A stretch of DNA of 49,525 bases from the NCBI GenBank assembly GCA_000934665.2, contig JYFJ02002894.1, positions 1 through 49,525 of the forward strand, given 5' to 3'. Position 1 is the first letter of the stretch, and the number at the start of each line of letters is the position of its first letter. The position numbers and the translations under genes were made by a program. Positions 1 through 49,525 of this stretch are shown here, one piece after another. The notes under the pieces are model-generated. The model did not search any database. It was given only the letters and a program-made list of their open reading frames with translations, and was not told the DNA's origin. This DNA comes from Catajapyx aquilonaris. Lineage: Eukaryota.

Positions 1-197
1 TGTGAGGTCACCGTGAAGACGTGGGTGGAGGATGGTGGAAGGGTGGAGGGGTCTTCACGGGAGAGGCGATGTGTCCTCCTTGACGTCCAGCACGCGACTG
101 TGGTGTTCTTCCACCCATTGCGCATGCTTGGAACGGGGGCCAATCGGAGGCATCATGGTAACAATACGTCCAGGGAACAATGAACGTGACATACATA

Positions 198-1141
198 CAC
201 TACCGGTCAAAAGTTTAGCATCACCCCCCAAGCAGAGGTTTTGTAATTCTCAAGCCTAAACTTACAGTACAAATTGAAAGTGTGAGGCACCGTTGAAAGC
301 TTCAGGAATAATACTACAAACCAAAAAAAAAAAACAGTCATTCTAGGTTCAACAGAGGCGCAGATATTAGGCCTACTTTAATATATATATATATAAAACT
401 CAAACACCTACATTTTCAACTATAAATATTAATAAATAAAGGTAATCATAATGAATTCATGCTTGATTATTTTTATTTGTGGCAATAAGTAAATGCCAAA
501 CACAAAAAAATTACAACCAAATTTTTTTTAAATCATCACTCGAACTGTAATTTGTTTTTAATTTGCAGTATTTCTTGTTATATGCACCCAACAATTGACG
601 TATCGTCAGCAGCGCATAACTTGTGAACCGATACCCCTACAGATAATTATGATGTTTGGACCAACCGATTTTTTACGGTTTTCCAGATCAGCTGGTCCAA
701 ACCTCATTTCTGTAGGAGTATCGGTTCTCAAGTTATGCTCTGTTGACGATACGTCAATTGTTGGGTGCATATAACAAGAAATGCCGCAAATTTTTAAAAA
801 TTCCAGTTCGAGTGATGATTTTTTTAAAAATTTGTTGTGATTTTTTTGTGTTCGGCGTTTACTTATTGCCATAGATAAAAATAATCAAGCATTAATTCGT
901 TATTACCTTTATTTATTTATATTTATAGTTGAAAATGTAGGTGTGTGGGTTTTTTTTTTAAAAAAACAAAATAGGTAATATCTGCGCCTCTGTTGAACCT
1001 AGAATGTTCCTTTTTTGGTTTGTAGCGTTATTCATGACGCTTTCAACCGTGTCTCACACTTTCAATTTGTACTGTAAGTTTAGGCTTGAGAAATTAAAAA
1101 CCTCTCCTTGGGGGGTGATGCTAAACTTTTGATTGGTACTG
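198..1141. mobile_element. Tc1/mariner-type non-autonomous element (MITE) with ~410-bp terminal inverted repeats
   Basis: Termini CACTACCGGTCAAAAGTTTAGCATCACCCCC and GGGGGTGATGCTAAACTTTTGATTGGTACTG, each flanked by TA. Arms ~198-610 and ~735-1141 are reverse complements. No transposase ORF. Confidence 0.85.
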
Positions 1142-1272
1142 TATGTACAAACTCTTTTGTTTATAATAATAGGGATATTAAATGTCTCGAACACACAAGA
1201 AGTACACTTTATTATCAGTGTTATATACCTTTATTGAGTGGTGTACATCATAATATTTTTCTTCCTCTTCAG

Positions 1273-1538
1273 TTGCCCTGGCAGAGTCTATTCCTGATCT
1301 GGGTGTATTCATCTCTCTCGTGGGTGCCTTGAGCAGCTCTACTCTGGCCCTCATCTTTCCTCCAATCATCGATTTGGTCACCTTTTACCATGATGGATTT
1401 GGAAAATACAGGTGGAGGTTATGGAAGAACCTGCTAATCATGGTGTTTGGCATAATTGGCTTCCTTACAGGCACTTATGCTAGTATTGATCAAATTATCC
1501 ATCCTGCTGATGTCCCAGAAATTGCTTCCAGCAATTAA
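1273..1538 (+). CDS. Last coding exon of a proton-coupled amino acid transporter (SLC36/PAT, pathetic-like); earlier exons lie upstream of the window
   Basis: Acceptor cttcctcttcag ends at 1272. The exon reads ALAESIPDLGVFISLVGALSSSTLALIFPPIIDLVTF...WKNLLIMVFGIIGFLTGTYASI...SSN*, the typical SLC36 C-terminal TM segments. Stop TAA at 1536-1538. Confidence 0.88.
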
Positions 1539-4259
1539 CCGAAGTCAGTTATGCTATATATCATGGATATCCTTCTCCTATTCCAATCTGCATGACAAAT
1601 TGAGCCCAAAATATTGGGTTAGAGTAAAATGGTGCAGTATTTATTTACAAAAAAGAAGAAAGAAAAAAACTGTTACAAGCAGTATTAGCATGTGTGGCTC
1701 TTTTTACACAAAAAACAATACAGTAATGAGGAGGAGAGATTTATTAGATCCATTGTTAGCAAATGTTATGTTTGCATGTATAATATTATTTTCTTCCATA
1801 ATTGGTTAAATATGTGTGGCAGTTTTATGCCATATTTTGTTGAGCTATAGTAGCCTGTACCACTTGTTAATATTGTGATTAATGTTATCTGAATGGTAAC
1901 CAAAAGCAGCATTTTATTGAGAGAGGGAGTAGTCGGGGCAGTCTGTTTCCCCTTGGATGATTCCATTTTTCTATGTAAATATTTAAATGGATATCCTGTG
2001 TGAAGTAAACTACTGAATAGTTGATCATTCCATTATGACCGTATATGTTTGTCTTTTTTAAAGATATTATGTTTATTGAAATTTGATAAATTGAAGCGAG
2101 GACTGATTGGTCAACACAAACGATGTCTTCCTTCTCTGGACAATAATAAAACTGATATATGTGAAGTCTGCCTCGTGTTATTTAAGGACCCATTAAAACA
2201 TTTCCTTACAGCTACATATACAACATGAATTATAATCATCATCATTAACATCATTACATAAGTTACTAAAAGCGGAAAAATTTGTGACAATGCTCGCATT
2301 ATAACAGCTCGAAAAACAGCCTACATACGTACACATGACAAAGCACTAATACGTGACATTAAACTATTCAGACCTGAGGGTAATTTAAATGCAAGCATTT
2401 AAGTATGTTCCCAGTTGTACGAAAGTTAGTTAAGAGTATTTTCTTGGGAAAAAGGAAAAGTCAATTTTTCTAAACTTGGAGAGACCATGCCAAGATTGAA
2501 GATGTTAGTAGCAAACGCTGTGTAGCAATGAAGAAAGTAGGCCTGTACGGGTCAGTTTTGTATAAATTGTTAGAAGTTCATTGTTTTAGGGGTAACAACA
2601 CAGCACACCCTACAACTATTCCTCCACCTCTTATGACTACAGGTCCTGCAAAAGATTTGAATTTATGCTTTTCCACTGCCTAGTCCCTACTGGCTGCCCA
2701 ATTTATCAGTACAGTGTGGTGCAGTCTTAAGCCAACTGTCTCAGACTTTGTTCTTGATTTGGGAGGAAGGGGATGACTTCATTTTTTTATTGCCCTTGCA
2801 GACACAGTGTTAACTTCATAAGGAAAGATGCCAAATATGTGGGACTGTTTTCAGAAACAGACCCTCAAGTCAGTCTAGTGACATGTTACAGTATTGGCTT
2901 TATTCTGTATACCTTGAAATGGTCTGAACAGATTTTTTGGGATGTTAACAATTGCACAACAAATGAAGGTAGAATGTTAACACATTATGCGGATTTAAAA
3001 ATAGACTTCATAGAATCTGGGCAGGTTCGAAATTAGCTGGTTGCCAGTCACATTTTGCGACTTGAAGTTATCAATTGACAACCAATTATTCAAGATGCCT
3101 AGTGGCCACGTTTGGCGACTAGCTTTCCCTCTCAATGTTGCATTTTTCTGTCAATTATTAGGCCTACTCGCATTCCTGCCACATACAGCATTTACAATTT
3201 ATTTCCTGCTGACGCTCTAGAGACATATTGTACTGTACATGAATCATAAATCGGCAGAACAGTTTGTGCACTACATTGCAGAAAGCCTGAGTGGAGTCTG
3301 GAAATCAGGGACAAGTAGTAAAGAAAGGTGTTACAATTTTTATTCCCTTCCTATATTAAATACTTGCTATGCTCGGCTGTGGGGCTTCCGCCCCTCGCCC
3401 CCCAGCATCCGGTTACAAACATCCACCAGTGACGTCAGCACAAGCGATAAGGAGTATCCATATCATAGAAAAGAGAGGTTGGGATGGCCAGTGGAAACAG
3501 ATGTGAGTGGGCGAATGAAAGTGGGTGGGCCGTTGTTCTCCCGGCTTGAAGGACCATAATATTATAGCCAAGGTCGGTGAATTAAAATCTGGTTTTTTGG
3601 CCATAGCTCGAAAACGGCTGGGAAATTTGCAGTTATTTTGTGATTCCCAATTGATTTTTGCAGCTTCCCAACGATCCTACACCTAGTTCGCGGTGACACT
3701 GACGTCGGGAAGTGCGAAATCTTGTCCATCCTACATCCTCCTCCTCCTCCTATATCCTCATCTAAGGGCTTTATATACAGTATATACTGGATTTATGGGA
3801 TTGTCATAAGGATTTTTCTATTTATGCAGTTGTTACCCCTTATATGTCATTCTTCCAATAACATACATGCCTCAAATTCTTATGCAGTATAAATCTCATT
3901 CATATGGTAATTCAGACATGATCTCCTAAGTATTAGCCTGCCACATTTCAACCATTTCCTTTGAAAGGAAAAAACTTAATGCCAAGAAAATAATACACTC
4001 ATACAGTGGCATGATCTTTTTATTTTTGCCTTGCATGGATTCCATGAATGTCAATGCTGTTTATACCTATTGTCAGGAACTTTCACCAGTGGATCACAGT
4101 CTCTCAATGGTGGTGACATGTTGTCAGCAGCCAGCACATCCTTCAAGTGCTCCTAGAGAAATGGCATAATGACAGTAAACCCAGATGCAATAATGTGAGT
4201 CCCTCCTTCTCAAATGCACTGTGCACCTACCAATTCATCAGGTTTGGTCTCTTCTCTTT

Positions 4260-6468
4260 TCACTTGTTCATCAAGAACTGTTCCACATAAGCTCTTGTGG
4301 TGTAGTCGAGCTCCAATGGAGGTCCTCCCCTGGCGATGGATGCGAGCCACTGAAAAATGCGCTTGTAGTTGACACCACCGCTTTCCTCTGGAGTAGGGTA
4401 GTCTCTCACTGCGGATATCACTAGAAGCGTCACATGCAACATTCTTCTATTAGCATCATCAATGGGTGCCCATACAGCAGCCGCCTCGTCCATTCGCTGC
4501 GCCCATTCCTCAGCTCGCATCTTTGGGTTGTCCTAAGATTCACCAAAGGAGAAGTGTTGGATCACAGAACAGCACGACATACCAACAAACCCTTATTACA
4601 CATGGACAGTGAATTAGGTAAATTAGACGTTTTTGTTCTTCGGTCTGTTTAAATTGGGCTGTTTTATCATGCGACTGTTTATTCCAAGTAACTTTCTGCA
4701 TGTTTTTATGCCACTATTGTTGTGGTATGTGACTCTTTTTAGGGAGGCGGAGTGGTGCTGCAGTAACGTATGTGCCCACGGATGTTAAGGTCCCGGGTTC
4801 GACCCCAGCCCGGGGACACCCCCTTCATCTCGTGCAGAGTTCATTGGGTCACCTCTGGCTTCGTCTCGGGTGGTATTTCCTACAGACTAAACCACCCGGG
4901 GAGTTCACTAAAAATGGCCACATAAAGACATTGCACTGCACCTTGCACATCCCCTCCTGTCATCCTGCCCGTGGGCCCGGGCATTACGTATAAAGGTTCC
5001 GATGTATGTATGAGTATAAAATAAAGGTCCGTGCTATATACCTCAGATGAGGTCAAGCACTACCCGGATTATTATTATATTATTATTAATTATTATTTTT
5101 TTATGTGACTCTTTTCAGCAATTATATCAAAAACTTTCCCGTCAGTAAAAAAAAGAGAAGTAAGACCTCCGCGGCGGAATAAAAGTACTGAAACAAGGCA
5201 GGCGCACGTAATACCTTCACCAATTGATTTAAGCTGTACCATAGGTCTTACTCAAGCAATTTCCAATTCACTGCTCATGAAGTCTCCTTTCTGAAACAAA
5301 TCTTTGGAATTTCTGTCGTACTACTAGTTACTTCTAACTTACGTAGCAGTACCAGTGTAGTGCAATGGTACTGCTAAGTTAGCAGTATTAATTTTCCATG
5401 AGCCCCTCCATATTATTGTTTTCTGAAATTAGGAACTTCAATATTAAGCACATTGAATTTCTTTGCGATTAGTGAGAATTATTGCCATGAAACATTCATG
5501 CAGAATCGTCACCTCTTTTAGATGCTGATTTTAACTCTTAACGTTTAATTTTTCACATATAACGTTAATTTGTGAATTTTAGAGGGTCTTTTTCGATTGG
5601 ACCAAGTCTGTTAGAATGGGTTTAGTTTTTCCCCCATTTTTTTTCTTTCCATAATAAAATCCTAACGTATACTGCTCTGAGTAGTTTGCAGCAGTCATTT
5701 TATGAGCCGTTCCATACCGGACTTAAGAATTGCTTGAGTAAGACCTATGGTACAGCTTAAATCAATTGGTGAAGGTCTTACGTGCGCCTGCCTTGTTTCA
5801 GTACTTTTATTCCGCCGCGGAGGTCTTACTTCTCTTTTTTTTTACTGAAGGGAAAGTTTTTGATATAATTTCAGTTCTTTTTTGACAGTACACGTAACTT
5901 ATGCTCTACAGTGTCTACACTATACAGTCTGCACTATGAATGCATTGGAGACGATTTTCGTCGCTTAGAAGTCCCAAAAATTATTTTCACAGAGACAGTC
6001 GTAAAAAAACGAAAGTCGAGTGCTACCAGCCAACGGTTAGTCTGATTTAATTATTATGAAATAGCCTATACGCTAAAATATACGGAATATATACATTGAG
6101 AACTGTACCAGACGATACAAAAAACACAAAGGTACATTAAAGTTGGGTGAAAACCCAACGGCGACAGTATGACTCAGCGTCGCTCATCTTGTCCTCCGCC
6201 GGCGTGTAGTCAGCGGACAGCACTTCCGGAGCCTCGTTCGAACAGGTCACGTACGACACGGCTGCAGGAACTGGAGACAACTCGTGTTGTTGTAGTTGTT
6301 ATAGTGACCAGTTCCAGTTTATGCCAACCAACCCGTGTAAGGAATTTGATTATACCCTATATAAATGTGTCCCTATATACCTAGAATCTCGCTTTTCTGC
6401 ATATGGGCAATGCATCCTTTGATCTGAGCCCTCCTTGCAGCCTTCCTCTGTCGCCTTCTCCGACCCAT
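4260..6468 (-). CDS. Possible small spliced gene of unknown function
   Basis: Candidate exons: 6468-6381 (MGRRRRQRKAARRAQIKGCIAHMQKSEIL, donor G|gtatat); 6270 to ~6150 (acceptor ttgtctccag, phase-compatible, VPAAVSYVTCSNEAPEVLSADYTPAEDKMSDAESYCRRW); ~4532-4260 (acceptor aatcttag, DNPKMRAEEW...FLMNK*). The link from exon 2 to exon 3 is weak, and exon 2 may simply end at TAA 6139-6137. No homolog recognised. Confidence 0.35.
4741..5101 (+). mobile_element. tRNA-derived SINE, family A, full-length copy
   Basis: A-box-like GGAGTGGTGCTGCAGTAA, B-box GGTTCGACCC and an (ATT)n tail. 14-bp target-site duplication TATGTGACTCTTTT at 4726-4739 and 5102-5115. A second copy lies at ~31816-32030. Confidence 0.85.
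5120..5870. mobile_element. Non-autonomous TIR element with ~140-bp inverted repeats
   Basis: 5120-5261 (aattatatcaaaaactttccc...tactcaagcaatt) is the near-perfect reverse complement of 5728-5870. Confidence 0.75.
5920..6110 (+). mobile_element. Degenerate fragment related to the piggyBac-type MITE at 32567-33271
   Basis: Shared blocks tagaagtc(c/g)caaaaatta..ttttca and ctgatttaatta(tta)tgaaata...taaaatat(a/g)cggaata...ttgagaa align by eye with 32706-32850. Confidence 0.5.
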
Positions 6469-6999
6469 TGTTCCAAGATGTCAAGCACGACCAAACTTAT
6501 TTGGACCGAACCACGAATCCACGATGCAAGTACAGCGGTGCCTCCACTTGGGCCAAAATAGCTGCTTATTCCTTCGTGAAGCGTCTCTCGAAGGGGTTCC
6601 AAATCAGCTTAGGAATCTGCCGACAGAGCGCGCGACGATCGACATTAGGGCGACCACCAAAAAAAAAAAGTGAGGCTCTCTTCTATTCTCTAATCTTTGA
6701 GACCACAGACGCTTGACCAGGCCTAGAACCATAGACTGAAAGTAGAGAAGTTAACATATTTATCAATGCCTGGGCCTCAGCCTGGACCACGGCCTGGACC
6801 TAATGTCGACGCAAGTGCGCTCTGGCGGAGAAAATTTGAACACGCTTTTGCCTTGCTGACGGGCATCACCGGGCATCACAAACAAACCCCGAGAGGAGCC
6901 ACCGAATTACATCCACCTTGGACCGAACCCAGAGCAGAGGCATAACCTTTGACCCACAACAATATATGAGGTGGTAAACAACAACTGACGTTTCTAGGT

Positions 7000-7416
7000 G
7001 ATGGCGTCATGAACAAATGAAGTAATGACAGAAAAAATACGAGGTAAAAAAATCACAGCTCCAATCCTGTAGCAGTGGGAACTGTGAGATTTTGAACATA
7101 GATCCGCACCGTGATCCGCACCATCCCACTGCACCTTCGGCCCTTTGACGATGAAACCGTATTCCGAATAGTTATTGAGCAAAAAAATGAAAACGTATTT
7201 TTCAGTGGTCTCGAATTTTTTGCGGCGTTTTGAAGAGGAATTAAGTAAAAGTGTCAATGGTAGGAAATCAATTCACGACGGTGGGGATCAGCTGTGTTCA
7301 AAATTTGGAAGCTCTACCTACAGCAGAACTTGAGTTAGGGCGAATAAAAAAAACGTAACAAGAAGAAGAAGAAGAAGAAGAAGAAGAAGAAGAAGAAGAA
7401 GAAGAAGAAGAAGAAG

Positions 7417-7451
<35 letters not shown>

Positions 7452-7512
7452 GTAGGAAAAATTCATTGTTGAAATCTATGCTACGGTCTTACTTAAGGGC
7501 TATCGCCCTTAA
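7000..7512 (+). mobile_element. Probable Helentron-associated (HINE/DINE-1-like) non-autonomous element
   Basis: AAATTTGGAAGCTCTA core followed by an internal microsatellite and a 3' stem-loop TTAAGGGC-TATC-GCCCTTAA (~7493-7512), an architecture typical of HINEs. Boundaries are approximate. Confidence 0.4.
7359..7451. repeat. Compound microsatellite (AAG)n(AAC)n
   Basis: Directly visible tandem trinucleotides. Confidence 0.97.
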
Positions 7513-8249
7513 AATGAGAAAAAAATGACCTGAAAACTTGAGTATTATTGTGAATACCCTCATGACCGTGTGTATCTAACATAGTGAGCATATATTTTTA
7601 CGCAGTCAACAGTGACAGTTTTCACCATAACCTTTGTTGCTAGCAGCGCTGGAAATCATTTCTGAGCTGCTTATTGGTGTTACATGTGTAGGGTCCAGTG
7701 ACACAGCCTACGACAGAGTCAACCCAGGTCAACCCTTAATTATTCTTTCATAATTGTACAGTGGACCCTCCTTATCCATGAATTTCATACGCACGGATCA
7801 ACCAACCATTGGAAGGAAAGTATTTGGGAAAAAATACCCACGTGAAGTTTGGACTAGCAAAACGTGAATTTCCTGCATGCTGAGCACTGCGATACTGTAC
7901 AACAACTATTTACTATTTACATTCCAATGATTCCATTATGCATTATAAGAAGGGATCTACCTGTCTAGGTGATTTCAAGTAGGCCTACAGTTATTGGGAC
8001 TCCAGATATACTCGTATAAGAGCCTTGGTTACAGCCAACTCGAAATGCTGGCCCATCATACTTCCATATATGGCGTGGAAACCTCGGTTAGTGAATCCTG
8101 ATTTCAGCGTCAACGTCAACCACACCTGTACCATGGCTTTCTTCTACCTTGACTGTACTTCAAAATTATCCGCCACCATCTGTTTCGAATTGATTGTATA
8201 GGTGGCGCCACCGAAATTCTTTGCTAATGTATTAACTACCAGTTCCTAG

Positions 8250-8428
8250 ATGGCAGGATGTCCTCTTTGCCCGTTAACATCAATGGTAATCCTGCCACCT
8301 GTGATCCAAATTACAAAGCTCGCCCAGAAGCTTCTGACAAGTTGTCAAGTTTACACTTCCGTAGTCCGTACTATCCGCATCGAAGGGCTGCCAAAGTCTC
8401 GTTGGAAACCACGCCCGAACGGGACAAG
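8250..8428 (+). other. Probable upstream (5' UTR or N-terminal extension) exon of pasiflora 2
   Basis: Good donor AAG|gtgcgt at 8429 and acceptor tctattctctcag ending at 10103. ATG 8250 would be in frame (phase 2) with the pasi2 reading frame. The true 5' boundary is unknown. Confidence 0.45.
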
Positions 8429-9138
8429 GTGCGTTTTCTCATTTTTTTTGATATGTCTCAGGTTTTTAAAAAGCTGTACACCACGCTGGTACCGCACCTG
8501 ATGTGATACCCAGTCGTGACCGTCATATCTACACTAAACTGTCCAGATAAAAGGGGTCATTTCGACCCTTGTTTCCAGGTAAGGAGGTGCAGTCAACAAC
8601 ACAGCCAGGTCACACCCGTCAGAACGGTTCATTTGCACATCCATCGAGTGCATGAATACTCTAGTCAGAAACTGTACTTCATGTAGACTTGTAGTTCTAT
8701 GGACACGTTCTATGCTGGCCTTAGTTGCTGCAGGTTCCCCAATAAGGGCCACGCCCCTACTAATGAACCGTGGGGGTAACATGTTTACATGTGACATTTT
8801 ATACACATTGCCATGGTAGTTACCTATGCTGGCCAGATTAGGGCTCTAAATGGGATTACACATGGAGTAGTTATTGGTATACATGCCAGTGTGAGTTCTA
8901 AGACTCATAAGTGGATGTGGGATATTATTTTCCCAGTTTGGTAGTAATATCAGCATAATGCTTGGGTGTGACTGCCAGTGGGCATTTGAATGCCGTTTGT
9001 GGAAAGCAGCAATTGGTGGAAAAGATTTGTTAACCAAGATGGTGTATTTTCTTAGATTATTTAGCTTACATATTTTGCTTACCACAACCTAATATTGGCA
9101 GTCTGCTCCATACAGAGGAGGGACATCACCCGGGGTCG

Positions 9139-9325
9139 CAGAAATGTGTGTGATAAGATTATACCGTACTCTATTACACTAAATTTTTTTAAAGTATTTA
9201 AAAGTATCGCCGTCTATTCCCACCAGAAAGCAGGCTGGGTCCTTTTCTATTAAACTGATTGAAACAATACTTTTAAAATTTTTAGTGTAATAGAGGACAA
9301 TGTAATCTTATCACGCACATTTCTG
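9139..9325. mobile_element. Short palindromic MITE-like element
   Basis: cagaaatgtgtgtgataagatta...ctctattacactaaa is the reverse complement of tttagtgtaatagag...taatcttatcacgcacatttctg. Confidence 0.6.
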
Positions 9326-9748
9326 GCTTGGCGTCGATACATTCGCGAAGTAATTCGGATTATAAACAGCCGAGATAACAGAGGTGTGCAATTAACTTAA
9401 TTATGATTACAGAAATGGCGATCTCAATGTTTCAAATATATCATTAGATAGACAAAGATGTGCACTATGCAGGGTTCACAGGTGGATTTTTTTGGCCTCC
9501 TGAAAGTGTCATAAAAAATTCACGTTGTGGTGTAACATCGGCAACTAGTCAAAAAATGACACTTTTCCACCTTCTTTTTACGATAAAAAATTAGAGACTG
9601 ACGATAGGAAAACAACTCGTATATATGTAACATGGATTTAAACAAGCTTTCTAACGATACATACCTTCTTTTATATATATATATAATTTGACTGGTAGTT
9701 GTTTAGAGTCAAACACAGGGCTCTATATCAAATAAACGGATAGTAGAG

Positions 9749-9977
9749 TAGTGGTTCCCAACCTTTTCCGGGTCACGACCCCCTGTTATGATGGTCGAGT
9801 AACCTGCCCCCCACCCGCGTGTTAGGTGTTGAAAAATACCTCCGTGATGAAATTTCCGACAAAATTTGTAACAGTAATGTCTTTAATTACTTGTAGTTAT
9901 TTTTTAATTTATAAAAATAACCGCTGCCACGCACGACCCCCTAGAAAAGGCTTCGACCCACAGGTTGGGGCCAACTG
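9749..9977. mobile_element. hAT (Charlie-like) MITE
   Basis: TIRs TAGTGGTTCCCAACC and GGTTGGGGCCAACTG. Flanks tagtagag and gtctagag resemble the NTCTAGAN 8-bp target. Related to 16268-16475. Confidence 0.65.
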
Positions 9978-10143
9978 GTCTAGAGCCACTGCATTCTTTT
10001 ACAATTATTTGGAAAGCACCTTGTGCAAAGGCATATATGGGTAACAGATGACATTAATTCAGTTAATGTTAATCCACTTAACAATATCTTTCTATTCTCT
10101 CAGGTTTACATCCATACGGCGACTGGTGGCAGCAACCTCAAAG

Positions 10144-13100
10144 ATGTCTGGGGTGAAGCGTCCCCCGAGTGTATCCCGATCAACCCACTCGATCTACTCT
10201 CATGCATCTCGCACTTCCCTGGGCACGGGAATGCGCTCTTCCCGCTCCATCAAGTCGTTGAAGGTGCCCTGGTACCACAAGCCTATCCTGCATGATGCAT
10301 TCTTTGTTGACATTCAGCGAGGAGCCCTCATTGCTGGGACTTATGCCCTGGTATGATCAAGGGTACATCATTTTGTGGTTTGGCTTTAAATGGTCATTCA
10401 TTTGACACCAACAACATTATTGCATGTTTTGTACTCTATATTAAAATGAGATCAGCATCAAGTAGGGGGGCATGGTGGTCTAGTGGCTATGCTACTGGTC
10501 ACCTTCGCGTGGTCAGGTCTTTTTCCGCTTTTCACCCGACATGTCCGGGCAGACTTCCTCTCCCTTCTCCGCCCAGGGCCAAGAGAAAAGGTCTGGTAGT
10601 TAAGAGGGTCTGGAATGACTGAAAACTATTTAAGAGCGCCCTCCCTTGGGAATCTCCCCTTCTCCCCCTAAAAAGACCCAACGCCTTATCAAGCGGTAAT
10701 ACAAAAAACAAAACAAAAAGCATCAAGTAGGCAGTGCATGAAGTATCACTTACAGGCCTACAGCAAAGATGATGCTACTGATGAGACCTAAATAAATGGT
10801 GCTGTGGGGGATAACATGCAGGAAATTACATTTTATATTAGAATGGGAATGTGACGTGTGCAGAATGTTTCCTAATGATTTTGAAGACTCTCTTATACCG
10901 TATTTACGCGCAGATAAGACGCACCTTTTTTCCGATTTTTGTAGCTCAAAAAGTAGGGTGCGTCTTATACGGCAGGGCACAATGGGTGAAACCCGTGAGA
11001 AATCATAAAAATCGTTTATTGAAAAATTTAAAAACATCGCACATTCGAATCAGTCGTCGTCGCTCTCCTCGGCCGTCCCTGGATCCTCGTCATCCCCAAC
11101 CGAGTCGTCATCGTCGTCCTGCACAGCCTCGGGATCGTCCGCCACTTCCTCATTGGCGTCGGCGTCGCGCCACAGCAAGTCGTCCTCGGTGCTGTCCAGC
11201 TCATTACTGAGGCAGCACTCCTTGAATGACCGAGTGATGATTTCCGGGTTGAGGTTGTCCCAGGCAGATTTGACCCAGCATCTGGGTGCTTCTTATATAA
11301 GTCAACAACCGATTTTCCACGATTTTTCGCCTCAAAACCGGGGTGCGTCTTATGCGCGTGTGCGTTTTATATGCGCGTAAATACGGTAATATGAATAATT
11401 GGGCATCAAGGGATCGTTTATGTAGAGATGTCACTTGGTCTTTTCAGGTATGTAACATCCTGGAATGTAGAGAACACAACTAGCACTTGGCTCATTTAAA
11501 TCAAGGCTTTCCCTATGAGGTTCATATGGGGTGGAGTGCTTCAAGGATGGTAGATTTAAAGTTTGGCCATATTTTGACTTGTTCCATACTTTCCCAGATG
11601 TTATGTGATAAATGGCCTATTTTCTCAGTAATGAGGTTGCAGAAACCAAGTGGCACCTTTAAATATGTGGGCTGATTAATAAGTCACTGCGCATATTTTT
11701 TTATTCAAACCGGCAACACATAAAGAGATGACCTCACTGAGTATTGAAGCTCTGGCAATTACAATTTGATCTGGCATATAGATGTCACCCATATCGCATG
11801 GGAGGCAGGGAAACAAAAGGGGATCGTGACCCCTCCCACCGCACCATAGCCCTAAGAAGGCTCGAGCCTGACAGGCTTGGAGCTGTTGGACCCTGCATCC
11901 TCTACACTCGGAGATGGACAACACTGGAGCTTGCTTTCGAGTGTGGGACAAGTCAGAGAACTATGGCCAGAGCCATGTGTCATCCATCGCCACAAACCGT
12001 TTGAAAAAAACCATTGCCCTCAATGCGATTGAGTTCCAAGCGAAGGCAAAATGGTGGCTCTTTTGCACCTCAAAGAGATGGTGAGGAACCAGTGAGGATG
12101 CCACTTCCTAAGACCTTTCAGTCTTTCAGAGTCCTAAGCATAGTGCTCTGACTCGTCCCACACTCGAAAGCAAACTCCAGTGTTGCCCATCTCCGAGTGT
12201 CCCGCATGCAGGGTCCAACAGCTCCAAGCGCGTCAGGCTCGGGCCTTCATAGGGCGATGGTGCGGTGAGGGGGTCATGATCCGCTTTTGTTTCCCTGCCC
12301 CCTGCAATATGGGATCATCTATATGCCAGAGAAAATTGTAATCGCCGAATCTTCAAAACTCAGCAAAGGTCATCTCAGTATGTGTTACCGTTTTTGAATA
12401 AAAAAATATGTGCAATGACTTATGAATCAACCCACGTAAAATGATACCGTCATGGCCAGGAACTTGCCATAGAGGTTTGTCAGAAAACACACCATGTAAA
12501 ACTAGTTGGGTGCCAATAATGATTGGGTAACATGAGATTAAGAGTAAAGGCCGGTATCCACATACAAGTTTTCTCACATACGAGGAGCCAACTGCGCATG
12601 CCCGGATCCGAGGAACGAGGAAAAGTTGAAAATTGTCAACTTTAATCCCCTTTTCGAGGGACAAGAGGGGGCCCTGAGGCGACAAAGAGCCCGTCTCGAC
12701 GTACAAGATTTCTTGCGTAAGAGGACTTGCATACGAGGAACTCGCACGTCGATACCGGCCTTAAGATGGTCTTAATCAAAGTAAGTCATGACCAAAATAA
12801 TGGACGGAAGGACTTGCGTAATGGGAGACCGTAATGGGAGGGGTAGGGGCACGCTGCACCAAACTACCCCATGACCTAACCTTTCTTCCCGGTGAATACA
12901 CACCTATCCTTCATCAGATACACACCTAGGAGAGTAGGTAAAAGTGCGAGGTCTCCCGATACGAAAGCTTAGCCTAATGACCTCTTGATTGACAAAAGTG
13001 AAGAGATATGTTGTGTGTTGTTTCCCTAAATTTCAAACAAACTGGTAAATCGGTTTGTGAATTTTCATTTCTGTCAATGTCCAATGAAATTTCTAATGAA

Positions 13101-16100
13101 CACACATTCTGATTTGCACCAATTCTATGTGCAAATGAGAGATTTCTCCTCTGAAGAACTTTATTTCAATACAGCACGTCATTTTCAGATGTATGTTTCT
13201 GTGGTGGTTGAAACTTGTGATCAAGGCTTGTGCAAAGTAGTTTTGATGCAAATGTAATTGGTCTAGAGTGACATAACCATGAAAAAGACAGGCAAGAATT
13301 TAAAATATTATTTTAAAATGAAAAGAATTTCTCAGCTGCCTGTTGACAACCACTGTAACTAATAGTTAAAGAAGAGTTAGACTTTTTCTATTCGCGGGGC
13401 AACCGGCATGGCCCTGCATGCAGGGCCCGTGAAAAAGGAATAGTGGGGAATCGCTACACTCCCAATGTTAATTTTTCCAACTTCATAACTCGCGATCAGG
13501 TTAATCGATTTCAAATCGGAAACAAGATTTACACTCCGCTCATCCCAGTTACCAACTTTAGATGGATAAACAACAACTAGGGCCATTACCAGGGTCACTA
13601 TCCGGGGTCAAAGTTCAAAAAAGTGCCGTTACATCGACAAGGATACAGCCAAAATGGTGCATCGTAGAGGGTCATACAATGTGTCATTAGAACCACAATG
13701 TTCCCAGGTGGTGCCCTTCTTCCTACCATCTTTTTTTTTAAAAAAACTTTACTTATTGAGTTAGATAGTGTCAGTTTTCCTATTACGATGGTGTTGGTTC
13801 GTTTGCTCCCCTCATCCAAGGCTGTACTGGCCTAGGATCAGTTAGCCTCATGGTCCGCAGAGCATATGTCATCAGTTCTTTCTGTAGTAAGTGCATACCA
13901 ACATGTGCATTTGCTATGGCATTTGCGTTGTTCTGTCTGGCGTGTGCCATCCAGGATACATCAGAGTTCCTTTCAGCCAATTACATTCAGTTTAATACCT
14001 ACCCTCTTATCTCAAAAATGCCTCCCAGGTCATAAAAATTCGGCGGTAAAGTCTCAACACCATAGAATCAGCGTCGCAGCATCGAGAAGTAACTGTCACT
14101 ATGCCATATCTGACACTTCAGTGCCCTCGAAAAGCACGGTCACTGGGCATACTCCACTACAAGAAGAGTTTCTCTGTAACATCAATCAGGCCACTAATCA
14201 CCATTGCGAGGTTTGTGACCGCATGATGTACAAAAATGGGTCACAGGAGAATAATTGCTGTTACAAGTGCAATGCTACAAATGCTCGAAAATGTGGCAAA
14301 CGACTACCCGTATGACATCAAGTATATTCTGATTCCAAGGGTTGACGATCAAATTGGCCTGAGTCAACGGTGCTATAACAGCATCAGGTGCAAAAATCCT
14401 CGCATACCGCCTTGCTCAAAAAAATGGAGAGTACGTCCCCTACCCTCCCGATGTGCTTGACCTTTTGTCCGCGGTCAAAGTGAGACTTATCAGTCGTGTT
14501 AGCCCCTTCCTCAAGATATTCCATTTGAACAAGGGCAGGGGTCAGTTAGGTCTCAGGGGAGGTGTCATTCATTTCGCCCAGAATATTGAGGAGATCTACG
14601 AACAGCTGCCGACTGCAGACTCTGGAACCATTGTTGTGTCAGAGTCTGTGGAGAACGTGATCCAGTCTTCAATGTGCCAGTTGCACCCAGCTTTTCTGCA
14701 CGCTGCGTTCCTATGGCTGGTCGCAAACAACGATCTCAACAGTAATGTTACCATTGACGAGCTGCGTCTTCGCCGTGTACGAGTCGACGACATCCTGTTG
14801 ACACCTCAGATAATAAATGATAATAATGATAAAAATAATTAAATAAAACAGGCAGGTAAAACTGCCGAAAACTATTCTACCTCTGGGTCAGATCAAAAGT
14901 AAGAAACAAGTCCATTGGTTGGGGTTGGTCCGTCTCATGGGGATGGGTGAAATTCAATTGAATTTAAAATATTCGAGACTTGGGGTCTGGATTAGGCGAC
15001 CCCAAGTCTTGAATATTTTAAATCACAATTGAATTTCACCCATCCCCATGAGACGGACCAACCCCAACCAATAGACTTGTTTCTTACTTTTGATCTGACC
15101 CAGAGGAAGAATAGTTTCCAGCAGTTTTACATGCCTGCTTTATTTTTATAGATTGTTACATAACTAATGACTGTTGCTTTTTTGGCAGCTGTTGAGCGTG
15201 TTCACTGTGGCAACCGCCATATTTGATGTGTACTGCCTAGCAGAGGCTGCCCCTGGAAGTAAACACTATGGCTACTACATCATAAGCTTCGAGTTTGTTT
15301 ATGCTGGAAACCCACATGGTCAGTATTTACTCAGATGTTACAATAAGAATGTTGCCGCTAGCAGTTCATATGAATTTGTCAACTTAATGGCCCGTTTCCA
15401 AAGAAGCTTCAGCTTGAAAAAGTGAGCTCTGGAGCTCACCTTAGCCAGTGCTTCACAGCTAGCACCCTCAGACCGGTTTCCAAAGAAGCTTTGGCTTTCC
15501 AGCTCGTGCCAGCTTGTGAAAACCAAGATGGCGATCGCAATGGAGTGGAGGAGTTTGCTCTTTAGGCTCAATGACCTTGAGCCTAAAGAGCAAACTCCTC
15601 CACTCGTTTGAGGTTGCTAATCAGTCTGTCTCTCCTCGCTGCCTCCCCTGCATCGGCAGGGCCCTCTGCTCGAGCAGCTCCTTCCATGACCTTCGACAGG
15701 TCATCTTTTTTTCTCTCTCCTCTCTCTCCTTCCTCACTATGCCCTGGCCTCCCCACCCTGCGTCATCACCCCACCCCTAGCCACCTCCCCACCGAGATTG
15801 TCCCACGTGACCCCAGGAGCTGCTCCAGATTGGTCAGAAAGACACTCAAGCTCCAGCTTGAATATCGTCTCGTGCTCGATGTTCAAGGCAAGCTGAATAG
15901 GAGAGCTAAAATATCTACCCAGCGCTAGAAACGTGTTGCAGCTGGAGCTAGAGCGAGCGCCAAAGCGCACTTTTTCAAGCTGAAGCTTCTTTGGAAACGG
16001 GCCTTAAGCCTCCGTCTCTTGTTGTAAGGAAATTGTGCATGCATGAAAATGGGAAGTTATTTTAGTTGTTCGTGGACAGGGTTAAACCGTCCAATGTGCC

Positions 16101-16112
16101 ATTTTCAATAAC

Positions 16113-16163
<51 letters not shown>

Positions 16164-19100
16164 CGTTTATTACTCCTTGGGGAAAATCCCATTACAGGAG
16201 GGGGGGAAGCGCCACAAACACAAGTGTTAAGTTGCTCTCCGTATGCCATTTTTAATACTGCTTAGGTCAGTGGTTTCCAACTGCGACCCCCCTGCCGCCC
16301 CCCCCCCCCTCCAACAACTGCCGCCTATCCAGAAAACATACACTCTGTAATGCCGCAAAAATGGTTCAATTGACACAGAAATTGCAAAAATAAAAGTAGA
16401 ACCAAGGCTTGCAACCCCCCGCCACCCTGCGCACGACCCCCCTGGGGGTCGCGACTCACTGGTTGGAAACTGCTGTCTTGGGTCATGACAGTCGATAATT
16501 ACCATATTGAAAGGAAAGAAATGGCAGAAAATGCATATGCAAAGTGGATGTGGCAAGATAGCCTAGAACCTGCCACATCTGAGGCTTACTGAGAGAGCTT
16601 ATTTGACCTACAATTTGAAGATAATTATTCAATATTGCATATAATATGTACCCAGGAGTCAAAAGTTAAATGTGAAAATTTAAGTTTAACAGAATCGATG
16701 CAGAGGTAATGTATTGCTTGTTTAACGAAGTTGATTGGGATGTAATACAGCGGCAACTTTGCTGTAACTAATAGTGTACTAGAGTATTTGCATGAAGTGA
16801 GTTTCATCTGAATTTTGTAGGTGTCAACTGTATATTATTTAGGAGGAGTAAAAACTGTGACTCTTTCTAAATAATAAACAGTTCCTTTCTTTTTTATATA
16901 CAGGGTGGACGGAAAGTTTCGGACCCCCCAGGTTTTTTAACCCTACTTTTCACAGCGTCTTTTCACATCTTTTAAAAGTCCGCAAGCAGTTCTAATGTAC
17001 ACTATCTTTTGAAGCATAATCTTGAGAACATCTGACCACCTTCTCTCTCGCAATTCCATTAATAACTTCGCCTCTGTGACTCATCTAAACATCCTATCTG
17101 TTTTGCGTTTATTTTGCTTGTTGCCTTGGAGGACACATGGTCATATTCTGCGTCAGATAAGGTTTTTATGACCCTTTTCCATGAGTTCCCCTTCATGCAA
17201 ATGTTGTGAACTCACTCCTGACCTTATTTTTCGCATTGGTCCATAACCTGGTCCAATAAAAATTTGAAATGGGGGACCCGGATGCATTACTTTCGAATTG
17301 GTATACCATCACATTTGTCTCCATTTTTACTTTAAAATAATTTTTTGGTTGGAAAGGACAGTAAACAGTCCTTCCTTGGTAAATTAATCAACATGACACA
17401 TCCTTTCGTTCACGTCCTTTCGCACCAAAAAATTATTTTAAAGTAAAAATGGAGACAAATGTGATGGTACTAATTCGAAAGTAATGCATCTGGGACCGCC
17501 ATTTAATGCATTCCTTTTCAAATTTTTATTGGACCAGGTTATGGACCAATGCGAAAAATAAGGTCAGGAGTGAGTTCACAACATTTGCATGAAGGGGAAC
17601 TCATGGAAAAGGGTCATAAAAACATTATCTGATGCAGAATATGACCAGGGGTCCTCCAAGGCAACAAGCAAAATAAACGCAAAACAGATAGGATGTTTAG
17701 ATGAGTCACAGAGGCGAAGTTATTAATGGAATTGCGAGAGCGAAGGTGCTCAGATGTTCTCAAGATTATGCTTCAAAAGATAGTGTACATTAGAACTGCT
17801 TGTGGACTTTTAAAAGATGTGAAAAGATGCTGTGAAAAGTAGGGTTAAAAAACCTGGGGGGGTCCGAAACTTTCCGTCCACCCTGTACATTTTAATATTG
17901 AATCGATATTTTTTGTGAACTGTAAGATGGTCTTAGCTACACATTGTACTGAAATTGTGGCTGTAATGTCAAGATTGTCACATAGTAATGATTGCTTTTG
18001 GCTCATAACTTTGTATTCCAGTGCGCAACTGCCTGATAGTGTTTGCCCTGCTTACCCTTCTTGGAGGAGTGATTCTCTTTGTGACAAGCTGCATGCTGAT
18101 CCAGGCCCTCAGAAAGGAATACGAGCGCAACATTGTTCCCTGGCTGTACACGATGGCTGTCTTCACTGCTTGGAGATTGTTTGCATTCGTATTTGCATCA
18201 ATTGTCAATGATCTGATCTTTGGGTATCACGTTGCCATGTGCTTCTTGTGGATCCTCTTCGTCCTTCTCAATGCATACTCCTGGATACTTGTCTACTCCC
18301 TCTATGTGGAGCTGACTGATCTCACAAAGCTGGAAGATCTGGCTCATCTCAGGGTAAGTTTGCATTTAGACATGCTCTCTGCTCCAACTTATGTAATGTT
18401 TTCTCACATTTTTTGGAAAAGAAATTAAGGATGAAAATTTAGCTACGTGAAAATTGATGCCAATCAGTGTCTTGTGAGCTTATAAATGGACCCTTCATGG
18501 AAGCGTTATATGCGCAATTAAATTAGTGCCATGTTGAGTCAATTTAAGAGTACTGCTTGTCAGTGCCAAAGGTAATGATTTAATGCTACATCTACGAGGT
18601 CTGTTCGAAAGTTTTGCCTCTGGATAATTTAAATAATAGGCAAGATACTCACATAAAGCATATGTCTGGTGAAAGCTTGGAATGGCCTATACCAGAGGGT
18701 GTCATTACTTTTCCACATAGTCACTATCTCTATCAACATGCATGTGTCAAAGTCGGACCAGTTGTTGCATCTCGTCGTAGAAGATATCAGGAGTCTTCTG
18801 GCACCTGCAATGCACATCTGGTTGCACCTCTGCATCACTGGTGTAATTGTGTCCCTTTCAGCTTCATGAAAGGGAAAAAGGCACACGGTGAGAGATCCAG
18901 CTGTATGGCTTCTGAAGTTGCAATGCATCCTGCGTTTGTCGACTTGTGCATAGACCAGCATTGTTATGGTGTAGGATTGTCATACAGCCCGGATCTCGCA
19001 CTTTGCGACTTTTTCATTTTCACGAAGCTGGAAAAACACTCAACGGGACACCATTAAGCCAGAGATGCAGAAGTGCAACCAGATGTGCATTGCTGATGCC

Positions 19101-19776
19101 AGAAGAAGACTCCTGATATCTTCTACGATGGGATGCAACAACTGGTCTGACTTTGGCACATGCTTGGGGATAGGGATGGTGACTATGTGGAAAAGTAATG
19201 ACCCTCTGTTAGAGGACATTCCAAGCTTTCACCAAACATACAGTTTATGTGAGTATCTTGCATAGTATTGAAATTATCACATAGGAGGCAAAACTTTTCA
19301 AACCGACCTCGTACATCTAGTCTAGGTTAAATCTAGGTGAGGGAGGGTAGAACAGATGGAGAAAGAGACAGCAAATTAAATTGATTCTCATAAAATCTCT
19401 ATGTAAAATTAGAGACTAGATCTTTTATCTGTCTTTTGCTTTCCATTTTTCTCGAGAATGTGTACAACATATTTAAGAAACTTTTCAATTGGCACTTACA
19501 TGATCAGTACGCATGTGCATACTTATCCTGTGGCATCATGTAACATGTATGCAAAATTTCTTACTGCTTACCTAGAGGAAGGCAGCTGAACAGTCGGTGA
19601 GAGTACGATCTAGATTTCACTTCATAACGTAAATTCATGTGAAATATTGTAATGGACTGCAATTTGCATTTAAATTTCAGATGGGAACCATGACATCACT
19701 GAATGCATCCATGTCTGTGTCTGGATCCCAACCTACAACACCAAAGAGTACAACTTCCACTATGCCTGTGGGCTAA
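10144..19776 (+). CDS. pasi2: Pasiflora 2, tetraspan septate-junction protein (254 aa)
   Basis: Exons 10144-10350, 15189-15318, 18022-18353 and 19681-19776, all GT-AG with compatible phases. The joined protein has PWY.KP...DIQRGA, AAPGSKHYGYYIISFEFVYAGNPHVRN, ALRKEYER, DLTKLEDLAHLRMGTM and terminal STMPVG, matching Drosophila Pasi2 as recalled. Confidence 0.92.
10467..10718 (+). mobile_element. tRNA-derived SINE, family B, probably internally deleted
   Basis: A-box TGGTGGTCTAGTGG and A-rich tail acaaaaaacaaaacaaaa. 13-bp TSD AGCATCAAGTAGG at 10454-10466 and 10719-10731. No clear B-box. Confidence 0.7.
10898..11386 (-). mobile_element. pogo/Tc2-group deletion derivative retaining the transposase C-terminus
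   Basis: TIRs CCGTATTTACGCGCA and TGCGCGTAAATACGG with TA TSD. Minus strand ~11220-11050 reads CWVKSAWDNLNPEIITRSFKECCLSNELDSTEDDLLW plus an acidic tail, the typical end of pogo/POGK-like transposases. Confidence 0.85.
11666..12436. mobile_element. mariner-like fold-back MITE with ~290-bp inverted arms
   Basis: TA-TGTGGGCTGATT ... AATCAACCCACG-TA termini. 11666-11960 and 12145-12436 are diverged reverse complements. Confidence 0.75.
12548..12761. mobile_element. PIF/Harbinger-type MITE
   Basis: TIRs AGGCCGGTATC and GATACCGGCCT with a 3-bp TAA TSD on both sides. Confidence 0.7.
14140..14842 (+). pseudogene. Frameshifted Helitron2/Helentron Rep-helicase N-terminal fragment (DUF6570-like)
   Basis: Three consecutive frames give CEVCDRMMYK ... 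QRCYNSIRCKNPRIP ... LLSAVKVRLISRVSPFLKIFHL..GQLGLRGGVIHF...LP ... AFLWLVANNDL...ID, the pattern of the region upstream of Rep in Helitron proteins. Confidence 0.65.
14841..15147. repeat. Near-perfect ~145-bp inverted repeat with a 10-nt loop (MITE-like hairpin)
   Basis: 14841-14987 pairs with 14998-15147; the loop is tggattaggc. Confidence 0.85.
15388..16004. mobile_element. PIF/Harbinger-type MITE
   Basis: 36-bp TIR GGCCCGTTTCCAAAGAAGCTTCAGCTTGAAAAAGTG and its exact complement at the right end, with TAA on both flanks. Confidence 0.8.
16107..16163. repeat. (AAT)n microsatellite
   Basis: Directly visible. Confidence 0.95.
16268..16475. mobile_element. hAT (Charlie-like) MITE
   Basis: TIRs CAGTGGTTTCCAAC and GTTGGAAACTGCTG. 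8-bp flanks gcttaggt and tcttgggt match at 6 of 8. Internal CGACCCC motifs. Confidence 0.7.
16901..17885. mobile_element. Tc1/mariner-type fold-back MITE with ~460-bp near-identical arms
   Basis: TA-CAGGGTGGACGGAAAGTTTCGGACCCCCC ... GGGGGGTCCGAAACTTTCCGTCCACCCTG-TA. The arms are complementary almost to the centre (~17360-17415 spacer). Confidence 0.92.
18595..19311 (+). mobile_element. mariner deletion derivative with ~240-bp inverted arms and a transposase remnant
   Basis: TA-CGAGGTCTGTTCGAAAGTTTTGCCTC ... GAGGCAAAACTTTTCAAACCGACCTCG-TA. Internal YSPDLALCDFFIFTKLEKH corresponds to the mariner YSPDLAPxD motif. Confidence 0.88.
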
Positions 19777-21559
19777 TGTGACTGGAAAAGTGCAGCTGTG
19801 CAAAAAAAATCTGCTTGCATGCTGCAGTCCATTTTACAATTGTATTGTTACAGTCAGCATTTAAAGTTCATATACTGCAGCAGACAGAATAAGAAATTGC
19901 CACCTGAAGAAAAAAAAAGCCGTCCTTGATTCCGTCCACTTTTATGAACAGTGTGGTTACAGTCTTGTTATTTTTATACCCATGCCAATAAGGGTTTGAG
20001 ATTTTATATTCTGCACACTTTTACTGACCTTTTATTTTTTTGTCCAGTGTCTTGTTTATATAACCATTGTATATGGGCATGTGAGCCACAATATAAGTAG
20101 TATTATTGCCAAGTCTTTTTCATGACCTTATATGTGACATTTACCACCCGGATACTTGTTTGGAGAACAAGAGTCATGTGACCTTGCACCTTGTGACATG
20201 TTGACATGGAGATTTATTACTCCCACCTGGCAGGCATCAATCTGCCACTTTTACCTACCTAATTAGCAGATGACTTGATCCTACTAATTGGTTACCCTTC
20301 TGGTTTTTTATTTGAATTTCCTCTTGTCACCTTGTCTTGCACAAAAAGAAGTGGAAAAACAGGTGTGTTCATTATAATAATCAAAAGTTGCTGAATACTG
20401 ATGTTTAAAAAAACCTCCTACAATAGGGCTAATTAAAAACTGTTAGTGACCGTAATAGAGCTAGTAATCCTGAGAGGTGCTATAATCCCTAAGAATATAC
20501 TCCAATTTTTTAGGACACAAAATATGTCTGCACATGCAGAAAATTTTCATTTAGCACAGATGAAAGCATGCAAGATCGAAAGATGCAAATTGGTTTAAAA
20601 TCCGTAAGAGTAGTTGACAGCAATCATCCAAGGAATTGGAGGAATCTAAAAAGTGATTGCCTGAAACATATAATACCATACACATGTTCTCCTTTTATTT
20701 AAGCATCTTGGCTGTAATGACTACAAGTCAGATAGTTATGTTTTCACATGTTTTGGTCCTGTGTATGCAGGAGAAAAAGATTTGCACAGGAGCATGAGTC
20801 ATAATATTGATGAACCTGATATGAGTGGCTTATTTGCTTGTGAATTAATATTTTGACAAACAGTGGCATATCTTTATTTAAGGATGATGTCTGTTGGGTG
20901 GATTTCTCTCATCCTGTCCTTGGCTAATCTCTGGGAATGGAGGCAATGACATCAGGCAGGAGTATTGATATACCAATGAAAGAATCTGCTACGGGAACAA
21001 ATAGTGAGAGGGAATGTTGATATAAATTGAGGAAGCCCTTTTGAAAATGTAACAATGCCTTGACGCTACAATGGTAGTTGTTGCAGAAGTGCTCTAGTCG
21101 CTGAGTTGCCCCTCTGAACGTGTGGGAGCAAGTTTATGGGTTGCCTGCCCCTTGGGTTCATCACAAGAGGTCTGCGGGCTAGCCTGGGGGTTGGGGTAAG
21201 AGGGATTATAATGGCCACAGACCTACCCAGTAGCTAGTCAAGAGGTGGCAGCAGGGCCAAGGCAGGAGTAGCAGTAGGGGAAGGAAGGCAGGCCAGGAGG
21301 AGATGGACCCTGGAGTTGATTTAGCTTTTGTAAACACGGTGCTTGCAAGAATACATATAGATGGGCCAGTGTATGTTATTGTATTTTGAGCCTAAGGGAG
21401 ATGGTGTGGAATCACAATGATGAGTTCACTAAATGTCAATAGTACTTTTCAAAATCGCAACCTCCCAGTTTCACTCAATTGTGTAATTCCGCCAGAATAT
21501 ATAATCACTTAAGCAAGTGCAAAAATGTGGGTCTGTGTTGGAGACAGAGAAAATCAAGG

Positions 21560-22000
21560 AGAGCACTGATCAAGTGCCTGCAGTAGAAGGCGACCCCAAA
21601 GAAGAATAAATTACTAGGGTATAATTATGTCAAAACATTGGGCGATGGTGCTCCTTCACACGTGATCATAAAAAGGTCTGCATGAGAATTTCAGATGCGG
21701 TGAGAGAGTTTGCTAGAACACCCTCCCAGGTGACCCAGCAAAATCTGCACCTAAGGCAAATGTGCACCACATTCACAACATCTGATGGCATACCCAATGG
21801 GCATCTCACATGGTACTGTGCAGTCCATCCTGAGGAAGACACTGGGGATGCAAAGGTATACAGCCACGAGAAACTATTATGCCAACCTCCTCCACCAGTT
21901 GCATGATGCAAGAAACTGAAATAATATGGAGAAGTCTCTCGAGAAGTGCTGCTTTTTCACAACAGTGCTTCTGCTCCCAATTCAATTGGTAACCATTAAA
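21560..22000 (+). pseudogene. Highly decayed Tc1/mariner transposase remnant (HTH region)
   Basis: From 21782 the sequence reads LMAYPMGISHGTVQSILRKTLGMQRY, like the GISxGTVxxIL...LG second HTH of mariner-family transposases. Boundaries are unclear. Confidence 0.45.
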
Positions 22001-22047
22001 CGTATCGTTCTGTGCTAGGCTCATGATATATTGCCTCAATGCTCATA

Positions 22048-22475
22048 CACTGTACTCCCGATTATATATCTGGGCTAATGACTGCACGGGTGTCGCCGGA
22101 TAATTAAAAAACACGGATAATCGGAAAAATTGTCCTAGAAACCGTAAAAATGAGCTGTTCGCAGGTTTTTAATGTACAATTGTACAGTGTATGCTGCTTG
22201 GTTTAATCAAAATAATAAAAGGTACCATAAATTTTTACTTTGTCTTCTAGAAAAAGTGTTATACTGTATTTATTCATTGGCAAGACATTGATAGTAGGTC
22301 AAATTTTCGTCCCACTGCTAGTTACTGCTAGCCTCATTTGCACTGGTACTGCTAAGTTAGCAGTATCTAGCAGTGGGACAAAAACTCTACCTATTTTTTC
22401 TCAGACTTTCATTTTTTTTAAACAAATTTTGGCGGTGCAAGGATAATCCGCACCCAGATAATCGGGAGTACAGTG
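22048..22475. mobile_element. pogo/Tigger-like MITE
   Basis: TA-CACTGTACTCCCGATTAT ... ATAATCGGGAGTACAGTG-TA, with subterminal GGATAAT repeats. Confidence 0.8.
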
Positions 22476-23473
22476 TATTTGCACTGCACTTATGTAATTG
22501 TGAAATAATATTTGAGAGCAGATTTAGTCAAATTTTGGATAATGTTTTCATGCATAATTAGGGTTTTTGTACAGAATAATTACCAGTACTTGGTATAACG
22601 TTTACCTAGAACGAGGGAAGGGGTAGGGATGAGTGTGAGAAGGAAAATATATTTCTGTCAAATGCAGGTACTGTAGGCTATTTGATAGGAAATCTCAATG
22701 GGGCTGAGACGGTTAACCTGTCAGTCTTACACTGTCACACATGTAATAATACTCGTATTTGGATAGGACCATGATGGGTCTAGGCACAACCCATGGGAAG
22801 TGCACCATCATCATAACTGTCACCCTGCTGCCTTTATAACCATATGTGTGCAAAAATGAAGAGAAGACAATACAGGTTTTGCCAGGACAAGTACTTGTAC
22901 ACTACAATAGATAGCTTATTTCTAAGGTAAGATGTAGTCATAGTCAATGAAAGTATATTTTCAATATCCTGCCTTCATCCAGGATACTAGCTTTACCCAG
23001 ACATACAAGTACAAATGTATGCTATAATTATCATGGTGATGTCATTACTTACAAAATCACTTGCTGCAGTATAGTCACAAGAAAAATGGATTTATTGTCA
23101 TCTTTTATGCTTTTACATTGTGATAAACCTGGAATCATAAGATATTTTGATACAATCATGTGGGCCATTTTGAAGGTCACATGAATCTCAGTGGACTGAA
23201 GGTTGGGAAATGCTACTGGTGGTTGTGTGCAGGAACTTGAAAGAATTCAACCAACGATTCAACCACTTACCAGTATGACTGTGTTCATCCCAAGGGTTGT
23301 CGTAGTTTGGATTGCAGCTGTTCAAAGGGAATTATTTCCAAAGTGAGATGGAATACCAAAAATATTGTATTTATCTCAAAAAGCCATTCATTTATTGCTG
23401 TCTTCAAAAAAACTTAATGCTGTACAGAGATCGTATTTACAATATTTACATACCCTAAACACACAGGAACAGT

Positions 23474-26432
23474 TCAGTGAGTTTTGTACGATGCAAAAGG
23501 GTAGAAGTATTGAAGCCCCTGCAATTCTTCCTGCTGTGTAACGTCAGCCAGGGTTTGCAGATCTTCATCCTCATTAATGAGTTCATGCGCTGGTTCAGAT
23601 TCCCATGAATCCAATGAAGCTGAGTGAGATGGGTTGGGGAAATGAGCAAAATTTGGGAAGTTGTTTCCCAGTTCACGGGGAACCACTTCATTTCCACCCT
23701 GTGGCTGCCCCTTGGAAGGCCACCCTGGCAGATTTTCCTCATCCTCAGGGCAGATGGGCTGAGGACAGCAGTCAGGGTAGGGGCGACTCAGGTCAGAGAT
23801 CAGCCGGCAGGGGGGATCGACACCCACGGCCCCACATCTGCAAAAATTAATTAATTGCTTAATTAGATGGGATGCGTATTTGGGGGCTGTGTGAAGGTGT
23901 GTGGTTTTGCAAGTGAGAAGGCTGGATTGGCAAGGATGACTGGTGGGTGACCTAGCATATCTTGTAATTCTTGTGCTCGTCCTATCTTCACCTCCCGTGA
24001 AATTGAATGTTTCGTTACAAAACGTGTCCTATATCCTTACTTTTCAGGAAGGAATGGTGTCTTATTTTGTTAACATGCATGCACAATCCTTTTTGAATGC
24101 CACTCAGATTTCTGGCTGGTCCTCCCATTACACCATTTGATATCTCAATGTCAACAAATGAAGATGACAGTATAGAATAATTTGTCACTTGCTTATTTGC
24201 TGGTGGGGATACAGTAATATTAATGTCAGGACACCGGCTCGTAGGCATTCCAACGACTCGTGTAATTCACTGCCAAACTGAAGATTAGGTGACAGGAGCA
24301 AATGGAAATTAGAGCCCGTGAGATTTTTACTAATACTGATGTGAGCATAGATTAATAATAATTATTAATCTAAGCTCACATCAGCATTAGTAAAAATTAA
24401 TTATCGAAGGGTACCTATAGTGTAGTAAGCACTAATTGTAATTGAATGACCCAGTATGGAAAGGGCATAAGTCCACCTTTTGGTCAAAATGACTTTTTCG
24501 CGGAAGGATACTCTTCAGTATGGAGGGAATAAGTTCCAGTAGGAGAGGGAGCGAAACTCCCCACCCATATGCTATATTTGAGCATGTCAGAATTGCCTCC
24601 AGAATGGAAAAGGGGGACTTACACCTTTTCCATGCTGAAATTGCTGTTTCGGAATGAAAAGGCACTTAGTCCATCGTGTCATTATCCGGTAAATAGGCCT
24701 ACCTACATGTATTCAGGAAAATGTTGAAGTAAAGTGTTTGCCTATATCAATGAGTGTGTTATTTTGTGTTACTTATGTTATCATGTGACAGAACGGCACA
24801 GATTTTCTCATCCTGCCATCTTTCAGAATGGAAGGGACGTAAGTCCCGTCCCTTTAAATCGCTCTCACGCATCTGTCATGACGCGTTTTCCACCGAACTC
24901 TGCTCAACATGATGCCAATGTCGACTAAGATCAACATTCCCGCGAGTCCGACCACCTTGACGAATTTACAATGCCGCATTTCAGTTTTTTGTCTCCCCTG
25001 TAAAATTAGGTCTCATGGACTTATGCCCTTTCCATATTGGGTCATTCAATTAGTGCTTACTACACTATAGGTACCCATCAATGTACAGAGATCATCCTGC
25101 CTAAATAATGTGTTACGTCCTTTTTCTTCCACCACGCAACCAAAGCATGGTGTCAAGGTAATGCTGATAACCTGTCAATTATTTCTACATACTTGATAGG
25201 TATTTAACATCTTAAAGACGACCGAAGAGTGACCCATCGCCCCCTCGTTCTCGTGAACCAGAAAGTACAGTACTCACGTGGAATATCCAATAAAGCTTCC
25301 CTGGCAGGTAGCCTTCCCACAGGTTCCCCACTCCCAGCTCGATCCCACAGGAAAAGCCTTCTGGAGTTCAGGTTCCCAACATTGGCCGGGAAAGTCTGCA
25401 AAAAGAATAGAACGACACCATGAACTTCTATGAGTGACATGTGATAAACAGTCATTAATTTTCCGCAAGTTAAACTAGAGTGTTATAGATAATTTTAAGA
25501 GCACATTCCTATTCCTAAATAATTATAATGTTAGGTGTATGATTTGATAGTAACACGGGTCAGCTATACGCCAGCTCAGTGTATTGACCTTCACAGGAAA
25601 CAGGAACTTCTGGCTAACGCTGCCATGTACTGTACGTGTACATAAGCAATATTGGACACTACAATGCTGATTAAAGTTAATTTTCATCTAGTCTTGCAGT
25701 CCTTTGAAAACAAAATCTGACATTGTTATCGGGTAAATAGAACATCCCTGACAGTGTGACAGGCTATTAAAAAACCGTAACCATTCATCACATTGACAAG
25801 GAAGTGCGAACTGTCGTTTCATATTCATGCCAAACCAAAAGTGTTGATCACGTACTGCTGCTTGGGGGTGGCGAAGAAGGGGGGGGGGGGGGGGNGGGGG
25901 ACCTGTTGAACTCGTCCCACTTTCAGCACCTTTACAAGTCTCATCTTTCTTTTTTCTCATTGCAAATCTTGCTTCCAATCTTCGGATGGGCCGCTTCAGA
26001 CCTTGACCCACACTCTACTAAGGCTGTTTGTCTTATGTATCTTTGCCAGAATTTATTTATTACCTCTACCCTTACCATTCTTCCCTTCCTCCTTCTTTAT
26101 ACAAAAAAAAATACTCCAATCCCTTTAACCCAGTTAGCACATGTCAAGAGAAAATTAGGTTAGATATTTTTGGTCCGGTTCCATATTTATTTATAGCGGA
26201 ATGAATCAACCAAAATTTTCGCTGCTGAACACCCAAAATATGTACAGTACATCCAAGTGCATAGATTCAAATATTCTTAATTAGCATATTAAAAATTAGT
26301 ACCAATATCAATACAAACTGTTCTATGTGACAGTGTCCTACCTGGATGTCTCTTGGATGGTCCGATGGCAACCGCGGCCGAAGCAGCCTGGACCAAGGCA
26401 GCTCCCAAGAGCACCATCATCGAGGTCTTCAT
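23474..26432 (-). CDS. Secreted single-domain von Willebrand factor type C (SVWC, Vago-like) protein, 190 aa
   Basis: Exons 26432-26342 (signal peptide MKTSMMVLLGAALVQAASA), 25395-25278 and 23837-23474, all GT-AG and phase-compatible. Eight Cys in SVWC spacing: PGQCW...VGSSW..GTCGKATC...TCG...PPCRL..DLSRPYPDCCPQPICP. TATA box upstream and AATAAA at 23396-23391. Confidence 0.9.
24323..24397. repeat. 75-bp AT-rich palindrome
   Basis: atttttactaatactgatgtgagcatagattaataat-a-attattaatctaagctcacatcagcattagtaaaaat, with 2 mismatches. Confidence 0.8.
24409..25076. mobile_element. Non-autonomous TIR element with ~65-bp inverted repeats, in SVWC intron 2
   Basis: gggtacctatagtgtagtaagcactaattg...gaaagggcataagtcca versus tggacttatgccctttcc...caattagtgcttactacactataggtaccc. 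Confidence 0.7.
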
Positions 26433-26515
26433 TGTTGTGAATGCAGATGTGGGTCTAGTTAGTGCAGGAAAAGAGTGGTGCAGTGTGTTCTGGGCGTCTC
26501 CTTGGCCCTCGCGCC

Positions 26516-26523
26516 TTTTTATA
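26516..26523 (-). promoter_or_regulatory. TATA box of the SVWC gene
   Basis: TATAAAAA on the minus strand ~85 bp upstream of the ATG at 26432. Confidence 0.65.
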
Positions 26524-28623
26524 AGAGGCCTCGTGACGCAACTAAGGTGACTTGGGAAAGGGGGGGAAGGAATGAGTTGGGGCGGAGGCGTGATGCTGTT
26601 GCTGGCTTCTAGGGGTTGGTTGGGAATCCTGTACCTGCTCACAGATGATTGATAACATCCTAGACTGGGTGGGTGAACAGCGACCTAGAGTCGCCCGCAA
26701 CTCTGCATGTCCCCAAGTATGGAATCCTAAGTGTCTCTCTGATGGGAGACACCCATCTTCCTCATTTCCAGAACCGATTATGTACAAGGCACTCAAGATT
26801 CCTTTCTTGCTATATAGTCAAAAAGAAGTGGTTGTATGAACAAAACTCTACAATATTAATCTTAGACTCAATAGATACATTTATAATACGGCAAGGTGTG
26901 ACCTTATTTAGTGTGACACGATTGCTCATAGTCATTAGATATTTTTGACTCCCAGTTTATTTAGTAGGGTAGTGACATGTTCGTGGAATGTTGCAGACAA
27001 TTGTGATACAAGCGAAAATGAGTTGTTGCCCACGATTTTTCTTTTTTCTGTCCTTTCCGCACGAAAAGCCGGTTTGGTCTTCAGAGAATCGTGTACGGTA
27101 ATTAGCTGTTGGAAAGAATTGTGAATATACTCATAATTTACTCATTTCTTTCGCACCAGTTGTTGAGTGGGTAGAATCTTTAGTTGTGCATGAATAAGCC
27201 ATACGTAGGAGTGAATTGACCAACCACACAGAATTAGGTTCGGAAAAAGGAAACCGCACATATCCGCTCAAAAACCCAAACTATTGTGTAATTATTTTTT
27301 TTCGCTGTACACTATCTAATCTTAGCTTATTAGTTCCATTACGGTGTAATTCATGCTGGGACTTACCATACCTTCCCCCCCCCCCTATATTTAGCAAAGC
27401 AAACACATATCATCTAAGAAAAACTCGATAAATAGAAAGGCCTTGAATGACTAGAGGAAATAGGGTTAATGACTGCTAATATTCACGGCCAGGCAAAAAT
27501 AGTGTTACGAGTGTTTACGTGAATGAGTTGCAGTTTGAGTCGCCCTGTGATGGCATCGTTGTGTGAAAGTACCTTAAGGTTTGAAAGAAAATAGTCGTCA
27601 TATTTAGTGGTGGCGCCTAATTGGCGCCATACCTGGAGGATTCTGGTGTACGTGAGGACGAAGGAGAAAAAAAAATACATATGCGTGGGACGTTACAGTA
27701 TGACTAGGTGTATAGGTCACGGAGAGGATAGGCGTTTTGCATTGATGACCGTGACCTTCTCAACCTCCAAGAGTTATGTCACACTCTGAATGACCCCACT
27801 GCATTCCTGGGCTCCTCCTGTTAAGACTGTCGCGTATCTGACCAGTCGAGTATGGTATTAGCCGGCACGTGCAATACAGTCCTTGGAATTCCCGCAACTC
27901 AGACACTGATTGTCGTCTTTCCAAAATAGAACTCACCTGTACTAAACCTCCCTTGCATTTTACCTGTTCGGGGCAATTCCCTTGACGTCACTGCCGTCTC
28001 GCCTGCTGCACGACTCGTATCCAAATTGCAATGTGATTCACTGCTTGTTTTTTTTTCGTGTGTGAGTGTGTGTGTGGGGGACCTGGGTTGGTGCACGTGC
28101 GAAACAGCATTGTTTTGTTACGTATGATCTTTATGGGCACGTACAGGTAGTCTTCCTCCCCGGATGCACAGGCGGGTTTAATTAGGCAAAGGAATGTGTT
28201 TTAATTGTACATGACGTAGGAGTTGACCCTCAAAAATGGCGCAAAAAATACGAGATGATTCTAGTTGATAATCGGTTACATCTGGTGTGTGTAAAACGTG
28301 CGTATTTATTGTCCATGAATCCTACATAATTATGTGCGGCCAATGACGTTGAATAGACCATCGTGTGTAATGCTGAGATTTATTTAGGCATAAATTCCCG
28401 GTCATAAAAAATGGCCGTATGATGGTCAACAGACGCAACACGTAGGCCATTACGAGAAAGGACAAATTGCGTAGCCATATATGTTTTCAGATAAACAAGC
28501 TTACTTGCTGCGACGTAAGAAATTTCTATAATTTTTCACATGAAATGAGAATATCATGTTTTAGTGGGTTGAGATCTTTTTAAGGCAAGCAGAATGATGC
28601 TCGTATCAGAACAGTAAACACTA

Positions 28624-28748
28624 GGGCCGGTTTCACCGAGCTCAGTATATGATAAAACCAGGGTATTTCTCAAAATCCCTATCTATTTGTATGGATTTTC
28701 CTAAAGAAGCCTGGTTTTATCATATACCAAGCTCGGTGAAACCGGCCC
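28624..28748. mobile_element. Small PIF/Harbinger-type MITE
   Basis: GGGCCGGTTTCACCGAGCT...TATATGATAAAACCAGG and its complement CCTGGTTTTATCATATA...AGCTCGGTGAAACCGGCCC. Confidence 0.75.
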
Positions 28749-31334
28749 TAAGCAAACAACATGAAAAGTACGACCTGATATTATCTACACGTAAAATCAT
28801 GCACTCGACTGTTCTGTACAGTACGTCAATAATGAGATATGTCCGTCATATACAGTATCGGGTGGAACATCTGGCAGTCACATACCATAAACAATAAAGA
28901 AAAAAGTTTATGAATTATTTACTCCATACGATTGAAAGAAAGAAGGACTACATATACATTGAAGGCCTGCTTAATGCAGAACGATCAAAGTCACAGTGGA
29001 ATGATTTCCAGATATGAGTTTGAATCTTGATGCTGGCCTTTATGGGATTTTATTTGTCGAAAAAATATTTAGGGAGCTATAGCTACTGAAGAAAAATGAC
29101 TAACCATCAGAAAGTACGCAGTAATGTCTAACTCACTTTCAACCAAAACGTGACTCTGATATCCGGTTATGCATTTTAGTTTTTTTTTTGTATATGCCAT
29201 GGGAGACAGCAAAAAAGAAGTCCTCATTGTTGCTTTAGTTTAAACCGATGTGTATGCCCATTCTAACCTGTATAGATGAGTTCTAAGTTTCTTTCATCCG
29301 ATTTTTTTTCTTCGAGACGCATGGTCCTCCTACCCCCAACTGGCCTTATACTGTCAGTGTATGATAAGTATAATGTATGGAACTGGCAATTATAACCCAG
29401 GTGAATGTACTGACGAAGGTCATGGAAATTTCGAATAAGGCCTGCCTTTGGTATTGCATCCATCGAGAGGGCTGATTGGCAAACCATATTCAAGAGTCCG
29501 GTTCTCCTCCGTTTGTATCATCACTGCATGAAAGTATCCTTGAAAGAGTTGTCTATCCGCCTTGTTAGTTACGGAGGTGGTCCTTATGGTAAGCAGGTAA
29601 AGTGTCAGTGACCTTGCTATTACGTATGGGGTATGGCCACTACATTCCATTGCCTATATGTAGACTACAGAATGTAGATAGTATCCCTTGGTAATTGTAA
29701 TGTAGGTCTTGCATGCTCTTCCTGGTAGGCTATATCTAGTTTATGCCATACCTGTTATTTTCATCACACACGAAAAGCTATATCTTATTAGCTGAAATTT
29801 TTCATCCTAACTGCGCACAATCTACACAATTGTTGTAGCATTCACCTTGAAGCAACATGCAGATTTACCTGACATTAAAAACATTCAAATAGCCCATAAG
29901 TGCATGTTTAAAAAAAATTGTGACTAATCTGTTGCTAAGCGAGCATGTAAACCGCAAAATAGTAATGATCTCATATAATTGGGGAGCATATAATCCCCCC
30001 CCCCCCTTATTGAACAAATATTTGCAGTTTGATACATTTAATATAATATACAAAGAATTCCTCTTCATAATTTTACGCAGGAGACAGCAGGATCATTCGA
30101 GTGCTAATAAACAATGGGACATTGTTAGCATATAGCCTACTACTGTAGTTCAAGTTCCAACGCAAATGCTTGGAGGTCACACCGGCAATAGATCATACTC
30201 GACTGTAGTGGGGATTCACCATCTCTATTGCATGCACGATTAGCATTCGGGCATACCGCAATCGCACGCACGGTACGTGCATCGAGTACCAACAAGAAGC
30301 ATCACAACACACAAACAAAACTCAGTCTGACATGGGTGAATCTACCATTTGTGACGTAACGGTGTGTATATGTGATGAAGTGCCGTGGCGTCACTCAACT
30401 CTTTTGACGTCACGCAGAAACCCACGTGGATGCTTGTTTTGGAGCTGGGGCAGTTGGCCCGCGGGCGGGTTTGAAGGTGGCTAAGCAGGAAGCGACCATT
30501 TGCGGCGTATCACCCGGATCGTGATTGTTGTCTCCTTTATGGGCCTTAATTATCGTAATGGATTTAATGATCCTCCAATGTTTCCATTTCTTAGGGCCCT
30601 TCACTTCACTCTTTTGGGCCATAATAGCCGCTATTTTATACGTCGAAGGACTAGATCAGCAATAATCCGAGCAATGTCCTATAATCCAAGGTCGCAAGTA
30701 GGTCATACTGCATTTACATTCAGAATGATTAGGAAAGAATGGCCAGGAAACAGATGAATGTTTGATAGGCTGACCAGGCATAGCTAATTAGCTTACTCCA
30801 AAAGGGGCCAAATCGAAGGGCGATTGATCGGACCCATCGGACAATATAGAGCAACGACACAATCATTTCCACGCGTACCGGAGGAAGGTCTAGGTCATCT
30901 GCCTAGAAACAGCGCGGGCGATGCTGTTGGCAACCGTGTTTCATATGTTGCCTAGGATTATTGACAGTCTCGGTATTGTTGTATACGGCTACCCAAAATT
31001 TGACGTTTATTGCTTCCGAAATTATGTGAGCAGTGGGTGGGCAGAGTGGATGCCCCTGTAGAAGGTGGGCATTGCTGTTTTGCCAAGGATCGAGCTGCCT
31101 GAGGAAACCTCTTCAGGACCGGAACAGTTCATGGATACCCTCGAATACCCACTCTTTTTCTTCGGAATGTTCTGAAGTCATGGGAAAGGAAGCCTCACTG
31201 CAAGCACAATATGAACGGACAATCTTGTAATATCGATAATGTTAGTGCAGAGGTTAGTGTCAATTGTTCTAAATAGCTTGTGATGTATGGTAAGGTGTCG
31301 GCTTGTATATGACCATGTATTTTTTATTCTTCAG

Positions 31335-34300
31335 ATGCATCATGGCCCCGGAGAAGGAGGGGGAGGGAAAAAAGCCGGAATCAAGTATAAACCATGGGGT
31401 CAGATAGAAGATAGGGATCCCTGCAAAAAATGGCTGCCGTACGTGTACGTGAGCATAGCATGGCTGGGGGTCTGTTCGTACATAGTGTACGGCTGCGTCG
31501 AGGTAGCACGGAGTCCGGACAGTATTGTAGTCAGGGACAAAAGAAGCGACTATAAGAAAAATGGCACGGAAGAAAGCGATGAAGAGGACGAGCACGGTAC
31601 GGTATATTAATTGGTTATGATTGCTAGTTGGGTTTTGGGGGAAGGTTAGTGCTGGATAATTATGTTGATCTATTATGATGGGTGGCCCTTAGTGCTGTAT
31701 TAACTTATGCACTTCATGTGTTCATTTGATTTATCGTATCTGTAATCAACTGTCATTCAAGGCCAGCTGTATGAACATATTTATAAGTAGGCTATATTGA
31801 AATATTTAAAAATACGGGGAGGTGAAGTGGCGCAGCGGTAATGCTCGCGCCCACGGATATGAAGGTCCCGGGTTCTATCCCCACCCGGGGTTCCCACCTT
31901 TATCCGTGCAGAGTTGGGCCATCTCTGGCTTCATTTCGGGTGGCAATTTCCGACAGACTAAGCCACCCGGGGAGCTCACAAAATGACCATTAGAGACATT
32001 GCACTTTGCACATCCCCTCCTACCTACCCTGGAGTCATTAATTAAGATCTTCTTAGACGGCTCCAATTTCCGATGGTGGTAATCCACCCCCCTAAAGGAT
32101 ATGGTAAATCCCAATGGGGTAATGCAAAAAAAAATACAGAAAAATTAAAAATAGACAAAATGGAGCTTTCTACCTTAATTTTTTGTTGATACAACCAGTC
32201 CTTAGGTGACATTTTAATGTGGATTATAGAGTGCGTCTCAATTTCATGATCCACTGGAACATTTGAACAACAATAACTTAGTGCATGGAGTAATAGCTTG
32301 GAATTAAAGCATATTTTTTCATGGAATCGGGGTCATAAAATGACCTATTTTTTTAGGATGATTCTGACTTGTTCAATTAAATGTGAGGTATCACAAGAAC
32401 TAACTTCCTTTTAACTATTTTTTTGTTATTTTGGATCCTCTTAATTTTTCTATCCTGCTGGGCCCTTGCTCCTAGCTGTTAGGACATTTCTTTGAAGTTT
32501 CAATAAGATTTTTTTTTTTGCACAAAGCTGCTTATTTTTAAGAATTTACTTTTCAGTCACTTTTAACCCCTTGGCTACCAGATCCAGGAGCTGAGATTCG
32601 TTTCTGTTCAACTTGCACGTACTCTGAAGATACGTACAGGATATTTTACAAATAATAACAGCTATACTTACACATCCATGCTGTACACTATGAATATGTT
32701 TGGAACAATTTTCCACTTCTAGAAGTCGCAAAAATTAATTTTCAAAAAGATCGCCGTAACAACTCGAATTTAAATTAAGACCGGCCTAATGTTAGGCTGA
32801 TTTAATTATGAAATACATTAAAATATGCGGAATAACAACCTTGAGAATCTTGCTATGACGAATATGCTGAAATCGCCGTACTTCGCGAGAATTAAATTAA
32901 TACTTACTGCGGCTTGCCTCCCACTTCGGAAGACTCCAAAATTGATTTAATTTTCGCAAAGTACGACAGTTTCAGCAGATTCATCATAGCAGGATTCTCA
33001 AAGTTGTTATTCCGTATACTTTAACGTATTTCATAATTAAATCCGCCAAACAGTTGGCCGGTAGTAATTTAATTTCGAGTTGTTACGCCGATCTTTTTGG
33101 AAATTAATTTTGCGACTTCTACAAGTGGAAAATTGTTCCAAACATATTCATAGTGTCCAGCATGAATGTGTAAGTATAGCTGTTATTATTTGTAAAAATA
33201 TCTTGTTCGTATCTTCAGAGTACGTGCAAGTTGAACACGAATCTCAGCGCCTAGATCTGGTAGCCTAGGGGTTAATGGCGACTGAAAATATTATATTAGG
33301 TCGAGGAAAATCCTTTATTGAAGCTCCCATGAAGGGTATTTCAAAATAATTGATTTATTACAACGAAACATGACAATCAGATCTAATTATTTATGTAACA
33401 GAAAGCTAAACAACAACATGCTAACCAGAGTGTGGAGTAAGTCTGACGCAACCATTCTGACAAGGAAGAGGTTGATATATTGCTAGATAGCTTGATGGTG
33501 TGCACTTATTCTGCAGCTGGAAAACTTCTCAAGTGTAATTTTTATTATGACTCATCATCGTCTGTCTCATTAATGTCTTATTGATCCCTCTTCTTTACAG
33601 CGCATGAAGCTCCTTACATGATAGCTTTCCTATTTATGAGTTTCTTGACGGGTGCGATAATCCGGACACTTCTCAAGTTGACCCACCTGTCTATCCCCTA
33701 TACGGTCATCCTCCTAGTGACAGGAGCCCTTTTTGGACTCATTTCGTCTCGGTCAGAGGAGCTCAAATCCTACACCGTTCTTGGGCGAGTCAATCCTCAT
33801 ATCATCCTCCACGCCTTCCTGCCAGTGCTCATCTTTGAATCTGCCTTCAGCATGGATGCACACACCTTCCTCCGATCCTTCATGCAGGTAACATTACTTA
33901 CCTTACAGAATAATCTTGACCCTTACCATTATCAAATAAGACCCTCATGATATGTGGCACACATGTAACATCAACAGGTGGTGATAGTCGCAGTTCCAGG
34001 CCTGCTGCTGGCGTCCCTCTTCACTGCATTTGTCACCATGCATGTCTTCTCCTACAAATGGGACTTTTTGACGGCCATGCTCTTTGGATCCATTGTGAGT
34101 GCAACGGACCCTGTGGCTGTTGTGGCCCTGCTGAAGGATCTTGGTGTCTCAGAGCAGCTGAGCATGCTGATCGAAGGGGAGTCTTTGCTTAATGATGGAG
34201 CAGCCATTGTTGTCTACAAGATCTTCTATAACCTCAAAGTTGGGAAGCTGAAGATTGGTAAGCTCTTACTGTATCTCAGTACATATGGTGCTGACGTAGC

Positions 34301-37300
34301 TTTTCTAGATTAGTGAGACACACACCTATTGCAATTGACCTCACTTGGAACATGTGAAAACACAATTTAATGCCCAACAGAGCGAAGGACCCGAAAAAAT
34401 GGTACCAGTGTATGAAAAAATATTGCCATTTAATACCTGTACAGTCGCAAGCATCATGGGATGGACTTGGGCAGTAAGTTGGAATGAGACTGCTAGGTAT
34501 GTCTCTGCCCCATTGTAAAAACATACTGTTGTATGACAAGAGTGCCTCAAGATTATGGGTTTTTCATGTGTTTTGAGCTCCTGCCCAAGTCAGTATCCAT
34601 CATTACGCACACAACTGTACATAGTATTGGTGTAAAAAATCTCGTATATATCATGATGGAATGTCCCTTCTGATAATATTGAAACTACTACTGCACATGT
34701 GGCTCACATAGTTTTAAAATAGCCATGTTTTATGGAGTTAGGCACTTGCTCCTATAGGGCATTCAATTATTATTCCTCCTGCCAGCATGATGCTGTCTAC
34801 TTAATTAAGATGAATAGTATCTCTCTATTCCTTGAGTGTGGCAAAATGGCAGTGGAAATCTTTTATAGGGGCAAGATAAAACTGATATGAATTATGAGAG
34901 TATTCTCAATGTTGATACTGTGCAGGATCAAAAACTGGCCTAATAAGATCAAATACATTATTTGGCATCAATATTTATTCAACATGGTAACTTTTGTGCA
35001 GAAAATACAAGGTGCTGGAAAACAAGTGGTAATACTTTTATGTTGCCACACTTCTGGCACCTCCTGTCTTTTAAGCTTCACTAGAATATAAAATGTACAT
35101 GCAAAATTAGCCAATATGCGAGGTGTAACAGGGAAATACTATAGCTTCTGGCACTAGTGTCTTTCTTGACTTTATCAGCAAGTTACTGTACAATCCACAT
35201 TACTTATGCAGTTTAATATAGTGATATGTGCATATTGCATGCGCCATGAGTCACAATGAGAACATTTCTAAAACTATTGGTGCATCAGCCTGTGTGCCCA
35301 GAAGGTAGGCTACTCATTCATGTACAAACTGAACTGGAGAATATACTGACAAGGGACATATCGTGGGTGATAATAACAAATCTGGATGAAACTTATGCTG
35401 AGGACAATATAATTATAACTTTTTCAAATTTGGGCTTCAGCATGAAATATTTCATTTTTGGTCCTTTATTAGCATATTCAGTTTCATCCAGATCCATTAT
35501 TATCACCTGCAATACATTCCTTGCGAGCATCTTATAAATTTTATCTGTCACATGGCCAATGGACCGGTACTTTTAGAAATGTTCTTAATCTGCCGATTGC
35601 AACAGAGCTAAATGAAAGGCAACAATTAGCAACCCTGATCCTAATATTGTCATGTTGATGAGTAGCATAATGTTCAGCCAAAACATTTATCCAGAAAGGC
35701 ATTGTAAGTGCCAAACTGGACATGGTAGTAAAAAAGCATCAGGGATGAGCATCAGGGTAAGGCTGACTGTGAGGTTGGCAGGCATTAATTTGGCTACATG
35801 GTAATATTTATGCAATTCTGCTCCAGTGACATTAGTTGCAACAAAAATAATGTTCAGTGTCATCATTACAATACCTAAATATACAGCATTATTAACTCAG
35901 ATGAGTGTTTCTCCCTTGCTACTAACATGAATGATTTACAAGTGGCATGTGGATCACAAGACTGTTAGCTACCACACAGACACAACTCAACCATCACTAC
36001 CTCAAGAATGCAAATCATACGAATATGAGCAAAGGGTTTCATTTGCTCCATAGTCTGAGATTTTCAATTCCTTTCTACCAACATTGGTTTACGACCAACC
36101 ACATTAGGGACTAGTGCATTTTAACATTCCGCTGTTTACACTTTCAGGGTGGTTATGGCTGTGGGAGTGTCATTTTCATTGGTTTACAGCCTTGTCCTGT
36201 GATCTTGCATACCATCTGTCAAAACTGCACCAATCCTTGTCAAATAATTCCACCTGAGTTCATATCTGCATGCTCCAATAATACAGCACTGACCGTGCAT
36301 ATTCAAACCCACATAATCAGTCCAGATCTAATGGCACTAGGGCCATTCTCAAACAGTAAATGTTTCATGACATTTTAATTTTTATTAACTATTGACTCAA
36401 CGATATTAATAACAATAAAAAAACATTATCTGATCATGAAACTTTTTCTTCGGTGTGAATGGCCCTACTGTCATTCATGAACACATCGCTGGAAATTGAT
36501 TGCATTGTGCATGTTAATGACCAGCACAACATACAATTTAATACACTCCTATAAAATATGATTTGTCAAAATTATCACCATATATTGGAATGTGCAAAAA
36601 TGATGTCATGTAACCCTCTCCTTGGCCTTGTCAAGTGCCTGCAGCACAGCTACAGTGTCTAGTTCCTTCTGAGATGCCTTTTCATTGTCCAGTGCTAGCT
36701 CGGCTGCTCTGGCAGCAAGAGCATGCAACACACGCACTCTATAGTCTACGCATGTAGCCACAGGGTTGCCTGTCAGCAGGAGTGAATCAAGGCATGGCAG
36801 TCTAGATAGATGGCGTGCCTCCTCAATGCCCTCCACCTTGTTGCATGACAAGTCAAGATGAACCAAGGAGTAGAGACGAGAGAGCCCAGACAGATCACTT
36901 AAATGATTTTGTGACAGATGCAAATGTGTCACATTCCCTAGTCTTGTATGCACATTCTCTGCAGTAGCAATAAGATTTGAAGACAGGTCAAGACGGCGTA
37001 ACGATGGCAAAGTGACTGCTGGTATCTCACACAGTTTGTTATTTGACAAGCAAAGTGTCCGGAGCAATGGCAATAATGTTATTGATGCATCTACATGTGA
37101 TAACTCATTCCGCGAAAAATCTGCAGATTCAACATGGGTCCAGGCATGTCTTACATCGTCACGATGTGTTGCATCACATGCCAATACCTCTGACAGCATT
37201 GTTAATTGGCAGTCTGTTGCCACAAGATCCACAACAGTGCGACGTGGTGAATCAGCTGAAGTTACCATGCTAGGGCGCGCATTGGAAAATTTCAAACGCC

Positions 37301-40300
37301 GCAATGACTTGAAAGCACTAAGGTCAAATGGAAGTGTGTTTGGAACAAGATTAGAAGTACCCACCAGCATGTTTGAACCAACAATATGCACTGATGCAAC
37401 ATTTGAAGCAAAGTCCAGCACATGTGCAAAGTCACACCGTCCATCTGCCGAGTCAAGGGGAGGGGCAGCCAGCTTGACCCTTTCCGATATTGCAAATAGC
37501 TGCAGTGGTGACAGCTCAGGAGTACCATCTGGGGGTGAGTCAAACAAACTGGCAGCCATATCCCGCAGAAGGAACAGGGCTTCATAGTGGTGCATGTGGA
37601 GGAAGCGGGCCAGCACAGGTGGAAGCAAGGGTGCCAGGCAGAGTAGTGAGACAACCTGGCTCAGGTAGGAGTCAAGCTGCTCCCTGCGTTTGGCTACAAA
37701 TCGTGCAGAGCGGTTCCCAATCATCTTCTTTGGTGGCAGCAGCTCTCGAGGAAGTGCATGGCTCTGCACCAGGGAAGCGTGCATGGTGGCAAAGTTGCGA
37801 TAGCGGCGTGAAACAGTCCAGGTGGCTGATCCTGGGGACGAGACTCCTGAAGCACATTCTGGGCTAACCCACACCCGAATTTGGTAAAGTGTGGCACCTC
37901 CATTCTCAGGTGACTCAGATGTTGACTCGATGTGGGTGCGGAGGGAGTTGGCACCATGCAACTCTGGTTGGAAGCATGCCATCTGTGCAGTGACCTGTCT
38001 GAAATAGGGAAAATAATTTACTCATACCGCAATGAGCTACCTTATGTTCTAACAAGGAGAGTGAGGTGCAAGGTTCTAGTTGAAGTAACCCATCTGTTTG
38101 CTGAATATTCAAGTCACTTGCCCTTCAGCTACAGTCAATTCCAACACGTTACATTTGATGTGCCACTGAGTTTGCCCTACAAAGGTGCCCTTTCACACAG
38201 GTGCTTTTCATATGGGAGAATGTCCGTGATAATACTGTGACGAGAGTACTTCTAAATGATTGATACTGTCAGCAGGGTTAATTCCTGCCATCTACTTTTG
38301 AGGCTTGGCCATTCAACATCAACTTTTTGCAATGACAATAACATATCAACCACATTTACCGTTTGCAGTTAAAAACTCCATATATGAACGTGTCAGCCTA
38401 ATGGTCCAACAAATTTTCACCTCAATGAAATTAGACACGTGTAATGACTGAAATGCTAACTCAAGAACTGGAGGGCTGCCAGCTGTCCCCACTCTCTGCA
38501 GACCTGCGTATTGACGCAAGAGATTTATGCTTGTTGTCAATACCCCTAGTTGCCAATACACCAAGCAACTTTGCGTCATCTGGACCCCTACTTTACATTA
38601 CAAATACACCGTCACGTGCACGTCAAGGACGTTTACCAGGAGCTGTCTGGTCGTCTGCAAAATCGGAATCGTCCTACACTCGTGACCATATGTCATCCAA
38701 ATCTGGCCCTTCTTCTCAGGATGCCCAGCTCTCTGTAAATGGGGTGCGCTGGCCCCCGTCGAAAGACAGCGTACTATACGTGGTGCACCGGCAAGGAAGA
38801 GCAGGATTGTAGCGGAGGAGGAGCCAGAAGCAACGCCACAAGGAAGTGGAGTGGGCGCGGCCATGTTGGTTCGACAGGGGGCAGCAGGGGACAGATGGGA
38901 GGTGTGACGTCATCAAGAGTGGGCTGTTCAAACTGTTTCTTTGGCTTGCGATTCATGTTTAATTTATTTTTATCTAAACCAATAGTATTTATTACTGCCT
39001 AGACCACGGTCTCATAATGAGCTGTGGGTGGAGAGAGTGGGGTACATATGGAGTAAATCAAACGTCACACAGATCGAAAACGGAGAATTGCAACACGTTG
39101 CCTGATCAACGTCAACAAAGGCGATATATTTTGCATGCGTCGTATCGATGCTTTTCTGCCTTTTCCCCTCCTGCGGCCAAGGATAACCTCGGAGGTCAAG
39201 TCCAATGCTATAAACACCTTCCCCGTTAAAAACCACCCCTAATGATCCCCCCGGGGTATATGCCGAGGCCTCCGCATTGATTTGCATCGGGAACGTACAG
39301 ACATACGTTAGATATACATACCGTATGTATAAGATACCGTTATTCTTCAGGTCGTGGGCTCGAGGTCAGCAGTTAACTAATAATAATAGTCGTATTTGCC
39401 TTTGATTACAGACTGGAGTCTTCTGCGTATATCGGCGCAGATAGTGATTGGGGGCCCGTTGTTTGGCTTGTTGATGGGCAAGGCTTCAACCATCTTCCTG
39501 GCGCGGATATTTAATGATGCTACGACTGAGATCACCATCACATTGGTCTCGGCTTATTTCACATTTTATGTGGGAGAAGAGGTGCTGAGTAAGTACATAA
39601 TATCATAGAGATGTGGTTGAGGCCAGGTAGCCAATTACTTGCTTATCCTTTCACGTTGGTAATCTGTGCAATATTAGTCGATATATAGCCTCTGACAAAA
39701 TGTGTATTGTACTTTTCCGAAAGATGTGTCGGGCGTGCTGGCTGTGGTGGTGCTCGGAGTGGTGGTGAGTGCAGAGAGGACCAGCATTAGCCCAGAGGTG
39801 GAGAACCTCTTGCACCACTTCTGGGAGATGCTTGCCTATTTGTGCAACACGGTCATCTTTCTGCTTGTGGGAATCGTCATCACGGAGAGTGCTGCCAGCA
39901 ACATTCGTGAGCAAGACTGGTTCTACATCTTGGTGCTGTACATCTCCTGCAATATTATCCGGTTCGTCATGCTACTCATGCTGTCTCCAATCCTAACTCG
40001 GATAGGATATGGTCTGCCATGGCAGAACGCTGTGGTGGTGGTCTGGGGAGGGCTTCGAGGCGCTGTTGGATTGGCGTTGGCGCTTCTAGTCTCGCAGGAC
40101 GAACAGCTAGGGAAAGACGAGAATATAGGACCAAAGGTATGGCTTTTTTGAACGCTGCCTACTTAAGAACACCATCTCAACTCAACCAATAATCCGGTGT
40201 TTTGACAGATACTGCTCCACACAGCTGGGCTGGTGACCATGACGCTCCTCCTAAATGCTACCACCATGAACTCTTTGCTGGACATCCTGGGTATGTCAGA

Positions 40301-41698
40301 TATTTCGATGGGCCGCCGACTGGACATGTCAAACGCTGTGCGACATCTTCTTGACACCAAGGCTAGGTAAATAGACTCGAATTTATTGTTTACGCATTTC
40401 GCACAAGATAACAGAATGTGCCCATCCCATTGATTCTGTTAGGGCCACAAGCATGCTGAAAATGGACCGATTTCTGGCGGATGCCCGATGGTCTTTTGTG
40501 GACAAGGCCACCCTTATTGAGGATCCCTATAATGATTCAGACGTATGTACGTGCGTAAAGTGCGTGGTGTTCACCTCCCTTTTCACGAGAGAACCAAAGC
40601 GTTCATATTGTCTTTTTTGTCATTGGACCTTAGGGTATTTTAGACCAGGACGAGGATTACTACCTGTCAGTCCGGTGCACCAAGTGTCCAAATTGCAATG
40701 CCACCATTGCTTACGAGCCGTCACCTAAGGAACAAAAGGATATCGTTAACGAAGCGTGTCTTCGCATCTTGAAGGCTGTCAAGGTCTGAACACCATTATT
40801 TTGGCTATACTGTATTATAGATTCCTTTTACTGCTTGGGGAACTAAAATGGTTGAACATTGCTACTCAGATATCGTATTGGCGTCAGTATGAACACGGGA
40901 TGCTGTCGGAGCAGGCTGTGCGCATCCTGACGACGGCAGCATCCTTGGCGGAGGACCAGGAGGGTATCCTGATGGATGTGCAATCGCTGAAGAAGCAGTG
41001 GGACGTCCGTGGGATCATACCTCTAGCCAGGCGATACTTGGAACGCGCTGTTCGACGGGATGCTAGCCCACCGGAATTCGTGCCACCTACGGACCCGTGC
41101 GGACATACCACTACATGCACCTGCATCGAGGTGTGCCCTTGCGAATCCAGCCGAAACATCACCGGGACCATGAGGTCCATGTTCTGGAGCTGGAGGATGT
41201 GTGCATACCGGTTGGTCATCAGGCCATGGTTTGAGTTCTTCATATACTTGGTCATCCTGGCCAATCTGATCTACGCCATTTCCATTCTCATGCTTGAGCC
41301 AGATTATGGAACCACGATGGGAATTCTGATTGACCTGGGACACTCTTTGTTCATGACCATATACGTGGTGGAAGTCATTGTTAAGGTATGTCTAGTATTG
41401 TTGCAGATGCAGATTTTGTTCGCAGTCAGGCCAGAAGTGTTTATCATGAACTGGCATATAGACCTGGGTGTAACTAATGATGGTTGTTTTGTAGGTAATG
41501 GCCTTTGGGTTTCGCCAGTATATCAGCAGCCACTGGAACAAGCTAGATTTAATAGTGACCTTCCTAGCGGTCGTGGACCTAGTTATGGAATTGCTGGAAG
41601 CGGCGGAAACCAGAAATGCTCCAGCCGCAAAGTTGATCAAAGTCATGACACTCTTTCGCATGCTGCGAATTGTCCGCGCGCTGAGACTTATTCGGGTG

Positions 41699-41772
<74 letters not shown>

Positions 41773-44470
41773 CCTAAGACAACGGACACTATGTTCATAG
41801 CGTTAATTGTTTTATCCAGCCCACGCTGCCTAAGGTGGTGACTTTCTTAAATGCCCGTGTGAACGACCGTCTATTCCTGGGCTACGACGTTGGCAAGGGC
41901 TTCATTGTCGGCCATGAAGAGGTGATCAAGTACCTTCCTCACATGGTCGACAACAAGCTGACTCGGGAAAAAATGAAGGTGCGTATGGACCACCAACGCC
42001 TGGATGTGATAAAGTCGATGGGCTTGCTCCAGAGGCAGCATCCAGGGATAGCTATTGCTGTCAAGACGAGGCAGTCCACTAGAGCGGTTATTAACAACAT
42101 GAGGCAGACCCTGATTGAAATGAGAGGAGGTGGGCTAATAGGGGAGAAAGAGTTTCACAAGCTTCTCTCTATCCTCGAGGCTAAGATCAAGAAACTCTCA
42201 TCGATGCCCTCGTCCATTATGCCACCACCTGCGGAGACAATGCTCAGGCGAGTGTTATCTTACTCCAAGATATAAGATATAAAAAATAAATAAACATCCT
42301 ATACTAATGAAGAAGGGCTACGACATTAATACTTAATATTTTGCAGACAGATATCGTGGTTAAGCGGCGACGAAGACATGGCGGATTTCATCGTAGAAAA
42401 AGCCGAGCTGATGCAATTCGACTACGGAAATATGATCGTGCATGCCAACACACGCAGCACAGGCATCCTCCTGATTGTGTCCGGAATGGTCCGGGTGGCC
42501 TATACTCCGTCGAACGATACCATCCAGGATCTCATAACTAAGGGTGCTCTACCCAACGCGGATATCATAACAGGAAATCTGGACGAAGAACAGGAGGACT
42601 TCTTAAGCTCCGGCAGCCTGCTCGGAGAGTTGGCCCTCTTGAGCGATGCTCTGTGTGCCAACACCGTCACCTGCGAGACAGCCGTACAGGCCTATTACGT
42701 ACCTCTGCTGCACATGAGAGGGGGCTTTACAAAATTCTCCGACACAGCTCAGGGATTGAGGACTCGCATTTGGAAGTCAGTGGCACTCAGGGTGGCCGCC
42801 GTCATCCTCACCAACGTACCCGCCTATCAGGTGCGGTGCGGAGAAAGTCATCATTTAATACTGTACTTTGGGTTGGTGTTGACTTCTGTACTCTTAATCA
42901 TGTATATTTGCAGTCGTGGCCTCAGGATAAGATCAAAATGCACCTGGAGAGGTCATTCTTAATGAACATCGACCCCGGGCAAGCGCTGCAGGTGACCGAC
43001 ATGCTAGAAGACTTGATGCTGATCAACGGCAGGCTAATGAACTCCCACACCCGGGAGATATACTGCGCCCCCATGTACATACCACGTACCGTGCAAAAAC
43101 TGACTTTACCTCCTGTAAGTCGAGGTTTTTAAGCACAATGTATGATATCAATCCTCACTTCACACATCAGAGTTTGTCACTTTTGCGTCCTCTCTGACGT
43201 GAGATGAAGCTAGGGAATATGATGAGGAGACTATATGAGATAATTATGTTCTTAAGGAACACATGCATTTTGGATGGTCTAATGGCGTAAAACAGACTCT
43301 GAACCTTCTTTCATGTTTCTTTATTTCAGGCTGGGGAAGATTCAGAAAGACCGGTGCCGATGAAGCTGTTGGTCGTTCCTGCTCCAGATGTGGATATCGG
43401 TTACGATGGTACCGTCATACAAGTTGAAGCCAAGCTGTCTACCTGCCTTCTTCATTCCCATTCCAATAGAATGTCTCGAATGACCGTGAAGAGCAAGGCA
43501 AAAATGGTAGGTGATTCACATAGGAGGAACTCGTTGTTAACCAGAATGCGGTTCAGCAGAAGTATGGTCGAACCGTCTAATGAGGACACTTTTTAGTTTT
43601 AGTTTTACATGCCCAAAGTAGGTCTGAATTAACTTATAGGCCTAGGTATGCGTTAATAATAAAATGCAATATGATATACCCTCCTCCCAATTTACGCGTT
43701 TTAATGCTATACTATGTGTGATTGAAAAGTCAGTGTGCACATCGAACATCCATGAGTGATTCACCTTTGTGTGACACTAAGTGCTGGAAATGGTCATCAT
43801 GGACACCTAATATAAAATGCTGTTATTTGCAGCTTCTACTCTGTAGCTATTAATCCGTGACAATAGAATGTATCCTTTAACATTGCATCAATAAATAGCC
43901 ACAGCATTGGTCCAAAAATAAATGACATTAGATGGTCTTTTGAGAGAATTTGTGGTGTCCGACTGAGTAGGTTTCGCTGTAATTCATGACTTCTTGTGAG
44001 TCGACTGGATCTAGTGCTTTGGGAGTCACTGAGGGGCACCAGCATTTCGATGTGGTGCACCAACCTTTCAAGTATCTCAAGAAACTTCAAGCCTGGCATT
44101 TCGAAAACTGGAAACATCTGGCTTCTAGTGGGAACATCTTCTTCTGATGGGGGACTGAAACATGTCCCATAATGCTCATTCAATAGGTTGCAATTTCCAG
44201 TCCCTTTAATTTCTTACAAAGGTAAGCTCACTGAACGTTCCCTAGTGCACACTGACCTTTTCGATCTCCCGGTACCTCACTGAACCGTATTTTTGTCCTT
44301 GTCTTTTGCAGTCAAAGAGTAAAAAGCATTCGATCGGCAAGTTCTTTAGCGGCCGATTTTCTGACGTTAGTGAGAAGTGGTCACGAGAACTGGCAGCAAC
44401 ATCTAATCAGCGAACTACTAGGGAAGAAGATGTAGAAGTCGAAGTTCCCTCAGATCTGAAGAAAGGTTAA
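31335..44470 (+). CDS. SLC9C1: SLC9C (sperm-type) voltage-gated Na+/H+ exchanger with NHE domain, voltage sensor and CNBD, about 1330 aa
   Basis: Exons 31335-31596, 33601-33887, 33978-34257, 39412-39588, 39724-40136, 40209-40366, 40443-40542, 40634-40783, 40870-41385, 41495-41695, 41820-42247, 42347-42830, 42914-43114, 43330-43506 and 44312-44470 join in one open frame of 3993 nt. Motifs: FLPVLIFESAF, SATDPVAVVALL, IEGESLLNDG, WGGLRGAVGLALAL, ISYWRQYEHGML, S4 FRMLRIVRALRLIR, LGYDVGKGF, and CNBD GEL..L......TVTCET. The first and last exons are less certain. Confidence 0.93.
31816..32030 (+). mobile_element. tRNA-derived SINE, family A, 3'-truncated copy
   Basis: GTGGCGCAGCGGTAA A-box and GGTTCTATCC B-box-like motif. 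The body aligns with 4741-4965 (cccacggat..aaggtcccgggttc, cagactaa.ccacccggggag.tcac, gacattgcac). Confidence 0.82.
32567..33271. mobile_element. piggyBac-type fold-back MITE in SLC9C intron 1
   Basis: TTAA-CCCCTTGGCTACCAGATC ... GATCTGGTAGCCTAGGGG-TTAA, with ~335-bp complementary arms. Confidence 0.85.
35255..35588. mobile_element. Old degenerate palindromic MITE-like element
   Basis: gagaacatttctaaaa versus ttttagaaatgttct; gtgataataa...tctggatgaaact versus agtttcatccaga...ttattatcac. Confidence 0.5.
36606..37982 (-). CDS. NISCH: Nischarin-like PX domain plus leucine-rich repeat protein (458 aa), intronless CDS, nested antisense in SLC9C intron 3
   Basis: PX motifs WTVSRRYRNF and LLPPKKMIGN...AKRREQLDSYL; nischarin-type LQLFAISERVKL, DFAHVLDF, VGTSNL..NTLPFDLSAFKSL; LRRs (LDLSSN, LHLSQN, LDLSCN); GNPV....DYR and LDNEKASQKELDTVAVLQAL. 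The MACF start resembles arthropod homologs. Confidence 0.93.
   Translation of the reverse strand: MACFQPELHGANSLRTHIESTSESPENGGATLYQIRVWVSPECASGVSSPGSATWTVSRRYRNFATMHASLVQSHALPRELLPPKKMIGNRSARFVAKRREQLDSYLSQVVSLLCLAPLLPPVLARFLHMHHYEALFLLRDMAASLFDSPPDGTPELSPLQLFAISERVKLAAPPLDSADGRCDFAHVLDFASNVASVHIVGSNMLVGTSNLVPNTLPFDLSAFKSLRRLKFSNARPSMVTSADSPRRTVVDLVATDCQLTMLSEVLACDATHRDDVRHAWTHVESADFSRNELSHVDASITLLPLLRTLCLSNNKLCEIPAVTLPSLRRLDLSSNLIATAENVHTRLGNVTHLHLSQNHLSDLSGLSRLYSLVHLDLSCNKVEGIEEARHLSRLPCLDSLLLTGNPVATCVDYRVRVLHALAARAAELALDNEKASQKELDTVAVLQALDKAKERVT
38637..38870 (-). other. Probable first exon of the nischarin-like gene
   Basis: GC-rich segment with AACATGGCCG (YY1/Kozak-like) at ~38860-38867, donor CTG|gtaaac at 38636, matching acceptor tttccctatttcag at 37999, and a TGACGTCA site at 38905-38912. 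Confidence 0.55.
41699..41772. repeat. (ATT)n microsatellite in an SLC9C intron
   Basis: Directly visible, starting just after the donor at 41696. Confidence 0.97.
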
Positions 44471-45603
44471 ACATCCTGAGGCCATTAATACCTGCTGGCT
44501 GTCGGACTGATGTATGATGCTGTGCTTGGTTGGACGGCAGCGATGTTGAGAAGATTATGTGGCTCATGTGACCTTTCAGTTGACACTGAACAACTTTTTC
44601 ACATCCATTATTTTCTCGTGTTCATTTAATAAATCTCGAACTATTTATGCTGACCATTTTCATTTACCCCATCCTACTAATAAAGCTGTCAGGGTTATTT
44701 ATGTTCATTTATGGTCCTGACAGACAGGTTGCACCAGCAGATGTGGCACATTCCGAATCTGAGATTTTACTGAATCCCACGCTCGTAAAACAGCCCGTAA
44801 CAACCTCGCCATAATAGACTCTTAGTAATATTACATAACACTTTTAGGTATAAATTACGTACAGTACGTTAATGAACTGCATGCTACAACTGATGACACT
44901 GACACATAAAGAATATTATGCATTATGCAATGCGTCGCGTCAGAGTCTATATCCTCGTCTGGCCTATATGGACAAGTGGCGGTTGATGGTTTTATAAACT
45001 GTTCTAAATTGAAACGTGACCGAAGTAATGAATTCAAGTGCGATAATTACGCGGTGTATCCTGCGCGGAGATCTTGCCAAATTGCAATCGATAATTCAGT
45101 TGAGCCCCCAGTTTGCTAATGGGGTCAGTAATGTTGAGTGCACTCTTATGTTTGGACTCTCACGCTGATTATACAACCTTTCCTATAGGAATGTTTGATC
45201 CATTATTTTCAAGTATAGGTGTATAGAGTTTCTATAGTAGAAGTGCTACAGCTGCAGGATAGTTAGAGCTGACCTAGATATATAGGCTATTCAGGAGATG
45301 TTAGAATGTGACGCATGCGTGCCATCAAGTAGAATACATCATGTAAAGTTTTACATTCCATTAGGATATAACCAGGTTAGTCATTATGCAACCTTCCAGG
45401 TTGTTGTATACCTGCACAATGTAAAATTGGTCCCACGAGGTCGGAGGAAGAAAATTGCATAGTCAGGGACAGGCTACATTTCCTGCATTGCATTTTAATG
45501 ATGATGATGATGGAGCATTCAGGCCATGCGAACATATGCGTACTGCTGGCTGATATATCATCTTGATGTAATTATTAACCATTAAAAATGACATTGGGAT
45601 GTA

Positions 45604-45890
45604 CTCTCTAAAAAAATAGTTAAAAAACTCAAGTTGGGTTCTTTTTAACTCTTTTAACCTTGAAAGTGGTCATTACCAAAAATGAGTTATAATAACTCTT
45701 TCGCTGGAGTTAAAACAACTCTTTCAGTTCATTTCATCCTCCGAAAGAGTTATTCATTAACTCTTTCGGAGGATGAAATGAACTGAAAGAGTTGTTTTAA
45801 CTCCAGCGAAAGAGTTATTATAACTCATTTTTGGTAATGACCACTTTCAAGGTTTAAAAGAGTTAATTTAACTCTTATTTTTTTAGAGAG
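45604..45890. mobile_element. Palindromic AT-rich MITE
   Basis: TA-CTCTCTAAAAAAATA ... TATTTTTTTAGAGAG-TA. Inner ~95-bp arms form an essentially perfect hairpin centred at ~45755. Confidence 0.8.
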
Positions 45891-47274
45891 TAGGGAACCC
45901 TTTAATACAGCTGCATACAGTACGATGGAAATGAGTCAACGACAGAAAATTAAGAGGTAAATAAGAACGGTTATGTTTCATTATTGATACTGAAATATCC
46001 CAACAAACATATACTGTATCTCACCAGCCAAAATTAGCAACCATGCGCCCCCTTTTACTTTCTATTTAACAAGACCATATTATTTGCTTAAAAGTACTGT
46101 AGGCCTACAACTCTTTGCCTGGAGTCCCTTAACTTTTGTACAATTATTATCAGACGCCAAAGTCCCAAATATTTAAATGCAAGCCTCCATAATTACGGTA
46201 ACTCTCAAAAATTACCAGACGCCCCTACAATTGACACTTCTATACTATACTGTAAACACCAAAACACTGTCCTAATCCTAATGCGACACTGACGTAATTA
46301 GGATAAGCTGTACTAATGCATCCCTGAAAACAAGGTATAGCATCATCGGCTATGCACACACATCCCTTCTAGGCTCAGCTGCCATAAATGATTGATGGTA
46401 GCTCCGATGCCATCAGACCGCTCATATTCCTCTTGATAGAGCCAGTTTTTGGGCATGCAGGACAAACCAAACGTTGAGCCTACTCCAGCTTATAAGTGAT
46501 GCGCAGGGCTAGGGAGGGGTATGGATCGATCAGCTATGTGGGATTGTAGGGGGTGCGCATGTATGGGGCAGGCAGACCAGGCAGGCGTGCAGACCAGGCA
46601 GAAGCAGAATATGAGCGGCGGTTGCTACAATCGAATCTACGTAGGGGCGTAGGTCGGGTAAGCCTTGATCTACCTCAAGAGGACGGGAATTGCTGCTAGG
46701 TCATTTGACAGACACTGCTGCCACCAGCTGATTCTGGCCCATGGCGCTCACTCCTCTGCTGTTTCGTCTTCCAGGTCAGTTCCATTTCTATTCGATATCC
46801 CCGCCCAGTATCGATCCATTAGGAAACACTTATTTATGGACCCTTCATCCCGCATCCTCATGTTTGGATCTCCAGGTGATGCTTTACTTAGTGAGTGGTC
46901 GGATGAGCCCCTTGGCTGTACTGTAGGAATTATTAATCAAAGGAGCTTACAAACCGAGGTCTGGAATAGAAGCGCTTGAATAGTTGATGAGATGTAAATG
47001 TGAGCAGAAATTCGTACTTCTATGTAGAAGAGAGTATGCAGGTTCACACTAAATCAGATTTCCATTCGCTGATTTGTCATGGGAAGGCCCGTTAATCAGG
47101 CGCGTGACTGACATCCATTGGGAAGCTATATAGGTTGCAAAATTGTGTTATCATTCCTAATCTGACATGAACTGCATAAGTTGTCTACAGCTGAATTGGT
47201 GGTAAATTGATCCTCTTATTTTGCACGATCAGCGCTGGGTTAGTCGAATGTGAAGCGGCGTCTGTGCGCTTCGA

Positions 47275-48011
47275 ATGGAGGCCTACGGTAGAAGCGCATT
47301 CAAGAATGTGATTAAGGCCACCAACACACGAAGAGATGTCCGCTACAGCGAGGACACCATTGACAAACTGCTGGGTGCTCCGGACAAGGTCTTCATTCCG
47401 GAGAGATACGTCCCGGAGCAGGTCAGTGCCACTAGCATCCTATCGATCAGAGTACAGTACATCGAACCACATATTGGTATTCACACAGGGTCCAGAGTTA
47501 ACCCCGGAGGAGAAGCGGAAGCGACGCCAAAAAGCTGAGGACATATGCCGGATGCTGTCAGGAAATTCATCTACACGCGGGCCTACCGGTCTGTCTGCCA
47601 AGTCTTTATTTGCATACGATTACGTCACCTGTTTCCATACCGAGCACCCCATAAAATTGTGCACATGCACGCCACGCGGGGCACCATATGGGGGAACTCA
47701 CACATGCTATTATGCATCAGCACTTCTAAATTTCTGAAGGACACCGGTTGAATAGTGCTTTCCCCCCCCCCCCCCACTTACAGAACAACCGGTAGAAAAG
47801 GCGTCCGAGGCCAGCTCCATCACTGCCACTTCGACGCTGTCGTCGCCTTCGTCGTTGTCATCTGCGTCGCCGTCATCCCCGACGCCTAGATCGCCATTGT
47901 CTCAGCGGGTTATGGGGGGCCCTAATGCTGCAGCGGCCCAGAGACAGCATTTGTTGCAGCTCAACCAAATGTTGGCTAGGCAGGTCACAGAGAGGAGCCG
48001 ATTTGTCGCAG
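47275..48011 (+). CDS. Short protein resembling the C-terminal motif of PLEKHA5/6/7 (kramer-like); 3' end uncertain
   Basis: Exons 47275-47421, 47489-47588 and 47784-48011 (GT-AG, phases 0/1/1) give APDKVFIPERYVPEQGPELTPEEKRKRRQKAEDICRML...RQHLLQLNQMLARQVTERSRFVA, similar to the PDKVLIPERY...LSPEE...KKxExI motif of PLEKHA5/6/7. Possible last exon 48360-48394. Confidence 0.65.
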
Positions 48012-48727
48012 GTACATGCCTTCGTCTTAAATTATTCAAGGCTAATCAGCTACCCTGTTTGGGATCTGGTCAAAGCGGCGTCCCCATTGTTGTCTGTAGG
48101 TCGTTTTATCATTTTATCATGAGCTTCGGTGCTAATTAACAAGTCAGCCAGGTCGAAACATGGTGGAAAAAAGGTTGAATGTAATATTTAAATACACCTG
48201 GGATATGCTCCGGCCACGAACACTGACAACTGTCAGCCTGGTCCATGTACCAAGTGCAAGCACCAGGGACATGAACAGAAACTAAATGCGTATTCATAAA
48301 AAATTAACTAATGTTATTATTCTTGAAACTGTTTGGATTATGTGCTGCTCTGACTACAGTAGCCTGCTATGCTCGCGTGATATGCTCTAGCTAAAAGTGT
48401 CCTTGCTCTAGTACAATATTACGCTCATCCTGCTGACCTTGCTGACGAGTGCAGTACACCTATAAATATACTTTATATTCTACCGCTGCTGTGTGATGTG
48501 TACTGTACTGTACTGTACTGTATTATCAGGAGGCAATCAGGGGGTAAGGAGATTCGAGTTCATCCTGACAGTCAAACTGCCCGTTAGGCAAAAGTGAATT
48601 ACGGTTTGCTTGAGTCGCAGGATGAGCCATTCCTGCATAGGTGAACCTCCTCGGAATCATGATCAGATGTTCACGATACATAATAATTATAATCAAATAC
48701 TTAACTTGAAACATAAGATTTGATATA

Positions 48728-49432
48728 CGAGGGATAATCAAAAGTAATTGAACATTTTTTTTTTAAATTCAGATGTTTCACTAGAAAAACTGAAACTGAG
48801 ATATACATAATTATGAAAGTGCCAGTCTTTCTCTAATTTTTGACATAGTCGCCATACAATTCGGTGCATTTGTCCCATCAGAACACGAGTTTTTCCATAT
48901 CCCTGCAGAAAAAAGCGTCAGACTGGGTGGGAAGCCAGTGGGGGATGGCCTCTTTCGCTACTTCCTCGATGTCGCTGAAGTTCTGAACTGCCAGGTGCTT
49001 CTTCATTGGTCCAAAGAGATGGTAGACCATGGGTAAAACCACCTCTTCGGACCAAAAAAGACGCAGCTGGCAGGTCAGAACTTCAGCGTGGTGGGAAGCC
49101 AGTGTGGGATGATCTCTTTCGCTGCCTCTATATTACCCAGAGCTAATAACTGATATTACTGAGTTCTTGAGAAGCTAGTTCTTTTTTGGTCCAAAGAGGT
49201 GGTTTTATCCATGGTCTACCATCTCTTTGGACCAATGAAGAAGAACCTGGCAGTTCAGAACTACAGCGACATCGAGGAAGTAGTGAAAGAGCCCCCACTG
49301 GCTTCCCACCCAGTCGGACGCTTTTTTCTGCAGGGGTATGGAAAAACTCGTGCCCTGATGGGACAAATGCCCCAAGTTGTATGGCGACTATATGTATAAC
49401 ATAAGAGAAAGACTTGCACTTTCATATGTATA
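48728..49432. mobile_element. mariner-derived fold-back element with a truncated right end
   Basis: TA-CGAGGGATAATCAAAAGTAA left terminus. 48840-49050 and 49187-49392 are inverted copies encoding the mariner C-terminus (YHLFGPMKKNLA.QN.SD.EEV). Confidence 0.8.
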
Positions 49433-49525
49433 TATGTCGTGAGCCAATTGTGCGCTTGGCCCAATAGTCCGCGAGTGAATTGGCAGCCGGCCAACTGTTC
49501 TGCCCCTCCAAGCCACCACCACCCC

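Follow-up and report, generated by a model that had tools for sequence, protein, structure and literature searches.

Does an SLC9C (sNHE) exchanger still answer cAMP when its cyclic-nucleotide-binding domain (CNBD) carries a cysteine at the place of the phosphate-binding arginine? The question was raised by a sequence-only reading of a stretch of Catajapyx aquilonaris DNA (GenBank assembly GCA_000934665.2, contig JYFJ02002894.1, positions 1 to 49,525 of the forward strand), referred to here as the window. A voltage-gated exchanger that is insensitive to cAMP, or differently liganded or redox-sensitive, was proposed in that reading. The gene, its codon, its homologs and its position in the family were analysed. 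A working, voltage-gated, cAMP-insensitive sperm exchanger is the reading that we favour, with a probability of about 0.63 on the comparisons given below.

Gene model and cassette codon

The gene was modelled as 15 exons at 31335-44470 on the forward strand, with 1330 codons, one terminal stop and 14 introns, all GT-AG (Table 1). The open frame of about 1330 codons claimed earlier has this length, but it is open only once the 14 introns are removed. Only two joins, both 3′, are backed by RNA-type contigs (42830/42914 and 43506/44312). The other joins, those between domains included, were taken from splice signals and homology. The best full-length match was homolog P0033, with 43% identity along residues 92-1281. 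Searches of the genome with two exons returned one match each; the locus was thus taken as single and a second, Arg-bearing copy was rejected. A pseudogene was also rejected, the gene being open, spliced and conserved. A nested nischarin-like gene showed the same distance to insects as to crustaceans (43-44%).

Exchanger, voltage sensor and CNBD lie in one predicted chain, as in the definition of SLC9C (PMC6660944), and the protein groups with named SLC9C proteins by alignment, full-length match, tree and structure match. The order of exchanger, voltage sensor, CNBD and beta-rich tail is that of sea-urchin SLC9C1 (PDB 8OTQ, 8PD2, 8U6Z and others). Exon 3 was aligned without gap to sea-urchin T208, D209, E233, S234, N237 and D238, all of which were matched. 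With the equivalents of R399 and R431, all eight checked residues of a sea-urchin-type electroneutral Na+/H+ exchanger are kept. Exon 10 matched SLC9C1 and Cav/Nav channels over their S3-S4 region. The ND transport motif and the Arg-rich S4 had been described as intact, and both were confirmed by gap-free alignment and by the six S4 charges. Catajapyx differs from the sea urchin in the strand 4-5 loop, which is longer and of the arthropod type, and in a 31-residue Cys-rich insertion before S1.

The CNBD fold was recognized by Pfam and modelled from a 62-row alignment (pLDDT 96), with sea-urchin SLC9C1 as the best structural match (TM 0.77). This model replaced one made from the single sequence, for which pLDDT was only 41. 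In the pocket, G1043, E1044 and R1097 of the sea urchin are kept and the hydrophobic residues are conservative at four places. F1032 is replaced by Gln, R1053 by Cys and N1054 by Ala.

Table 1. Features of the Catajapyx SLC9C gene (positions in the window)
Feature	Position	Strand	Content or evidence
Exons 1-3	31335-31596, 33601-33887, 33978-34257	+	GT-AG borders; exon 1 is a prediction
Exons 4-6	39412-39588, 39724-40136, 40209-40366	+	GT-AG borders
Exons 7-9	40443-40542, 40634-40783, 40870-41385	+	GT-AG borders
Exons 10-12	41495-41695, 41820-42251, 42351-42830	+	Exon 11/12 border predicted; an in-frame alternative exists
Exons 13-15	42914-43114, 43330-43506, 44312-44470	+	GT-AG borders
Exon 3, cation-binding core	33978..34257	+	Thr226-Asp227, Glu251-Ser252, Asn255-Asp256
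ND motif Asn255-Asp256	34191-34196	+	Gap-free alignment to sea-urchin N237, D238
Exon 5, exchanger helices with Arg415, Arg447	39724..40136	+	Pfam Na_H_Exchanger E 6e-21; gap-free to sea-urchin R399, R431
Voltage-sensor S4	41639..41695	+	Six basic residues: K830, R836, R839, R842, R845, R848
Exon 12, CNBD	42351..42830 (480 bases)	+	Pfam cNMP_binding E 2.7e-8
Phosphate-binding cassette	42624..42662	+	Gly1084-Glu1085 kept, Asp1091 present, no Arg/Lys in loop
TGT, Cys1094 in sea-urchin Arg1053 column	42654..42656	+	ORF, alignment, spliced contig
Arg1139, C-helix arginine (sea-urchin R1097), kept	42789..42791	+	Alignment

The codon at 42654-42656 is TGT, stands in frame inside ORF 42330-42962 and encodes Cys1094. 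A match of exon 12 to the PDB gave sea-urchin SLC9C1 (E 2e-20), and GELALLSDALCAN, the Catajapyx cassette, was paired with GEMGVLTKKPRN of the sea urchin. As this pairing is free of gaps, Cys1094 occupies the place of Arg1053 (residue 1026 of the PDB chain, to which 27 is added), and the sea-urchin cassette quoted in the sequence-only reading agrees with the PDB sequence. Misalignment was ruled out by the distance from the cassette Glu to this column, which is 9 residues in 133/135 homolog rows. The Gly-Glu pair that binds ribose in cAMP-binding CNBDs is present (Gly1084-Glu1085), and Cys1094 stands where their phosphate-binding Arg is expected, nine residues past the cassette Glu. Another Arg in the pocket loop would have spoken against the loss, and none was found. 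The Catajapyx cassette holds no basic residue, whereas that of the sea urchin has two Lys besides the Arg. PKA/PKG-type cassettes elsewhere in the Catajapyx genome retain Arg at the same spacing from Gly-Glu.

Reads were then compared with the codon. One sample, from which the assembly may itself derive, was covered by three DNA runs, and these contained no differing letter. The codon is also spanned by a spliced contig that comes from another sample and another study; its segment 42573-42827 is joined to 42911 across a GT..AG gap, with 0 differences and a depth of 6. TGT, not CGT, was thus found in the runs of both samples, and the Arg-to-Cys change is real and transcribed. An assembly error or a rare allele behind TGT is highly improbable: the read evidence consists of contigs from two samples only and contigs drop rare variants, but the letters are identical in the three DNA runs and in the spliced contig of the second sample and study, which contradicts an assembly error.

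Arginine loss across SLC9C

Homologs were searched among representatives at 50% identity. The search gave 141 proteins, from which P0003 and P0130 were dropped as poor matches and P0083, P0113, P0127 and P0135 because the cassette was not cleanly covered. The best CNBD identity to any representative was 45%. In the 135 that were left, Arg is found in the column in 42 and another residue in 93 (Tyr 44, Met 10, Ser 9, Cys 6, Thr 5, others 19), 17 different residues being used by the Arg-less homologs. By column, Arg is thus absent more often than present in the sampled SLC9C, and the loss is not special. The single substitution is ordinary in itself, one of many losses in the family, which have arisen several times. 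The rarity implied by the sequence-only reading was not borne out, Cys itself occurring six times. What stands of the proposed voltage-gated, cAMP-insensitive exchanger is an SLC9C with intact exchanger and sensor that has lost the residue altered in the sea-urchin R1053Q mutant.

Taxon names were taken from the search of relatives and from 30 looked-up proteins. Arg is held by Orchesella, Centruroides, Patella, Tubulanus, Branchiostoma and Ciona, Ser by Allacma, Trp by Folsomia and Seison, Cys by the tick Haemaphysalis, Thr by Latimeria, and Met by a snake and a bat. The winged-insect proteins (‘sodium/hydrogen exchanger 10-like’; Blattella, Timema, Bacillus, Lygus, Cimex and Pectinophora) are likewise without Arg and have the same long strand 4-5 loop as Catajapyx, but they hold Tyr, as does a Limulus cluster, and no complete Tyr row keeps the transport core. 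The four springtail proteins (Orchesella P0008, Allacma P0018, Folsomia P0024, and P0017) hold Arg, Ser, Trp and Asn, against Cys in Catajapyx. Mammalian SLC9C1 is also Arg-less, with Met in the column (PDB 9YDF; bat P0105). Its ND motif is reported as replaced and its S4 charges as reduced (PMC6052114), and residues of the voltage-sensing domain and CNBD are described as unconserved in mammals (review, PMC10573352). In a search for close relatives, in which a fixed Cys could have been recognized, Blattella (40%) was the sole match among longer proteins and none was obtained among short ones.

The 93 homologs should not all be read as cAMP-blind, since many have an Arg two residues before the column that might stand in (40/44 Tyr rows and 13/49 other Arg-less rows). 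An SLC9C2 Arg counted as the conserved one in PMC10049371 also lies two residues ahead of the column in the gap-free alignment made here. No basic residue is present anywhere in the cassette loop of Catajapyx and of 18/93 Arg-less rows. Catajapyx, having no such reserve Arg, is thus a cleaner case of loss.

Arg loss was then set against the transport core, scored as six residues (D209, E233, N237, D238, R399 and R431). Among 53 homologs of at least 1000 residues, 44 were complete at the transport residues and 9 were left out. The core is kept in 8/8 Arg-bearing and in 4/36 Arg-less homologs (P0017, snake P0087, Seison P0125, and P0132), and Catajapyx would be the fifth. Of these five, Catajapyx alone has all six S4 charges, but the columns are those of its own sequence and the count is thus biased towards it. 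The S4 charges of P0017, which also combines an intact core with the lack of a basic cassette residue, are 5/6. These sequences suggest that the cAMP site was lost before the transport site in the SLC9C family; Fisher's test (3e-6, Arg against core) is not valid for homolog rows that share ancestry. The combination of an intact core with no basic cassette residue is less common than Arg loss itself, and through it the Catajapyx protein is a natural counterpart of R1053Q.

The position of the gene was analysed with a tree of 25 rows and 1192 columns (LG+F+G4, search stopped at 200 s, cassette columns included). Ten winged-insect-type rows were grouped without Catajapyx (SH-aLRT 100), and the springtail proteins were its nearest or adjoining group. 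Eight fixed placements were compared. Two inside the winged-insect Tyr clade were rejected (p < 1e-40), as were the chelicerate side and two placements near P0033. A sister relation with springtails (p 0.77), with the Tyr clade (0.37) or with both together (0.09) was not rejected, and the gene fell in an open fork of a 98-row quick tree. By these trees the gene, with Cys and not Tyr in the column, does not belong to the Tyr clade of winged insects; it branches beside the springtails or at the base of the insects, a position that fits a hexapod other than a winged insect. TGT is one base step from CGT and one from TAT, the codon type of the winged-insect Tyr, so that Cys may have arisen by a loss of its own or may be a retained step on the way from Arg to Tyr. 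The direct CGT-to-TGT step assumed in the sequence-only reading is consequently not the only route.

The Catajapyx protein is a variant of a known family, of which no description was found in the literature. Searches of article text returned nothing on arthropod SLC9C CNBDs or 9YDF, and no functional work on any arthropod SLC9C. The sections available of PMC10602139, PMC10620092 and PMC13218627 contain nothing on the SLC9C cassette Arg. Arg-less orthologs may already be shown in Extended Data Fig. 6a of PMC10620091 and in the additional files of PMC6660944.

Probable consequences for cAMP control

In the structure of sea-urchin SLC9C1, R1053 is a ligand of the phosphate, listed with the other pocket residues, and CNBDs without Arg at this place are described as cNMP-insensitive (PMC10620091). 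The R1053Q mutation left V1/2 without cAMP unchanged and abolished the cAMP shift (-93.4 vs -93.9 mV), for gating currents and for exchange alike (PMC6052114). The need of this Arg for cAMP modulation in the sea urchin, as stated in the sequence-only reading, is thereby borne out. A trypanosome PKA-R mutant whose cassette opens like that of Catajapyx, with Thr at the Arg place, was not activated at up to 5 mM cAMP (PMC10959531, Table 2).

From the family, the sole SLC9C of the animal most likely acts in the sperm flagellum. There, hyperpolarisation would move the intact S4 and release the intact electroneutral Na+/H+ exchanger, and the resulting alkalinisation could then open the CatSper encoded in the genome. 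The CNBD would still fold and couple structurally. With Cys for Arg and no basic residue in the cassette, cAMP binding would be too weak to shift the voltage range.

A remaining, weaker modulation of the exchanger by cAMP or cGMP, acting through the Gly-Glu pair, backbone amides and the C-helix Arg1139, is unlikely. G1084, E1085, R1139 and hydrophobic pocket residues are kept, and the side chain of sea-urchin R1097 touches the nucleotide (PMC10620091), so that weak binding at high cAMP is possible as judged from these residues. However, the R1053Q protein has all of them and showed no shift at 1 mM cAMP (PMC6052114), and the Catajapyx loop carries an Asp and no basic residue.

That the pocket has been kept for a nucleoside or some other ligand lacking the cyclic phosphate is rather unlikely. 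The trypanosome PKA-R provides the model, its CNB fold being the same and a polar residue standing in for the phosphate Arg, and the Thr mutant mentioned above still answered inosine at 28 uM (PMC10959531). Among Arg-less homologs the ribose-binding Gly is found in 91/93 and the Glu in 83/93, but this pair may persist for folding. The Glu that fills the phosphate site of the trypanosome protein and gives it nucleoside selectivity, two residues past the cassette Glu, is Ala in Catajapyx, and 17 residues in the Arg-less column look like relaxed constraint and not like a new shared specificity.

Cys1094 could also mark early decay, the protein having given up exchange for a mainly scaffolding role of the kind suspected for mammalian SLC9C1. 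The core is lost in 32/36 Arg-less against 0/8 Arg-bearing full-length homologs (related sequences, not independent), and on this count an Arg-less gene may be heading to a non-transport role. Such decay is quite unlikely here, as both the transport core and S4 are complete in Catajapyx, whose protein is 42-43% identical to Arg-bearing invertebrate SLC9C, against at most 33% to full-length winged-insect proteins (40% for the C-terminal part of Timema).

A redox switch at Cys1094 is very unlikely. Cys recurs in the column of 6 other homologs, but it is merely one base from Arg (CGY) and Tyr (TAY) codons; the only other Cys of the exon lies six residues on and is ancestral (41/42 Arg rows), and a disulfide with a partner at that distance along the strand would be improbable. 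Nothing in support of the redox-sensitive variant of the earlier proposal was found.

A broader idea is that Arg-less SLC9C CNBDs keep their pocket for a different messenger, with the Catajapyx gene, intact in exchanger and sensor, as the readable case. On this view the gene may preserve the Cys step between Arg and the winged-insect Tyr, and the SLC9C family would lose the cAMP site before transport. We consider it a long shot. In the literature found, cAMP modulation of SLC9C was demonstrated solely in the sea urchin, although it is commonly generalised to all members. Most of those sampled, mammalian SLC9C1 included, are without the required Arg by column. Most of these cannot be assayed as exchangers, since their transport residues are lost too. 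An intact exchanger and sensor without the Arg would allow a direct test of whether the CNBD answers any ligand. The same protein would be a useful test case for sperm alkalinisation without cAMP feedback, unsurprising as the substitution is.

Genes for CatSper and soluble adenylyl cyclase (sAC), the usual partners of the exchanger in the sequence-only reading, were searched for in the genome. No sAC was found by profile and motif searches, which are weak for this purpose and do not imply absence. Guanylate_cyc gave 62 matches; the catalytic motifs were read at 30 loci and in 4 further stretches, and each of these was typical of a membrane cyclase or a guanylyl cyclase. AAA_16 gave 14 matches, 13 with a P-loop and none sAC-like by eye. 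Three sAC motif patterns gave 2, 0 and 69 matches; 46 of the 69 were read and none was sAC-like, while the other 23 consisted of one string interrupted by a stop and 22 occurrences of just two repeated strings. In a comparative study, sAC was present in every animal with CatSper or sNHE (PMC6660944), and it is therefore expected in Catajapyx. The search for CatSper-gamma gave no match in the genome and was uninformative. CatSper-beta is present, CATSPERB_C matching three collinear exons on contig C1074. In the sea urchin, alkalinisation by the exchanger stimulates sAC, and cAMP feeds back onto the exchanger (PMC12867704). By analogy, Cys1094 would cut only this cAMP feedback arm, and the exchanger could still drive sAC or CatSper.

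An additional segment in exon 9 and the splicing of intron 11

Exon 9 of the sperm Na+/H+ exchanger gene (SLC9C) contains an in-frame segment encoding a Cys-rich insertion of 31 residues ahead of S1, the first helix of the voltage sensor. This insertion was absent from all eight of the homologs displayed, and the homolog spacing was regained when the segment was taken out. The segment is flanked by GT and AG, but its GC content is exon-like (0.57, compared with 0.16–0.44 for the 14 SLC9C introns). On these sequence features, it may be a new intron, a retained intron or a genuine insertion. Two in-frame splice options for intron 11 were read from the sequence of 42247–42351. One pairs a GT donor at 42252 with an acceptor at 42350; the other uses the GC donor at 42248 and the acceptor at 42346.

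Residues of the cassette loop and of the linker

Among the SLC9C homolog representatives (P0001–P0141, 50% identity), rows of the winged-insect type have a conserved Arg in the phosphate-binding (cassette) loop, two residues ahead of the lost cAMP-binding Arg. It was found in 40 of the 44 rows with Tyr in the cAMP-binding column versus 6 of the 42 rows retaining Arg there. This earlier Arg could be a compensating phosphate ligand in the winged-insect-type proteins. The two-Cys core of the linker cluster was found again in most long homologs, degenerate ones included; as a guess, the cluster is a possible metal site.

Other genes and elements

The nischarin-like gene sits antisense inside the third SLC9C intron (5.2 kb). 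The DUF6570 match is probably a mobile-element fragment.

Coordinates of the features (in the window unless a contig is named)
Feature	Position	Strand	Remark
DUF6570 match	14363–14842	+	
Exon with von Willebrand factor type C match	23474–24028	–	Single domain; Pfam, slightly below cut-off
Nischarin-like gene	36606–38021	–	PX + LRR; single long open frame
Short Cys cluster	40634–40783	+	SLC9C gene model, residues 574–580; helical linker
In-frame 93-base segment	41097–41189	+	Within SLC9C exon 9
(ATT)25 microsatellite	41699–41772		Occupies most of SLC9C intron 10
Long inverted repeat	45590–45890		MITE-like; spotted by eye
CatSper-beta C-terminal exons	C1074 (contig of the source animal's genome, G000), 39197–40311	–
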